From Candidatus Bathyarchaeota archaeon (GTDB lineage Archaea; Thermoproteota; Bathyarchaeia; Bathyarchaeales; Bathycorpusculaceae): a DNA stretch of 64,000 nucleotides. This document shows, piece by piece, positions 1-64,000 of this stretch. Location of the stretch: NCBI GenBank assembly GCA_963702095.1, contig OY969706.1, positions 2,688,001 to 2,752,000 on the forward strand, given 5' to 3'. Position 1 is the stretch's first letter. Every line of letters starts with the position of its first letter. Both the position numbers and the translations under genes were made by a program. The notes beneath the pieces were generated by a model. It was given only the letters and a program-made list of their open reading frames with translations. It was not told the origin of the DNA and made no database searches.

Positions 1-165
1 CGTCAACGTTAGGTACTGCTTCAATGATGAAGCGGCAAGGCAACTTGTTCTCAAACTATCAAACAATTAAAAAAACCGATAGACCACGCAGTGAGCTTCC
101 GAGACAGCAATCAAGATGGATAAGCGTTAAATCTTATGGGTAGAGAACTTATCTGGTGAAGCTTA

Positions 166-369
166 GTGGTTAATGTGGCTTTGATGTTGGCTGGGTTTAT
201 TGTGGTTGCATTGGGCGTACTGGCTGGGGCTTATTTGATTTTTGGGAGGCATCGAGGCACCCTCATGTTTAAGCCTCTTTCTGTGAAATCTAATTTAGCT
301 GGCAACATCCCCTTCGCCCTAGGAGCATTAGGAATCGCTCTTGTCGCCGCAGGCTGGATTATGCCATAA
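166..369 (+). CDS. small membrane protein, two predicted TM helices
   Basis: 67-aa ORF with two hydrophobic segments; GTG start preceded by GGTGA and a TTAAA box. Confidence 0.6.
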   Translation: MVNVALMLAGFIVVALGVLAGAYLIFGRHRGTLMFKPLSVKSNLAGNIPFALGALGIALVAAGWIMP

Positions 370-394
370 AAAATCAGTTGTTGCATGTAACAGC

Positions 395-540
395 TTTCCA
401 GCAGGTTTGTTTTTCTTGTATTAGAAGAGGAGAGGACCGCCCTTATTCATCATCTTTCTGTGGGCTGGGCTGTGGCGCCAATTTTGTGTTCTGCCTCAGT
501 GCTGGGTTGCAGGGTGGTTGTGGAGGATTCTACAGGCTGA
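395..540 (-). repeat. intergenic repeat copy, modules M3+M4
   Basis: Reverse complement reads ctccacaaccaccctgcaaccc...aaaa then aagatgatgaataagggcgg..ctctcctcttctaa..agaaaaaca; matches copies at 24091 and 32140. Confidence 0.75.
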
Positions 541-587
541 AGGAATGCATCTCAAAAAGGGGCTCGATTGTCTATAAAAGAAGTCAC

Positions 588-634
588 TGGTATTGAGGGT
601 GGGTTTTAAACCCGTGAACCCTGCGGGGATAAGA
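588..634 (-). repeat. degenerate copy of the 3' half of tRNA-Leu(GAG), att-like relic
   Basis: 35 of 47 ungapped identities to 1328-1374, running from the CCA end to the 3' arm of the anticodon stem. Confidence 0.75.
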
Positions 635-635
635 A

Positions 636-773
636 ATGAATGCCAAAAGCCACGACGAAGTCATAAAAAAGCTACTCACCGAACGGAAAAAAATCCCCTG
701 CTCCATGTTCGGTTCAAACCGCAAACTTACATCTTTCACAGAAGAGGACCGGGCAGAGTTCCATGAGCTGTAA
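636..773 (+). CDS. VapB-like antitoxin, probably N-terminally truncated (45 aa; not in ORF track)
   Basis: MNAKSHDEVIKKLLTERKKIPCSMFGSNRKLTSFTEEDRAEFHEL; overlaps the PIN gene start; S(Y/H)DEVI..LL and FTEEDR segments resemble archaeal antitoxins. Confidence 0.65.
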   Translation: MNAKSHDEVIKKLLTERKKIPCSMFGSNRKLTSFTEEDRAEFHEL

Positions 774-1173
774 CTTCGTAATCGACACTTACGCCTGGAT
801 TGAGTATTTTAAAGCTTCAGAAATGGGCGAAACTGCAAAGGAATACATAGAAAGCGAGGGTGCAGTAACGCCGACGATTGTGGTGTCAGAAATTAGCCGA
901 AAACTGGTAAAAGACATTGTGCTTGGGAATGAAACGCATGAAGGGCGACTACGACGGCTTGAGTTCATAAGGGCATCAAGCAGGATAGTGGAGTTGGATT
1001 TTGAAACCGCGGTGGAAGCTGGCAAAATCAGTGAAGAACTCAGCGATCAAGCGAAGGGAGGGGGTTTGGCGGATTCAATTATACTTTGCATTGCCAGAGG
1101 CTTAAACGGAAAAGTGGTCACTGGCGACGAGCATTTCCGTAAATTAGATAACGTAGTTTTTATCAAAAAATAA
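763..1173 (+). CDS. vapC: PIN-domain VapC toxin
   Basis: VIDTYAWIEYF, ADSII and VTGDEHF PIN motifs. Confidence 0.9.
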   Translation: MSCNFVIDTYAWIEYFKASEMGETAKEYIESEGAVTPTIVVSEISRKLVKDIVLGNETHEGRLRRLEFIRASSRIVELDFETAVEAGKISEELSDQAKGGGLADSIILCIARGLNGKVVTGDEHFRKLDNVVFIKK

Positions 1174-1204
1174 CCGCCTTGCCAATTGAACATGCTGTTG
1201 CGGT

Positions 1205-1315
1205 CTCCACAACCAGCCAGCAACCCACCACAGACGCAGACGCCAAAATCCAACTCATAACACAAAGCATTGGTTGTTGTTGTGTATAGGGACTTTTCGG
1301 CAACAACTTCTATAG
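1205..1315 (+). repeat. intergenic repeat copy, module M3 followed by hairpin module M2 (1272-1315)
   Basis: ctccacaaccagccagcaaccc...gccaaaa then GTTGTTGTTGTGTATAGGGACTTTTCGGCAACAAC. Confidence 0.8.
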
Positions 1316-1327
1316 AAGAAAGGGGTT

Positions 1328-1415
1328 TGGTGCGGAGGGTGGGATTTGGACCCACGAACCCCTGCGGGATAAGAGCCTCAGTCTTACGCCTTTGACCATG
1401 CTTGGCGACCTCCGC
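1328..1415 (-). tRNA. tRNA-Leu(GAG) with encoded CCA
   Basis: Cloverleaf GCGGAGG acceptor, anticodon stem TAAGA/TCTTA with loop CTGAGGC, long variable arm, ends ACCA. Confidence 0.95.
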
Positions 1416-1716
1416 TAAACTACTACCATTTGAGGCTGCGCGGAGATATAGAAACATCTAGCCCAAATAAAGGCTTTACCGTAGAACAACGCCACTTAAC
1501 GATGAAGCCTTCGTCGAGTCCCATGTTTTTGAGGGCAAAAGAGTTTGCCCAACCGAAAAGTTGGGTTTAATTGATCAATCCTGTGCTAGCTACGGGCCGA
1601 TGCTTTTGGACCCGCATTAACGGTCACTATGTTTATTCTGCCGTGGCTGAATCATATGGTGGAAAAACAACACGTATTCCAAAAGGAATAAAACCACAGG
1701 GTACCCATTACTCATC

Positions 1717-2271
1717 GTGTTTCCAACCCTCGAAGACATAGCCAAACGCCGACGCCAACTCGGCCTAAAACAGTCCGAACTCGCCAAAGCCGCAAGCGTA
1801 AGCCAATCCCTCATAGCCAAACTCGAAGCAGGAACCATCGACTCATCCTACAGCAAAGTAAAAACCATCTTCGACGTACTCGAACGCTTAGAATTCAAAA
1901 CCAAAATCCAAGCAGAAAAAGTCATCCATAGCGAAGTTATAAGCGTCCAAAAAGAAGAGCATATCTCAGAAGTCGTCAAAGTCATGAAGGAACACGGTAT
2001 CTCGCAGATGCCGGTTTTTGATGGAAAACAATCCGTCGGCAGCATCTCTGAGAAAGCGATTCTTTACCAGATTTTGGCTGGCCAGGATTTAGAGGTGATT
2101 TCTAGGCAACCCGCGGAGAAGATTATGGAGGATCCTTTTCCCCAGATTAACGAGAACGCGCCGTTGTCTTTGATTACGAGTTTGTTGCAGAGTTATTCGG
2201 CGGTTCTGGTTTCTAGGAAAGGCGAGATTGTGGGGATTATTACGAAGGCTGACTTGCTTAGGATACTTTGA
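1717..2271 (+). CDS. XRE-type HTH plus CBS-pair transcriptional regulator
   Basis: RRRQLGLKQSELAKAASVSQSLIAKLEAG HTH; ISQMPV and GIITKADLL CBS motifs. Confidence 0.9.
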   Translation: MFPTLEDIAKRRRQLGLKQSELAKAASVSQSLIAKLEAGTIDSSYSKVKTIFDVLERLEFKTKIQAEKVIHSEVISVQKEEHISEVVKVMKEHGISQMPVFDGKQSVGSISEKAILYQILAGQDLEVISRQPAEKIMEDPFPQINENAPLSLITSLLQSYSAVLVSRKGEIVGIITKADLLRIL

Positions 2272-2419
2272 GGGCATTTTTTAAGTATGACTCCACTCTA
2301 CCGTGTATTGTTATGGTGCTTTTCTTTTGCGCGCCCAAAGAACGTGGTCTACGGGGCAACTGGAGGGCACCGAAAGATAGGCGCCAACTGTACCGGCGCA
2401 TTGAGAAGCGTGTGGCAAC

Positions 2420-3343
2420 ATGAAAATAAACAATACAGTGTTAGATACAATAGGCAAAACACCACTTGTAAAAATAAACAAGCTAACCGAAGGCATAGAC
2501 GCCGCCATAGTTGGCAAACTTGAATCCAAAAACCCCGGCGGAAGCGTCAAAGACCGCGTATGCAAAAGCATGATTGATGAAGCTGAAAAGCAGGGCATCA
2601 TAAAACCCGGCGCAACCCTTATCGAACCCACATCAGGCAACACAGGCATCGGACTCGCCATGGTCGCAGCCGTCAAGGGCTACAAGCTCATCTTAACCAT
2701 GCCTGAAACCATGAGCTTAGAACGCCGCAACCTCCTAAAAGCTTATGGAGCACAACTTGTCCTGACACCGGGACCATACGGAATGGGAGGCGCCATCAAA
2801 AGAGCCGAAGAACTCGTTGCCGCCACACCAGATAGCTTTATGCCGCAGCAATTCAAAAACCTTGCCAACCCCAAAGTCCACCGGGAAACCACTGGACCCG
2901 AAATCTGGGAAGACACCGACGGCAAAGTCGACATACTCGTAGCAGGCGTCGGCACAGGCGGAACCATCACAGGCGTTGCACAGTACATAAAACCCAAGAA
3001 ACCGGCTTTCAAAGCTATAGCTGTTGAACCTGCGGGTTCTCCAGTGCTTAGCGGAGGCAAAAAGGGCGCCCACATAATACAGGGCATCGGTGCGGGCTTC
3101 AAACCGGATGTTTTGCAGATGGAGCTTGTGGATGAAGTTGTGGAGGTAACCGATGAAGATGCACTTAAGACTGCTAGGGCGCTTGCGCAGAAAGAAGGTT
3201 TACTGGTGGGTATTTCTGCTGGCGCAGCGACTTGGGCAGCGCTGGAAGTTGCAAAGCGCCCGATAAACAAGGGCAAACTAATCGTGGTTATCCTGCCAGA
3301 TACAGGCGAACGCTACCTCAGCACGCCGCTTTTCAAAGAGTAG
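2420..3343 (+). CDS. cysK: cysteine synthase A (O-acetylserine sulfhydrylase)
   Basis: [12 protein letters not shown]-lysine motif, [23 protein letters not shown]. Confidence 0.95.
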
Positions 3344-3426
3344 GCGCATCTTCTAACATTTAACCATTTTTTTGTGACGCTTCTCTTATATCCACCCTCA
3401 GCCAATATTGAGGAAAGGGAAAAGAC

Positions 3427-4473
3427 ATGACTTCAAACCCCAACGAGCATCGACCAAAAGACTGCACTGAATGCTGCGAAAAAAACAGGGACCTTGACTG
3501 CTGGAACCCAGACCGCATGCTAGAAGTACTTATGAAAAACAACCATAATGTGGAGCGGGACTGGATGGTGCAAGGCATCCCCAAACTGGTAGACGACATA
3601 CTGGTCAGCTACGAAAGGTTCGGCAGCATGGAGCATATTGAAGGACGCGACCTTCCCTCCAAAAAAGTCGTCATAGAAGTATTAGACGACCTCTTCACTG
3701 TTCTTTTCCCAGGTTACATGGGGCCTCCTGAACTCACCCAAGCCAACGTCAAATACCATTTGGGCACAAAAATAACCTCAATCTACACGCGACTAACCGA
3801 CGAAGTAGAAAAAAGCCTAAAGTACATCTGCAGAAAAATCAGCGAGTGCCCACAGGACATATGCCAAAAACGTGCCCATGTCGTGGCGCGGGAACTGCTT
3901 GAAAAGCTGCCGGAGATTCGAGCTAAACTCAGCGGCGACATCGAAGCAGCCTACAGCGGTGACCCAGCGGCGGTCAGCACAGACGAAGTCATCTTAAGCT
4001 ACCCCTGTGTACTTGCAATAACCACTTACAGATTAGCCCATGAACTCTACCTTGAAGGCGTACCCTTGATCCCACGCATCATGAGCGAACACATGCATTC
4101 CTTAACAGGTATCGACATTCACCCGGGCGCGAAAATAGGCAAAAACTTCTTCATCGACCACGGGACAGGCGTGGTCATCGGCGAAACCACAGAAATAGGC
4201 GACAACGTCAAACTCTACCAAGGCGTCACGTTGGGCGCATTGAGTTTTCCAAAAGACGAAAAAGGCAATATTATCAAAGGCCGCAAACGCCACCCAACCG
4301 TGGGTAACAACGTCGTCATTTACTCTGGCGCAACCCTGCTTGGAGCAGAAACCGTGATCGGGGACAACGTCGTCATAGGAGGCAATGTCTGGCTGACGGG
4401 TCCTGTTGCTGCGGGAACAAGGATTACCATTGCAGAGCCTGAACAGAAGTATAAGATGGAAAACCACCACTAA
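3427..4473 (+). CDS. cysE: serine O-acetyltransferase (long EpsC-like form)
   Basis: [39 protein letters not shown] motifs. Confidence 0.92.
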
Positions 4474-4542
4474 GCTAAAAGTTACGTGGGCGGTTCCTCT
4501 TTAATCTGTCCTTGAATGTTTTTGTGAGAGGATTCTTTTCTT

Positions 4543-4718
4543 TCTTTATGTGGTGTGGCGTTTTGTGGGGTGCCACAAGACTGCAATTGGGCGCGGTTGC
4601 TTTTTGGGGTTACAATGGTTTTTGGCGTCTGTTACGGTGTGAGATAAGCGTTTTTCGCCACACGCCCAACATGGCTCTATGTTGAAGCCGCCCCCGTGTG
4701 GATGTGAAGGCATGCACC
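4543..4718 (-). repeat. ~175-bp intergenic repeat module M1, copy A
   Basis: Collinear with 36219, 42080 and 54121 copies; shared blocks ccatgt, gcgtgtgg, aaaaagcaaccg, caattgc, gtcttgtggca, cacataaa. Confidence 0.85.
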
Positions 4719-4816
4719 ATCCGGATTAACTCCGCAAGCCCCAACACGGGGAGAGTTCAATCAACAAAAAATCTTTGATCTACTGTTATTGAAGAAAAAT
4801 ACAGAAATAAGAGGAC

Positions 4817-5260
4817 TTAGAGTAGCCGAAAGTTTTCTTTAACCGTCGTCAACACTACATGCGTGTTTGTTCGCTCGATATAGGGCAGTGAAAGCAACTT
4901 CTTTGTGAATGCGCCTAGGTCTTCTCGACTCTTGAATTTGGCGACGATTATGGCGTCGGTTAATCCCGTGACATCGTAGACTCCGCAGACATTGGGGATT
5001 TTTGCGATTTCAGTTTCTGTCTCCATTAGTTTGCCTTTTGAAACGGTGATTTCAGTTAAAACGGTTAATTGGAAACCCAGTTTTTCATGGTCCAATATGA
5101 CTGAGTAACCTTTGATTAAGCCGTCGTCTTCCATTTTTTTGATTCTGGATAGGACGGTTCCCACGGATACGCCGACGTTTTTGGCGATTTGGCGGCTGGA
5201 GAACCTGGCGTCTTCTAGGAGCCCCTTGAGAATTTTTACGTCTGTTTCGTTTAATTCCAT
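4817..5260 (-). CDS. Lrp/AsnC family transcriptional regulator
   Basis: N-terminal HTH (DARFSSRQIAKNVGVSVGTVLSRIKKMEDDG) and YDVTG RAM domain. Confidence 0.92.
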   Translation of the reverse strand: MELNETDVKILKGLLEDARFSSRQIAKNVGVSVGTVLSRIKKMEDDGLIKGYSVILDHEKLGFQLTVLTEITVSKGKLMETETEIAKIPNVCGVYDVTGLTDAIIVAKFKSREDLGAFTKKLLSLPYIERTNTHVVLTTVKENFRLL

Positions 5261-5464
5261 AACTTGTTTCCTGCACGTTCTTTCAATTTAGCCCCACTTT
5301 ATGGAACATACTTTTGATAATCTGTCGATAACGTTAATAAAAGTTTAGTTTGCAACCGCCGATAACGTCCCCTAAAAAGGCAAAGATGCATCAAGCTGCA
5401 TTCTCAAAACGTAGATAGTAATCTTAAATTAGACCTAAAGCCACCAATAGTTCTGAGCCGCACT

Positions 5465-7014
5465 ATGTCAACAAAATACGACACCATACTTGTCTTAGAC
5501 TTCGGAGGACAATACTGCCACCTAATCGGCAGAAGAATCCGAGAACACGGCGTCTACAGCGAAATCGTCGCCCACGACATATCCCCCGAAGAAGTGGCGG
5601 CTCTAAACCAAAAATACAACGTTAAAGGCTTAATTCTCTCAGGCGGACCCTCAAGCGTGTATGAACCCAACGCGCCCAAACTCCACCCACGCATCTTAGA
5701 AACGGACCTGCCTATGTTGGGCTTATGCTATGGTCATCAGCTTCTGGCACAGCTTGTCAACGGCAAAGTTGAGCCTGCAACCTGCAAAGAATACGGCATA
5801 GCGCAGGTTGACATTGACAAGCCTGTGGGCATCCTTGAGGGTTTGAACATGAAAGAGCAGGTCTGGATGAGCCACGGCGACACCGTCATGGCACCGCCTC
5901 CAGGATTTGAAACCCTCGCCCACACCGACAGTTGCCCCGTCGCAGCATTCCGCCACAAAACCAAACCCATCTACGGCTTACAGTGGCATCCAGAAGTCAT
6001 CCATACCCAAAACGGCATGCGGATGCTTCAAAACTTTATCTTCCAAGTCTGCAAAGCTCGGGCTAACTGGCAGATGGAAGACTTAATCCCCAAAATGGTC
6101 AAAGAAATCCAGACTGAGTCCGCAGGCGGCAGAGCCATAATCGGCCTAAGCGGCGGCATCGACTCAAGCGTCGCCACAGCGTTAGCAGCTAAGGCACTTG
6201 GTGAAAAACTCACCGCCGTCTACGTTGACCACGGCTTCATGAGGGAAGGCGAAACAGAAGCCATCCGAACAGCGTTTGAGAAATTTGATATCCGCTTTAT
6301 CGTTGCCGACGCACAGGAACGCTTCATGAACAGGCTAAGAGGCGTCGTCGAACCAGAAACCAAACGCAAAATCATGGGCGAAGAATTTATCCGTGTCTTC
6401 GAAGAAATCGCCAACGAATCAGGCGCAGAATACCTCATCCAAGGCACCATTTACCCCGACAGAATAGAATCAGGCTTCCGCAAAAACAGCGACAAAATCA
6501 AATCTCACCACAATGTCGCTGGGTTGCCTGAGAAAATCAAGTTCAAAAAAATCCTCGAGCCCCTACGCGACCTCTACAAAGACGAGGTCCGCAAAGTAGC
6601 CCGCATGCTTGAGTTGCCCAAAGAAATCGTTAATCGCCAACCCTTCCCGGGCCTGGCTTAGCAGTCCGCATCATCGGGCCACTAACCGAGGAGAAGGTGA
6701 AGATTGCCAAGACATCCGACAGAATCGTGCGTGAAGAAATCGAACGCTGTGATTTTGTCGAAAGCCTCTGGCAGTACTTTTCAGTGGTCACTGACACCAA
6801 AGCTACAGGCGTTAAGGGTGACGCGCGGGCATATGGTTATGTGGTGGCTGTCCGCGCTATGGAGAGTCGTGAAGCCATGACTGCCAGCTTCGCAAAACTG
6901 CCCTACTCCGTGTTGGAGCGGATTTCGACGAGGATTACAAACGAGATTCCGCAGGTGACACGTGTGGTTTATGATGTTACGCATAAGCCTCCTGCAACAA
7001 TAGAGTGGGAATAA
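5465..7014 (+). CDS. guaA: GMP synthase (fused GATase and ATPPase), apparent frameshift near 6650
   Basis: LDFGGQY, GLCYGHQ, SGGIDS, IKSHHNV; PFPGPGLA restored by one extra G; ends KPPATIEWE. Confidence 0.92.
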
Positions 7015-7184
7015 ACCACTAAACCCTTTTTCCAACAGTTAATGAGCGCCTTTTTGACCAATAGGGCGCTACCTCTTAGAAAAACCGTTGACATTTGAAA
7101 CCAATCGGAAAGGTAGGGATTGTTTGTCCATAACTGTTTATATAAAAAAGGGTAAATAGGGTATAGTTATCAAAAGGTGATACT

Positions 7185-8249
7185 GTGAAGGCGTTGATTT
7201 TAGCAGGCGGTTTCGCCACACGGCTGCGACCGCTCAGCTGTGTACGTCCAAAAACTCTTTTTCCAATAGTCAACAAACCCCTGTTACAATGGATTTTCGA
7301 GCGGTTATCAGCGGGCGGCGTAGACGAAGCCATACTTGCAGTCAACGCATTAACCCAGTTCTACATACGGCAGCATAAACCGCCCAAATGCGGTTTAAAA
7401 GTCCGTTTCTCCATCGACCCGCCTAAAATGCCGCTGGGCACCGCCGGTCCCATAAAGAAGGCGGAGAAACTCATCGGACACACCGAACCCTTCATCGCAT
7501 TAAACGGCGACATCTTCGCAGACATAGACTACAAGAAACTCATAGAAACACACAAAAAAACAAACGCCCTAGCCACCATCGCACTCTGCAAGGTTGAGGA
7601 CCCCTCCAGCTTCGGCGTCGCGGAATGCAACGGCAACATAATCAAACGCTTTATAGAAAAACCGCCCAAAGGCACAGCGCCAAGCAACCTCATAAACGCA
7701 GGCGCCTACGTGCTAGACCCTGAAGTTTTCAACTATATCCCCGAGGGCAAAGGGGTCTCGATTGAGCGCGAAGTCTTTCCAAAGTTGGCGTCGGAAGGGC
7801 GTCTCGGTGGCTTCTGTATGGAGGGATTGTGGATGGACATCGGTAAACCCCAAGAGTACCTAGAGACTAACAAAATCATTCTTGACTTCATCGCCGACAC
7901 ATTAGAGAAGCCGCATGCAGGCAACTACGTGTTAAACGAGCCAGTCGCCTTCGACGTCGGTGTCTCTGTGGGCGAACAATCCACTGTTGGGCCCTATGCT
8001 ATTTTGGGTAAAAACGTCAAAGTAGGAAAAAACGTTCGTATCAACAACTCGGTGGTCTTTGCGGAGGCAGTAATCGGCGACGGCGCAACCCTAAACGGAG
8101 CCATCGTCGGAGAAGCCGCGCACATAGGCAAAAACGTCAAGTTAGGCGAAGGCTGCATAATCGGCGACCTAGCTAAAATCCGAGACAACGTTCACCTGAA
8201 TGATAGTTCAACGGTATGTCCAGCTAAAGAGGTTTCTGAAAAGTTTTAA
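7185..8249 (+). CDS. NDP-sugar pyrophosphorylase (mannose-1-phosphate guanylyltransferase-like) with LbH tail
   Basis: LAGGFATRLRPLS..PK, PLGTAG, FIEKP, WMDIG, hexapeptide repeats. Confidence 0.9.
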   Translation: MKALILAGGFATRLRPLSCVRPKTLFPIVNKPLLQWIFERLSAGGVDEAILAVNALTQFYIRQHKPPKCGLKVRFSIDPPKMPLGTAGPIKKAEKLIGHTEPFIALNGDIFADIDYKKLIETHKKTNALATIALCKVEDPSSFGVAECNGNIIKRFIEKPPKGTAPSNLINAGAYVLDPEVFNYIPEGKGVSIEREVFPKLASEGRLGGFCMEGLWMDIGKPQEYLETNKIILDFIADTLEKPHAGNYVLNEPVAFDVGVSVGEQSTVGPYAILGKNVKVGKNVRINNSVVFAEAVIGDGATLNGAIVGEAAHIGKNVKLGEGCIIGDLAKIRDNVHLNDSSTVCPAKEVSEKF

Positions 8250-8297
8250 AACCCCAAGTCAACTGTTTAATACTACACAAGTCGAGTTGATGATTAC

Positions 8298-9668
8298 ATG
8301 AGTACAGGAAAGCTTTTTGGAACAAACGGCGTCCGAGGCCTAGTCAATGTTGAGTTGACGCCTGAAATGGCCATTAAAATCGGAGCGGCTATCGGAACTT
8401 TTTTTGGAAAAAACAAAAACCTGCTCTTGGGTCATGATGCCCGCACCAGCGGCCCCATGTTCTCCAGAGCAGTCATATCCGGCTTAACCGCCACAGGATG
8501 CAACGTTTACTTCGCGGGTATGGCGTCTACGCCTGCGTTGCAGTTTGCCACTAAAAACCACAAGATGGACGGCGGAGTCCTCATCACCGCATCCCATAAC
8601 CCCGCGGAGTACAATGGCATCAAAGTAATCTGGAACGACGGCATCGAAACCAGCCACGAACAGGAAACACAGATCGAAGACATCTACTTCAACAGCAAAA
8701 TCGTCTACGCAGAGTGGGACAAACTCGGCACAGTGCATGAGTTGCCGGGGATCAACGACGAATACAAAGACGCAATAAAAGACCACATCGACCCAGAAAA
8801 AATCGCTTCCAAACACTACCATGTGCTCGTAGATGCAGCCAACAGTGTCGGGGGAATCGCTTTGCCGCCGTTGCTGCGGGAACTGGGCTGCAAAGTCACA
8901 ACCTTAAACGCCAACATCGACGGCACCTTCCCAGGCAGACCGCCTGAACCCAGACCAGAGAACTTGGGCGACTTATCCGCGACGGTGAAAGCTGTCGGCG
9001 CAGACATGGGTGTTGCCTTCGACGGAGACGCAGACCGCTCCATATTCGCAGACGCCAACGGCACCATCTACTGGGGCGACAAAACGTTTGCCATAGTCAT
9101 CAAACAGTACCTGCTCAAGAATCCGGGCGCAAAAATTGTTACACCAGTAAGCAGCTCCACCCTAATCAAGGATACGGTTGAGGCTTACGGGGGCGAGTTA
9201 ACCTGGACAAAAGTTGGCAGCGTCACAGTTTCACAGAAGATGAAGGAAATCGGCGCGAAGTTGGGCGGGGAAGAGAACGGCGGCATCTTTTACGGTCCCC
9301 ACCAAGCAGTCCGAGACGGCGCCATGACCACCGCACTGCTACTCAACATCATGGCAGACACCGGGAAATCATTGACTGAACTCGTCGCTGAGGAACCACA
9401 ATACTTCATCGAGAAGGGCAAAGTCGAGTGCCCCAACGGCAAAAAAGATGCGCTGCAACAGAAAATCTATGAGCAAGTCAAAAACGAAAACGTCAGCACC
9501 ATAGACGGCGTGAAAATCTGGTTCAAAGACAGCAGTGCAATTCTAATTCGCCCAAGCGGCACAGAACCGGTTTTTCGGTTGTATGCTGAAGCCAAAGACG
9601 AGAAGACAGCGCTTAATCTGGTGGAAACCTACAGTTCAAAGCTAGAACAAATATTAGCGACAATCTAG
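8298..9668 (+). CDS. glmM: phosphoglucosamine/phosphomannomutase family
   Basis: FGTNGVRG, TASHNP, DGDADR, GEENGG, RPSGTEP. Confidence 0.9.
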   Translation: MSTGKLFGTNGVRGLVNVELTPEMAIKIGAAIGTFFGKNKNLLLGHDARTSGPMFSRAVISGLTATGCNVYFAGMASTPALQFATKNHKMDGGVLITASHNPAEYNGIKVIWNDGIETSHEQETQIEDIYFNSKIVYAEWDKLGTVHELPGINDEYKDAIKDHIDPEKIASKHYHVLVDAANSVGGIALPPLLRELGCKVTTLNANIDGTFPGRPPEPRPENLGDLSATVKAVGADMGVAFDGDADRSIFADANGTIYWGDKTFAIVIKQYLLKNPGAKIVTPVSSSTLIKDTVEAYGGELTWTKVGSVTVSQKMKEIGAKLGGEENGGIFYGPHQAVRDGAMTTALLLNIMADTGKSLTELVAEEPQYFIEKGKVECPNGKKDALQQKIYEQVKNENVSTIDGVKIWFKDSSAILIRPSGTEPVFRLYAEAKDEKTALNLVETYSSKLEQILATI

Positions 9669-9682
9669 GAACACAATAGCCA

Positions 9683-11018
9683 ATGACAGCCTCAATATCC
9701 ACAATTTTACACGTTACTCCCCAAGAGGTTGATACCAGCGAGAAACGCTCAAAATACACTGTGGCGGTTGTCGGCTGCGGGCATAAAGGGATTTTTTTTG
9801 CAAACGCTTTCGCAGACGCCGGTTTTAGGGTAGTTTGCACAGATGCAGATGCAAGTGTGGTAAAGAAGGTGGCGAAGGGAAAAACTGTGTTTGCCATGCC
9901 TCAAGCTGAAGCTAAACTTAAAAGCCACCTAAACACTGACAGAATAGTTGTTGTGGGTGAACTCAAAAAAGCAGTTGCCCCAAGCGACGTCGTAGTTTTA
10001 GCCATTACTGCGAAGGTTGATGAACAGAAAAAAAACGACGACAACGGCTTAGGCGGCACCTGCAAACAGATCGGGGCAGCTCTGAGGCAGGGTGCACTGG
10101 TTATTTACGGCGGCATATCGGGTTTTGGCTTCACCGAGGGAACCCTCAAAGAATTGCTGGAAAACACCTCCGGGTTTAAAGTAGGTCAAGATTACGGTTT
10201 AGCATACAACCCACTGCTAAGCACTGATAAATCGATGGAGAGTTTAGAGTTAACTGTCGCCGCAGACGACCAAACAAGCCTACAAGCCGCATCCACCATA
10301 CTAAAAACCCTAGCAAACCATGTCAAAGAAGTAATGGACATAAAAACTGTTGAAGCAGCAACCCTATTTGACATAGCAAAACAAGACGCAGAAACAGCCT
10401 TGACCAATGAGTTGGCGGTTTTCTGTGAGGCAGCAGGCTTAGATTACTTCAAAGTCCTCGACGTTCTCAACATCAACGCATCGGACTTTAGACCAAGCGT
10501 TGTCGAGCAAGCAAACGCAGACGAAGCTTACTTTTTGCTTGAAAGCGCCGAAAACTTGAATGCAAAGCTGAGGCTGCCTACGTTGGCTAGGCAAATCAAT
10601 GAGGACATGACTAAGCATGCGGTGAACTTGATGGCGGATGCGTTGAAGAGCTGTAACAAGACGCTTAGGCGTGGTAGAATTGCGCTTTTGGGTCCAGCCA
10701 CCCCCGCTGCAGGCGGCTTGGTTCGGTTGCTCGAGCAGAAGGGTGCCAAAGTAGTCCTCTGCGACCCAGCTGCAAAAAAGGAAGCCCTAGAAGGGGTCAC
10801 AGTAAGAGGCCAGCCTCAACGAATCTGTGGAGGGTACCGACTGCATTGTGGTTCTGTCACCTCAGCTGCCATTTAACAATTTTAACCTCAAAAAACTTAG
10901 AGCTCTAATGAAGGCTCCTGCTGTACTGGTGGATTTGGCAGGTGCATTTGAGCCAAAAACAGTCCGTACAGAAGGATTCTTATACTTTGGGCTGGGAAGA
11001 GGAAATGATGAGAAATGA
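9683..11018 (+). CDS. degenerate UDP-glucose/GDP-mannose dehydrogenase family protein, apparent frameshift near 10810
   Basis: Three-domain layout is recognisable (Rossmann, GFKVGQDYGLAY, NELAVFCE, ARQINEDM, C-terminal GLGRG) but catalytic motifs are eroded. Confidence 0.75.
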
Positions 11019-11965
11019 CTAAACTAGGCGTAGCGGTAATTGGAACGGGTCAGTGGGGCAAAAACCACGCAAGAGTCTACAAAGAACTCCCCTCAACTGA
11101 GCTTGTTGCGGTGTGCGACGTTAACGCTGAACGCGCCAAAGCGATGGCTGACCAATACGGAGTCAAAGACTACACTGACAGCCTAGAGATGCTAAAAGAC
11201 AAAGACATCCAAGCAGTCAACGTCTGCACATGGTCCACGATCCTATATCAGGAAGCCATGAAAGTGCTCAACGCAGGCAGACACGCCCTAGTAGAAAAAC
11301 CCATGTCTACAACCCCAGAGCAGGCACGTCAACTAGTAAAAACCGCCCAAGAAAATGGACTACACTTAACTGTGGGGTTCTTGATGCGCTTTATCCCAGG
11401 ACTCCAACTAATACGTCAATCAGTAGAGAACAAAAAAATCGGCGAGTTAGTCAGCATCACTGCCAAACGTGTTTCTCAGTGGCCTGAACGCATTGGCGAT
11501 GTTGGAGTTGTAAAAGACACGGCTATACATGACATAGATGTGATGAGATTTATTTCCAAACAAGACCCAGTTTCAGTCTACGCTAAAATGGGTAGCAAAC
11601 GTATCCAGAAATTCGAGGACTATGCCCAAATTATGCTAACGTATTATAATGGCGAGACAGCATTCATTGAATCCAACTGGCTGACACCGTATAAGACACG
11701 TACCCTCATCGCTACAGGAACCGAAGCCATCATGCGCCTAGACTACAACACACAGGACTTCTGGATAGAAGAGAAAACTCAAACTGTCCAGCCACGCCTC
11801 CCCTTCCAAGAACCCCTAAAAGCAGAGCTTCAGCACTTCGTAGATTGCATCACCAAAAAAGAGAAACCCATTGTGACAGGCGAAGACGGCGTCAAAGCCT
11901 TAGAAGTAGCTACTGCTGCCATACAGTCAAGCGCCAAAAACACTTCGATACAGCTAAAAAATTAA
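11015..11965 (+). CDS. Gfo/Idh/MocA oxidoreductase (UDP-GlcNAc 3-dehydrogenase-like)
   Basis: GTGQWGKNHAR, EKP, DTAIHDID motifs. Confidence 0.88.
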   Translation: MTKLGVAVIGTGQWGKNHARVYKELPSTELVAVCDVNAERAKAMADQYGVKDYTDSLEMLKDKDIQAVNVCTWSTILYQEAMKVLNAGRHALVEKPMSTTPEQARQLVKTAQENGLHLTVGFLMRFIPGLQLIRQSVENKKIGELVSITAKRVSQWPERIGDVGVVKDTAIHDIDVMRFISKQDPVSVYAKMGSKRIQKFEDYAQIMLTYYNGETAFIESNWLTPYKTRTLIATGTEAIMRLDYNTQDFWIEEKTQTVQPRLPFQEPLKAELQHFVDCITKKEKPIVTGEDGVKALEVATAAIQSSAKNTSIQLKN

Positions 11966-11968
11966 AGA

Positions 11969-12238
11969 TTATTTTAGGTTGAAGGGCTTGCCTTCAGAAA
12001 CAGTTTTCTGAGGAGCTTTTTCCTTCCATTTCTTTAGAAAGGGCAAGTCATCTGCTTCTTTTCGGAGTTCATCGGGCAGCATTTCGGGGATTTCGTCTCG
12101 GATGGGGTACCAGCGGTTGCATTTGGGGCAAACGATTAAGCCCTCTACAATTTCGTTTTTTTCCTCGAAAACATGCAGTTCAAGAGGGTGGTACTTGTCG
12201 ATGGGGCAAGCGAGGATTTCCATGAGTTTACGTTTCAT
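11969..12238 (-). CDS. trm112: Trm112 family methyltransferase activator
   Basis: LMEILACPID...EGLIVCPKCNRWYPIRDEIPEMLP; ATG at 12238. Confidence 0.88.
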   Translation of the reverse strand: MKRKLMEILACPIDKYHPLELHVFEEKNEIVEGLIVCPKCNRWYPIRDEIPEMLPDELRKEADDLPFLKKWKEKAPQKTVSEGKPFNLK

Positions 12239-12275
12239 TCGGATTCCACAGAAATAATAGGTAGCGCTTTGGCTA

Positions 12276-13139
12276 TTAAAACTTGTCAGGAGAAGCGGCG
12301 ACTTGTATGTCGAGCACTGTTTGGTACCAGTTTGGACCCGTAGGCCGCATAACCCTTGAAGAGGCAAACATGTAGTGAACGCCTAAACTGTCAAGTTTAG
12401 CGGCGACTTTCTGCTCCGTCTTCTCTCGGGGGTCCTCTTTACCGGGGGCATGTTCAAAGTCGTAGTAATGTATCCATCCGCCTGTTTTTTTGAGCGCAGA
12501 CAACGCCGTGGGCAGATATTGGAGGGCTTTCTCTGGCAGCGGCATCAACACGCGGTCAGCGATGCCCCGAAGCCGTGTTTCCACGATTTCTTTGGAGTCA
12601 CCTAATATGGGAACTACTCTGCCGTAGACGCGGTTAAGCCGTACATTTTCAACCATAAATTGGTATGCGACGGGGTTAATGTCAATGGAGTAAACCTTGG
12701 TTTGAGGCGTGGTCTTGGCGATGATTATGCTAAAGCAGCCGATGCCGGCAAACATGTTCACCACTACTTCTCCGGGCGAAACCTGTGTGGCGATGCGGAG
12801 GTGCTCGTGACTGAGCCTTGGAGAAAAATAGCATTTTTCCACATCCACCGAGAAGACGCAGCCGGCTTCCTTATGCTTGGTTTCGGCTATGTTTTGGCCT
12901 GCCAGCAGGGTTAGTTGTCGGGTGCGGTGGCTGCCTTTGACTGGGCTGGTTTGGGAGTAGACGGCTCTGATTTTTTTGTGGGTTGCCATGATCTGGTTTG
13001 CCACGGTTTGGGCGTCGGCTGGGTTGTCGGGGGCTTTTATGATGGCTATGTCGCCGACTAAGTCGAAGGAACTGTAAACTTTCTCTAAGCCATCTTTTGA
13101 GAGTTGGTTTGAGAGTTTCTTTTTGAGTCGTACTCTCAA
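12276..13139 (-). CDS. Trm5/Taw2 family tRNA methyl- or aminocarboxypropyl-transferase
   Basis: VGDIAI, YFSPRLSHE, MFAGIGCF, DINPVA, ADRVLMPLP. Confidence 0.88.
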   Translation of the reverse strand: MRVRLKKKLSNQLSKDGLEKVYSSFDLVGDIAIIKAPDNPADAQTVANQIMATHKKIRAVYSQTSPVKGSHRTRQLTLLAGQNIAETKHKEAGCVFSVDVEKCYFSPRLSHEHLRIATQVSPGEVVVNMFAGIGCFSIIIAKTTPQTKVYSIDINPVAYQFMVENVRLNRVYGRVVPILGDSKEIVETRLRGIADRVLMPLPEKALQYLPTALSALKKTGGWIHYYDFEHAPGKEDPREKTEQKVAAKLDSLGVHYMFASSRVMRPTGPNWYQTVLDIQVAASPDKF

Positions 13140-13217
13140 CTGTATATCCTCATTGTTGTAAGATATTGGAAATGTTTAAAAGTAAAATGCTTTTCTTTGT
13201 AGGGCAGGCGTTTCCAA

Positions 13218-13379
13218 ATGGAAAAATCAGGAATTGTTTATGAATGCATGAGATGCGGTTCACGTGTGCCCTCTGAAGAGTTAGAGCTCCGAGGCGGAGA
13301 AACCAAATGCATCATCTGCGGCTACCGCATCCTCAAAAAAGTTAAGCCGCCAGTAGTTAAACGGGTACAGGCGAAATAA
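13218..13379 (+). CDS. rpo12: DNA-directed RNA polymerase subunit Rpo12 (RpoP); not in ORF track
   Basis: 53 aa MEKSGIVYECMRCG...KCIICGYRILKKVKPPVVKRVQAK. Confidence 0.92.
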   Translation: MEKSGIVYECMRCGSRVPSEELELRGGETKCIICGYRILKKVKPPVVKRVQAK

Positions 13380-13390
13380 GAATGGGAATA

Positions 13391-13433
13391 CTCGTGCCTT
13401 GCACGAGCACTATTTTGTTTTTATTTATTTTTT
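13391..13433 (+). terminator. hairpin plus T-tract between convergent genes
   Basis: CTCGTGC-CTT-GCACGAG followed by tattttgtttttatttatttttt. Confidence 0.55.
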
Positions 13434-13731
13434 AATAGTAGTCTTGGTCTCCAAGTTTACGCAGAGCTTTACCTTTCAGTTTAACGGCTGATTGGTCTTC
13501 TTCGTAGAATTCGTCGTCGAAGTCCTTTTCCACGGTTTTCCGCTTAACGGTTTCACCGCAGATTGCGCCGGGCAACATACGCCTCTTAAAACACATGGCG
13601 TACATGCATTTAGCGACGCTGCAAGGTTCTTCTCCGTCTCTGCACCAAACTGAATCTCGCCTAAAGATAGCGGCATTTTTACCGCATTTGAAGCTTTGAC
13701 ATGTCGGAGAACAAGCTTTTGTTTGAGCCAA
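13432..13731 (-). CDS. Cys-rich hypothetical protein
   Basis: 99 aa with eight Cys and an acidic/basic tail; TTG start with GGGGTG upstream and a TTTATA box. Confidence 0.65.
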   Translation of the reverse strand: MAQTKACSPTCQSFKCGKNAAIFRRDSVWCRDGEEPCSVAKCMYAMCFKRRMLPGAICGETVKRKTVEKDFDDEFYEEDQSAVKLKGKALRKLGDQDYY

Positions 13732-13840
13732 CAGATTACACCCCAGTGTTAATCAAAATCTTTGTTGTTTGTGTGTACTTCCTGTTTTTCTCTATGTTCG
13801 TTGAAAGCCATATAAACTTTGTTCTTTTCAAGGGTGAATT

Positions 13841-15907
13841 CTAAGTCGTGTTTTCAACTGCACTTTTAGCTCTTCTTCGCAGGAAAACCTCGACCAATGC
13901 AAAGAGGATGATCCCAACAAGCACTACTATGATTGTTATGAGGGCACTTGCTGAGAGCAGCATTCCTCCAAGTGAAATGTATTTGTCGATTTTCACTTCA
14001 ACAGTAGCGGGTTGGTTAACGCTGAAAGTCATTGATTGCGAGGCATCAGGGTTTCCCTGGGCTTGAGCGATTATTTGCATGTTTCCACCGATGATGTTGT
14101 TGAAGGTTGCTACTCCGTTGCCCCCCGTGGTAGCTGAAGTCGATGCGGGTCCATTGAGGGTAACCTTGACGTTGGGTATGGGCGAGCCAAACAGGTCCAC
14201 AACTGATACGGTTAATTGGATGCCGTAGAGGGTGCATTGAATCTGTTTTTGGGTATCAACGAAAACCTCGACGTTGGTTTCGTTGATCAATGCGTTTCCC
14301 TCGTAAACTCGAATGCGGTAAACACCAAACGTTACATGCGTCGATACAGTGCCTGAGTTGTCTGTTGTTGAAGAATAGAAAAGTCCGTTTGTGAGCTCCA
14401 CTAGCTCAACTCGTGCATCGGGGATTGCTTCATGATTGTACCCAGTGATGCCTAGTGTCAGGTTTTCGCTTGGGCAAATAATTGTGACTTGCGGGTGGGC
14501 AACGTTTGGAAGGTTGCTAAAGGTGTTGTTGTAGGAGTTGAAGATTTGACCATGGACCGACGCATCTACCCTGTAGGTGGCGCCTGCTAGGGTTGAAGCT
14601 AAAATGTAGGTGCCTGAGGCATCTGTTTGCCCAGACGAGTTGCCGTTTTTGGATACGCTACCGCTTTGCAGATTAAATTTTATGCTTAAGTCGACAAAGG
14701 GTATGCCTACGCCGTCGGCGTTTTTGACGGCGATTGCTGTGTCGGTTAATTGGCAGGTAAGGGTGAAGCTTCCCTCGCCGGTAACAGTTATGTTTGCCGC
14801 CCCCACGACTACACTGTTTACGAGGGCAGTTAAACCATAAGCGCCCTTTTCAAGTTTAAAGGAGGCTAATCCATTTTCGTCTGAAACAGCAGTGGTTGTT
14901 GTACCGCTTGAGTCTTCTGAGGCTTGCACAGTAACGTCTGGGACAGCTTGACCTGACAGATTGTTCACTTGAACATCCACGGCATATCCCTCAACCGTAA
15001 AAGTTTGCTGATCCTGCACTGCCTTCTGCGTGCCTTCAGGAGTTATTTTTGCGGTGCAATCGCCGATTGGTGCGCTGTCTACAACCACCCATGTTGTGCT
15101 GATTACGCCGTCTGCTGATGCAGTGACTTGTTTGGTGTCGAGGGTTGTGCTGCCGCTGGTGAAGGTTATGGATGCGGCTTGGTTGGCTTGATAGCCTGTC
15201 GCGTGGACTGTTACAGTTTGCCCTCTATGGTAGGAGATAGAGTCTAATATGTCAACGGAAAACTGGCTCTTAGCTAGCGTATCGTTGAATTTCAACGAAT
15301 AAGTGCCAGCGTACTCAGTTGAAGCGCCGGAGGGCGAAAAGCCGCTGCTTGGATAGGTCACTTGTCCGCTTGCTGTTCCCTTTAGGGTAGGAACGCCCAA
15401 GTCAACGATGGCAGCGTAGGTAGTGCCGCTTGGCGAAGTGACTGCTATTTTTGCGGCGTAGTCAAGACCGGGTTGACCACCAGTTACTGCCGCGTTGATT
15501 TTGATGCTGCCTCCTTCCTGCACTGACGATTGGGCTGCAGCTATATTGTAGCCTATTGAAACCGAGAATTGATCGCCAGTTGAGTTAATGTTCTGAGCGA
15601 CATCTCTTAGTTTAAGTGCATATGATCCTGCCGCCGTCTCGGGAACGGTAAAGTTGGCGTTGACATAGTAACTGTCTGATGATCCGCTTGCAACAACGTT
15701 CTTTCCGAAGATAACTTGGTATGAGGAGTTGGCGCTGAGGATGGTGCCTTGAACAGTCACGGTTGACCCAGCGGGTGCGCTTCCAGAAGTAGGGGTTACC
15801 GTGACGATGCTTACAGCCGGGGTACTCTGAGGTGTACCCATGGGGGCTGTAGCCGCGGCAAAAGCCACAATGAAGAGGATGGTGACTGCGGCAATCTTCT
15901 TGTCCAA
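13841..15907 (-). CDS. secreted membrane-anchored protein with Ig/carboxypeptidase-regulatory-like beta-sandwich repeats
   Basis: Signal peptide, Ser/Thr/Gly-rich repeats (G..IP...V....T...G...F), C-terminal TM plus RRRAK. Confidence 0.85.
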   Translation of the reverse strand: MDKKIAAVTILFIVAFAAATAPMGTPQSTPAVSIVTVTPTSGSAPAGSTVTVQGTILSANSSYQVIFGKNVVASGSSDSYYVNANFTVPETAAGSYALKLRDVAQNINSTGDQFSVSIGYNIAAAQSSVQEGGSIKINAAVTGGQPGLDYAAKIAVTSPSGTTYAAIVDLGVPTLKGTASGQVTYPSSGFSPSGASTEYAGTYSLKFNDTLAKSQFSVDILDSISYHRGQTVTVHATGYQANQAASITFTSGSTTLDTKQVTASADGVISTTWVVVDSAPIGDCTAKITPEGTQKAVQDQQTFTVEGYAVDVQVNNLSGQAVPDVTVQASEDSSGTTTTAVSDENGLASFKLEKGAYGLTALVNSVVVGAANITVTGEGSFTLTCQLTDTAIAVKNADGVGIPFVDLSIKFNLQSGSVSKNGNSSGQTDASGTYILASTLAGATYRVDASVHGQIFNSYNNTFSNLPNVAHPQVTIICPSENLTLGITGYNHEAIPDARVELVELTNGLFYSSTTDNSGTVSTHVTFGVYRIRVYEGNALINETNVEVFVDTQKQIQCTLYGIQLTVSVVDLFGSPIPNVKVTLNGPASTSATTGGNGVATFNNIIGGNMQIIAQAQGNPDASQSMTFSVNQPATVEVKIDKYISLGGMLLSASALITIIVVLVGIILFALVEVFLRRRAKSAVENTT

Positions 15908-16119
15908 CGTTTAGGTCTCTCTCCCGAACTAAGTAGCCATAAAGCTCAATACTGATGTTTAGACAAAGAGGGGATTTTAAACCTTTACCTTAATCGTTCA
16001 CCCTGCCGCCCAGCGCATACGCTACAGCTCAGGTGATAATGTGGTGCAGAAAGCTTTTGTGGCATAGGGATTTTAAAGACAGCAGTTTCTTAATCATACA
16101 AAACTTCGGTGCACAACTC

Positions 16120-17082
16120 TTGGAAAAACCAGCCTCAACATCGCTTTTAGCTGCCCTAAAAAAGCAAAAGTACCACCTGATCGGCGCTCATTCAGCGGTG
16201 AAGCGGTGCAAGTGGCTTTATGAATCCATAGTTAACAATAGACCTTGTTATAAACAGAAGTTTTACGGCATCCAAAGCCACCGCTGTATCCAGATGACGC
16301 CGTCGCTTTACTATTGTACGCAGCAGTGCCTGTTCTGTTGGCGAGCCCAAAGCGGCGACATGCAACTCCACTGGGATGAGATGCGTAACCCAAACAAGGA
16401 CACGCCAGAAGAAATCGTGGAAGGCTGCTTTAAGGCACAGGAGCGAATCATCTCAGGCTATAAGGGCAACGAGAAAACCGATTGGCGCAAGTTCCAAGAG
16501 GCAATGCGTCCCAAACAGGTCGCCATAAGCCTCACGGGCGAGCCCACCCTCTATGAGCCGCTGGGCGACTTAATCAGCCTCTTCCACCAGAAGGACTTAA
16601 CCACTTTTTTGGTCACCAACGGCAACCTCCCCCAAAAACTCTCCAAACTAAGCCAAGAACCCAGCCAACTCTACGTTTCGCTCTGTGCTCCAAACGAGGA
16701 AGTCTACAACAAAGTCTGTCGCCCCCAGTTTCCAAAGGCATGGAAAAATCTAAATGAGACGCTGGGGGTGCTGCAGAGTTTCCGCTGCCCCACCGCGATC
16801 CGCATGACTATGGTTAAAGACCACAACATGACCGCGGTCGAGGGCTATGCAGCGTTGGTGGAGAAGGCTCAACCCACCTACATCGAAGCCAAAGCCTACA
16901 TGCATATTGGCTTCTCGAATCTGCGTTTGGGCTTTGACCGCATGCCCATGCACGCTGAGGTCAGGGCGTTTGCTGCTCAGTTGGCTGAGGCGACAGGTTA
17001 CAAAATTATCAATGAGGCGCCTGAAAGCCGCGTGGTATTGTTGAGCAAGCTGGATAAGCCGATTCAAGTCGGCAAAACATAA
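16120..17082 (+). CDS. taw1: 4-demethylwyosine synthase (radical SAM)
   Basis: HSAVKRCKW, CYKQKFYGIQSHRCIQM, CTQQCLFC, ISLTGEPTLY; TTG at 16120 is the likely start. Confidence 0.93.
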   Translation: MEKPASTSLLAALKKQKYHLIGAHSAVKRCKWLYESIVNNRPCYKQKFYGIQSHRCIQMTPSLYYCTQQCLFCWRAQSGDMQLHWDEMRNPNKDTPEEIVEGCFKAQERIISGYKGNEKTDWRKFQEAMRPKQVAISLTGEPTLYEPLGDLISLFHQKDLTTFLVTNGNLPQKLSKLSQEPSQLYVSLCAPNEEVYNKVCRPQFPKAWKNLNETLGVLQSFRCPTAIRMTMVKDHNMTAVEGYAALVEKAQPTYIEAKAYMHIGFSNLRLGFDRMPMHAEVRAFAAQLAEATGYKIINEAPESRVVLLSKLDKPIQVGKT

Positions 17083-17202
17083 GCCTACAGATTAGACAGC
17101 CATTGATGTATTTTCTATCAATCAAAAAGGTGCTTGTTTGGATAAACTTAAATACTTAATTTTAGCCCTAAATAATTTTAATAACTACCAATCAAGCGGT
17201 AT

Positions 17203-17391
17203 ATGTCTATGGTGAGTGAAGGACGAGGAAGGTTATTCCGAAGAAAAGACGGCAAATACCTAGTTTATCTGCCCAAGGACCTAGCAGAGGACAGCATGTT
17301 TCCCTTTAAAGGCTCAGACACCATCTTCGTCAAAGTAAGCTTCGCGTTGGGCGACGGCAAACTCTTAGTCGAGAAATGGGCAGAAGCCTAG
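17203..17391 (+). CDS. small AbrB-like beta-rich hypothetical protein
   Basis: 62 aa, KYLVYLPKDLAEDSMFPFK; strong TTTATAA box upstream. Confidence 0.6.
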   Translation: MSMVSEGRGRLFRRKDGKYLVYLPKDLAEDSMFPFKGSDTIFVKVSFALGDGKLLVEKWAEA

Positions 17392-17444
17392 TTTTCTAAG
17401 TAACCGAAATAAGCCCCCTCAACAATTCTATTTGTGGTGCCGTT

Positions 17445-18107
17445 TTGTCATCCCTAGAAAACGTTATCCAACAAGTCAAAAACGACCTCATGGCTAAAAA
17501 CAAAATCCGAGAAGACACCCATGAAAGCATGCGCAAAGCCACAAGCCTCTCCAAACAATCGATTCTGCTGCTCCATCAAAACCGCTTTGACGACGCAGAA
17601 AAAATGTTAGCCGAAGCTAAAGAAAGAATCTCCAAACTCCAAAAGCTCGCTGAAAAATGCCCTGAAATCGTCTACGGAGGCATGTTTAGCGCTGCTTTGC
17701 AGGAGTACTCTGAAGCCAACATACTACTGGTCTTAGTTAAGGAAAACCGCTTCGTTACCCCAGCCGAAATAGCTGTGCCCTCGGTAGATTACGTTCTTGG
17801 ATTGGCGGATGTCATCGGCGAGTACAGGCGACTGGCGCTGGATTACCTGCGTGAGGGCGAAGTGGAGAAAGGTGTGGAGTGCCTTGAAGTTATGGATCAA
17901 ATCTTCATCCAGCTCTTGGCATTAGACGAAGCTTACATGTTGGTTCCTGGGCTACGGCATAAATCCGACATTGCCCGCCGCATCATCGAAACAACCCGCG
18001 GAGACATCACCGTTGAAGTGCGGCGCAAATCACTGGAGGATTACCTCAAAAAGTATCAGCCTCCTAAACCCAGAAGCACCCGTAAAACTGCGAAGGGTAA
18101 AGAGTGA
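17445..18107 (+). CDS. translin/TRAX family protein
   Basis: RE..I..S, ALQEYSEA, YVLGLADVIGEYRR, LRHKSD motifs. Confidence 0.88.
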   Translation: MSSLENVIQQVKNDLMAKNKIREDTHESMRKATSLSKQSILLLHQNRFDDAEKMLAEAKERISKLQKLAEKCPEIVYGGMFSAALQEYSEANILLVLVKENRFVTPAEIAVPSVDYVLGLADVIGEYRRLALDYLREGEVEKGVECLEVMDQIFIQLLALDEAYMLVPGLRHKSDIARRIIETTRGDITVEVRRKSLEDYLKKYQPPKPRSTRKTAKGKE

Positions 18108-18108
18108 T

Positions 18109-18771
18109 TTGCCCAAGCTTTCAGCGAATTTTTCAGTAAAAAAAGCCCACGACACCCAACTGCGCCTATCCAAACTGGTTATCCGCCAAGACAGGCTGCC
18201 TAAAGAAATCCGTTCGGTGGGCGGGGTGGATGTTTCTTACGTGGACGACGTGGGTGTGGGGTCAGTTACGGTGATCGATTATGGTTCACTTGAGCTTTTG
18301 GAGTCGACGGTTGCAACTTGCCCCGTTAAGATGCCGTATGTGCCCACGTTGCTGTCGTTTCGGGAGATTCCGCCGGCGATAGCGGCGATTAAGCGACTAA
18401 TACGGCAGCCTGATGTTTTCCTCGTAGACGCTCAGGGTTGGGCGCATCCTTACCGATGTGGCTTCGCCAGCCATTTGGGCTTAGCCATCAAGAAACCCAC
18501 TGTTGGAGCGGCAAAGAGTAGACTCATCGGCAAACCCACCGAAGCAGACGGCAAAACACTGCTAATGGATAAGGAGGAAGCCATCGGCGAAGTAGTCACC
18601 ACCAAACAGGGTTGCAAACCCGTCTACGTCAGCGTGGGCCACATGGTTTCGCTGGAAACAGCCGTGGAAATCGTGCGGCACTGCTCCAAAAGCCGCATCC
18701 CCGAGCCGCTCCGTTTAGCGCATAACTTGGCCACCAAAACACGCCTTGAACTCGCGGGGAAGGCAAAGTAA
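18109..18771 (+). CDS. nfi: endonuclease V
   Basis: GGVDVSY, PYVPTLLSFRE, LVDAQGWAHP, KPVYVSVGH, RIPEPLRLAH. Confidence 0.93.
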   Translation: MPKLSANFSVKKAHDTQLRLSKLVIRQDRLPKEIRSVGGVDVSYVDDVGVGSVTVIDYGSLELLESTVATCPVKMPYVPTLLSFREIPPAIAAIKRLIRQPDVFLVDAQGWAHPYRCGFASHLGLAIKKPTVGAAKSRLIGKPTEADGKTLLMDKEEAIGEVVTTKQGCKPVYVSVGHMVSLETAVEIVRHCSKSRIPEPLRLAHNLATKTRLELAGKAK

Positions 18772-18813
18772 ATATCCCAAAAAACACTAATTAGCGCTTA
18801 GGCGTGATATGGC

Positions 18814-19164
18814 ATGGCAGAAGAAGTTAAGCAAACCGAAGAAATTACCTTTGACTACTTCGAAAAAATCGATTTGCGAGTCGGCAAAATCATCGAGGCA
18901 TCTGTGGTTCCTGAAAGCAAAAAACTTCTCAGAATCCAAGTGGACTTCGGCACCGAACAACGCCAATGCATTGCAGGGCTATTGAAATACTACAAGCCTG
19001 AAGAGTTGATTGGTAAAAAATGCGTATTTTTGCTTAACTTGCAGCGGCGTATGCTGGCGGGGCTTGAGTCTCAGGCTATGATACTAGCCGCTGAAGACGC
19101 AGCAGGCAACGTAACGGTTCTGCAGCCTGAGAAGGATATTGCTGAAGGCAGCAAAATAGGCTAA
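18814..19164 (+). CDS. OB-fold tRNA-binding protein (MetRS C-terminal/Trbp111-like)
   Basis: DLRVGKI, KLL..VDFG, NL..R..GLESQAMILAA. Confidence 0.9.
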   Translation: MAEEVKQTEEITFDYFEKIDLRVGKIIEASVVPESKKLLRIQVDFGTEQRQCIAGLLKYYKPEELIGKKCVFLLNLQRRMLAGLESQAMILAAEDAAGNVTVLQPEKDIAEGSKIG

Positions 19165-19165
19165 A

Positions 19166-19321
19166 ATGAACAAAACAAACTTTTTTCGAGAGGGCTCTAA
19201 AGTGCCCAAAAAAGAAGTGGAAGAGTTAAAAGAAGAAATAAACAGGCTAAAGCCGATACTTGAGAAAACAAGCATTGATGACGTAGTGAAGAACATAAAG
19301 GAAGACAGGGACAGCCGATGA
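19166..19321 (+). CDS. orphan VapB-like antitoxin fragment (51 aa; not in ORF track)
   Basis: ...INRLKPILEKTSIDDVVKNIKEDRDSR ending in an ATGA overlap typical of vapB-vapC junctions, but no vapC follows. Confidence 0.45.
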   Translation: MNKTNFFREGSKVPKKEVEELKEEINRLKPILEKTSIDDVVKNIKEDRDSR

Positions 19322-19329
19322 CAGCCCTG

Positions 19330-20278
19330 TCAATAGCGTCTGTCATTCCATCGGCAACCTTTACTGAAGTTAGTACAACCCCTATACCGTTCGCCTGTTT
19401 TTTGAGCAATACGCCAAACGAGTTTACCACCACAAACTGGGCAGTTACCAGCATCTTCATTTGAACTACTTATCTTCATTCGATGGTCTATCACATTTAC
19501 GATGAACTTCTCCTTATGGGCAAAGAAGAGAGGCAGATCATAAAGCTCGGTACTGCCCAGTGCAGAAAATTTGAGCGACTAATTTGCTTGCGTTGATTAA
19601 GCTGCTTATTTCGGTGCCTACGTTTTGAGCTAATCCGAGTTCTTGGAGCGCTTCGCGGACATGGCTGTCGGAAATACAGCATATTGCGGGGTGAAACTGG
19701 AACTGCCCGGCTTCTTTAAACTGTATTCTAAGCTCTCGGAATACAAGAAATAGTTTTACTTTAAGGTAAGCGTCGCCTGCATATCTTCTTGGGCTTCCAT
19801 TGAAGAGACTGCTGAGTTGCATTAGCCTGCTGGTATCGTTGTCCAGTACTCCAGCCCCCGAAAGGTATAAAATACATTTTATTTCGCGCCAAACAGACCC
19901 TTGAACACAATCGCCGTTTGCGATATAATCAAGCAGATTAAAAATCGCCGAATTTCCTATTTCACTACTTGCGAGTATTCTTAATTCATTATTAAGCTTT
20001 GGATCATTTTTCGCTTGTCTGAAATTCTCAATTGTGTACTTGTCTTTTATCGCTTGAAAAGCTTCGATACCTCTGTTTGTGCGGAGTGTTGGCTTATTAT
20101 TCCACAGGGACGCCAGTACAAACAGATGGAACAATCCATCTTCATCTATATCACCGTTTTTTTGCAATTCAATGCCAAGTAGGCTAGCCCAAGATTTTAG
20201 ACTGTTTTTATCAACAAATTCGCTATGTTCTTTGACGAACCATTCTGTTATTTCTCTACCGATTACTTCTGGGTTCAC
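19330..20278 (-). CDS. hypothetical HhH-glycosylase-like protein with C-terminal topoisomerase-type Zn ribbon, apparent frameshift near 19550
   Basis: KLFLVFREL and SDSHVREAL segments; removing one C continues YELYDLPLFF...CPVCGGKLVWRIAQKTGERYRGCTNFSKGCRW to a stop at 19330. Confidence 0.65.
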
Positions 20279-20356
20279 AGGTTTTTCCTCTCCTAGGAGT
20301 TATAGCCAACTAAAGAGTTAAATGCTTGTTCTTTAACACATTTAACTTGATAAAGC

Positions 20357-21178
20357 TTGCAGAAAAAAACGGTTTTTCCCAGAGACATTGTTCACATCAT
20401 TCCTTTGGGTCATGAGATAGATCGTGCAACGAAGGTATTTGATATTGCAAAGGCAAACCGCGCTTACATCTTAGCAACCATGGATACCTTTGGAAAACAC
20501 TCCGAAGCACTAGTTAAAGAACAAAAGTATTATACCGAAGAGGTTGTCCGAAAACTAGCGAAGAAAGGAATCGATATTATTGTCAAAAACGTCGATATGT
20601 TTGAAACCTCAGAGGTAATTCGTCAGCTCTCGGCAATTATTATCAGAGAAAAAGAAAGGAACAGCGATATTTCGATAAATATTTCCAGTGCAGGAAGATT
20701 AACTGCCGCTTTAGCTACGCTTGTGGCAATGGCGCATAAAGTAGACGCTTATTATCTAGAGGCAACCGCTTATCCTGAACGTCAGGAAGATCGAAAGATA
20801 CATGGATTAAGCATCTGTGATAGCTCCAAGATAAAATCTATTGAAAGCCTTCCAGTTGAGCTTCCCTTGCCACAAGAAATGGCAGTTCTAAAAGCTCTAA
20901 GCCAAAAATCGCCATTGAAACCCTACGAATTAATCCTATACCTAGCAAGAAACAATTTTCCGGGTTATCGAGAGCACGTACAGAGACTGGAAAAGGGCAT
21001 TCGCCGAAGCGACAAAGATTACGACGGAGTCTTGATTCCTTGCATGATGAAACTTAATAAGGGAATTTTAGAGAAACTAAAAACGAAAGGATATATTACC
21101 CGAGAAAAAGTTGGAAACAATAACTTAGTCGTACTACAGGAACCTGGAAGATTTGTAGCCTACTTTGCAGGCGACTAA
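20357..21178 (+). CDS. HFX_2341/DUF6293-like CARF-related domain plus winged-HTH regulator
   Basis: VHIIPLGHEIDR, INISSAGRLTA (CARF-like), C-terminal LEKLKTKGYITREKVG wHTH. Confidence 0.75.
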   Translation: MQKKTVFPRDIVHIIPLGHEIDRATKVFDIAKANRAYILATMDTFGKHSEALVKEQKYYTEEVVRKLAKKGIDIIVKNVDMFETSEVIRQLSAIIIREKERNSDISINISSAGRLTAALATLVAMAHKVDAYYLEATAYPERQEDRKIHGLSICDSSKIKSIESLPVELPLPQEMAVLKALSQKSPLKPYELILYLARNNFPGYREHVQRLEKGIRRSDKDYDGVLIPCMMKLNKGILEKLKTKGYITREKVGNNNLVVLQEPGRFVAYFAGD

Positions 21179-21261
21179 TAGAACGTGTTTATGCAAGCGA
21201 CTATAAAAAAGAGGTTTTTATATCGTTGCTGCATGATTTTAATGCAACGCGTTATAGCTTG

Positions 21262-21370
21262 CACAACCAGCCTGCAACCCAAACCAGACCCTGATGCCAA
21301 AAAGCAATTTTCTGCACAGCCAATTAGTTGTTGTTGTGTATAGGCGCTTTCCGCCAACAACAACTGATGA
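21262..21370 (+). repeat. intergenic repeat copy, M3 then hairpin M2 (21327-21370)
   Basis: cacaaccagcctgcaaccc...gccaaaaagcaat then GTTGTTGTTGTGTATAGGCGCTTTCCGCCAACAAC. Confidence 0.8.
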
Positions 21371-21460
21371 AAAACACCTAAATCCAGCCCTATTCCTACA
21401 GAAAAGTTAAATTAATTATGGCAAAGGATAATGTACTAACTGTTTGTGGAAGGTAACTTT

Positions 21461-22468
21461 ATGGCAGCATCCGAAGAAACACTTATGTGGGTTGAGAAGT
21501 ACCGACCCAGAACCCTCGACGAAGTCGTCGGTTTAAAAGACATCGTGGAAAGCCTCAAAGCATTCATGAGAAACCCCAAAACCATGCCTCACCTCATGTT
21601 CGCCGGGGTTCCAGGCACAGGAAAAACTACCCTTGCCCTAGCCATCGCCCACACACTCTACGGCGACAACTGGCGCAGCTTCACCCTCGAACTTAATGCC
21701 TCCGACGAGCGTGGCATCGACACCGTCCGCGACCGTATCAAAGACTTCAGCCGATACAGCAGAGGGGCCTTCGGAAACGTTCCCTTCTCCCTAATCATAC
21801 TCGACGAATGCGACCAAATGACTGGTCCAGCGCAGACCGCGTTGCGCCGCATCATGGAAGTCGGCAGCCGCACCTCAAGGTTCATCCTCATCTGTAACCA
21901 AAGCAGCAAAATCATCGAGCCCATCCAGAGCCGATGTGCCATATTCCGGTTCTCACGCGTCGACCGCCAAGCAATGAAAGACCACCTGATCTGCATCGCA
22001 AAAAAAGAAAAAATCACGTTACTGCCTGAAGCGGCTGAGCGCATTGTGGACTTCTCCGAGGGCGACCTAAGACACGCCATAAACGCCCTGCAAACCGCCT
22101 CAGCCTACAAGGAAGGCTACGTAGACGAGAAAACCGTTTCTTTGGTCATCGGCGAAGCCAGCCCAATGCAAGTCCAAAAAATGATCCGCAAAGCCCTCTA
22201 CGGCGACTTTATGGAAGCACGCAAAACCATGTATGACATCATGGGTTCCTACGGGTTCTCAGGCACAGAAATCATCCGTCAGATACAGCGGGAAATCTTT
22301 AAGATGTCGGATTTGACGCCTGAACAGAAAGCCGAGCTCTCAGGAGTAATCGGCGAATACGATTTCCGCTTAACAGAGGGCGCAAACAGCGACATCCAAC
22401 TCAGCGCGCTTCTCGCCCAGTTCGCCAAGTTTGGAAAAGGTATAGAGGAAAACTATGCAGCGCAGTGA
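21461..22468 (+). CDS. rfcS: replication factor C small subunit
   Basis: WVEKYRP, GVPGTGKT, ELNASDERG, DECD, IQSRC. Confidence 0.95.
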   Translation: MAASEETLMWVEKYRPRTLDEVVGLKDIVESLKAFMRNPKTMPHLMFAGVPGTGKTTLALAIAHTLYGDNWRSFTLELNASDERGIDTVRDRIKDFSRYSRGAFGNVPFSLIILDECDQMTGPAQTALRRIMEVGSRTSRFILICNQSSKIIEPIQSRCAIFRFSRVDRQAMKDHLICIAKKEKITLLPEAAERIVDFSEGDLRHAINALQTASAYKEGYVDEKTVSLVIGEASPMQVQKMIRKALYGDFMEARKTMYDIMGSYGFSGTEIIRQIQREIFKMSDLTPEQKAELSGVIGEYDFRLTEGANSDIQLSALLAQFAKFGKGIEENYAAQ

Positions 22469-23693
22469 CCTGCTCTGGGTTGAAAAGTATCGCCCGCAAA
22501 AAATCGAGGACATAACAGGCAACGACGAAGCTAAAGCCCTGTTTTTGGAGTGGCTCAAAAACAAACGGCACACAAAAAAAGCGGTGCTGCTCTATGGACC
22601 AGCAGGAGTAGGCAAAACTACGCTGGTTTTAGCTGCCGCCAAAGAGTTAGGTTTCACCGTCATCGAGATGAACGCCAGCGACACCCGCAACGAGAAAGCA
22701 ATCAACGCCATTGCCAAACCCGCCACCTCCTACAAGGCACTGGACAATTTTTCAGGTTCCCCTCAGACAGGCGGCAACGTTTTGTTCCTCGACGAAGTAG
22801 ACGGCATCGCAGGCAACGAAGACCGTGGCGGAGTCAGCGCCATCTTAAAAATCGTTGAGGACTCACTGGTGCCGGTGATTATGGCGGCTAACGACCCCGA
22901 AATTGAGAAGTTGCGGCCTCTAAAGAAAATCTGTTTGCTGGTTCGGTTCCAACAAGTCCGCATCCCACTCATCATCGCGCTATTGCAGAAAATCTGTCTT
23001 TTGGAGCATATTAGAGCCGAGTTTGAAGCGCTCGAACGCATCGCCCAGAACAGCAAAGGCGACGTCCGCTCAGCAATAAACGATTTGCAGAGCCTAAGTG
23101 AAGAAAACCACACCTTAACGTTGCAGGACACTATGATGCTTAGCAGCCGCAACAAAGACATAAGCATGGACGACACGCTCCGCGGCTACTTCACCGCTGA
23201 GTCCATCGCCCAAGCCTCAAGCCTGCTAAGCTACTCTAGCGTAGACTACGACGACTTCTTGCTCTCTGTCAGCGACAACTTGCCCAAACGTTACACCGAC
23301 GCGGTGGAGCTTGCCGAAGCCTACGAGTACTTGTCGCAAGCTGACCTCTTCAGAGGCAGAGTCGGCATCGAAAACTGGCATCTGCTCAAATACTTCTACA
23401 ACGCCCTATCCGAAGCCGCCGCAGTCAACCCAAAATCCTACAAGCCTTTCACCTTCATCACGCCGCCAATCCGCATAATCACCTTGTTCTGGACCAAAGC
23501 CAAACGCAATACCCTCGATGCCATATGCGGCAAAATCGGCGCCAAATGCCATGTCTCACATGCCCTCGCCAAAGAAAGCTACGTGCCCTACATCAAATTG
23601 ATACTGCAGAAGAAACGCAGCAGCCCCCTAGCGGCGTGGTTTGAGTTTACGCCTGAAGAAGTGGATTTCTTGGTTAAAATGGGCAGGTTCTGA
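22455..23693 (+). CDS. rfcL: replication factor C large subunit
   Basis: WVEKYRP, GPAGVGKT, EMNASD, DEVDGI, GDVRSAINDLQ. Confidence 0.92.
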   Translation: MQRSDLLWVEKYRPQKIEDITGNDEAKALFLEWLKNKRHTKKAVLLYGPAGVGKTTLVLAAAKELGFTVIEMNASDTRNEKAINAIAKPATSYKALDNFSGSPQTGGNVLFLDEVDGIAGNEDRGGVSAILKIVEDSLVPVIMAANDPEIEKLRPLKKICLLVRFQQVRIPLIIALLQKICLLEHIRAEFEALERIAQNSKGDVRSAINDLQSLSEENHTLTLQDTMMLSSRNKDISMDDTLRGYFTAESIAQASSLLSYSSVDYDDFLLSVSDNLPKRYTDAVELAEAYEYLSQADLFRGRVGIENWHLLKYFYNALSEAAAVNPKSYKPFTFITPPIRIITLFWTKAKRNTLDAICGKIGAKCHVSHALAKESYVPYIKLILQKKRSSPLAAWFEFTPEEVDFLVKMGRF

Positions 23694-24037
23694 TGGGTAT
23701 GACGATTGTTTTGAACGGCAAAGGCTTCAAGCTTCCTCGGCTGGAGAAAGAAAAATTCCTCAACCTGATGCATCTGGGTTTAGACTACAACCGAGACACC
23801 GGATTATTCTCTATCAAAAGCTACAATAACATCGAAAAAGTCATCGAAACTGTAGGCGACATCTTAGGCGACGAAGTGATCTTCCAGCAGACCTGCATCC
23901 GCTGCGGCAGAAGCTTCGGCTGCAAAGAATGCAGCTACATTGAACTCTGCACCACAAAGAATTTGCCGTTTAGCTGTGTGTGTCCCCAGTGTCTGCGTGA
24001 CAGAAAAAACTTTGAACAGTATCTTACAAGGTTCTGA
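23693..24037 (+). CDS. Cys-rich hypothetical protein coupled to rfcL
   Basis: TGATG stop/start overlap; CxxC-x4-CxxC-x4-C-x8-CxCxxC. Confidence 0.7.
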   Translation: MGMTIVLNGKGFKLPRLEKEKFLNLMHLGLDYNRDTGLFSIKSYNNIEKVIETVGDILGDEVIFQQTCIRCGRSFGCKECSYIELCTTKNLPFSCVCPQCLRDRKNFEQYLTRF

Positions 24038-24090
24038 TTGGCTACTGCTTGAATCGGTAGATCAAAAAGTCGTGTTCTATTTGAGGTTGG

Positions 24091-24220
24091 CTCCACAACC
24101 AGTCTGTAACGCCTCTGGAAGCCTGAACCCAAAAAGCAATCCGCAACCATATCCGCTGGAAGATGATGAGTAAGGGAGGCTTCTCCTTCTTCTAACACTA
24201 AAAAAGCAGAGATAGGAAAG
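24091..24220 (+). repeat. intergenic repeat copy, M3+M4
   Basis: ctccacaaccagtctgtaac...aagcctgaacccaaaaagcaat...gaagatgatgagtaagggaggcttctccttcttctaa. Confidence 0.75.
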
Positions 24221-24313
24221 TCAGTGAAAGCAGCACAACCGCTGTATACAAAAGCATCGCCCGACCACGCAAAAACCACCTTAGATACTCTTATTTAACC
24301 AGCCTCGTTTAGC

Positions 24314-25864
24314 TTGATGGAGCAATCACCTTTGACAAGCAACATCGAATCAGCATACAGGGAACTTTTAGCTAAAAACAAAGACACAACAGTCCTCGGC
24401 ACGGCAGAGGGCATAATCCACTGGGACATGGAAACCATGATACCGCCCAAAGCCATCAACCAACGCAGCGAACAACTTGCATTGCTCAGCCGCATACATC
24501 ACAAACTGGGCACTGACCCTCAAATCGGCAAACTCTTAGGCACAATCCAAACCAGCCCAGAATACAGCAATTTTGGGCAAGTGGAAAAACGCAACCTCTA
24601 CCTCATCGACAAAGACTTCCGTGAACAAACCGCGTTGCCAGAGCGGTTGGTCGGGGAGTTGGCGATGCAGGAAGCCATCACCGTGAACGCTTGGAAGAAG
24701 GCGAAGGCAAAAAAGGAGTTCAACCTCTACAAAGCCGACCTGCAGAAGCTATTTGACCTAAGCATGGAAGCTGCGGAAATCCTCATGAAAGTCAAAGAAG
24801 TCAAAACACCCTATGAAGCTTTGATCGATAATTTTGAGCCGCAAATGTCGGTGGAAACCATCACCAAAACCTTCACCACCTTGCTATCTGGGCTTAAACC
24901 GCTGATCAGCAAGATCGAGGCTGCACAAACCCCATCCGCCCCCAACACACTCAACCACACCGTGCCAGTGGAAACCCAACGCAGAATCACCCAACTCGTA
25001 ACCCAAACACTGGGCTATGATACCGCTTCACCCGTGGCAGGCGGCAGAGTAGACGAAACCGAACACCCCTTCACAACAGGCTACTACGACGATGTCCGCA
25101 TAACCACACATTACTACCCAAACAATTTTGCCAGTTCCCTGTTTTCAGTGCTCCACGAGTCAGGACACGCCATCTACGAGCAAAACCTCCCAGAGAAATG
25201 GATGTACCAGCCCGTTGGCTCCACATGCAGCTATGGAGTTCACGAGTCGCAGTCACGTTTCTACGAGAACCTAATCGGACGTTCAGAAGAGTTCTGGACG
25301 GGTTTTCTCCCAAAAGCTAAGCAGGCAGCACCTAGCTTAAGCGAGATGCAACTGGAACCCTTCATGCAGGCAGTGAATAGGGTTGAGCGCTCGAAAATCC
25401 GCATAGAAGCCGACGAAGTCACCTACAGCATCCACATCATCATCCGCTTCGAGTTAGAACGCGACCTCTTTGGGGGCAAAATACGAATCGATGAGTTGCC
25501 GGCGGTTTGGAACCAAAAGTACGCTGATTACCTTGGCGTTAAGGTAGAGGATGATTCAGAAGGCGTTATGCAGGATACTCATTGGGCAAGTGGACTCTAC
25601 GGTTACTTCCCAAGCTATGCGTTGGGCAATATTTATGATGGGCAAATCAACACCGCCCTAGCCAAGGCATTGCCAGACGGGCAAAGCCAACTCTGTGAGG
25701 GAAAACTCGGCGAAGTCAACTTGTGGCTTAAAGAAAACATCCACCAAAGAGGAAACCTCTATGACCCCCAAGAACTCATAAAACTGGCAACCGGAGTAGG
25801 CTTGGATTCAGCGCCGTTTATCGACTACCTCAACAGGAAATATGGCAAGCTTTATGGTTTCTGA
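24314..25864 (+). CDS. M32 metallocarboxypeptidase
   Basis: HPF, DVRITT, HESGH, HESQ, IRIEAD, QDTHW, GYFPSY. Confidence 0.95.
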   Translation: MMEQSPLTSNIESAYRELLAKNKDTTVLGTAEGIIHWDMETMIPPKAINQRSEQLALLSRIHHKLGTDPQIGKLLGTIQTSPEYSNFGQVEKRNLYLIDKDFREQTALPERLVGELAMQEAITVNAWKKAKAKKEFNLYKADLQKLFDLSMEAAEILMKVKEVKTPYEALIDNFEPQMSVETITKTFTTLLSGLKPLISKIEAAQTPSAPNTLNHTVPVETQRRITQLVTQTLGYDTASPVAGGRVDETEHPFTTGYYDDVRITTHYYPNNFASSLFSVLHESGHAIYEQNLPEKWMYQPVGSTCSYGVHESQSRFYENLIGRSEEFWTGFLPKAKQAAPSLSEMQLEPFMQAVNRVERSKIRIEADEVTYSIHIIIRFELERDLFGGKIRIDELPAVWNQKYADYLGVKVEDDSEGVMQDTHWASGLYGYFPSYALGNIYDGQINTALAKALPDGQSQLCEGKLGEVNLWLKENIHQRGNLYDPQELIKLATGVGLDSAPFIDYLNRKYGKLYGF

Positions 25865-26049
25865 GGTGCGATAGTTTGTTTTTTGGTTAGTTCCTTGTAG
25901 ATGTAGAGTATGAAGTAGGCTGCGATGGAGCCGATGAAGAGGTAGATGCCAGTGTAGCCAACGATTGCGTTGTAAGTGTTGGCGCCGTAGAGGAAAAGCA
26001 GAAACCCAGCGATGAAAACAGATAGAAGGGTCCAGTCAGTCCATGACAT
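25852..26049 (-). CDS. small two-TM membrane protein
   Basis: Two hydrophobic helices; ATG at 26049 with GAGG upstream. Confidence 0.65.
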   Translation of the reverse strand: MSWTDWTLLSVFIAGFLLFLYGANTYNAIVGYTGIYLFIGSIAAYFILYIYKELTKKQTIAPQKP

Positions 26050-26144
26050 CAAAGTTCCTCTCTCAATAAAGGCATTCAATGAGAAACTGGGGATATAAAG
26101 ATTCAGGGAAAAAAGCGTTTAAAACTACGCTACAGAGAAAGATG

Positions 26145-26470
26145 TGTAACCGACAAATCGGTGCCAAAAAAGTTGGTGTCAATTACAAACGCCTTATGTA
26201 ACCCGACATTATTATATACAAGAGAACATACAGACAGCGATCGAGGTTAAAAAATGTCGGGAACCGACATAAAAAAGCCAGAAACACGCGAAGACTTTTT
26301 AAAAATGCTCATTGAAGCTGCAAAGAAAGAGGTAAACTCTAAAGGCAAGCCAGCAAAACCGACAGTTGTCGGAACAGCCAAAGAAATTAACATCCACAGA
26401 GACACACTTTACTCCTGGCTAAAAGAGTTTAATGTCGATTATAAGGAGATATTAGATCGTATGCCGACAA
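26145..26470. promoter_or_regulatory. cluster of CCGACA/TGTCGG sites, candidate operator array
   Basis: Sites at 26150, 26203, 26255, 26264, 26359, 26367, 26464; palindromes ATGTCGG-GAA-CCGACAT and CCGACA-GT-TGTCGG. Confidence 0.6.
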
Positions 26471-27693
26471 AACATGAGGACAAAAAAGAAAATTCAGGCC
26501 CAGTCTACTTGATTGGTGAATCATTAGTTGGGGAAGGAAACGAAGTTGCACACATAGACCTTATGATAGGCGACAAGAACGGACCAATCGGTCAAGCCTT
26601 CGCAAACGGTATGGCAAGCCTATCCGCGGGGCACACGCCGCTCCTCGCTGTCATCCGCCCTAACCTGCCGCCCAAGCCATACACACTAATTGTCCCAAAA
26701 GTCACCGTTAAAAACATGGAGGACACCGGCAAAATCTTCGGTCCAGCGCAGGCAGCAGTCGCAAAAGCCATCGCTGACTCAGCCGAAGAAGGCGTATTAC
26801 CAGTCGATAAACTCGACGATTGGGTCATCATCTGCAGTGTCTTCATCCACCCAAAAGCCACTGACTACCGCAAGATCTACCAGTACAACTACGGCGCAAC
26901 AAAGATGGCGCTACAACGTGCACTAAATAAGTATCCTTCACTGGAAAAAATCATTTACGACAAAGACCGTGCAAAACACCCGATCATGGGCTTCAAGGTT
27001 CCACGGTTATGGAGACCACCGTACCTCCAGATTGCGCTTGACGCACCCTCATTGGAAGGCGCAAAGAAAGTCATAGAGCAATTGCCGGGAAGCGACAGAA
27101 TCATAATTGAAGTCGGAACCCCACTCATTAAACGCTACGGCACACGCGCAATCGGTGAATTACGAACAGTAGCCAAAGACAAATTCATCATAGCCGACCT
27201 CAAAACCCTTGACGTAGGCAAAGTCGAAGCTGACATCGCCTATGAAGACACAGCAGACGCAGTCGTCGCAGCAGGTTTAGCGCCTCCAGAAACCCTTGAC
27301 GCAACCGTACAAGAAGCCAAGCGCCTAGGAATCTACGGAGTCATCGACATGCTAAACGTAGAGGATGTCCTCGCTAAGCTGAAGTCGCTAAAAGAATTCC
27401 CAGATATCGTCATTTTGCATCGAGGCATCGACCAAGAAAGCGGCAGAACCTGCGGTTTAGAACGCATACAGATGATCCGCAAAGCATTCCCCAACAAGAA
27501 ACTCCTCATCGCAGTCGCAGGCGGCATCATCCCCGAAACAGCTAAAGAAGCACTTGAACAGGGCGCAGACATAATCATCGTCGGCAGATATGTCACACAG
27601 AGCAGAGACATCGAACGGTCAGTGCGAGACTTCCTTGAATTGACGCCTTCAATGCGTGAAGACATCGACCTCTACAGAGTCCACACCGAATAA
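26254..27693 (+). CDS. fae-hps: HTH + formaldehyde-activating enzyme + 3-hexulose-6-phosphate synthase fusion
   Basis: IGESLVGEGNEVAHIDL, GHTPLLAV, FGPAQAAVA (Fae); PYLQIALD, IEVGTPL, ADLKTLD, HRGID, VAGG (Hps); extra ~80-aa N-terminal HTH. Confidence 0.92.
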   Translation: MSGTDIKKPETREDFLKMLIEAAKKEVNSKGKPAKPTVVGTAKEINIHRDTLYSWLKEFNVDYKEILDRMPTKHEDKKENSGPVYLIGESLVGEGNEVAHIDLMIGDKNGPIGQAFANGMASLSAGHTPLLAVIRPNLPPKPYTLIVPKVTVKNMEDTGKIFGPAQAAVAKAIADSAEEGVLPVDKLDDWVIICSVFIHPKATDYRKIYQYNYGATKMALQRALNKYPSLEKIIYDKDRAKHPIMGFKVPRLWRPPYLQIALDAPSLEGAKKVIEQLPGSDRIIIEVGTPLIKRYGTRAIGELRTVAKDKFIIADLKTLDVGKVEADIAYEDTADAVVAAGLAPPETLDATVQEAKRLGIYGVIDMLNVEDVLAKLKSLKEFPDIVILHRGIDQESGRTCGLERIQMIRKAFPNKKLLIAVAGGIIPETAKEALEQGADIIIVGRYVTQSRDIERSVRDFLELTPSMREDIDLYRVHTE

Positions 27694-27731
27694 ACCCATC
27701 TTGAGCGTTATTACGTTTGCCACATTTTCTT

Positions 27732-28991
27732 TTATTTTGAAGCTTTTATTGAGATAAAGGCAACCAGAAAAATCACAGCGGTAATTACGAAAATTGGGAT
27801 ATAGACGTATTGGTTGGGCAGGAACTTGAAGTAGTTGGCGAGGAAGGGGCCGGTAAACGCGCCTACTGCTGCGCCTAAACCGACCATGCCGTCGAAGAAG
27901 CCTGCTTTTCCTTGAGGGATAATCTCCATCGAAAGCGAAAGCATCATAATATAGTACATTGCAAAGGCAAAACCCAAGAGGACAAGTAGCATGCAAGTAA
28001 AGAGGGTTGGTTCGATGGCGAACCAAACTACTCCGACCAAGGCAAACAATAGAAGGCCTCGTAACAGTATGAATCGGGGCATCTGTCTTCGTATGTTAAT
28101 GCTGGATGCTCGGCCGCTAATCAGGAAGTAGCCAGCTAAAGCCCCAACAGAGCTGAAGATATAGGCTAGGTACACAAACTGCTGTTGCCCCCCAAATAAG
28201 TCTCTTAAGTATATTGGCAGAGGCGTAAAGAAGAGGCTGGTTGCAAGAGAAAACAGGACTATCGCAAACGCAAAACCTACAAAGCTATCCCGTTTTAGGG
28301 AACCCTTCCAGCGTTTTCCATCCATCAGCCTAGCGGAACCTTCAAGGCCGCGGTGGGTATAATCGAGGCTTCTCTCTATGCCCACGAGGCGACGCTCAAA
28401 AATCATCAATGGATCAGCAATCAAGACCACAGCGGATATAAACGCGACGACGCTCAGGGCACTACAAATATACAGGGTATAAGTTGCCAATATTGAAAAT
28501 TGAATTGCAGTTGCAAACAGAAACATGCCGATTGCTAAGCCCGCGATGAAACCAACTTCTGTTATTCCCTCATATAATCCAAAGGAGCGTTCCCAGTCTG
28601 TGCGGCTGTAATGCTCTGTAATGAGGATGTTTTTTGGGGATTCATGGGCTACGTGAAGCATCTGCATGATTACATAGAGGACTACGAAAACGATGAGGTT
28701 CTGGGAGAAGGGCAAAGTCATGAGAAAGAGAATGAGGGCTATTGAACCGAAAGAAAGCAGAATGAACGCTTTGTAATGCCTTGTTTTATCACAGAGGTAA
28801 CCCCACAGAAAAGAAGCGGGAATAGAGCAGAAGATAGCAATCGAAGTCATAACGCCCAAAGCAAGCATGGGTCCACCTAAGATGCTTGTGTCCTGAAAAA
28901 CCACCACGTATAGCGGTATGAAGACAGTAAGTAACCCAAAGGCTACATCGTGGAAGAGGAACCCAAGCCGCCACATAGCCAAACACCACAC
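27732..28991 (-). CDS. MFS transporter
   Basis: About 12 TM helices; WGYLCDKTRHYK motif-A-like loop. Confidence 0.85.
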   Translation of the reverse strand: MWCLAMWRLGFLFHDVAFGLLTVFIPLYVVVFQDTSILGGPMLALGVMTSIAIFCSIPASFLWGYLCDKTRHYKAFILLSFGSIALILFLMTLPFSQNLIVFVVLYVIMQMLHVAHESPKNILITEHYSRTDWERSFGLYEGITEVGFIAGLAIGMFLFATAIQFSILATYTLYICSALSVVAFISAVVLIADPLMIFERRLVGIERSLDYTHRGLEGSARLMDGKRWKGSLKRDSFVGFAFAIVLFSLATSLFFTPLPIYLRDLFGGQQQFVYLAYIFSSVGALAGYFLISGRASSINIRRQMPRFILLRGLLLFALVGVVWFAIEPTLFTCMLLVLLGFAFAMYYIMMLSLSMEIIPQGKAGFFDGMVGLGAAVGAFTGPFLANYFKFLPNQYVYIPIFVITAVIFLVAFISIKASK

Positions 28992-29118
28992 ACAGGAGAG
29001 ATTAAAACGTTTACTAGCTCAGTAACAGAATACGCTTGAAATCTTCTTTTCAGCGATTAAGCCAAAAAGAAGCTATTGCTGGATAAAGCTGAAATATTGA
29101 TACAAATATTACTTAGCC

Positions 29119-30255
29119 ATGGGAGATGTTGGCAAACCTTTTATCATCAGTTCTAAATTTAAGAGGCTAATACTAGTTACAACTCTGATTGGCTACGCAG
29201 CACTGATTTTTTATCTCCTCTACGTCGTGGGTATAACCCAGCTAATCAGTGTCATCCAAGAAGCAAACCCAGCATTCTACCTGATAGCCATTCTAAGTCT
29301 CATCGTTTCTATATTCTTCAACACTATCGTTTGGCGTCAACTTCTCAGTTCCCTTCAAATCAAAATTAGCCTGGGCAGGGCATTCAAACTGTACTGGGTC
29401 GGCATATTTGTAGACAACCTCATTCCCGGCGGCTGGTCAGGCGACCTCTTCAAGGCTTACCTGCTAAACAAGGACCCAAACATACAAAGCGGCAAAGCAG
29501 TCGCGTCTGTAGTCGCCAAAAACATGTATGAAGCCATATTCAACCTCGGCGGCATGATAATTGCACTTGCCCTTCTGCTATTGAACTACCGCTTGGAAAC
29601 TTCGCTGCTGATAGGTTTAGGCGGCATAATGCTGCTTCTCACGTTGCCGCTGGTAGCGCTGTTGCTAGCCAGTTTTAAACCAGTAGCAGCCAAAAAACTT
29701 GTAGGCCAATTCTTCAACGCATTAAGACGCATCTACAAAAACCCAGCCACTCTCACCAGCGTTGAAGACAAAGTGGACAAAGCCTTAGGCGACTACCACG
29801 ACGGCATGAATATCCTGCTTAAGAACCCCCACATGCTCATTAAACCCGTCATCTTCTCTTTTCTAGGCTGGTGCTTCGAAATCATCACCCTGCTCTTCGT
29901 GTTTGCTTCGCTTGCACAGTTAATTCCAATAGACAAAGTCATAATTGTTCACTCAATCGCAGGCAATGTGGAAGCGCAAGGATACGCTTTTATCGGCTAT
30001 GCCCAGATCATAACCAGCGAAATCTACCGTGCACTCGGCGTATCCTTTGCCGTCGGTGCTTCGGTGGCGCTTTTGGGTGGTGTTGTGATTTTCTTTTTGA
30101 AAACTGCCATTGCCTATACCACATTCCACTTTACCGTCATCTCGCCTAGAAACGGCAATCACCAGAAGGGCAGCGTGCAAAGTTCCACTTCAAAAGGCGA
30201 AGTGAAAGTTAACCAGCCGTTGTCTCCTGAGCAGGAAAATATAGAAGCGACATAG
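29119..30255 (+). CDS. lysylphosphatidylglycerol-synthase TM/UPF0104 flippase-like protein
   Basis: Multi-TM; GIFVDNLIPGGWSGDLFKAYLL signature. Confidence 0.8.
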   Translation: MGDVGKPFIISSKFKRLILVTTLIGYAALIFYLLYVVGITQLISVIQEANPAFYLIAILSLIVSIFFNTIVWRQLLSSLQIKISLGRAFKLYWVGIFVDNLIPGGWSGDLFKAYLLNKDPNIQSGKAVASVVAKNMYEAIFNLGGMIIALALLLLNYRLETSLLIGLGGIMLLLTLPLVALLLASFKPVAAKKLVGQFFNALRRIYKNPATLTSVEDKVDKALGDYHDGMNILLKNPHMLIKPVIFSFLGWCFEIITLLFVFASLAQLIPIDKVIIVHSIAGNVEAQGYAFIGYAQIITSEIYRALGVSFAVGASVALLGGVVIFFLKTAIAYTTFHFTVISPRNGNHQKGSVQSSTSKGEVKVNQPLSPEQENIEAT

Positions 30256-30382
30256 TTACTAGGAGAGTTAGTCTTGGTTGACCATTGCGGAAATGTTTAT
30301 TTCTGATGTTTTAGGGGTTCTAAAGATAAATACTTAATAGAGAGAGCATCCAAGTTGATACTCCGCTGGAGAGTAAATAAGA

Positions 30383-30787
30383 ATGGCAAAGTTCAAAGTC
30401 ATAGTTTCCGACCCTCAATCGGGAGCATCCAAAGTTGTAGAGCTTGAAGAAGCACGCGCAAGCCCCTTCATCGGAAGAAAAATAGGCGACACATTAGACG
30501 GCACAGTCGTCGATTTACCAGCACACAAAGTGCAAGTCATGGGCGGCTCAGACAACGACGGCATCCCCATGCGCCCAAACGTTCACGGCGGTATACGCCG
30601 AAGCGTCGTTATCAGCGGCGGAGCAGGCTTTAGCCCCAAAAGGAAAGGCGAACGCAAACGCAAAACTGTCCGCGGCGACACAATTACAGACGAAATCGGA
30701 CAGATTAACATGAAAATCGTGGAGCGACCAGCCGGAGCAGCGCCGATTCCACTACCGGCTAAGCAGGTGCAGGCGCCTCAACAATAA
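30383..30787 (+). CDS. rps6e: 30S ribosomal protein S6e
   Basis: FKVIVSDP, GGSDNDGIPMRP, GERKRKTVRG. Confidence 0.96.
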   Translation: MAKFKVIVSDPQSGASKVVELEEARASPFIGRKIGDTLDGTVVDLPAHKVQVMGGSDNDGIPMRPNVHGGIRRSVVISGGAGFSPKRKGERKRKTVRGDTITDEIGQINMKIVERPAGAAPIPLPAKQVQAPQQ

Positions 30788-30880
30788 TTTTCTGTTGCAG
30801 TGCATGCTTAAACCTTATAAACAGCCATCCTCAATTCCTTTTATTCAGTCCAGTGTTTATCTAAAGAGAAGAAGAATACT

Positions 30881-32128
30881 ATGAGTAACGCATCTAAGGC
30901 CCTTCCAAAACAGCCAGAAGTCAACATCGGCACCATTGGGCATGTTGACCACGGCAAAACCACCCTTGTCCAAGCTTTATCTGGCACATGGGCTTCACGG
31001 CACAGTGAAGAACTCAAACGCGGCATCACCATTAAACTGGGCTACGCTGACATGCCCATCTACAAATGCCCCAAATGCCCTCCGCCAAAGAACTTCACGA
31101 TTCACCCAGTCTGCGAAGGGTGCGGCACACAAGCCGAGTTCGTCCGCGCAATCAGCTTCGTCGATGCCCCCGGCCACGAAGCGTTGATGGCAACTATGCT
31201 CTCAGGCGCAGCCATCATGGACGGCGCGATACTTGTCATCGCAGCAGATGAACCCTGCCCCCAGCCTCAGACGCGTGAACATCTTGCAGCTGCTGAAGTC
31301 AGCGGCATCAAAAACATCATTGTTGTACAGAACAAAATCGACATCGTTGACCAGAAACGGGCAATGGAGAGTTACAAGGAAATCAAGGCTTTTGTGAAAG
31401 GCACAGTAGCAGAGAACGCCCCCATTATCCCGATTTCGGCGCAGCGGAACATAAACATCGATGTGCTCCTAGACGCCATACAAGCAATCATTCCTACACC
31501 GCACAGGGACCCGAACTTGCCGCCGCTTATGTACATTATCCGCTCCTTTGACATCAACAAGCCAGGCACAACCATCGAGGAATTGGGAGGCGGCATCATC
31601 GGCGGCACCATTGCACAGGGCAAATTCGTCGTCGGAGAAGAAATCGAAATCCGCCCAGGCATCATGTCGGAACGTGAAGGCAAAACCGTTTATGACCCAC
31701 TCGTCAGTGAAATCGTCAGCCTCCACGCCGGCGAACAAAGCGTTAAAGAAGCCACATGCGGCGGACTCGTCGGCGTCGGCACACTGCTCGATCCCTCTTA
31801 CTCCAAAGCAGACGGTTTAACAGGCAGCATCGCAGGCAAAACCGGTCAACTGCCCCCTACAGTGACAGAGCTAACGCTGGAAACACATGTCTTAGAACGC
31901 GTCGTCGGCACCAAAGAACTGCAGAAAGTGGAAAAAATTAATCCGGACGAGGCGTTGCTGCTTCACATCGGCGCCGCAGTGAACGTGGGCAAAGTTATCT
32001 ACATCAAACAGAACACCATAAAAGTGAAACTGACACGGCCCATCTGTGCGTTGCCAAATTCAAGGGTTGCCATCAGCAGAAAAATCACTGCAAGGTGGAG
32101 ACTCATCGGATACGGACTCATAAAATAA
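30881..32128 (+). CDS. eif2g: translation initiation factor 2 gamma subunit
   Basis: GHVDHGKTT, RGITIKLGY, DAPGH, NKID, RWRLIGYG. Confidence 0.97.
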   Translation: MSNASKALPKQPEVNIGTIGHVDHGKTTLVQALSGTWASRHSEELKRGITIKLGYADMPIYKCPKCPPPKNFTIHPVCEGCGTQAEFVRAISFVDAPGHEALMATMLSGAAIMDGAILVIAADEPCPQPQTREHLAAAEVSGIKNIIVVQNKIDIVDQKRAMESYKEIKAFVKGTVAENAPIIPISAQRNINIDVLLDAIQAIIPTPHRDPNLPPLMYIIRSFDINKPGTTIEELGGGIIGGTIAQGKFVVGEEIEIRPGIMSEREGKTVYDPLVSEIVSLHAGEQSVKEATCGGLVGVGTLLDPSYSKADGLTGSIAGKTGQLPPTVTELTLETHVLERVVGTKELQKVEKINPDEALLLHIGAAVNVGKVIYIKQNTIKVKLTRPICALPNSRVAISRKITARWRLIGYGLIK

Positions 32129-32139
32129 AAAATGTCTGT

Positions 32140-32278
32140 TCTGCTTGCGGGTTACGCTCAAGCAGTCTGCAAGTCCCCCCTGCAAGCCTGAACCAAAAAA
32201 GCAAACCACCCCAAAGTCCCCGAGAAGAAGATGAATAAGGGCAGCATTCTCTTCTTCTTAACTAGAAAAACAGAAACT
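32140..32278 (+). repeat. intergenic repeat copy, M3+M4
   Basis: ttctgcttgc...cagtctgcaa...tgcaagcctgaaccaaaaaagcaa...gaagaagatgaataagggcagcattctcttcttc. Confidence 0.7.
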
Positions 32279-32279
32279 G

Positions 32280-32717
32280 TTAGTCTTTCACTAACCCTTT
32301 CTTTAACAGGAAATCATGCGCTTTCAGCAGGGTTTCTTTGGCGTTTTTAAAAGTCAATTTTTCTAGCGCATGCTGATAGTCCAGCCAGATAAAACCAATA
32401 TGCTCAAAGGATATTGTGACTTCATCAGTTTGGGATTCAATAAGGTAAAAAACAACTTCTTTGTTGATTGTTAAGCCTTGTCGCCGATAGAAGTAGCTGA
32501 TGGATTCGCGGAAGCCATCTATGAATTGAGCCTCGGTTATCCCTGTTTCCTCTTGCATCTCACGTGTAACCGTTTGTTTCTCGGTTTCGTTTGGTTCCAC
32601 GTTGCCTTTAACGAAGTCCCAGTGTCCTGCAGTGTAATTTAGCATTAAATAGCGAGTTTTCTCTTGATTGTTAATGTATATCACTGCGCCACAGGACTTT
32701 TCACGGAGCACAATCAA
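32280..32717 (-). CDS. NUDIX hydrolase (Ap4A hydrolase-like)
   Basis: EKSCGAV, WDFVKG, GNVEPNETEKQTVTREMQEETG Nudix box. Confidence 0.9.
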   Translation of the reverse strand: MIVLREKSCGAVIYINNQEKTRYLMLNYTAGHWDFVKGNVEPNETEKQTVTREMQEETGITEAQFIDGFRESISYFYRRQGLTINKEVVFYLIESQTDEVTISFEHIGFIWLDYQHALEKLTFKNAKETLLKAHDFLLKKGLVKD

Positions 32718-32823
32718 TCACCAATCTGCTGAAAATCATGAATTCTTAATATTTAAATTAATACCAAACTAAATCCAACTCAGCCGCATAAAACCTTTAA
32801 GTCCCACAAAACAACCTTATCCA

Positions 32824-33258
32824 ATGGAGCCTGCCATGACGGCGTCGCCAAACAAAAGCTGCCCAATCAAAGTTATTTTGGATTCAAACGCATTGTTTGT
32901 GACGCTGGAGTTTAAGATGGATATCTTTGAGGAAACCCGGCGCCTACTTGGCAGAAATGTTGAGTTCATTTTGCTCTCGCCAGTTAAAGCTGAGTTGGAG
33001 TTGCTTGCATCCAAAGAAGCATCTAAGACGCGGCGGCAAGCCAGTTTTGCGTTGCGGTTGGCTGAGAAATGCAAGTTTGTAACTGTGGAGGGCGGGGGCA
33101 AAGAGACAGACAACGTTATTGTCGAGGTGGCTAAGAACTGGGGCGCCCCCGTTTTTACCAATGATAGAGTTCTCCGGAGGAGGCTAAGAGATATAAGTGT
33201 GCCAGTGATTTATCTGAGACAAAAATCACGTCTAGACATTGACGGGTTGATATCGTAG
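32824..33258 (+). CDS. PIN-domain protein (Fcf1/Utp24-like)
   Basis: VILDSN, TNDRVLRRRL, conserved position before rpoE. Confidence 0.85.
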   Translation: MEPAMTASPNKSCPIKVILDSNALFVTLEFKMDIFEETRRLLGRNVEFILLSPVKAELELLASKEASKTRRQASFALRLAEKCKFVTVEGGGKETDNVIVEVAKNWGAPVFTNDRVLRRRLRDISVPVIYLRQKSRLDIDGLIS

Positions 33259-33846
33259 ATGTTCAAACTGATTACTCTTCAAGATACTATTCGCATCCCG
33301 CCCGATACCTTCGGCAACCCACTGGAGAAAGTGGGCCGCGACCAAGTAAAACAGAAGTACGAGGGCATAGTGGATGAAGAATTAGGCTACGTCATCGCCG
33401 TAACCGGCATACAAGTTAGCCCCATAGGAAAAATCATTCCAGGCGACGGCGCAACCTACCACAAAGTGAACTTTTCACTCTTAGCCTTCTACCCAATCAT
33501 ACAGGAAGTCGTTGAAGGCGACGTCGTGGAAATCGCTGATTTCGGCGCATTCGTCCGCATTGGACCAGTTGACGCCCTACTCCACGTCTCCCAACTAATG
33601 GACGACTACATAAGCTATGACGAAAAACAAGGCGTCTTACTGGGCAAAGAATCCAAACGTAAACTGAGTTCAGGCGACCAAGTCCGCGTCCGCATAACCG
33701 CGGTTTCACTGGGCAGAGCAGGCAGCAGCGGCAAAATCGGCGTCACTGCACGTCAACCCTTCTTAGGCAAGCTAGACTGGCTCAAGATGGACCAAGGCAA
33801 AGAAGGCCAAGAAAAGAAGCTTGAAACCCCAAAAACAGAGGCATAG
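33259..33846 (+). CDS. rpoE1: RNA polymerase subunit Rpo7 (E')
   Basis: RIPP..FG, PGDGA, FGAFVRIGPVDALLHVSQ. Confidence 0.96.
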   Translation: MFKLITLQDTIRIPPDTFGNPLEKVGRDQVKQKYEGIVDEELGYVIAVTGIQVSPIGKIIPGDGATYHKVNFSLLAFYPIIQEVVEGDVVEIADFGAFVRIGPVDALLHVSQLMDDYISYDEKQGVLLGKESKRKLSSGDQVRVRITAVSLGRAGSSGKIGVTARQPFLGKLDWLKMDQGKEGQEKKLETPKTEA

Positions 33847-33859
33847 AGGAGAAAATTAA

Positions 33860-34045
33860 ATGAGTGAAAAAGCATGCACTAACTGCCATTTCATAACCAA
33901 AGAGAACGTTTGCCCCAAATGCAGATCCACAAACTTCAGCGAAGACTACAGTGGCTTAGTTGTTATGTTTGATCCTGAGCACTCTGCCATCGCTAAAGCC
34001 ATGAACATCAAAGAAAAAGGCAGATACGCGCTTAAAGTGCGTTAA
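33860..34045 (+). CDS. spt4: transcription elongation factor Spt4 (RpoE2)
   Basis: ACTNCH..CPKC..DPEHSAIAK..GRYALKVR. Confidence 0.93.
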   Translation: MSEKACTNCHFITKENVCPKCRSTNFSEDYSGLVVMFDPEHSAIAKAMNIKEKGRYALKVR

Positions 34046-34096
34046 CACGGTAGCTTCTTAAGCTATCTGATGCTTTCTATTTTGGCGGGTCAACAG

Positions 34097-34624
34097 ATGA
34101 AAGTAGCCTACAATCTTACGCCGAGATTACGGGTTTTTCTCAAAGAACCATTCGGCACACTGATCGAAGGCACCCCACAGGTAACCATGGCAAAACTCAG
34201 AGAGAGGATACAGAAAGAAAAGCCGCCAGAGTTGATTTCGGTAGGCGATATAGTTTCCCAAAACCTCCATGGAAGCGGCTTGAATCCACAGCTAACAGTA
34301 GTCGACTACATTTCGCTCCGAAACCAAGCCATGCCAAAACAGTCCCCAGTAGAAAAAACAGTTTACGTGCAGAATCCTCAGGGAGCCATAACTGAGGAAG
34401 CCATCGGAGTGATCGAGGAGGCTTTGCGGTCGGGTGCACATACCCATGTTGTGGTAGAGGGGGAAGAGGACTTGCTTACTCTTATCGCGGTTTTGTATGC
34501 GGCGGAGAACTCTTTTGTGGTTTATGGGCAGCCTCATTGTGGCATAGTAGTCGTTAAAGTGTCAAATGAGAAGAAAGCTCAGGTAAAAGAGTTCCTAAAA
34601 GAGATGAAAGCTTCGAAAAGCTAA
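34097..34624 (+). CDS. GTP-dependent dephospho-CoA kinase (DUF359)
   Basis: LKEPFG, VGD, NPQGAI, GEEDLL, YGQP. Confidence 0.9.
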   Translation: MKVAYNLTPRLRVFLKEPFGTLIEGTPQVTMAKLRERIQKEKPPELISVGDIVSQNLHGSGLNPQLTVVDYISLRNQAMPKQSPVEKTVYVQNPQGAITEEAIGVIEEALRSGAHTHVVVEGEEDLLTLIAVLYAAENSFVVYGQPHCGIVVVKVSNEKKAQVKEFLKEMKASKS

Positions 34625-34668
34625 ATAAGAAGAATACTGTTTGAATTTACGCCTTAAAGTGAACGTTA

Positions 34669-34980
34669 ATGCAGATCAAAATAGAATCAACCAAGCAGAA
34701 TCCGCTTCTCAAACGGACAGAGGTAGGTTTCACGATAATTCAGGGTCCAAAAGAGAAAACGTCCCCCCGGTTGGAAGCTAAGAAAGCCGTTGCCGTAGAA
34801 ATGAAGGTTGGCGACGACGTCGTTGTCATCAAACACATGCGCACCAAAACAGGAACCAGCATCACAGTGGGAGTTGCCAACGTCTATCAATCCGTTGCTC
34901 AAGTTAAACTAGTGGAACCCGAATACATTCGCAAACGGAACAGTCCACCAGAAAAACCTAAAGAAGAGGCGACCGCATAA
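34669..34980 (+). CDS. rps24e: 30S ribosomal protein S24e
   Basis: NPLLKRTEV, EPEYIRKRN, synteny. Confidence 0.93.
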   Translation: MQIKIESTKQNPLLKRTEVGFTIIQGPKEKTSPRLEAKKAVAVEMKVGDDVVVIKHMRTKTGTSITVGVANVYQSVAQVKLVEPEYIRKRNSPPEKPKEEATA

Positions 34981-35243
34981 TGGCACCAGCCCCAAAAAAA
35001 GAAGAACCAGCAGCAGCTAAACCTGCAGAAGCAGCGGCGCCAGCAAAGAAAGCCGAAAAAGGCAAAGCTGAAAAGAAACACAAAGAAGAAAGTGGCGTCA
35101 AAGCTATGTACAAAGTTGAAGGCACAAAGATTTCTCGTGCACGCCCAACCTGTGAACGTTGTGGTCCAGGCTACTTCATGGCAGACCATCATGACCGATA
35201 TACTTGCGGTCACTGTGGCTTCACACGGTACAAGCAGAAATAA
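34980..35243 (+). CDS. rps27ae: 30S ribosomal protein S27ae with Ala/Lys/Pro-rich N-terminal extension
   Basis: CERCGPGYFMADHHDRYTCGHCG. Confidence 0.95.
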   Translation: MAPAPKKEEPAAAKPAEAAAPAKKAEKGKAEKKHKEESGVKAMYKVEGTKISRARPTCERCGPGYFMADHHDRYTCGHCGFTRYKQK

Positions 35244-35288
35244 GCAGTTTTAAATTCTGCCTCTGCACTATTTCTCTTTTGATCAATC

Positions 35289-35720
35289 ATGCTTCGAGTA
35301 AACGTTGTTGTTTCAAGCATCTCAGCGGAACGTTACTGGGACATCCGCAAACCGGTACCGCCTATCCAGATCAACACCAACATTAACGTGGTGGGCATGG
35401 AGAAGAAGCCAGATGAATCCATAGAAGTGCCCTTTGTACTCACCATAGTTTACAACCCATCCATTGCCCAGATGACGCTGAAAGGCAACGCCTACGTTGT
35501 CGGCGAAAAAAGCGAAGTTGACAAAGTCCTAAAAGACTTTGAACAGAAAAAACCGCCTGCCCAAATAATCATCCAGTCAATCTCCAATGTCGTATTCATA
35601 GAGTCCGTACTGATTTCTCGTACCCTAAACATTCCGCCGCCGATTCCACTACCAATGATTCCTGAAGCAGGAACAAAACCACAGGGCGCAAAGCCCGAAG
35701 GCAGGGACTACAGCCGCTAA
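35289..35720 (+). CDS. archaeal hypothetical protein (beta-rich, possibly SecB-like fold)
   Basis: Alternating beta pattern, LKGNAYV, LNIPPPIPLP tail. Confidence 0.7.
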   Translation: MLRVNVVVSSISAERYWDIRKPVPPIQINTNINVVGMEKKPDESIEVPFVLTIVYNPSIAQMTLKGNAYVVGEKSEVDKVLKDFEQKKPPAQIIIQSISNVVFIESVLISRTLNIPPPIPLPMIPEAGTKPQGAKPEGRDYSR

Positions 35721-35785
35721 AAGAAATCGGTGATTGCTGCTGGTTTAGACTCGACATGCACACCCTTTTTATTGCTTCTTGCATT

Positions 35786-35900
35786 GGTTTGCTGGGGCTC
35801 TGGAACCCGTTTAATGAAGATAAGAGTGGAAAATGCAACTAAACCATTCTTCTACAACCGCGGCTACGTTAGTTATATCCAGAACCCACTCAGCCCACAT
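35786..35900 (+). mobile_element. 115-bp MITE-like element, copy 1
   Basis: 114/115 identical to 38081-38195; imperfect terminal inverted repeats GCTG(A/G)GGCTCTGGA ... TCCAGAACCCACTCAGC. Confidence 0.7.
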
Positions 35901-36218
35901 GCCTTTTTCCGCTGCCAGCAATACCGATTCTCTAATTTGTTGCCGTTAGGTCGTTAGCTAATCCATTTTTGGGTATGGCTTTTTCAATGACAAAATTCGT
36001 TTTTAGATATGGAGCAGTGGTTTGTTTGAGATGTGGCTTATAGCTGGCGTTTTTGGTTTGTTATGTTAACTTTTTGTTTGGTTTTTTTCTGTGGTTAGAT
36101 TGCTTATAGGACGGTTTGGGTTTTTGGGGTGTTGGAGTCGATTTTTCGAGTGGGCAATGATAGTGCCCGCTTGCATTGTGCTGATCATTGCTGTTACTGC
36201 CACGCTAAGAAAGCAAAT

Positions 36219-36489
36219 GATACATGCTTTCACACACACATCCAGTCCGGCCCCTGCATGGAACCATGTACCGCGTGTGGAAAAAAACGCATTTCTCACA
36301 CTGAAACAGACGCTAAAAAACGTTGCAACCACAAAAAGCAACCGCATTCAATTGCAGTCTTGTGGCATGCCGTAAACCGCCACCCCCACATAAAGACAAA
36401 GATGATCTCAGTCTCTTAGGGGGACGCTGGAAGCAGCAAACCGCTGGTTGTTGTTGTGTATGGGGAGTTTTCGGCAACAACTACTAATA
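36219..36489 (+). repeat. repeat module M1 copy B (36219-36396) followed by hairpin M2 (36446-36489)
   Basis: Most similar to reverse complement of 54121-54297; then GTTGTTGTTGTGTATGGGGAGTTTTCGGCAACAACTACTA. Confidence 0.85.
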
Positions 36490-36506
36490 AAAAAAGCCGA
36501 AGGCAG

Positions 36507-38000
36507 CTACAAGAAACCTTTGAAGCGTCTAGCCGCTGCATCCACGATTTTGAATTCAACTGGAAAACTAAAGTATCGGTGCTTCCAGCGGTACCGTGCC
36601 ATCTGATTCATCAGTGCATAGGCAAATTTGAAGGCTAAGGCGCGTTCCCTTATCCTTGCCTGAGGGTAGAAAGCAATACGCGTAACCGCGGAGATGGTGT
36701 GCAGTTTTTGGTTTTGCGCTTTTGTGTGCCAGGGCGGGTCAAAGTGAAAGACGTTGATGTTGCCCCATTCCTCCAGCGTCTGTGGCGCCGTAAACTCGGA
36801 GGGCAAAGAATCCATAACTGGACTTGGAAAAGGCGTGTAAACAAAGATCCCATAGTGCTGAGTTTTAGGGTTAATTTGGCTCATTTTATCCATTAAATCA
36901 AACGTTTCGGTTAGGTCCCCGTCGGTTTCGGTTGGCAAGCCACTCATCCATGACACGTAAGGCTCAATCGAAGGCGCAAACCGCCTCAGGTTCTCGAGGG
37001 ACTGCAACATCTCGTCAGCCGTTACATCTTTGCAAATCAACGTTTGTAGGCGCTCCGAGCCGGATTCCCCGCCAAAATCCAGTTCTACGCATCCTGCTTT
37101 CTCAAGCAACTCCAAGAAATCCTTGCTGTAGTTGGCTAAATAGTCGAATCTGCAGTTAGCTCGCCATTGCACCCCGAGGTTTCTATCCAGTAAGCCTTGG
37201 CAGATTTGTTTAACGCGGTATTCATCGACGAAAAAGTTGTCGTCTATGGGATCGATTATTTTTATGTGTGGATATTTTTGTATGACCCATTGGATTTCAT
37301 CTAGGACTCGGTTGGGACTTTTCCCCCGCCATTTGGTGTGGTTGAATCGAGAGTTGTAGCAGAAACCGCATCTGTGGGGGCAGCCACGGCTGGTTTGGAT
37401 GTGGAAACGTCCTGCTCTAAAAGACGGATACCGATCTAGGAGGAGAAGGTCATAGGGTAAATTCAAGGGTATATCGTCGAGATTGATTACTTTTCCATCA
37501 GGAGTGCTTTTGATTGTTTCGTTCACTTTATAGGTTAAACCTAAAACCTCATCTAGCGGCTGGTCTTCTAAAAGGGCGTCGGCAAGGTCTTTGACGACTA
37601 ATTCACCCTCGCCGCGAACCACTATGTCGACGTATTCGTTGCTTGCCGTTTGCTCTGGCAGCAATGTAGGGTGGACGCCGCCCCAAACGATGGGAACATA
37701 GGACGCCTGCAAACGCACGTACCTTGCAAATTCGAGGGCATATCTTATCTGTTGGCCACTCATGGCGCTTATACCCACAAAGAGGGAACTGCCGACGTTG
37801 TAGTGTCGGTAGTCTTCTAGGCGCATGTCAAGCAGGCGAACTTTGTAGCCTTCTTGCTGCAACGAAGAAGCCAAGTAGAGGAGGGCAAGTGGAACTTGAG
37901 GGTCTGAGGCACGGTATTTGCCGGGGTAGACTAGGAGAATCTCCTGATTACCGTTAGAGTTAGTGCATGAACGTGAAGAACATGATTGAGCGCTGAACAA
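36507..38000 (-). CDS. B12-binding radical SAM protein (class B methyltransferase-like); start uncertain
   Basis: PLALLYLAS, WGGVHPT, GEGE, TSRGCPHRCGFC, DDNF, GGESGS, GLPTET. Confidence 0.9.
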   Translation of the reverse strand: MFSAQSCSSRSCTNSNGNQEILLVYPGKYRASDPQVPLALLYLASSLQQEGYKVRLLDMRLEDYRHYNVGSSLFVGISAMSGQQIRYALEFARYVRLQASYVPIVWGGVHPTLLPEQTASNEYVDIVVRGEGELVVKDLADALLEDQPLDEVLGLTYKVNETIKSTPDGKVINLDDIPLNLPYDLLLLDRYPSFRAGRFHIQTSRGCPHRCGFCYNSRFNHTKWRGKSPNRVLDEIQWVIQKYPHIKIIDPIDDNFFVDEYRVKQICQGLLDRNLGVQWRANCRFDYLANYSKDFLELLEKAGCVELDFGGESGSERLQTLICKDVTADEMLQSLENLRRFAPSIEPYVSWMSGLPTETDGDLTETFDLMDKMSQINPKTQHYGIFVYTPFPSPVMDSLPSEFTAPQTLEEWGNINVFHFDPPWHTKAQNQKLHTISAVTRIAFYPQARIRERALAFKFAYALMNQMARYRWKHRYFSFPVEFKIVDAAARRFKGFL

Positions 38001-38080
38001 AAACCGAAAAAGCCTCTAGAAACACTATTCGAAACAGCACTATTAACCGTTACTCAAAACCGACGTCTGCACATATAGAG

Positions 38081-38195
38081 GGTTTGCTGAGGCTCTGGAA
38101 CCCGTTTAATGAAGATAAGAGTGGAAAATGCAACTAAACCATTCTTCTACAACCGCGGCTACGTTAGTTATATCCAGAACCCACTCAGCCCACAT
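38081..38195 (+). mobile_element. 115-bp MITE-like element, copy 2
   Basis: Direct repeat of 35786-35900 with one mismatch. Confidence 0.7.
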
Positions 38196-38262
38196 TTCTT
38201 CTTCTCTTATGCTTTGTTCCCAAAAAAAGGGGAAGGAAAATGTTTTGTTGGTTTATGCATGC

Positions 38263-40886
38263 TTATGGTCGTTTTCTAATCATCAATGCCAGTATCACAC
38301 CGACAATGACAATGACGATTATGATTGCAACGCCGATGGCAGCGATGGTCATAGTGTTATCGACAGGTTGCGCTGTTACTTGTGTTGGTGCGGGTGTTGC
38401 TGCGTCGCCTGCATAGAAAGTTGTTGAAGCGGATGATCCGTAGTACGAATTAGATCCTGCGAAGCTTGCGATAACGTTGAAGTTGCCTGAGATGTCGGGG
38501 GTCCATGTGAATGCATAGTTGCCATACGCGTCTGAAGTAGCGGTGCCGATTTGTCTAAAGTTGCCGTTTGCATCGACTACGCTGATGGTAACTGGAACTC
38601 CAGTTGTATTTGCGGGGATTGGCTGTTGCTGATAGAGGTATTCCATAAATTGACTTTGGCTTACGTCAGATACGCATGGAACGCCGTTTGGAAATAGCGG
38701 CCTGTTCTGTTTGTTGTGTGCCTGCGGATTTGTCGATTACAGTTCCCCTTATTGTTATTGGGGTAGCTGTGCTGACGCCAACATCAGGTGCGGTAACGGT
38801 CAAGGCGCTTGGGCCCTTTCCGAAGCAGTATATTTGGTCATCATATGCGTTGAGTGTTACAAGATAGCCATCAGTGACAATTGTTCCCACCTGTCCCCAA
38901 CATTCTTCTTTCCATATTTCCTGTCCGTTGGTTGCGTTGATGCAGCGAATATCCGAACCACGCCATTGGGGATTCGTTGGAGTGTGCTCAGACGAAATGG
39001 TATATATCTTTCCATCGGCAGCAGCGACTATGTTTAGGGGGTAATTGCCATAGGGAGATTCAGTGGCAGTGCCAGTAGCGGTGTAATTCCACAAGACTTG
39101 TCCGGTTGTGTCATCGTAGCAGAATAGTACTCCAGCGTAGCCAGCTGAATACATCTTGCCGTCAGCGACTATAGTAGTTAGAGCATTTGAGCCTTGCACA
39201 AGAAAATCTAAATCTGGTTGACTCGGAGTTGGACCCCATAACAGCTTTCCAGTGTTCAGGCTGTAGCCAGACCATGTCCTAGTTTCCTTGTCATATATTG
39301 TCCAGACACCGGTACTTGGGTCCATAGGTCCAAAGCTTAAGGTTTGGTTGCCTGGTGGCGCAGTGTAGTTCTGATTAAACAGTATAGTTCCTCGGTTTGA
39401 TGATTGTAGGTTTATAGCAAATACTGACCAGGGATCGTTGGTTCCGACCGTAGTCCCTCCACTTGCGGCGGGTGCCGGGTTTAGACCACCTGTACCAACT
39501 ATTTCGACGGGGTCTACGCTTGTTGGCCAGCCGTTGCCTGCTAGAACTCTTGCTATTTTTGCGGTTGAAGGTATTGAGCCTGCTGCCAATGTTATGTTCC
39601 AATCATATCCATATTTAGCTCCATCATATGTTGCATTAGGCTGAGGTCGCCAAATTGTGAGAACAACCCCAAAAGGCCCGAGAGGTGTGGTTTGAATGCA
39701 AGTAGTTGAGTTCCATTGAGCCAGCCAACCTAACGTAGTTGCAGTTGGTGCTTTTAGCACGTAAATTAATTCATTGCCCGCTTGATCTACATATCTTGTC
39801 CCTGTTGGCGCGTTATTGATTTGGCATATGTAATTGCCTGAGGAAGCATCGAACATTTGCCATGTTGATCCTGAAGTGCTCCATAAGTATGGAAATACAC
39901 CGTGTTGATTTGATGATTCATAGTTTAATTCTTGACCAAATGACAGTGCTGGCCAATATGTTGAAGCCAAGTTTGTTGCAGAAAATAACGACGGAAGAGT
40001 GCTATTCGTAAATGATAGTTTTTGCCCTGTCACCAAGTTTACTGAATACCAGCCGTTTCGTGGGTTGTTTAAGTTGTTGTAGTATAGGACGCCATTCATG
40101 ACAAATCCGTACCATCTGGGTTCATATGTTACTCCATAGAAATACTCGTTATTTCCAGCGTTTCCTCCTGCGACGGCCTCCAGCCCATATTGGGCTTGTC
40201 CACATTACGTGACCGCTCTCTGGTGCCGTTGAGTATGGGTTGAGCAGTGTTCCTGCAGCGTCGTAACCAGTTTCAATCCAATCGCCTGTGATAGTTGCCC
40301 ATTGCCTATTCATACCATTTATTGGTCGTGTCCAGTACTCTGTTGGAAGCGGAGTTTCTTGCCAAGCTTGAACGAGTTGATTCTGTACGTTTACTGAGAT
40401 TTTATCACTAATGGATGGGCCAACATAATAGTTGTAATTGACGCCATTTAGAGTTGTGTTATATGTTTGTCCGGGGAAGCTAAATTGGAAATAGTATGTG
40501 CCGTTTGTTTTAGGAACGTAGGTGGTGTAAGTCGATCCAGTTGGATCAGACGTAAATGGACCTAGTGTATCAGTGGTACCGTCTGGTTTAGTTACGTTCA
40601 ACATAAAGCCGCCTAGTTGCGGGTATGAGTATGGTGCAATATTTTGAATCCATGGAGCTGATGAGTCAAGAAGCATAACAACAAGCAGGTTTTGGTCAAC
40701 GCCTACTGGATTAGGTGTGCAGTTTATGTACGCATACGAGGCTTTGTAATAATCTATTGAAGAAGCAGCGTTAGTGTTTGGCAGTGAAATCATTGAAGCG
40801 ACTATTGAAAGCACTAGAATCATAGCAATTGCGATAGTTACAGTTTTATTTTTTGCAGAATAATTTCTTTTTATATTTTTTAACAT
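38263..40886 (-). CDS. large secreted PQQ-like beta-propeller protein with C-terminal TM anchor; apparent frameshifts near 40170 and 38690
   Basis: Signal peptide, PNPVGV, PLPTEYWTRPI, repeated G..LW/Y..TG motifs, YD.QIYCFGKG, TGVPV, TM plus RKRP; three ORFs join in register. Confidence 0.85.
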
Positions 40887-41110
40887 TGTCTTTTTTTCCT
40901 TTTTTTCTGTAAGAAACAGATGCCCTCAATTTTACATTTAAGAAAGCGTGGTGTATCCCAAACACAACAAATTTAGTAATTTAGAATTTAAGCGCTGTTT
41001 TCTTCAAAATTAAAACAAACTTGTCACCAAATAATAATTCATTCATTCTTCTAGATAAGAGAGTCACAATTCGAAAACATTAAATAATAATTCTACAAAT
41101 TACGCGTAGA

Positions 41111-41938
41111 ATGACTAATTTAAAAGCAGATAGTAACAATGCAGAAATATTAGAAAAGATAGGGTTAACTTCGTTGCAGGCAAGAATCTACACCGCTTTA
41201 GGCTATTCAGGAAAAGAAAAAATATTAACGATCTCAAAGATAGCCAACGTAGACCGATCAAACACATATCGGACAATTCTACAACTTCAAAATATGGGTT
41301 TGGTTATAAAATTACTGGGGACACCAAACTCTTATGAAGCAGTGCCTTTGAAAGAAGCCGTCTCAACTTTGGTTAATCGCAAAAAAAGCGAATACGAAAA
41401 AACACAAAGTATTGCACAGAAATTAATCCAATCAAACTCCGAACTATTTTCGGCATCTCAAGGAAAAGAATATGAGTTTAAAATAGTTAAGAAGACCAAA
41501 GAACCGGCCAAGGAAGCAATGATTGATACATACAGGAATCTCCAAAAAAGTAATGATTACATACTCAAGAAGAAGACAGTTATTGAGGCGTATAGTGAAT
41601 TAACCGAAGAAGGATTAGCATGCCTTAGACGAGGAATAAAATTCAGAGTTATTACTGAAAAGGTAGCATCACGATCCATCCTAAAAGAACTTGGCCTTTT
41701 TATATCAGAGCCCAACTTCCAATTAAGATACATTCTCAAAGAACCCGAGGCAGAAATAGTTATCAATGACAAGAAAGTTGCCAAAATCACGCTGACACCA
41801 AATTTAGGATTAGCAGAAAAGCCGACCTTAATAACGGATCACCCAGTTGTTGTAAAAATATTCCAAAATCATTTTGACAATTTATGGAAACATGCAAAAG
41901 AGTATAATTTAGAAGAATTAAAAGGGCAAAAACCTTGA
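41111..41938 (+). CDS. TrmB family transcriptional regulator
   Basis: IGLTSLQARIYTAL, ISKIANVDRSNTYRTILQLQNMGLV wHTH; IVINDKK...FDNLW PLD-like sensor domain. Confidence 0.88.
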   Translation: MTNLKADSNNAEILEKIGLTSLQARIYTALGYSGKEKILTISKIANVDRSNTYRTILQLQNMGLVIKLLGTPNSYEAVPLKEAVSTLVNRKKSEYEKTQSIAQKLIQSNSELFSASQGKEYEFKIVKKTKEPAKEAMIDTYRNLQKSNDYILKKKTVIEAYSELTEEGLACLRRGIKFRVITEKVASRSILKELGLFISEPNFQLRYILKEPEAEIVINDKKVAKITLTPNLGLAEKPTLITDHPVVVKIFQNHFDNLWKHAKEYNLEELKGQKP

Positions 41939-42079
41939 AAAAGAGTTTGACAAGACCAACTTTTTTAAAGTTAGTTCGATTCGGTTTATTTTTTGTGACG
42001 GCCTAATTTATCTCTAATGGTTATGCTGATCCCCAATTGCATAGTGCTACTCATTGTCTTGTGGAGGAAAAAAGCTGTC

Positions 42080-42442
42080 GATACATGCCTCTACATTCAC
42101 GCTGTTGCCGCTTCAACATGGACCCATGTATCGCGTGTGGAGAAAATCGCATATCCCACACCATAACAGTTGTTGAAAAACGTTTCATTCGCAAAAAGCA
42201 ACCGCCTTCAATTGCAGTCTTGTGGCACCCACAAATCGCCACACCCACATAAAAGAAAAACAGGTTGCACTTTGGGTAAGGGAGGCTAGTAGAGAAATAG
42301 TGGTTGGCTTGTGTGTCTTCTGCTTGCAGAATAGCCACAACTAACCAACAGATGCCTAAACTAGCCAAACCCCAAACAGGCGCCAAAACGCAGTCTGCTG
42401 GTTGTTGTTGTGTATAGGGGTTTTCTGCAACAACTACTAATG
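42080..42442 (+). repeat. composite repeat: M1 copy C (42080-42255), partial M3 (~42317-42345), hairpin M2 (42400-42442)
   Basis: Block-wise identity to the other copies; shows the module order M1-M3-M2. Confidence 0.85.
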
Positions 42443-42508
42443 AAAAAAGAAAACTGTGTAAACATAAGCATAACAAACAAGAAAGAAAATAAAAGAAGAA
42501 AAGGTTGA

Positions 42509-42901
42509 TTACTTTAGCGGCACATACATCGAAGACCGTGAAGCGCCGATACCTGGAGTTCCATGCCTAACCGGCTTGTTGGTTATGGCAAACTCGCCTA
42601 GGTAGTGACCGATCATTTCTGGGCGTATTTCCATGGCGACGAATTCTTTGCCGTTGTGTACGCTGATCTTAGCACCCACCATTTCTGGAAGGATTATTAA
42701 ATCGCGTACGTGGGTTTTGATTCCGTCGTCTTTGGATTCTTTGGCTTTGCGTAGTTTCTCAAGCAGTATGCGCTGTTCTGGTGTGAGTCCGCGTTGGAGG
42801 CTTCTGCGCTGACGTGATGGCAGCAGGTTGATGAATTCGTCCATAGACATGCCTGAGAGGGTTTCGAGGCTGTGTCCACGGTAATTAAATTCTTTGGGCA
42901 T
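42509..42901 (-). CDS. rps19p: 30S ribosomal protein S19
   Basis: [36 protein letters not shown]. Confidence 0.97.
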
Positions 42902-42925
42902 TTTTCATTCTCCTATTTGTTATTT

Positions 42926-43669
42926 TTAACCTCTGATTGCACGTTTCTTTTTCTGGCCTGGACCTCGGGCTGCGATTAAGCCAACTTTCTGTCCTGGAGG
43001 AGCACCGTGTGAAGTTGTTGTGCATCTGCGAGAGCTTCGTTTGCTGCTACCATAGGGGTGGACAGCTGGAACCATTTTGCGGCCGCTGGTACGTGGGTAC
43101 TTGTGGCCTTTGGCTTTCATCCAGTGAAACATCTCGCCTGCTTTGAGGAATGGTTTATCGATGCGTCCTGCAGCAGAGATAACTCCGACTGTTGCTAAAC
43201 AGTAATCGTTAACATAGCGGGTTCTACCAGAAGGCAAACGGATCATGGTGCCTTGGGGGGTATGACCAACGACGGTTGCATATGCACCTGAACTGCGTGC
43301 CATTTTTCCTCCGTCGCCTGGACGAAGTTCAAGGTCGCAAACTAAGGTTCCTTCAGGCATCTTACCTAACGGAATAATGTTTCCAATTTCAGCGGAGGCT
43401 TTTCCGCCGTAGGTGATTTCTTGTCCTGTGTATACGCCTTCGGGGGTGATGCTGTAGACGGATGAGCCGTCTTCGAATTCTATTAAGGAGAGGGGTGAAC
43501 CGCGTCCGGGGTCGTGAACCAAGTCTACGATGACTCCGACGAGTTCAGCTTCAAAAGATTCTTTCGGCGCGATAGCTGGATATTTAGCTGGAGCAACACG
43601 TTTATGAGTTGAGGCGCGCCAGTTCTGTCCGCCGCGGCCCCTTCTTTGTACACGAATACGTTTTCCCAT
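42926..43669 (-). CDS. rpl2p: 50S ribosomal protein L2
   Basis: MGKRIRVQRRGRG, HDPGRG, RSSG, APPGQKVGLIAAR. Confidence 0.97.
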   Translation of the reverse strand: MGKRIRVQRRGRGGQNWRASTHKRVAPAKYPAIAPKESFEAELVGVIVDLVHDPGRGSPLSLIEFEDGSSVYSITPEGVYTGQEITYGGKASAEIGNIIPLGKMPEGTLVCDLELRPGDGGKMARSSGAYATVVGHTPQGTMIRLPSGRTRYVNDYCLATVGVISAAGRIDKPFLKAGEMFHWMKAKGHKYPRTSGRKMVPAVHPYGSSKRSSRRCTTTSHGAPPGQKVGLIAARGPGQKKKRAIRG

Positions 43670-43689
43670 AAGTCAAGCCTTCTATGTGC

Positions 43690-43950
43690 TTAGAGTATTC
43701 CAAGTTTGATTGCGACATCAGAAGCTCGGTATTCAGGTGTGAGCTTCACGTAGGCTTTTTTGATGCCTTGAGGAGTGATGAGCAAGTTGACTTTTTTGAC
43801 TTTAACCTCGTACATGGTTTCTACTGCACGTTTAATGTCGGCTTTGTCAGCATCTTTATTGACAATAAAGATTAACTTGTTGTCTTTTTCAACCATTATG
43901 CTGGCTGATTCTGTCATCAGGGGGTAATTGATTATTTCATCTGGTTTCAT
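43690..43950 (-). CDS. rpl23p: 50S ribosomal protein L23
   Basis: PLMTE, NKLIFIV, KKAYVKL. Confidence 0.96.
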   Translation of the reverse strand: MKPDEIINYPLMTESASIMVEKDNKLIFIVNKDADKADIKRAVETMYEVKVKKVNLLITPQGIKKAYVKLTPEYRASDVAIKLGIL

Positions 43951-44735
43951 TGTGAGGTCTCTCCATGGAGGCTTGATAGCTTTTCGATTGCACCATTAGT
44001 CCAAACTGTTAATCGACCCGGATGTGTTCCTGGTGCAAGCATTTCAGTGTTAAGGTTCGTTACGGTAGTGACTTCTACGCCGGGTAGGTTGCTGGCTGCG
44101 TTGGCTAAGCTTTTTCCGTCAACCACTATGATGAGTGGGCCAACGGCTTGCTTCATCTTTCTGCCCCGGTGCTTGCCTTTTCCTGCGCGGATGCCACGGC
44201 TTTCTTTCACGCGGACCATTTCAGCTGTGAAGCCGAGGCTGTTGAAGACTTCTTCGACTTCTTTGGCTTTAGATAAGCCTTCTAAAGCGTTATCTACTAT
44301 TAGGGGTAAGCTGAGGACTTGCTCGATTTTGTGTCCGCGTGCTGCAACGACTTCTTTTTCTGCGGTTGCTGCGATAGCGGATGAGAGGGCAAGTTTGGCT
44401 TCTTTTTTTGGTATGTTTTTTACTATTATTTTTTCTGCTCGTGGAGGATGGGGTTGTCTGCCTTTGACTGTGCTTGGAGCAAAGGCTGCTCTTCCACTGC
44501 CGCCTTTTACACGGGGGACTCTTGCAGTTGCGCTGCCTGTGCCGCGTGATTCTGCGGTGGTTTTCTTTCCAGCCATTGGATCTCTGCCTTGGGGTTGGAG
44601 CCTGTTAGATTGGATGGCTAAGACTGCACGTTTAATCACGTCGGGTCTTAGCGGTGTTGAGAAAACCATTGGTAAATCGATTTTGCCCGTGGATTTTCCC
44701 TGTAAGTCAAAGATTTCTGCGGTTTTCTGTGCCAT
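43947..44735 (-). CDS. rpl4p: 50S ribosomal protein L4
   Basis: RPDVIKRA, AESRGTG.ATARVPR, RAGKGKHRGR, LAPGTHPGRLT. Confidence 0.96.
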   Translation of the reverse strand: MAQKTAEIFDLQGKSTGKIDLPMVFSTPLRPDVIKRAVLAIQSNRLQPQGRDPMAGKKTTAESRGTGSATARVPRVKGGSGRAAFAPSTVKGRQPHPPRAEKIIVKNIPKKEAKLALSSAIAATAEKEVVAARGHKIEQVLSLPLIVDNALEGLSKAKEVEEVFNSLGFTAEMVRVKESRGIRAGKGKHRGRKMKQAVGPLIIVVDGKSLANAASNLPGVEVTTVTNLNTEMLAPGTHPGRLTVWTNGAIEKLSSLHGETSQ

Positions 44736-44747
44736 CTCTAATCATTC

Positions 44748-45760
44748 CTATTTCCGTTGAGTGGACTCCAGTGAGATATAAGTTACTTGCGGTGCTGCTT
44801 CAGGAACCTCTGTGGGCGGACGAGCAGGTACTCTTAGGCGTATTAAGCGTTTTTCTGTGCCGGGTATGCTGCCTTCTAGTAGGACGTATGGTCCATTGAC
44901 CTCTCCATATCGGACGTAGCCGCCTTTTATGGTGACTTCTTTGCCGTCTTTGCCGATTTTGAGTATGCGTTTGTTGAATTCGATACGTTGGTGATAGCCT
45001 GTTTGTCCTGCGCGTGGTATGCTGTACATGAGGTGGTGGGGGTTCCATGGTGGAGGGTGGCGATGCCGCGTTTGGTTTTTCTGCCTTTGTGCTGGAGTTT
45101 GGTTACGTGCCAGCGTTTAACTGGGCCTTGGAAGCCTTTGCCGACGGTTACGCCGGCTATGTCGATGTATTGGCCTTCTTTGAAGACTTCTTCGGGCGTT
45201 ACTGTTTTGCCCAAGAGTTGTTTGGCGTAGTCGAATTGTTGCTGGGTGTTTCCGCCGCCGATTTGGATTTCCATGGTTTCGGGTTTTTTCTTGGATAGGC
45301 TGGTTTGGCTGGGTTGGGTGGCGGTTATAACTCGGACTAAGTCGGTGTTTTCGAGGTTGTCTTGGACTTTCTGCAGCATGGCGTCTGTGTTAAAGTTTTC
45401 CGGCAGGACCAAAAGTCTGCCCAGCAGTGCCGGCGGTTCTTTCATCCATGCTTCTGTGAGGTTTAAGAGCCCATAGGGTGTTTTCTGGTAAGTGCGTATG
45501 CCACATATGATGATTGGTGGCGTTTCAAGTATGGTTGCTGCCCGCATGACTTCTTTACCGAAGTTTGGTGAACGCTTCCTGTCCTCAATAGTGAAGACAT
45601 AGGTCATACCTGCCTTGTAAGATGTGAATCCTAAAAGCCTAGGAGTTTCAGACTCTATTTTTGGCCAGTAACGAATCCGTGCAGTAGGTTTCTTTGCACG
45701 ATGCCTTGGCAAATAGGCTAGTGAACCATGTTTTGGAGCATGAGTTTTACGATGTCCCAT
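44748..45760 (-). CDS. rpl3p: 50S ribosomal protein L3, apparent frameshift near 45050
   Basis: PKHGSLAYLPR, YKAGMT, GKGFQGPVKRW; continues PRAGQTGYHQR, GSIPG in the second frame. Confidence 0.95.
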
Positions 45761-45950
45761 TGATCATCCGCTTCGCGCCTTTAGCAAATAGTGCAAGAGG
45801 TTATAAATGTTGCCGTTTAAAACGCAAAAGGATGGTTAGGCTGAAAAAAAACATTTTCTAAGCTCCAGCCTAGTATAGGATGCTGTTTGCCTTCAGTGGC
45901 TGTCCATCGTTTGCAACACTACACATAGAAACGGGTGCTTTTGACTTTTT

Positions 45951-46058
45951 CTATAGTAGTTGTTGCCGAAAACCCCCTATACACAACAACAATCAGAGGC
46001 TTGTGAAAACGATTGTATTTCAACATTGGCGTTTGGTTTACGTTGCAGACTGGTTGTG
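45951..46058 (-). repeat. intergenic repeat copy, M3 (46026-46058) then hairpin M2 (45951-45993)
   Basis: Reverse complement cacaaccagtctgcaacg...attgttgttgtgtatagggggttttcggcaacaactactatag. Confidence 0.8.
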
Positions 46059-46184
46059 TAACAAACCACAAGCAGTCGCAGGTAATTAACGACAGATAGG
46101 ATACATTCATGAATTCCGTGGTAAAAAAAGAACTTTCCAAAAAAGCCATGGTAAAAATTATTGGCATCGCAACCAGAGCAGAAG

Positions 46185-46391
46185 TTAAATCATGTCAAAA
46201 TGTTCTAGGGCATCCTTTATATTCCCAAATTTTTCAATGGGACAAGGATTAGTTCGCTCTTTTCCCTGTCGGTTTGGTGCTTTCCTCATTTTAATGTTGC
46301 ACTGAGATTTAACGTCGGCAATCCAGCAAGTCTTAGGTATGAAACCATATTTCTGTTTTACATAATCTTGGATTTCTTTGTAAGTAGCCAT
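46185..46391 (-). CDS. small stand-alone domain resembling the C-terminal extension of some RlmD/TrmA methyltransferases
   Basis: ATYKEIQDYVKQKYG...IADVKSQC...CPIEK..IKDALEHFDMI pattern recalled from that family; GGTGG upstream. Confidence 0.6.
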   Translation of the reverse strand: MATYKEIQDYVKQKYGFIPKTCWIADVKSQCNIKMRKAPNRQGKERTNPCPIEKFGNIKDALEHFDMI

Positions 46392-46405
46392 ATGACCACC
46401 AGACG

Positions 46406-46594
46406 TTAAGGATTATCGTGTTCTAGGTCAAAAAATACAACATTACAAGTCGGGCATATCTTAGCGTAAAGAATTTCATGCTTTGTATGTTTATCACTCG
46501 GTACATGAGCAGATATGAGCATTACTTCTCTAAACTGCGTATAATGTGCTTTATGGCCTAAGGGGCAAGTAATTTCTCGTTGCGGATGAGGCAT
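46406..46594 (-). CDS. small putative Zn-binding protein
   Basis: 62 aa, CPLGH...CPTC. Confidence 0.55.
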   Translation of the reverse strand: MPHPQREITCPLGHKAHYTQFREVMLISAHVPSDKHTKHEILYAKICPTCNVVFFDLEHDNP

Positions 46595-46693
46595 ATAGAA
46601 GTAGGTGCCAAAAAGCGGTTTTATGTTTTTTGGTGGCTAAGTTCGAGTGCCTGTTACTTGTATTGGATAGAGAACAAACGGGACTGGCAAGGA

Positions 46694-46930
46694 TCACTTT
46701 AGTCGCCTTAGCTCTGCCTCAAACGCCTCAGTGGATATGTTGGTAAACGATTCTTTATGCTTGCCCAGTTCATACATGAAATCCCCGAGCGATAAACCAG
46801 CCAACTTTGTGGCTTGCCCAACAGAGATTTTTTTTTCTTTGTAGAGTATTAGGGCTAAGTAAAGCTTCAAATCGTCTTCGCTAAGGTCATTGACCAAAGC
46901 TTTGGGAATGTTGAGCTCCAATAATTTCAC
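46694..46930 (-). CDS. UPF0175 family antitoxin-like protein
   Basis: ALILYKEKKISVGQATKLAGLSLGDFMYELGKH; no PIN toxin follows. Confidence 0.8.
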   Translation of the reverse strand: MKLLELNIPKALVNDLSEDDLKLYLALILYKEKKISVGQATKLAGLSLGDFMYELGKHKESFTNISTEAFEAELRRLK

Positions 46931-47001
46931 TTGTCGTCAAATGGTTGGACGTTACTAAAATACCTTGTCAAAATGAGAAGAAAGAGAAAATAAGTGCAGT
47001 T

Positions 47002-48447
47002 CTAACGAGGGACAACTGCAAGGAAGGGTTCTGGACCCATTTCTGCAGTCGCATAAACTGCCAGTGATATTGCCCAGAATACGTCGTCGTGTGTGCCTTG
47101 TGGGTGGTGGTAGCCTATGGTGCCGTCTTTGTTTAGGCTGTAGCGTTCGACGTTTAGTTCGGTGCAGATTTCGCCCCGGTAAGGTCGCTCCCAATGCAGC
47201 AGTGGGTAGTAGAGTTGGTGGTTTGCCATGCGCTGTTTGAGCAGGCTTGCCATTTCGCTTTTACGGGGCACGCTAAAGTTTACGCCTTCAGCGTTGTGTA
47301 TGCCTGCTGCTTCCATGTCGGCGATGAAGCTTGGGCCTTCCCGTGTGAAGTCCACTCGGATTTTCTCGAACCCGTGCCAGCGGTCCTGCAAGGTTTTGAG
47401 GTAGCCCAATACAGTTGCGTAAATGGTGGGTTGCTGGAAGATTTTGAGGTGACGCAGCAACAACCGCCCATCCACCCGCTCAACTACGGCGAGGGCGGTG
47501 TAGTCCCTGGTCTGCGCCAAATCCAGCCCAACAAAGAATTCGCCTCGGTGCTCAGATTCGGGGTTGAATTCTTGGAGGTCTACGCCACAGGTTGCTTTTG
47601 TGCCGATGCAGTTGGCGATTAGACTTTGCGTTAGCCATACGTCTTGGTCTTCTGCCCATTCCGCCTCCATTTCCCGCCGCCAACGGATTGGGTCATCGCC
47701 CATCTGTGTCTTGATTTTTTGGATTATGCTGGGTTTTAGTGGTCCGTTTGGTTCGGTGGCTTGTTCGACGGTGACGTGGCTGGTTTTGTAGTCGGCGAAG
47801 TCTTTGTGGGTAAACATTTTGTAGAAGACGCTGTCGGTGTGCCATGGTGTGCTTGTGCAGACGAATTTGCCGTTTGTGGTGCCCAATGTGTAGAGGATGG
47901 CGTCGTAGAGTTCTTGGTCGTTGGCGACGAAGTTGAATTCGTCAGCGTAGACCACGTGCAGGGTGGGTCCGCGGATGGTTTCGGGGTTGTTTGGGAAGGC
48001 TTCGATGCTGCTGCCGTTTTGGAAGTGGATTTGGGTGCGCTGGGGCACAAAAACCAGTCTCCTAGGAAGCTTATGGGAAAGCGAGCCTATGCGGCTAAGG
48101 ATGCGTTTGGTTTGCCGCCAAGACGGACCAACTAAACCGATGGCGCTATCTGGGTGGGTGGTTGCATACCAGAGCAGAAGGGCAGCTACGATGAAGCTCT
48201 TGCCACTTTGCCGACTCCACCGGGCCGCCGTAAACTGGTTTTCAACGAATAGTTTGATGAACTCTTCTTGGTAGGCAAAGGGTTTGAAGCCCAAGATTTC
48301 TCTGCAGAAAACTGCGGGGTCCTCGCTGAGGTCCACAGTTTTCTCCAGTGCCAACCCTTCGGCTAGTAGGTCACTGTTCTGGACTTTTTGCCATGTCTGC
48401 TGGAACTGGTTGGGACGCATTGTTCTTGCTTTCGAGGAGCGCGGCAT
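47002..48447 (-). CDS. terminase large subunit-like ATPase-nuclease
   Basis: PFAYQ Q-motif, SRQSGKS Walker A, VVYADEF Walker B, TSTP motif III, VGLDLAQTRDYTA and HDD RNase H-like nuclease. Confidence 0.9.
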   Translation of the reverse strand: MPRSSKARTMRPNQFQQTWQKVQNSDLLAEGLALEKTVDLSEDPAVFCREILGFKPFAYQEEFIKLFVENQFTAARWSRQSGKSFIVAALLLWYATTHPDSAIGLVGPSWRQTKRILSRIGSLSHKLPRRLVFVPQRTQIHFQNGSSIEAFPNNPETIRGPTLHVVYADEFNFVANDQELYDAILYTLGTTNGKFVCTSTPWHTDSVFYKMFTHKDFADYKTSHVTVEQATEPNGPLKPSIIQKIKTQMGDDPIRWRREMEAEWAEDQDVWLTQSLIANCIGTKATCGVDLQEFNPESEHRGEFFVGLDLAQTRDYTALAVVERVDGRLLLRHLKIFQQPTIYATVLGYLKTLQDRWHGFEKIRVDFTREGPSFIADMEAAGIHNAEGVNFSVPRKSEMASLLKQRMANHQLYYPLLHWERPYRGEICTELNVERYSLNKDGTIGYHHPQGTHDDVFWAISLAVYATAEMGPEPFLAVVPR

Positions 48448-48831
48448 ATTTTGCCTCCATATCGTTTAGTTTGGCTTCTACTTCTCGGTAGTTGAGGTAG
48501 TCGGAGAGGATTTCTTTGTAGGCGCGGGCTAGGGTGGCGACGACTTGCAGTCGCTGAACCTCCACTTTACTGAGCCCGGGGCAGAGGCTGCTTCCAATGC
48601 GCCTGCCAATTTTTTGAGTGTTTCCTCTACGCTAGGCAACTCGGCAGGCAGGGGCAAGGTGGCGGTGGTTACGTGTCCGCTTGGTACCAATCCGAGGCGC
48701 CCGCACTTAACAAGGACTGCAGGGGCTGTTCTTCGAAGGGTTAATGCTATTGCGTCTATGGATTTGTTGGCTTCTACGAGTTTTTTGAGTTGGACTTCCT
48801 CTTCAACTGTCCAAGGTAAACCTCTTGTCAT
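48371..48831 (-). CDS. Myb-like HTH plus coiled-coil protein (terminase small subunit candidate), apparent frameshift near 48578
   Basis: PWTVEEEVQLKKLV..SIDAIA HTH; adding one C in GCCCCGGG joins the two ORFs; overlaps the terminase start. Confidence 0.65.
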
Positions 48832-48923
48832 AATCAAGACCTAAAGGGACTGGAGGGCAGAACTGCTTTTGAACTATTTTGCGCTTCAAAAAGGCGATTT
48901 GTTTAATGCTTTTTTAAAGGTTG

Positions 48924-48990
48924 ATTGCTTTTTTGTTTTGGGCTTGCAGTGGCGTTGCAGAAGGGTTGTGGCGTATTCTACAAGCAGAGG
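48924..48990 (-). repeat. intergenic repeat copy, M3
   Basis: Reverse complement tctgcttgtagaatacgccacaacccttctgcaacgccactgcaagcccaaaacaaaaaagcaat. Confidence 0.75.
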
Positions 48991-48995
48991 GGGAC

Positions 48996-49490
48996 TTAGC
49001 AAACACGTTCAATAACCTGATCCGCAGCAGCCTCGTCACTGAGACCCGCCACATCTATGGTTACATCGGCATATCTTCGGTAAAAAGGCAACCTCTCCAA
49101 AAAAAGCTGCTCCAGCCCCTTCTCTTTCAACCCAACAATTCCCCTGCCCGAAAAATCCGCAGTGCGCTTTTTGATTTCCTCCAAAGAAGCATCCAAAAAC
49201 ACCACCACAGAGATGCTCTTTAGAAACCCCATTGCCTTCTCCGAATACACGGAACTGCCTCCAGAAGAAATAACCGAATCACTTACCGTCCCTATGCCGA
49301 GTATAGCGTTCTCTTCTAAGTCCAGGAACCTTTCATTTCCTAAACAGTCGATTAAATCCTGCAGTTTCCTGTTAGTAGCTTCCTCAATAATCCTGTCAAT
49401 GTCAATAAAGCCAAAATTCAACCGTTCCGACAAAAGCAGACCTATATGACTCTTACCAACACCAGACATACCAATGAGGGTTATATTCAT
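48996..49490 (-). CDS. aroK: bacterial-type (P-loop) shikimate kinase family protein
   Basis: LIGMSGVGKS, DID, SSGGS, ERLPFYRRYAD. Confidence 0.8.
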   Translation of the reverse strand: MNITLIGMSGVGKSHIGLLLSERLNFGFIDIDRIIEEATNRKLQDLIDCLGNERFLDLEENAILGIGTVSDSVISSGGSSVYSEKAMGFLKSISVVVFLDASLEEIKKRTADFSGRGIVGLKEKGLEQLFLERLPFYRRYADVTIDVAGLSDEAAADQVIERVC

Positions 49491-49754
49491 AATGACAACA
49501 TATTGTTGTTGCAGCTATTTTCGTTTTATGGGTTGAAGTTTAAGGTTTGCGTAAAAAGAGGAAACAACCTCAGCCGCCAATCCACCAGCCACACCGAAAA
49601 ACCCCAAATTCCTCCAGCAAACCGCCGCTCCCCAACTTTTGCTGCTGCTAAGCCCCTGTTTTCGGGTTTGGTCGGGACAAACTTATAAACTTAGAGTGCA
49701 GTGATATGCTAATATAACTGTGCTGTATGCAATAGAGCAGGGAAGAGAGGTTAG

Positions 49755-50510
49755 ATGTTTAAGCTTAAAGTATCTGACGCTAAATTACTCCGTGACATGG
49801 CAACCGCCATCTCAATTCTCGTGGATGAAGCCACCTTTAAAATTGAGCCCGACGGGTTGAAACTCCGCGCGATGGATCCAAGCCGCGTGGCCATGATCGA
49901 TTTCGAATGGCCAAAAACCATATTCCAAGAATACGAAGCCAACCAACCCACAAAGGTCTGCCTCAACATAAGCGAATTACTCAAACTCCTAAAACGCGCC
50001 GGCAAAGACGAAGCCGTCGAACTCAGCCTCGACGACAAAACCGGACGCCTCCTAATCACAATCACAGGCAAATACGCCCGCAACTTCACCATGCCCACCC
50101 TCGAAGCCAGCGAAGAAGAGGTGCCTACACCAAAAATCAGCTTCAACGTCAAAGCCAAAACCACCACCCAAGGCCTGAGCCAAGCAATCGAAGACGCCCA
50201 ACTCGTCAGCGACCACGTCCGCATCGAAGCTGAACCAGAAAAAATGACCCTATCGGCATCGGGCGACCTGATGGGTGCAACCATTACACTGGTGAAAGGC
50301 AACGACACACTCCTCGACTTAGAAGTCAAAGAAAACGCCAAAGCAACCTTCAGCCTAAGCTACCTTTCAGAAATCATCAAAGCAGCCGCCGCAACCAGTG
50401 ACATAGCCACCTTAGAGTTCTCCACTGATATGCCGGTTAGAATCGATTTTCAACAGGCAAAAGAGGGAAAACTGACCTTCTTCTTGGCGCCCCGCATCGA
50501 AACCGAGTAA
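49755..50510 (+). CDS. pcn: PCNA sliding clamp
   Basis: AMDPSRVAMI, FSLSYL, FFLAPR. Confidence 0.97.
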   Translation: MFKLKVSDAKLLRDMATAISILVDEATFKIEPDGLKLRAMDPSRVAMIDFEWPKTIFQEYEANQPTKVCLNISELLKLLKRAGKDEAVELSLDDKTGRLLITITGKYARNFTMPTLEASEEEVPTPKISFNVKAKTTTQGLSQAIEDAQLVSDHVRIEAEPEKMTLSASGDLMGATITLVKGNDTLLDLEVKENAKATFSLSYLSEIIKAAAATSDIATLEFSTDMPVRIDFQQAKEGKLTFFLAPRIETE

Positions 50511-50525
50511 GCGCTGGCATCCAAG

Positions 50526-51557
50526 ATGGAGTTGGCGCCTGCCACACTGTCGATCGAGGACTACGCCAAATACCCATTTCTTAAATTGGCTTCTAAACAA
50601 ATCCAAAACCTTCAACTTACCATCCAAAGCATAGTGGAAGACCGCTTTGTACTGGAACGTGCCCAGAAAAGAGTTGAAAACGCCATCCTCAACCTAACCG
50701 TCGGCGAATTAGACATCGATAAACGCAAAGAAATCTCTTCTTACGCCGCCTCGTTGATTTTGGTCATTGCAACAAAGCAGTCGTGGATAAAAAAAAGGTA
50801 CGCTTTAGCAGTTGCCAAAACAGCTTACAGTCAGATGCTGGGGGAGAAAGCGGCTAAGGAAAAAGTTTTTTTGATCGCCAAAGACTTCGACTGGAACATA
50901 AGCGACGGCAAACCCTACAAAGATTTCCGCGTGAGCTTTGCGTTTTTCTTGAAGAACGCGGCGCATCTCCATAACTACGAATGGAAACTGGTTAACCAAA
51001 TCATCGACAGAGGCATGGTGTACCTAAACAAGGACAAAGTCGCTCGGTTGCTACAGGAGGAAATTAAGAACCGAGTGGAGAAACGCCTCGAAGTGCCTGA
51101 ACTAAGAAACCTGCCTGAAGACATCACTCTTGTCGCCAATGGATTAACTGAGTTAGCGCAGGGGATTATGGGACAGGAAATCGAGGAAATGCCTAAAAAT
51201 GTGGTTCAAGCGGCGTTTCCACCCTGCATAAACGCGTTGTACGCGGATATGGCTTCGAGTCATCATCTCTCGCACATCGGGCGCTTCACGCTTATCAGCT
51301 TTTTAGTAAACATCGGCATGTCTGGGGAAGCCATGAATGACATGTTTAAAACCTTCTCTGATTACAACGAACGTTTAACCCGCTACCAAATCGAGCACAT
51401 CGCGGGTGAACGGGGTTCAGGCACAAAATACACGCCTCCACAATGTTCAGTTCTTCAAACACATGGCGTATGCAAAGGCAGAGATGACTTGTGCCGTCGA
51501 ATCTATCATCCTCTAAAGTATTATTTAATCAAGCAGAAGGAGAAAACTTCGGTGTAA
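50526..51557 (+). CDS. priL: DNA primase large subunit
   Basis: AKYPF, WKLVNQ..G.VYL, FPPC, TRYQIEHIAG, PPQC...C...C Fe-S ligands. Confidence 0.93.
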   Translation: MELAPATLSIEDYAKYPFLKLASKQIQNLQLTIQSIVEDRFVLERAQKRVENAILNLTVGELDIDKRKEISSYAASLILVIATKQSWIKKRYALAVAKTAYSQMLGEKAAKEKVFLIAKDFDWNISDGKPYKDFRVSFAFFLKNAAHLHNYEWKLVNQIIDRGMVYLNKDKVARLLQEEIKNRVEKRLEVPELRNLPEDITLVANGLTELAQGIMGQEIEEMPKNVVQAAFPPCINALYADMASSHHLSHIGRFTLISFLVNIGMSGEAMNDMFKTFSDYNERLTRYQIEHIAGERGSGTKYTPPQCSVLQTHGVCKGRDDLCRRIYHPLKYYLIKQKEKTSV

Positions 51558-51613
51558 GGGCATGTGTCAATGTTTATTAATTTATGTGAACTTAATTGTG
51601 GTGAGTCGTTTTA

Positions 51614-52360
51614 ATGGGCAATCAAATAGTTGGAAACACTCTTGCAGATTCTGAAATAGGAGTTATCCTGCCAACATATGGGGAAGCAGCTAACATTGGC
51701 AAATTGATAGATGACATCGAAGATCTCGGCCTTAATCCATCGATTTTAGTTATCGATGACTCAAGCCCCGATGGAACAGCTGAAATCGTGTTGGAAAAAC
51801 AGAAAAAACACCCCAATGTCTTGCTATATAGGCGACCCAAAAAATCTGGGTTAGGCACGGCGATCACGGATGGATTTAGGTTTTTCTTGGCGGAGAATAA
51901 ACCTCCGAAATATGTGTTTACTATGGACGCTGACTATTCCCATGACCCTCAGGATTTGCCGAAACTCCTGGCAGTAATGAAAGAATGCGATTGCGGAATA
52001 GTAATCGGCAGCAGGTACAGCAAAGGCGGGCAGATTGAGGGTTGGCCTCTTAGCAGAAAAATCATAAGTAAAACCGCCAACGCCATCGCCCGGGCTTCGT
52101 TGGGGTTGGAGCTAAACGATTGCACTGCTGGGTACCGCTGTTACTCCACTGCGTTTCTGAGAGAAGTCATCGGTAACCTGCACAGTACAACCTATGAGAT
52201 TCAGATTGAAACGGTGCGGCAGGCTTCTCTTAGGCACTTCCAAGTTAAGGAAACCCCGGTCTTGTTTGTTAACCGTAAACAGGGTAAATCCAAGTTGACG
52301 TGGACGGAAATCAAAAGTTTTCTATCATACACGTTTAAAGCGGTTTGGCGCTCGGATTAG
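51614..52360 (+). CDS. GT2 polyprenol-phosphate mannose synthase-like glycosyltransferase
   Basis: ILPTY, IDDSSPDGT, GLGTA, MDADYSHDP, GSRY. Confidence 0.9.
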   Translation: MGNQIVGNTLADSEIGVILPTYGEAANIGKLIDDIEDLGLNPSILVIDDSSPDGTAEIVLEKQKKHPNVLLYRRPKKSGLGTAITDGFRFFLAENKPPKYVFTMDADYSHDPQDLPKLLAVMKECDCGIVIGSRYSKGGQIEGWPLSRKIISKTANAIARASLGLELNDCTAGYRCYSTAFLREVIGNLHSTTYEIQIETVRQASLRHFQVKETPVLFVNRKQGKSKLTWTEIKSFLSYTFKAVWRSD

Positions 52361-52420
52361 TTTTATATTAGGATTAAATATTGCTTGTTCATTTTACGAG
52401 TAGGGAACGGCAGGTTTACG

Positions 52421-54088
52421 ATGCGGCTTGGCAAGGCTGAGATTGTACTTTTAGTAGCTGTATCAATCCTAGCGGTCAGCATAACGCTTGGAGCCGCCAG
52501 CCGATTCCCATTGGCGACTGGCACTGACCGATCCTGCGTGATTATCGATGACACTTTCCATTTATCTCCCAATGAAGTGTGGAGGCAGGGGTTGGGAGCG
52601 TTTGTCGGCGGCGAAAACATCACCGTCTCAGTTTCAAGCTCAGAGAGTTTTAGCAAAAATTTTTCTGTAGTTGCCTATAACGGTTTGCGGTTCAACACCA
52701 CTGAACCGTCTTTTACGTATACTTTCACTGCGGGAGCAGACTACTACGAAGCCACCTTCAATACGAGCGCAGCCCAAGCAGGCACTGTCCACTTAGAGGT
52801 TTCTGTCCTCAAACCCGAGGTTGTTTACCCATCCAGCTGGTTGAGTATGCCAGCAAGAATCCTGTTTTTCTTAAGCGTCGCCGCTGTAATGTTGATTGTC
52901 TTAAAAACCAAGCTGTTAAAGCAGTCTACATTGGCTGCTAAACCGACTTTGCCTTCTATTAACAAAATCAACCGCCATCGGCTTTTAGGGTTTGTTGTTG
53001 TGTCGTTGGTTGTTTGGTTTGTAATCTTAGCTTTTAACCCTAACCCGTTGGGCACCTTTGAAAACTGGTACACTGACCATGTCAGGCACCCCTACGTTTC
53101 AAGCCTTTTCTTAAAGGATGGCTTCTCAGTTTTCAATCAACCCCTCGGCACCCTCGCCAGCCAAGATAACTCCACTTTTATGTATGTAACTTGGCCTGAG
53201 ATGCCGCATCTCTACCCGTTGGGCAGCGTTGCTTTGTTTTTGCCGTTTGGGGTGCTCTTGCAGAACGGTGTTGATCCCTTGTTGGTTTTTAAGCTTGAAA
53301 TCATGGTTTTCTTGGTGTTTGCGCATGTTTGCCTCTACTTTTTCTTGAAGTATCTTTTCAAGAAGGATATGCATCTTTTTTGGCGTCTGGTTGGGCTCTA
53401 CATCATCTATGTGTCGCTGGTCATCTATGCTGCCGATGGCATGTTTGATTCAGTCGCATTTTTCTTTTCTTTGATGGCGGTAACAATGTTTCTTATGGAA
53501 CGCTATGACGGCTTTTTCTTGTTGATGATGACGTCTATACTGTTTAAGTATCAAGCGGGCATTTTCCTCTTACCGTTCATTTTGGTGGGGGTGGTTATGC
53601 TCTTGCAGAACAACAAGCTGTCCAGCCTTGCCAAAAATAAAAAGGTCATATTGGGAATTGCCTTTGCGGGCATCAGCGGTTCTACAGCTTTTCTAAGTTT
53701 ACCCTACTTGATTGAGACTAGGCCTGAACTTATAATGAATGGCATTCACGCTTTCATACCAAACGCCCAGATTTCTTGGACACTGCAATCCACTGCAGTC
53801 CTCATCACTTTGGCTGGCACCTTAATCTACGCCGCTTACATGCTAAACAAAAACAGCTTCCTCTCCCTGTCAGCGATTTTCCTTTTGCTTCCAAGCTTCA
53901 CTTTGCCTTATTTCCAGAACTGGTATCTGCCTTTCCTGTTCGTCTACATACTGGTTCCACAAAAAAGAAAGGAGTTGGAGGCAACGATGATTTGGCTTAT
54001 CTTCATGATAGTGGTACTCTCCTTCGGCGGGAGTGCATTTAATCCCTTGGGAATTATCCAGCATTTCCAATCGATGATCAACATGTAA
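52421..54088 (+). CDS. multi-TM membrane protein, GT-C-like glycosyltransferase candidate with extracellular N-domain
   Basis: About 12 TM; YTDH after the first core TM, HLYPLG, GMFD, FKYQ, QNWY pattern reminiscent of GT87-type enzymes. Confidence 0.6.
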   Translation: MRLGKAEIVLLVAVSILAVSITLGAASRFPLATGTDRSCVIIDDTFHLSPNEVWRQGLGAFVGGENITVSVSSSESFSKNFSVVAYNGLRFNTTEPSFTYTFTAGADYYEATFNTSAAQAGTVHLEVSVLKPEVVYPSSWLSMPARILFFLSVAAVMLIVLKTKLLKQSTLAAKPTLPSINKINRHRLLGFVVVSLVVWFVILAFNPNPLGTFENWYTDHVRHPYVSSLFLKDGFSVFNQPLGTLASQDNSTFMYVTWPEMPHLYPLGSVALFLPFGVLLQNGVDPLLVFKLEIMVFLVFAHVCLYFFLKYLFKKDMHLFWRLVGLYIIYVSLVIYAADGMFDSVAFFFSLMAVTMFLMERYDGFFLLMMTSILFKYQAGIFLLPFILVGVVMLLQNNKLSSLAKNKKVILGIAFAGISGSTAFLSLPYLIETRPELIMNGIHAFIPNAQISWTLQSTAVLITLAGTLIYAAYMLNKNSFLSLSAIFLLLPSFTLPYFQNWYLPFLFVYILVPQKRKELEATMIWLIFMIVVLSFGGSAFNPLGIIQHFQSMINM

Positions 54089-54120
54089 GCTTCTCAGGAA
54101 GAGGCGTCATTCGGTTTGTC

Positions 54121-54297
54121 TCTTTATGTGGGTGTGGCGTTTTATGGGATGCCACAAGACAGCAATTGAATGCGGTTGCTTTTTGTGGTTGCATTGTTTT
54201 TCTTTGTCTGTTTCGGTGTGGCAAAGGCGTTTTCTTCCACACGCGGTACATGGCTCCATGCAGGGGCCGGACTGGATGTGTGTGTGAAACCATGTAT
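54121..54297 (-). repeat. repeat module M1 copy D
   Basis: High identity to 36219-36396 in reverse orientation. Confidence 0.88.
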
Positions 54298-54480
54298 AGT
54301 TTGCTTTTGTGTTGACATGAACGGATTTATCAGCCGATTGTTAACAGAGAAAATTATCGCCAGTTACCAGAAACCGACTTTGTGGATCAGGAAGAGCTAG
54401 GTTTATGGTTTGTTGTTGGTTATAGTTAAATTGGGGAAAAACCACATAACCACACAGTCAAATGTAGGGAGCGTGGGGAT

Positions 54481-55716
54481 ATGGCGGAGACTTCTAGAGA
54501 ATTCGTTTACCAGAAATTCAGCGAGTTCTACAAAGACCCCGCCAACGCCGTGCCAGCTCCGCCTTTACCTCACCAGCGGGAATTCGGCTACCTTACCTTC
54601 AAAGAAAAATTCATGGTGCGACACCGCCGATTTGAGCAGATCGCCAACTTCCGAGTTGTCCTCGCCCAAACTGTTCCATCAGATGTTTACCACAGCTGCG
54701 CTTACTATGAAAACCCCGATTTTGACATGGACAAGAAAGGCTGGATAGGCAGCGACGTAGTGTTTGACATAGACGCAGACCACATTCCTACTTCATGCAA
54801 CAAAATCCATGATGAGTTCCGCTGTGTCAAATGCGAGTTCGAGGGCAGAGGCATCACCCCCGAAGAGTGTCCCTGCTGTGGCGGCACAAAGTTTGTAACT
54901 AAAATTTGGGCTTGTGACCTCTGTATCCAAGCAGCCAGAGAAGAAGCCACCAAACTCGTGGATATGTTGGAGAACGATTTTGGGTTTTCTCAGCCTGAGA
55001 TAAGGGTGTTCTTTTCGGGGCACCGTGGCTACCACATCCACATAGAGAACGAGGCGGTGCTGTCGCTTGATGCTATGGCAAGAAAAGAAATCGTCGACTA
55101 CGTCACGGGCTTAGGTGTAGCGTTCCTAGACAAAGAGGCTAAAGAAGAGAGAAACCGACGAGGAAAAGCCAAGCCAAAAAAGTTTATTCTCCACAATTTT
55201 GGCTGGAACAGGCGCATTAAGAGGGGCATGGAGAGTTTTCTGTTAAACGCAACCAAAGAGGACCTCAAAGCTGTTGGGTTAAAAAATAAGGCACTACTCG
55301 ACAACCGAGAAGTGGTGATTAGACGCGCTATCAACGAGGGCATGTGGGATAGCATACCAGGCGTCAGCGACCAAACCTGGCTAAAACTGGCGGAGATCGC
55401 AAGGGAGAACCAGGCGGCAAAAATCGACACGGTCGTCACCACCGATATTCACCGTTTAATCCGTATGAACGGCTCCTTGCATGGCAAAACGGGGCTCAAA
55501 AAAGTCGAGTTTAAAGCGAGTGAACTGCAAACTTTTGACCCCTTCACTGGAGCAGTAGCTTTTAAAAAGGGCAAGGTGAAAGTGTTGGTGTCTGACGCGC
55601 CAGAGTTCAGGATGAGTGGGGAAACGTTGGGTCCATACAAGCATCAAACCGTTGAGTTACCGACAGCTGCGGCGGTTATGCTTATCTGTAAAAAAAGAGC
55701 CGAGGTGCTGCCCTAA
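54481..55716 (+). CDS. priS: DNA primase catalytic small subunit
   Basis: REFG, VFDIDAD, FSGHRGYH, IDTVVTTDIHRLIR, SLHGKTG. Confidence 0.95.
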   Translation: MAETSREFVYQKFSEFYKDPANAVPAPPLPHQREFGYLTFKEKFMVRHRRFEQIANFRVVLAQTVPSDVYHSCAYYENPDFDMDKKGWIGSDVVFDIDADHIPTSCNKIHDEFRCVKCEFEGRGITPEECPCCGGTKFVTKIWACDLCIQAAREEATKLVDMLENDFGFSQPEIRVFFSGHRGYHIHIENEAVLSLDAMARKEIVDYVTGLGVAFLDKEAKEERNRRGKAKPKKFILHNFGWNRRIKRGMESFLLNATKEDLKAVGLKNKALLDNREVVIRRAINEGMWDSIPGVSDQTWLKLAEIARENQAAKIDTVVTTDIHRLIRMNGSLHGKTGLKKVEFKASELQTFDPFTGAVAFKKGKVKVLVSDAPEFRMSGETLGPYKHQTVELPTAAAVMLICKKRAEVLP

Positions 55717-56340
55717 GTGTATGAGCAACTGTATGCGGCTTGGCGCAGAGAAATCGACGACTCCACACTGGGAGGATTGCCGCCTGACTTTTACAGCAAA
55801 ATCACAGCTTACCTGGCACGTATAAGAGAAGACAACAAGGCGCTGGATAAGAAATCGGTTAAAGTTAGCCTCTTAGAACATGAAACAAAAAACGTTGAGC
55901 GCATGCTTGGTGAACTGCTCGATTTAAGATACAAAAAAATACTCAAAACGATTACGCGACTGCACAAGGCACCCATAGAGCTTTTGTCTTTGGAAGAAGC
56001 CAAGATGTGCGAGGGCTTTGTGGGCTTCTCCAACACATACCAACAGTTCGCCAAGAACCTTCTGCAGGGTGAACAGACGCAGGCACCGATAACTGTGACG
56101 ATACTTCAGCCGCCCACATCCGTGTCCCCTGTTTTGGGCGCCAAAGAAGAGTATAAACCACCGACACATGTCACCCATAAACGCTTAACCCTACGATTCA
56201 TCAAGAACATCCCCGCCATCATGGGAGCAGACATGAAGTCCTACGGACCCTTCGCAGTTGAAGACGTAGCTTCGTTGCCGGCGTTGAACGCGCAGATTTT
56301 GGTTAAGCAGGGATTGGCGGTTTTGGTTGAGGTTTCCTGA
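55717..56340 (+). CDS. GINS complex subunit (Gins15/51-type)
   Basis: LPPDFY, R.KKI, IMGADMKSYGPF..EDVASLP..NA.ILVKQG; follows priS. Confidence 0.85.
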   Translation: MYEQLYAAWRREIDDSTLGGLPPDFYSKITAYLARIREDNKALDKKSVKVSLLEHETKNVERMLGELLDLRYKKILKTITRLHKAPIELLSLEEAKMCEGFVGFSNTYQQFAKNLLQGEQTQAPITVTILQPPTSVSPVLGAKEEYKPPTHVTHKRLTLRFIKNIPAIMGADMKSYGPFAVEDVASLPALNAQILVKQGLAVLVEVS

Positions 56341-57358
56341 TTTTCTGCCAAGCTGTGTTGGCGGCGATGATGATTAGGGGGTAGGAAACGATCCATGCCA
56401 TCGCATAGAGGGGTCCATAGTAGTAGTGGAAATCTTGTACTTGGAGGGAGTTGGCGCCGAATTGTGCACCGATTGTGAATATGGTTGCTATGCGGAAGAT
56501 GTTGATTAGGTAGGTGACTGCGGCGCCGACAGCGAAGTAGCCGATTTTTGCCTTCCAAGAAATATGCATCTGCTTCAAAAATAGCAATGCGACGGCGGTG
56601 AATATGAGGAGGCTCTCGATGCCTGCGCAGGGCCACGCTATCGCGAATTTAGCGGAGCCCAAAGAGCCTGTAACGTCAAGGGTGGGCATGCCTGATTCGA
56701 AGCCTGAGACAACCGTGTAACCCATCATGCCCAAAACGCCGGCGGCAAGATACGCTGTGGTAGGCACGAGCAGTTGGAAAGGCGTGAATTCGCCTTGAGG
56801 GTACAGGTTGTCGATGGTGTAGAGTAAACCAACCAAAGCCACAAAGAGGGCGGGCAGAGCAAACCCAGTTAACCCTTTTTTGCCAAACGCGGTGAAAACG
56901 ATTAGGAGGAAGAGACCGCAGAAAACGAGGTATTCAACGGCTAAGGGCATGGAATCGTAGAAGGCGACGCCGCTCTGCAGCGACCAGCTTGCGATGGCTG
57001 CGTTTAACCCCGAAAATTCCCAAGCAACATAGAGGCTTGGAAGCAACAGCACAATTGCGTAGAGGGCGGCTTGGGTTTTTTCGTGGAGGTTTATTTTTGT
57101 TTTTATGGTTTCCCAGCTGAGGATGAACTCTAAAGCGACCAGCCAGAGGAAAAACAGCAGAAAAGTCCTGCCTTTCCACATGAGTTGAAACGAGTCCTGT
57201 GTTGATACGTTGAGGTAGGGGTCCATGGGGTTTAGGGTGTAGAGCACCGCCAATGGAACTGCGAAGGCAACGAGCGGCAGGGTTTTTATTAGAATTTGCG
57301 TCATGCGGTGGGCAGCTTCGTTTTTCACGCCGAACACAACTATACCCCATTGCTTCAC
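56303..57358 (-). CDS. exosortase/archaeosortase family protein
   Basis: Multi-TM with triad-like AWPCAGIES (Cys), NIFRI (Arg), FHYYYG (His). Confidence 0.82.
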   Translation of the reverse strand: MKQWGIVVFGVKNEAAHRMTQILIKTLPLVAFAVPLAVLYTLNPMDPYLNVSTQDSFQLMWKGRTFLLFFLWLVALEFILSWETIKTKINLHEKTQAALYAIVLLLPSLYVAWEFSGLNAAIASWSLQSGVAFYDSMPLAVEYLVFCGLFLLIVFTAFGKKGLTGFALPALFVALVGLLYTIDNLYPQGEFTPFQLLVPTTAYLAAGVLGMMGYTVVSGFESGMPTLDVTGSLGSAKFAIAWPCAGIESLLIFTAVALLFLKQMHISWKAKIGYFAVGAAVTYLINIFRIATIFTIGAQFGANSLQVQDFHYYYGPLYAMAWIVSYPLIIIAANTAWQKIRKPQPKPPIPA

Positions 57359-57422
57359 GATTTAAAAAAGGATGTGCCAAAGCGTTAACGGCAACATCAT
57401 TAACAAAAGGAGGAAGGTTGGT

Positions 57423-57779
57423 TTAACTGTACTCTCTATAGGTGTAGTTGCATTTTGTGCAGCGTAGAAACTGCGTTGAAGATTCGTCGGCGCCTCTGGT
57501 TTGCACTTGCCACACGTAGGCGATGTTGTTGCCGCATCTGGGGCATTCAATACGCACAGTGGGCAGGGTGCTGAGTTTCTGTTCTTCTTTGCCTATCACG
57601 GCGACGAATTGCTGGGGATTATGCTGAATAATTTTAGGCGCTACTTTCTGCTCAATTTTCTCTTCTGCCTCAGGCTTTTTGTAGCCGCATTTGGGGCAGG
57701 CTAAAACTAGAGTTGCTTCTTTTCCACTCTTGGATTTTTTAGGCTCTAGGCGTGAACCGCATTTAGGGCAAAATTCCAT
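57423..57779 (-). CDS. tfs: transcription factor S (TFS/RpoM)
   Basis: MEFCPKCG, CPRCG, QTRGADE, CTKC. Confidence 0.95.
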   Translation of the reverse strand: MEFCPKCGSRLEPKKSKSGKEATLVLACPKCGYKKPEAEEKIEQKVAPKIIQHNPQQFVAVIGKEEQKLSTLPTVRIECPRCGNNIAYVWQVQTRGADESSTQFLRCTKCNYTYREYS

Positions 57780-57850
57780 ACCACGTTACACATCCACTTG
57801 GGGGATTTCCTTAGCATTGAGACTTTTATACTTTTTCTAACTCCCAGATA

Positions 57851-58432
57851 CTATGGGGTTACGCCTGAAGCGATAAGGTGGGCGACACGGAGGGGTTCAG
57901 GATAGCCGCCTCTAACCGAAGTCAACTCCAAAACCTCCAAAGCCTCCGCCAACGTGATTCCAGCCAAACCCACATAGAGTTTGGCGCCGTGATTGATGAC
58001 TTCGTGGATTACTCCTGCGTCTTGGACGATTCGCCAGCGTTCCTCGGTTTGCGGCAGATGACTAAGCGCCTGATGGATTGAGTCTAAATTGGGTTTCTCG
58101 CGGGTCAACGCCAAAACCGGCAGCCCCACCTCGGCAGAGAGCCTCTTTATGTCGACTAAGTTGAAGCCTGCAAAGGTTATGCCGCTAAGCATCACCAGCC
58201 GCAGTTGCCGACAGTGCGGAGAAGCCAAAATCATCCGGATGATTTTTTGTGTTGCATCTAAGCCGTCGATGGCGACTGTTGTGTGCATGACACCGTCTAT
58301 GCTTAAGCCTCCGCGGAAAACGACGCCTACGACGAGGGCTTGTCCCACTTTTTTTGGGGTGAATCTGCCATCGTCGACGCCGAGCACTCGGATTTCAGGT
58401 TTTATAACTCGAAACGTTTTGGCATTGCTCAA
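57851..58432 (-). CDS. DUF99/UPF0215 endonuclease V-like protein
   Basis: RVLGVDDG, DGLDAT, GITFAGFN, PEPLRVAHLIA. Confidence 0.88.
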   Translation of the reverse strand: MSNAKTFRVIKPEIRVLGVDDGRFTPKKVGQALVVGVVFRGGLSIDGVMHTTVAIDGLDATQKIIRMILASPHCRQLRLVMLSGITFAGFNLVDIKRLSAEVGLPVLALTREKPNLDSIHQALSHLPQTEERWRIVQDAGVIHEVINHGAKLYVGLAGITLAEALEVLELTSVRGGYPEPLRVAHLIASGVTP

Positions 58433-58496
58433 GACGGTATCCTGTAAAATAAGAAGAGGGTCCAACTAAAAATGGTAGTGTGGAAAAAAGGGTGGT

Positions 58497-58778
58497 TTAG
58501 GCTTTTAGAACGCGGTCGAGTTCTTTGCCAAACATATCGTTGGCTTCCTTGACTTTCTCGGCTGCATCTATGAGTGCGTCTTCAGGCTTTGTTTTGCCTT
58601 TCATACGCACATAGATTATTGGACTGGATGCTAAGGGGTGTGGTACATCGTACCCTGCGAAGTCCACCCGTTTGTCCTCTAAGAGGCGTTTTTGGATGAG
58701 ATTACAGAGTCCGTGGCTACTGCCTTCGACTTCGATTTTAAGTTCGTTTTCAGATTTTTTTAGAACTTTAACTTTCAC
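58497..58778 (-). CDS. rpoL: RNA polymerase subunit Rpo11 (L)
   Basis: EGSSHGLCN, FAGYDVPHPL; GTG start at 58778. Confidence 0.92.
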   Translation of the reverse strand: MKVKVLKKSENELKIEVEGSSHGLCNLIQKRLLEDKRVDFAGYDVPHPLASSPIIYVRMKGKTKPEDALIDAAEKVKEANDMFGKELDRVLKA

Positions 58779-58791
58779 TGTTTTTCCCTCT

Positions 58792-59373
58792 TTAAAGCGT
58801 TTCCTTGCCGTAGTCAGGAGCAACCTTGCGACGTTCCACGTTTCCGCATTTGGGGCATTTTAAGTCGTATCGATCTTGGTTTAGCAGGGTTCCATCGCGG
58901 CTACAGGAGGCAAAGATTATCCCAAGGTTCCTATCGTTTGTGGATAAGTGGAAGATTTGGTTTTTTTCACTAATTACTTTGGCGCGAACTATATCGCCGG
59001 GTTTAACGGCGTCGCTCATCTGGTCGATGTATCGGTCGGAGACGTCGCTTACGTGGAGGATGCCGCCGAAGTTGCCTGTTAATTGTTTTTTGCCTATGCG
59101 GAAGATTTTGACTAAGGTGTTGTCGGATTGGGCGTTGCCGATTTGTCCGATGACGACGGTTCCGACTTTGGGAACCACTGCGCCGGGTACAACCGGATAG
59201 ACTGATACGCGTCGGTTCTGCAGGTCTACCAATGAGCGCCCGACGATTTTTGAGTAGATGACGCCGTCTTTAGTGTAGGTTCCTGAATCAGGAATGAATT
59301 CTTCGATTACGCCGAGGCGTTCGCCGGGCAGTACGAGGTGACCGCTTTTTTGTTCTGGTGGATTTAATGCCAT
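58792..59373 (-). CDS. csl4: exosome RNA-binding subunit Csl4
   Basis: VLPGERLGVIEEF, S1 domain, PGDIVRAKV, CSRD..CPKCG..RRKVA. Confidence 0.93.
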   Translation of the reverse strand: MALNPPEQKSGHLVLPGERLGVIEEFIPDSGTYTKDGVIYSKIVGRSLVDLQNRRVSVYPVVPGAVVPKVGTVVIGQIGNAQSDNTLVKIFRIGKKQLTGNFGGILHVSDVSDRYIDQMSDAVKPGDIVRAKVISEKNQIFHLSTNDRNLGIIFASCSRDGTLLNQDRYDLKCPKCGNVERRKVAPDYGKETL

Positions 59374-59478
59374 ATATCTTCATCTTTATGTTAGGTAAAT
59401 AGGGAAGCTTGAATTTTATAAGTGCATATGCTTAGTTTCCATTCCCCGCAATAAACCTTTTGATGAAAATAAACACGC

Positions 59479-60174
59479 CTATGGCGACTGGGTCTTGATA
59501 ATGTAGAGGTCTATTACGAAGTCATGCTTCAGTTTCCTGTGAAAATCGAACAGTTTGGGAATCGTCATAAGCATCGCATACACTGCCGAAACTGCGCCTC
59601 CGTGTTTGGCGATGAACCGCTCCAAGAAGGCGTTTGGCTGCACCTGCACCATTCCTCCGCTGGATTTAAGCAGTTTTATGAGGCGTTCGTCGACTTCAGG
59701 GTGGTTATGCAGTGAGTAGACGGCGTTGCCGACTTCAAGCGCCTTAACCAAGAAAGCGCGGTCAGCCTCGCGGGTCTGGACGCCAAACGGCGGATTCTGC
59801 AGAACAGTATCAAACTGCCCAGTGATGGCAGCGATGTCTCCGTTAACCAGTTGAAACGGTAGCTCTGCCTTGACGGCGTTTTCTTTGGCCGTTTTTATGG
59901 CGACTGGGTCGATGTCTATGCCCACGACTTCTTTTGCGCCCAAGTAAGCGGCGCCTAACCCCAACCGCCCTGTGCCACAGCCCAAATCCAGCACCGCCTT
60001 GTCGATGACGTCACCGTTTGTGTAGCTGGCGAGGTAGAGCATGTTTGCGGCTATCTGCTCAGAAACCGTGTACTGCTCAAGCTGAGCCTGAGGGTTGGGC
60101 TGCGGCGTCAGTGACTCTAAGAAGAGTTCAAGGTCTAGCTTTCGAATAAGCCTTTTCTGAGCATATCCGTCCAT
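59479..60174 (-). CDS. METTL5 family RNA methyltransferase
   Basis: LEQY, DLGCGTG, NPPFG, D..FL..AL, VYSLH. Confidence 0.9.
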   Translation of the reverse strand: MDGYAQKRLIRKLDLELFLESLTPQPNPQAQLEQYTVSEQIAANMLYLASYTNGDVIDKAVLDLGCGTGRLGLGAAYLGAKEVVGIDIDPVAIKTAKENAVKAELPFQLVNGDIAAITGQFDTVLQNPPFGVQTREADRAFLVKALEVGNAVYSLHNHPEVDERLIKLLKSSGGMVQVQPNAFLERFIAKHGGAVSAVYAMLMTIPKLFDFHRKLKHDFVIDLYIIKTQSP

Positions 60175-61136
60175 GAGACCTCGCCGCAAACCACCATAAA
60201 CTCGTTAACTGTAAGCATTGGCTTTTGAAACTTACCTGGAGCATCCAATGAGATACGTGGGCAAGCTGTGTTGACGTAGGCGTCGATGCTTGGGAACTCC
60301 ATCAGTGACTCAGGAGTGATTTCTCTGCCAGCCAACAAAAATGCTGCTCGACCCGTCATCTCCGCCGATTTTTTTACTCTTAAGGCTTGGTCGAGGTGTT
60401 TCTGTCCAGGTTTTAAGCTGACGAGTATGCCGATGCTTTTGGCGTTTTGGGCTTCTTGGATGCCCGCATAACGCTGTTTTATGATGCGTTGGGCTTGGTC
60501 TGTTATCGAGTGTGCTCGGTTGTCGTAGGGATCGGCGATTATTGTAGGTTTGGATGTGGCTAATGCTATGCCTAGGGCGTGGAACATGCCGCCGCCGACA
60601 AAAAGAAACGCATCGACCTGCCGAGCAATGGCTGTGACGTTGCTATAATTGCAACCAATAACCTGCCCAGCATAATCCATCTGCTCCGCGTTACCGATGA
60701 ACACGACTTTTCCCGCGTCAGTTAAGATTTGTTTTGCTGAGTCTATCGTCTTTATGTGTTGGATTGAGGTGGCTAAACCTATACTGCGGTAAGAATCCAG
60801 CAGTATAAGGGCTTGATTGACCGCAGTGTCGATTTGGATGTTTGCGTAAGCTTCCACGTAGAGCGTGGGAGTTTTTTCCTCTTTGATGATTCTTGCGTGT
60901 CCAAAATGCACTATTAGGTCTACGCCTAAACTTGCCGCTTCGGTTTCAGCGATGTCACAGGCGCCATAGCAGGGGTCAGACGAAATTATCGGAGTTGCAC
61001 CGTAATCCTCGACGATTTTGGCGAGTCTTGTTGCTTGAGGTTTTAGGCCTTGAGGCATCTGTAGCAGAACCCGTTTAGCGTCAAGTCTAACTATTTCCTG
61101 CTTGATTCTTTGTTCTTCAAAGTCGAATTCTGACAT
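60135..61136 (-). CDS. dph2: diphthamide biosynthesis enzyme Dph2
   Basis: LQMPQGLK, PCYGACD, HFGH, GQVIGC, GGMFH, TACPRI. Confidence 0.94.
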   Translation of the reverse strand: MSEFDFEEQRIKQEIVRLDAKRVLLQMPQGLKPQATRLAKIVEDYGATPIISSDPCYGACDIAETEAASLGVDLIVHFGHARIIKEEKTPTLYVEAYANIQIDTAVNQALILLDSYRSIGLATSIQHIKTIDSAKQILTDAGKVVFIGNAEQMDYAGQVIGCNYSNVTAIARQVDAFLFVGGGMFHALGIALATSKPTIIADPYDNRAHSITDQAQRIIKQRYAGIQEAQNAKSIGILVSLKPGQKHLDQALRVKKSAEMTGRAAFLLAGREITPESLMEFPSIDAYVNTACPRISLDAPGKFQKPMLTVNEFMVVCGEVSWTDMLRKGLFES

Positions 61137-61182
61137 GTTCAGTCCACTGATAAAATAAGACTAAAAAGAAGAAGGGATGATT

Positions 61183-63603
61183 TTACCATTCCCAGTCTTG
61201 AACCGGCTTCTTCATAGGTTTGCCCATTGCCAATGCCGCTTGCTCCGCGAGGCGTTCAAGGATAATTTTCTGTTCAACTTGGGCGACGTTTCGGCGTGTG
61301 GTGAATACTGCGTCATTGTTGACTGAAATGCTGTCGATGCCTGCTCTGACGAGGAACTCTGCGAAATCCGGCAGGTTGCTGGGGCCTTCACCGCAGATGC
61401 TGACTGTAACTCCGTTTTCGTGGGCGACTTGGATCAGGTGGGCGATGATGCGTTTGACTGCTGGGTCGCGTTCGTCGAAGTATCCCATTTGGCCGAGGCG
61501 TTCAGAGTCACGGTCAATCATGAGTACGCCCTGTGTCATGTCGTTTGAGCCTATGCTGAACCCGTCAACGAGTTTGCTGAATTCGTCTGCCATGATGGCG
61601 ATTGCAGGTGTTTCAGCCATGAACCAGATTTTGAAGTCTTTGCTGCGTTCTAAGCCTTCGTCTTTCATGATTTGCAGCACAGCTTTTGCTTCCCAGAGGG
61701 TGCGAACCATCGGGAGCATGACGTAGACGTTTTTGAGGCCCCATTCACTGCGGCATTTCTTGATGGCTTGACATTCCAATCTGAAGGCTTTATCGTACCA
61801 TCTGCTGATGTAGCGGCTGCATCCTCTCCAACCCAACATGGGGTTCTCTTCTACGATTTCGTATTTGTCGCCGCCTTTGAGGTTACGGTACTCGTTGGTT
61901 TTGAAGTCGCTAAGGCGGACAACGACAGGTTTAGGCTGGATTGCTCTTGCAACTACGGCAACTGCATCGGCGAATTTGTCGACGAATTCTTGGCCTTTTC
62001 CTTCCTCGACAAACGCCATCGGGTGCTTGCCAATTGTGCTTGCCAAGATGAATTCGGTGCGCATAAGACCTATGCCTTCAAACGGCAGGTTCTTGTATTG
62101 CTCAATCATCTCGGGGGTACCGAGGTTCATGTAGATTTTTGTTGCAGTAACTGGGGCTGATTCTGCTACAACCACTGATTTGCCGCCGTCTTGACTGATT
62201 GCGGGTGCAACTGCCTGCGGCATGATCCCCTCATAAATAACGCCGTTTCTGGAGTCAACGGTGTAATCTACGCCTGTCTGCATGACTTGAGTGGCGGTTT
62301 CTGTGCCTACGACACAGGGGATGTTGAGTTCGCGGCTGACGATGGCTGCGTGGCTGGTGATGCCGCCTTTATCAGTGACTATAGCAGACGCCATCTTCAT
62401 AAATGGGACAAAGTCTGGGTCCGTCATGGCGGTGACGAGAACGTCTCCTTTCTGCATAAATTTGTTTGCCTCGTCGAGGTTGAGGACAACTTTGGCTTTG
62501 CCCACGCCGTATCCTCTTCTGCCAGCGGAGATTCCGCGGACAACAATTTTTAGTGCTTCAGCTTTTCCTTCTTCCATTTTTGACCCCTCAGTGAGTTTTG
62601 AGCCGAAAACCGTTTCTGGACGAGCCTGAACAAGCATCATGTTTTCGGGATAAGATAAGTCTTGGTCGATTGCCCATTCAATATCCATGGGTTTGCCATA
62701 GTGTTTCTCGATGCGTTTAGCAAGGTTTGCTAAAAACTGGATTTCAGTGTCGGTTACGCAGACAAGTTTCTGTTCTACTTCAGGGATATCTTGATGGATG
62801 GTTTTGCCGGTTTTGAGGTCGCGGATATAGCGGACAGTTTTACGGGCGATGCGACGATCCTTAATCATGGTAGAGCCTTTGTCGACGACAAAATCGTCAG
62901 GGTTCACTGCGCCTGAAACGACTGTTTCTCCGAGGCCAAAGTTGCCTTCAATTACGATTTCATCCCGGTTGCCTGTAACAGGGTTAATTGTGAACATGAC
63001 GCCTGCACAGCGGCTGTTAACCATTTTCTGGACGCCGACGCTTATGAAAACCTTCTCGTGCGGGAATCCTTTCTCGTTGCGGTAGAAGATTGCTCTTGGC
63101 GTGAAGAGGCTGCTCCAGCATTTGACAACTTTCTCGATTAAGTCGTCGGCGCCTTTCACGTTTAGAAAAGTTTCCTGTTGACCCGCAAACGACGCGTCTG
63201 GGAGGTCTTCGGCAGTGGCACTTGAGCGGACTGCAACAAAAGTGTCTTTTAGTTCGAAGCGTTTGTTGAGGTCGGCGTAGGAGTTGCGTATGGCGACTTC
63301 GATGTCTTTGGGCATCGGAGTCTTCCCCATGAGCTCGCGGATCTTTTTGGACGCTACATCGTATTGTTTGGGGTCGTTTGGGTTAGTTACGGTTTCTTTT
63401 ATGATTGCGTAGATTTGTTCGGCGATTTTTTTCTCAACAATGTAGCGTTCATAGGAATATGCGGTTACCGCAAAACCAAAAGGAACGGGTAAACCCGCAT
63501 GGATCATTTCTCCAAGGCTGGCGTTCTTGCCGCCAACAATGGATACATCAGTATTTCTAAGATTATCAAACCATAAAACAAGTGCTTTCTCTTTCACACT
63601 CAA
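61183..63603 (-). CDS. ppsA: phosphoenolpyruvate synthase
   Basis: VGGKNASLGEM, VRSSATAEDLP, TSHAAIVSRE, ENPMLGWRG, FSIGSND, SICG. Confidence 0.96.
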   Translation of the reverse strand: MSVKEKALVLWFDNLRNTDVSIVGGKNASLGEMIHAGLPVPFGFAVTAYSYERYIVEKKIAEQIYAIIKETVTNPNDPKQYDVASKKIRELMGKTPMPKDIEVAIRNSYADLNKRFELKDTFVAVRSSATAEDLPDASFAGQQETFLNVKGADDLIEKVVKCWSSLFTPRAIFYRNEKGFPHEKVFISVGVQKMVNSRCAGVMFTINPVTGNRDEIVIEGNFGLGETVVSGAVNPDDFVVDKGSTMIKDRRIARKTVRYIRDLKTGKTIHQDIPEVEQKLVCVTDTEIQFLANLAKRIEKHYGKPMDIEWAIDQDLSYPENMMLVQARPETVFGSKLTEGSKMEEGKAEALKIVVRGISAGRRGYGVGKAKVVLNLDEANKFMQKGDVLVTAMTDPDFVPFMKMASAIVTDKGGITSHAAIVSRELNIPCVVGTETATQVMQTGVDYTVDSRNGVIYEGIMPQAVAPAISQDGGKSVVVAESAPVTATKIYMNLGTPEMIEQYKNLPFEGIGLMRTEFILASTIGKHPMAFVEEGKGQEFVDKFADAVAVVARAIQPKPVVVRLSDFKTNEYRNLKGGDKYEIVEENPMLGWRGCSRYISRWYDKAFRLECQAIKKCRSEWGLKNVYVMLPMVRTLWEAKAVLQIMKDEGLERSKDFKIWFMAETPAIAIMADEFSKLVDGFSIGSNDMTQGVLMIDRDSERLGQMGYFDERDPAVKRIIAHLIQVAHENGVTVSICGEGPSNLPDFAEFLVRAGIDSISVNNDAVFTTRRNVAQVEQKIILERLAEQAALAMGKPMKKPVQDWEW

Positions 63604-64000
63604 AATGTCTCCGTCTCCGGTTGAGCCTCTTCGGTCTTACTAGGAGATGCTTCAATCTTAGAGATAACTATTTTGCAGTGGATTGGAAGTTTTGCACTGC
63701 CTCTTTTGAGGGCTACTTTGGCGGTTTCAACAGCCGCTGCTTTAACCTTGACAGTGATGATGGGTTGCCCCACCTCCACTTTTGCGGCTGTTCCAATCGC
63801 GGTGCCGAAGCTGCGTCTCATGCCCTGTTGGAGACGGTCTGCGTGAGCGCCGAAAATCATCTTGTTTTCTCTCAGAATGATGTGTGGGTATGGGTGAACG
63901 ATCATGTAGTAATCGTTTATGAGTTTATCCATTAAGATACGGTTGGTTGCTACACGTGCTGCTTCCAGTGCGCTGTGGCGAATTTGAACTCGCTCAGTAG
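63600..64000 (-). CDS. rpl10e: 50S ribosomal protein L10e (uL16), 5' end beyond window
   Basis: QIRHSALEAAR, PHIILRENK, ADRLQQGMRRSFG, KLP. Confidence 0.95.
   Translation of the reverse strand, partial: TERVQIRHSALEAARVATNRILMDKLINDYYMIVHPYPHIILRENKMIFGAHADRLQQGMRRSFGTAIGTAAKVEVGQPIITVKVKAAAVETAKVALKRGSAKLPIHCKIVISKIEASPSKTEEAQPETETF

Follow-up and report, generated by a model that had tools for sequence, protein, structure and literature searches.

A capsid-less terminase gene pair under purifying selection in the chromosomes of Bathyarchaeia

Bathyarchaeia are uncultured, globally abundant sediment archaea, and we know of no use for a terminase without a capsid. What, then, is a complete terminase large subunit (TerL) gene doing among housekeeping genes in a genome assigned to Candidatus Bathyarchaeia? 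The gene lies in a 64,000-nt stretch of this chromosome (C1:2688001-2752000), which was analyzed as a whole and is referred to here as the window, and it forms a two-gene cassette with a small upstream partner gene (table 1). A full-text search of the literature returned no description of such cassettes.

The matches of the window TerL to known families leave its identity as an intact terminase large subunit well supported. Pfam Terminase_6N matches residues 78-277 (E value 5.4e-19; 69.2 bits with a cut-off of 22), Terminase_6C matches residues 306-464 slightly below its cut-off (1.5e-4; 22.2 bits with a cut-off of 22.6), and PHROG_2 ("terminase large subunit") covers residues 52-466 (3.4e-40). 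From these matches the protein has the N-terminal ASCE ATPase domain and the C-terminal RNase H-like nuclease domain of Terminase_6/T4 gp17-like TerLs. T4 gp17 chains match residues 58-213 (2.7e-13), and the alignment pairs SRQSGKS, VVYADE, and TSTP of the window protein with SRQLGKT, MIYIDE, and TTTP, which, following the T4 literature, we take to be the Walker A motif, the Walker B motif with the catalytic Glu, and the C (coupling) motif, respectively. The stretches GLD, EGV, and HDD do not vary among 38 family members and presumably hold the catalytic acidic residues of the nuclease. A sequence-only reading of this DNA had described an intact orphan TerL with all ATPase and nuclease motifs in place, and the open frame, the family matches, and the aligned motifs bear out that the gene and these motifs are intact.

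Table 1. Positions of the cassette, its parts, and one flanking gene in the window
Feature	Position	Strand	Remarks
Terminase large subunit (TerL), intact	47002..48447	-	481 aa, ATG start
TerS-like partner: Myb/GcrA-like three-helix HTH, linker, long helix	48371..48831	-	Two frames here
C-run at partner frame break	48578..48581	-	4 C; the run is one base longer in 8 orthologues (DNA alignment)
Conserved two-gene cassette, extent	47003..48931	-	blastn boundaries versus orthologues elsewhere
AT-rich stretch upstream of partner, candidate promoter	48832..48931	-	Parts conserved, 8 upstream regions aligned
Shikimate kinase flank	48996-49490		Pfam SKI 2.3e-31

The upstream gene had been read as an overlapping HTH plus coiled-coil gene that is not a recognizable TerS. 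The HTH, the long helix, and the overlap stand, the last ~25 partner codons overlapping the TerL start; in this assembly, however, the gene consists of two ORFs, an HTH part at 48529-48831/48837(-) and a helical part at 48371-48565(-). Each partner orthologue is encoded by one ORF, of 142-178 aa. A programmed frameshift was considered and rejected, because none of the eight aligned orthologues changes frame and the window copy breaks within a homopolymer. The gene for rpL3 in the same window shows a similar 1-base C-run loss at about 45049-45050, and because of this the partner break is probably an assembly indel, that is, an error, as judged from the aligned DNA, and not biology. If the break were real, this particular copy would be without its small subunit.

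Profile searches match the partner to the GcrA DNA-binding domain (2.8e-5) and to Myb (6e-5), and the best PHROG match, obtained with the L034 copy, is "transcriptional regulator, D5-like" (1.3e-11). An AF2 model of the L122 orthologue (pLDDT 82) has helices at residues 9-20, 25-32, 36-46, 68-82, and 89-138, and a Foldseek search of this model against the PDB found 5yiu (TMt 0.84, prob 0.99) for the N-terminal HTH only, with neither a full-length match nor a match to a TerS. No TerS family was matched in Pfam, PHROGs, NCBIfam, or PDB sequences, and PADLOC-DB v2 together with NCBIfam yielded no matching family for either the partner or the window TerL. The earlier reading is thus right that no named TerS family is matched, but the partner takes the TerS position upstream of TerL in 78 of the 80 related viral loci and in 78 of the 80 genomic ones, and we therefore consider it the TerS-equivalent of this family. 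Its gene layout is also that of a TerS gene (small, with an N-terminal HTH followed by helices, upstream of and overlapping terL). Complex prediction from the TerL and partner alignments scored 0.00 and gave no verdict.

The surroundings of the cassette are housekeeping genes. Shikimate kinase was identified by its Pfam model, and PCNA, primase-like ORFs, and the rpL3-L4-L23-L2-S19 genes were recognized by eye from their translations, in agreement with the aroK/PCNA and ribosomal flanks proposed earlier; a UPF0175/PDC-S70 type gene adjoins the cassette. Equally sound was the claim that capsid, tail, and integrase genes are missing from the window: head and tail proteins of related proviruses had no tblastn match there, and none of the seven PF00589 (tyrosine integrase) matches in the genome falls within it. 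The features of an integrated provirus, namely integrase, att repeats, a replication module, and structural modules, are accordingly not seen at the window. At the cassette ends of the window, L133, and L122, the only repeats are chance-type 12-33-nt imperfect matches, and no credible terminal inverted repeat, target duplication, or pac site was found at these three cassettes. Comparison by blastn with orthologues elsewhere (L122-L127, L138) places the ends at 47003-47030 and 48893-48931, with more distant relatives aligning along a shorter inner part, and this 1.9-kb cassette is the sole stretch common to orthologues in other genomic contexts. Because parts of the AT-rich stretch upstream of the partner are conserved in the closest orthologues, this stretch may serve the cassette as its own promoter.

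The closest relatives of the window TerL (69-94% identity) group in a clade, P1, whose loci are pair-only and lie at different places in the chromosome. This clade comprises 27 tree rows with a support of 100, of which 16 are pair-only, nine have flanks too short to call, and two are labelled "module" through stray matches; its SH-aLRT in IQ-TREE is likewise 100, for groups (P1, P2, and P3) defined beforehand from an earlier tree. Portal and capsid genes are absent beside TerL in the window and in ~10 kb around the 16 P1 loci with adequate flanks, and are met in more distant relatives. Among 29 P1-lineage loci the families common across subclades are TerL (29 loci), the partner (24), and small AbrB-like proteins (6). 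We rejected the idea of a different structural module hidden beside the P1 pairs because clustering of the neighbours reveals no further shared family and because host DNA continues collinearly along the flanks of the cassette in the window, L122, and L133. TerL is open and full length in 27 of the 29 loci and frame-broken in two, a ratio that favours intact copies since loci were chosen by best TerL match. P1 keeps 96 of the 110 TerL positions that are at least 97% conserved among provirus TerLs, and their location throughout the protein, not only at catalytic sites, speaks for a continued need for every terminase contact.

TerLs that are 54-68% identical to the window copy sit in tailed-provirus modules. 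We found 152 viral-contig relatives, and module statistics were taken from the best 80 of the 152, in which the conserved head-tail module is up411-c50-c16-c17-tube-c9-gp10-like-TMP-like-baseplate-c4-c10-partner-TerL-c3, with c3 in 73, c4 in 73, c5 in 62, and the tube gene in 38. BATPV1-like proviruses of Bathyarchaeia have been published (JAAKEZ010000002_pro, 33,358 bp; PMC11705971). Locus L152, matched to BATPV1 by contig and not by provirus coordinates, has a TerL of 65% identity and the full module. In the tree, P1 is nested among module-bearing loci and its sister L136 bears the module, and the P1 copy L028 has a 59-aa c3 remnant directly after TerL. These sequence relationships trace the cassette back to the packaging module of tailed, BATPV1-like proviruses of Bathyarchaeia. 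The sequence-only reading had pointed to TerL phylogeny and neighbourhoods as a check, against the case that the closest homologs lie in complete proviruses and that this copy is under relaxed selection. The nearest relatives are instead other orphan pairs, the provirus copies are more distant, and selection is not relaxed.

Between the window TerL and its syntenic orthologue in the genome G005, dN is 0.053 and dS 0.81, a ratio of 0.065, and in the same comparison the neighbouring rpL2, rpS19, rpL3, rpL23, and rpL4 have dN/dS of 0.056-0.119 and dS of 0.82-1.2; the two halves of the partner have dN/dS of 0.10-0.28 across comparisons. The pair is thus conserved about as strictly as ribosomal protein genes and is probably still in use, which upholds the view that so intact a copy argues against a decaying provirus. 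Median dN/dS is 0.086-0.114 in P1, 0.065-0.099 in P2, and 0.072-0.100 in provirus copies (NG86, in which dS above about 1.5 is saturated), so that P1 and provirus TerL copies are equally constrained. Ribosomal-like constraint and vertical inheritance are as compatible with a gene that benefits the host as with a selfish gene.

Stability at one site is combined with turnover across sites. The L133 and L122 cassettes occupy sites that are empty in the window genome (G000) and in each other, and TerL of L122 has a dS of 0.69, versus 0.97-2.96 in flanking host genes (9 of 11 gave an estimate). Fragments of the TerL 3' end from other lineages lie downstream of intact cassettes at four loci, G000 has a deleted remnant of a second cassette that is intact in G005, and the survey of the TerL family includes many fragments and stop-bearing copies. 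These comparisons show a cassette that, as far as gene sequences record it, is inherited vertically between close species and over longer times is relocated, replaced, or lost.

The window genome also has a provirus of the related kind. A paralogous TerL 1.64 Mb from the window sits in a tailed-provirus module with a capsid gene (locus B; head-tail cluster at C1:1.089-1.106 Mb), which encodes a major head protein (PHROG_267, 1.1e-12), a scaffold protein, a tail tube, a gp10-like protein, and a baseplate protein, and which has its own partner and a TerL only 66% identical to the window copy. A pAgo-like gene of locus B has no counterpart at other loci. The search for capsid and portal genes in this genome that had been proposed earlier therefore succeeded in part: capsid and tail genes were recovered at locus B, but the whole-genome Pfam search with PF05065 (capsid) and with PF04860 and PF05133 (portal) had no match, and no profile run on the genome identified a portal. 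Because the major head protein was found by the later PHROG scan, the Pfam blanks are a matter of sensitivity. In our classing, a P1 copy is present in 11 of 25 genomes of the genus. The PF18906 tail-tube gene occurs in seven of these 11 and in three of the 14 P1-less genomes, counts that are not independent given the relatedness of the genomes. As the four P1-bearing genomes that are without it (G002, G010, G022, and G023) are 86-95% complete, a resident helper of that type is not required.

We tentatively favour, at somewhat less than an even chance, the view that this is a capsid-less, still functional terminase cassette acting on procapsids supplied in trans. Its two overlapping genes encode an HTH-plus-helix DNA-binding small subunit and a complete TerL ATPase-nuclease, and as a unit of 1.9 kb it has survived on its own under strong purifying selection. 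We infer that the two proteins together remain a working terminase, in which the small subunit would bind a recognition site and TerL would cut the DNA and pump it into procapsids. The cassette has no means of making these, and a related virus or provirus, such as locus B with its own capsid gene, would supply them. Packaging by the helper would be diverted, likely interfering with it, and the cassette with neighbouring chromosomal DNA would be transduced, which would explain how the cassette, lacking an integrase, spreads to varied sites and is replaced there. A bolder and doubtful extension holds that capsid-less TerS-TerL cassettes are undescribed minimal selfish elements in archaea, each a "packaging-only satellite" that would initiate headful packaging where it lies in the chromosome, fill capsids of related viruses, transduce itself and adjacent host genes, and insert or replace resident copies by recombination.

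Constraint at the ribosomal level and vertical inheritance at syntenic sites would also be expected of a host-domesticated antiviral module that miscuts concatemers of BATPV-like viruses or out-competes the viral terminase for procapsids, with no transduction. The frequent position of the cassette beside toxin-antitoxin or restriction-modification type genes (UPF0175/PDC-S70 in the window, AbrB-like and methyltransferase genes at L122, and AbrB-like genes at 6 of 29 P1 loci) and its presence in genomes without a resident tail-tube gene point the same way. We nevertheless regard this reading as unlikely, given that TerL and partner are unmatched in PADLOC, that sister species have lost or deleted copies, and that the several old paralogous lineages per genome, the shifts between sites, and the fragments of other lineages next to intact copies look more like an element with its own dynamics. 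A DNA transaction independent of capsids, performed by a translocase-nuclease in repair or segregation or by a homing-endonuclease-like unit whose HTH targets the empty site that TerL cuts, would agree with the intact ATPase and nuclease motifs, with presence and absence at precise intergenic sites without an integrase, and with fragments of other lineages beside intact copies. The whole-protein retention of provirus-invariant positions, the failure to find a target duplication or terminal repeat, and the patchy distribution in the genus make it distinctly improbable.

For a dispersed GTA-like system, in which the cassette packages for a head-tail cluster elsewhere in the chromosome, speak the cluster of the window genome and the higher incidence of the tube gene in P1-bearing genomes, which, as noted, are not independent. 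That cluster has its own diverged partner and TerL, however, the tube gene is unmatched in four of the 11 P1-bearing genomes, and clusters related to locus B are described as integrated proviruses (PMC11705971); this explanation has only a slim chance. Slimmer yet is that of a functionless provirus remnant whose long ORF has not yet decayed, which we disfavour. The family does decay, as its fragments and stop-bearing copies, the deleted remnant in G000, the two frame-broken P1 loci, and the frame-split window partner attest. Against this, a neutral frame of 1446 nt would not stay open at a dS of about 0.8, the low dN/dS at a syntenic site comes with a host-like dS, the whole pair-only clade keeps both genes, and the partner split coincides with a homopolymer, as does the break of rpL3 in the same assembly.

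Among known systems, the TerS-TerL holoenzyme of BATPV1-like proviruses is nearest, with the same TerL fold family and the same overlap between a small HTH partner and TerL, but the window copy has no adjoining portal, capsid, tail, c4, c10, c3, or integrase gene and its clade is pair-only. Genes of defective prophages have reportedly been domesticated by their hosts, and these are likewise virus-derived, vertically inherited, and under purifying selection in the chromosome; here, by contrast, only the packaging pair is kept, in several old paralogous lineages that change site. SaPI/PICI satellites redirect packaging via TerS or Rpp, and capsid-forming PICIs have their own TerS and TerL. The logic that we propose is the same, with an own packaging specificity and helper capsids. 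Unlike PICI, P4-like, and cf-PICI elements, however, the window cassette has no integrase, replication or regulation module, or att sites, only two genes are common to the 29 P1 loci, and the host is an archaeon. GTAs of the RcGTA type have their terminase genes in or with the head-tail cluster. They are also virus-derived packaging genes that are host-kept and vertically inherited, but the head-tail cluster of G000 has a terminase of its own and some P1-bearing genomes are without the tube gene.

Several lineages of terminase-only pairs are thus maintained in Bathyarchaeia, constrained as strongly as ribosomal proteins are, and for virus-detection pipelines a TerL match in these genomes does not equal a provirus. 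Action independent of capsids, if true, would mean that cells put the terminase motor to a new use. If packaging in trans takes place, no packaging parasite or interference module smaller than this cassette would be known, and it may provide a route of chromosomal gene transfer in Bathyarchaeia; were it a "packaging-only satellite", lateral-transduction-like gene flow in these archaea would have a built-in driver.

The window encodes a terminase large subunit (TerL) that matches Pfam Terminase_6N over residues 78–277 (E value 5.4e-19) and PHROG_2 (terminase large subunit) over residues 52–466 (E value 3.4e-40) and scores 22.2 bits against Terminase_6C over residues 306–464, below the cut-off of 22.6. 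T4 gp17 chains match it as well (E value 2.7e-13), and the alignment places SRQSGKS, VVYADE, and TSTP of TerL on gp17 motif stretches that we take to be Walker A, Walker B with the catalytic Glu, and the C motif, respectively. Together with the 481-aa ORF, these matches bear out the sequence-only reading of an intact orphan TerL, and its claim that capsid, tail, and integrase genes are missing here also held: neither an integrase nor relatives of provirus head or tail proteins were found within the 64-kb window. The minus strand holds aroK, the terminase pair (TerL and the small partner encoded upstream), and the ribosomal genes alike. Between TerL and rpL3 lies a variable stretch, replaced in the related genome G005 by two unrelated opposite-strand genes.

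Features in the window, in the source genome (G000, contig C1), and in compared loci (L-numbers); window positions unless a genome or locus is named
Feature	Coordinates	Strand	Remarks
TerL ORF	47002–48447	−	481 aa, ORF call
Partner, first ORF	48529–48837	−	
Partner, second ORF	48371–48565	−	Different frame; overlaps TerL start
Shikimate kinase (aroK)	Flank of pair	−	Pfam match
PCNA and primase-like ORFs	Flank of pair		Read from translations
rpL3-L4-L23-L2-S19	Flank of pair	−	Read from translations
rpL3	44927–45760	−	3.5 kb from partner
TerL–rpL3 interval	45761–47001		Variable
UPF0175 antitoxin-like gene	46694–46930		Pfam 4.4e-12; PADLOC PDC-S70 2.7e-8
Cys-rich ORF	46406–46594		62 aa
PHROG_27283 protein	46185–46391		68 aa
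Adjacent same-strand ORFs	38666–40886		477 aa and 245 aa
TerL paralog	G000 1090402–1091847		66% identity, tblastn
TerL paralog	G000 1210468–1211913		64% identity, tblastn
Provirus-like region (L005, L202)	G000:C1:1081000–1112000		Own partner, TerL, c3, tail, scaffold, major head protein
c3 (and related loci)	L005:7947–9392		480-aa ABC-type ATPase and GNAT-like domain fusion
Region of fourth, distant TerL (L004, L007)	G000:C1:554159–561023		439-aa open frame; Terminase_6N E 2.4e-4
Tyrosine integrase	G000:C1:560562–561023		6 kb from fourth TerL
Distant c3-like gene	G000 ~555.6–556.5 kb		Beside fourth TerL
Remnant of second P1 cassette	G000:C1:1452407–1452779		64 aa of partner N-terminus, 28 aa of TerL C-terminus
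TerL 3'-terminal fragments	L125:12137–12223; L128:3297–3446; L032:11195–11428; L030:6243–6434		Better match to other lineages

The overlapping upstream gene had been described as a helix-turn-helix plus coiled coil outside the recognizable TerS families. The helix-turn-helix, the helix, and the overlap stand, but in this assembly the gene is not a single ORF: the partner is split into two ORFs, and a C-run at ~48578–48581 is one base short in an alignment with eight orthologs. Relative to its G005 ortholog, rpL3 has lost one base of a C-run at ~45049–45050, after which its C-terminal third lies in a different reading frame, which suggests that the assembly contains indel errors at homopolymers. 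Because this loss is of the same kind and nearby, we read both breaks as probable assembly indels. Two adjacent ORFs elsewhere in the window resemble one frame-split surface protein and may reflect another such indel. An AlphaFold2 model of the partner ortholog at locus L122, built from a 50-sequence alignment (pLDDT 82), has three short helices (9–46), a helix (68–82), and a long helix (89–138). The N-terminal domain resembles the GcrA DNA-binding domain (5yiu; TM 0.84 normalized by target, prob 0.99), with profile matches to GcrA (2.8e-5) and Myb (6e-5). Family-profile and structure searches matched no TerS family or solved TerS, as the sequence-only reading held; size, architecture, and invariant position mark the partner as the putative small subunit of this virus family.

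TerL matches were found in 33 of 41 related genomes, G000 counted, and in 21 of the 24 genomes of the same genus, with up to ten per genome, many full-length and many fragments with stops. IMG/VR contains 152 relatives, the best 80 of which are 54–69% identical and share the order up411-c50-c16-c17-tube-c9-gp10-like-TMP-like-baseplate-c4-c10-partner-TerL-c3 (partner in 78, c3 in 73, c4 in 73, c5 in 62, and tube in 38). One report places a 33,358-bp provirus, BATPV1, on a Bathyarchaeia contig (PMC11705971), the same contig that carries our full-module locus L152, which may overlap the provirus, and another describes a siphovirus-like provirus of 46.8 kb from a Bathy-6 genome (PMC11697101). Given the module order and these accounts, the more distant TerL relatives are bona fide tailed proviruses. 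Among the best 80 genomic loci, by comparison, TerL is present in 80 and the partner in 78, whereas c3 is found in only 36 and tail genes in only 13–19; c3 directly follows TerL in 73 of the best 80 viral and 36 of the best 80 genomic loci. Pair-only loci with adequate flanks number 38 of 183. A TerL relative of 69% identity, in a contig binned as Methanocella sp. (L175) and a matching viral contig (L088), lies within an 841-aa open frame with c16, c50, and up411 directly upstream and lacks partner and tail genes; either deletion with fusion or wrong binning of the contig could explain this arrangement.

In a FastTree phylogeny of 165 TerLs plus outgroup, the window copy falls in clade P1 (27 rows, support 100), of which 16 rows are pair-only, nine have flanks too short to class, and two are labeled as module only via stray hits. 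The module-bearing locus L136 is sister to P1, and P2 (16 rows) and P3 (three rows) are further pair-only clades. The pair label changes 19 times on this tree, whereas shuffled labels average 30.6 changes (0 of 500 shuffles as low), and a quick IQ-TREE run of 86 rows, with groups taken from the first tree, gave SH-aLRT values of 100, 99, and 98 for P1, P2, and P3. The P1 subclades (29 loci) have in common only TerL (29), the partner (24 by clustering), and small AbrB-like proteins (six). One P1 copy, L028, carries a 59-aa piece of c3 directly after TerL, a trace of provirus origin. The closest homologs of the window copy are thus orphan pairs, not the proviruses considered earlier, but more distant ones do lie in proviruses; the pair is of provirus origin.

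Between the window and G005, TerL has dN 0.053, dS 0.81, and dN/dS 0.065, and the adjacent rpL2, rpS19, rpL3 (N-terminal part), rpL23, and rpL4 have dS 0.82–1.2 and dN/dS 0.056–0.119. TerL is 91% identical to the G005 copy, above rpL4 (83%); identities in other comparisons are 79% for aroK, ~70% for PriS, and ~56% for PriL. The partner halves have dN/dS of 0.10–0.28 across comparisons. When pairwise ratios are grouped into dS bins, the medians are 0.086–0.114 in P1, 0.065–0.099 in P2, and 0.072–0.100 in provirus copies. Relaxed selection, part of the refuting condition set by the sequence-only reading, is therefore absent from the window copy and from the P1 and P2 copies. Of the 110 positions with conservation of 97% or more among provirus TerLs, 96 are kept in P1 and 102 in P2, and TerL is full-length and open in 27 of 29 P1 loci, which were picked by best match, favoring intact copies. 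Under strong constraint, the two genes have stayed together as a unit that persists at the level of lineages.

At the nucleotide level, homology with the nearest relatives starts at 47003–47030 and ends at 48893–48931, so that the homologous unit comprises the two genes plus 60–100 bp upstream with partly conserved AT-rich blocks; its ends showed neither terminal repeats nor target duplications. The pair adjoins the same ribosomal operon in G005 (L124) and aroK in L138, lies inverted beyond the PCNA-primase block in L125–127, and occupies other sites in L122, L123, and L133. In L133, the pair and a single 148-aa gene occupy an intergenic spacer that is ~170 bp and empty in G000, and in L122 the pair shares a 5.2-kb islet with genes for an AbrB-like protein, a methyltransferase, and a membrane protein, at a site empty in L133. 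TerL dS is 0.565 relative to the closest species (L138), inside the host range of 0.44–0.74, 0.69 relative to L122 (flanking host genes 0.97–2.96 for the nine of 11 with an estimate, two being saturated), and ~1.0 relative to L125–127 (host genes 1.3–3, high values saturated), a pattern that could reflect either constrained synonymous sites or sporadic exchange among genomes. The cassettes do turn over: G000 retains a deleted second P1 cassette where G005 has an intact one (L027), and four loci carry a different-lineage TerL 3' fragment 0.5–2.5 kb downstream of the intact gene, which suggests that cassettes have replaced resident ones or inserted at them. In L125, cassette and fragment are separated by small AbrB-like and 127–134-aa ORFs. 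Loss, relocation, and replacement all occur.

G000, a single 2.94-Mb contig that is 90% complete and on which the window spans C1:2688001–2752000, contains two other full-length TerL copies, each overlapped by a partner that is a single intact ORF (150 or 146 aa), and three short TerL fragments (tblastn). The 1.09-Mb copy is followed by c3 and preceded by small genes c4 and c10, a YqbQ-like tail or baseplate protein, a short tape-measure-like protein, an HK97 gp10-like protein, a Phage_tube_2 tail tube and, farther upstream, the major head protein (PHROG_267, E value 1.1e-12) together with a head scaffolding protein. The c4-to-tail stretch is broken up by two opposite-strand genes, and c3 adjoins an 842-aa Piwi-domain protein, a DEAD/ResIII helicase, and other defense-like genes. 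The fourth TerL and its integrase are probably a separate integrated element.

Capsid genes, for which the sequence-only reading had proposed a genome search, are thus present with tail genes 1.64 Mb from the window, and a dispersed GTA-like system could draw on them. This explanation is weakened because the head-tail cluster has its own terminase pair and because four of 11 P1-bearing genus genomes lack a PF18906 tube gene, versus seven with one; the gene occurs in three of 14 genus genomes without P1, although these genomes are related, hence not independent, and the P1 classing is that of this analysis. The selection data disfavor a functionless remnant. Pure host defense and a capsid-independent use are further rivals; the enzyme is probably still a terminase because the whole conserved surface is kept, not only the catalytic residues.

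We hold the identity of the pair and the selection on it, taken jointly, with high confidence. Tentatively, and at somewhat less than even odds, we propose packaging in trans: the enzyme would still act as a terminase, filling procapsids that a related virus or provirus supplies, and the helper's packaging would be diverted. The cassette could be transduced together with flanking host DNA, and recombination would then put it at homologous or resident-cassette sites. Such packaging and recombination would account for both the absence of an integrase and the adjacent other-lineage fragments. A full-text literature search found no description of stand-alone terminase cassettes in archaea, and an Asgard satellite preprint concerns a different kind of element. 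We regard the cassette as a variation on a known theme, that of provirus genes which persist in their hosts or are domesticated by them; on a bolder reading, it could be a packaging-only satellite.
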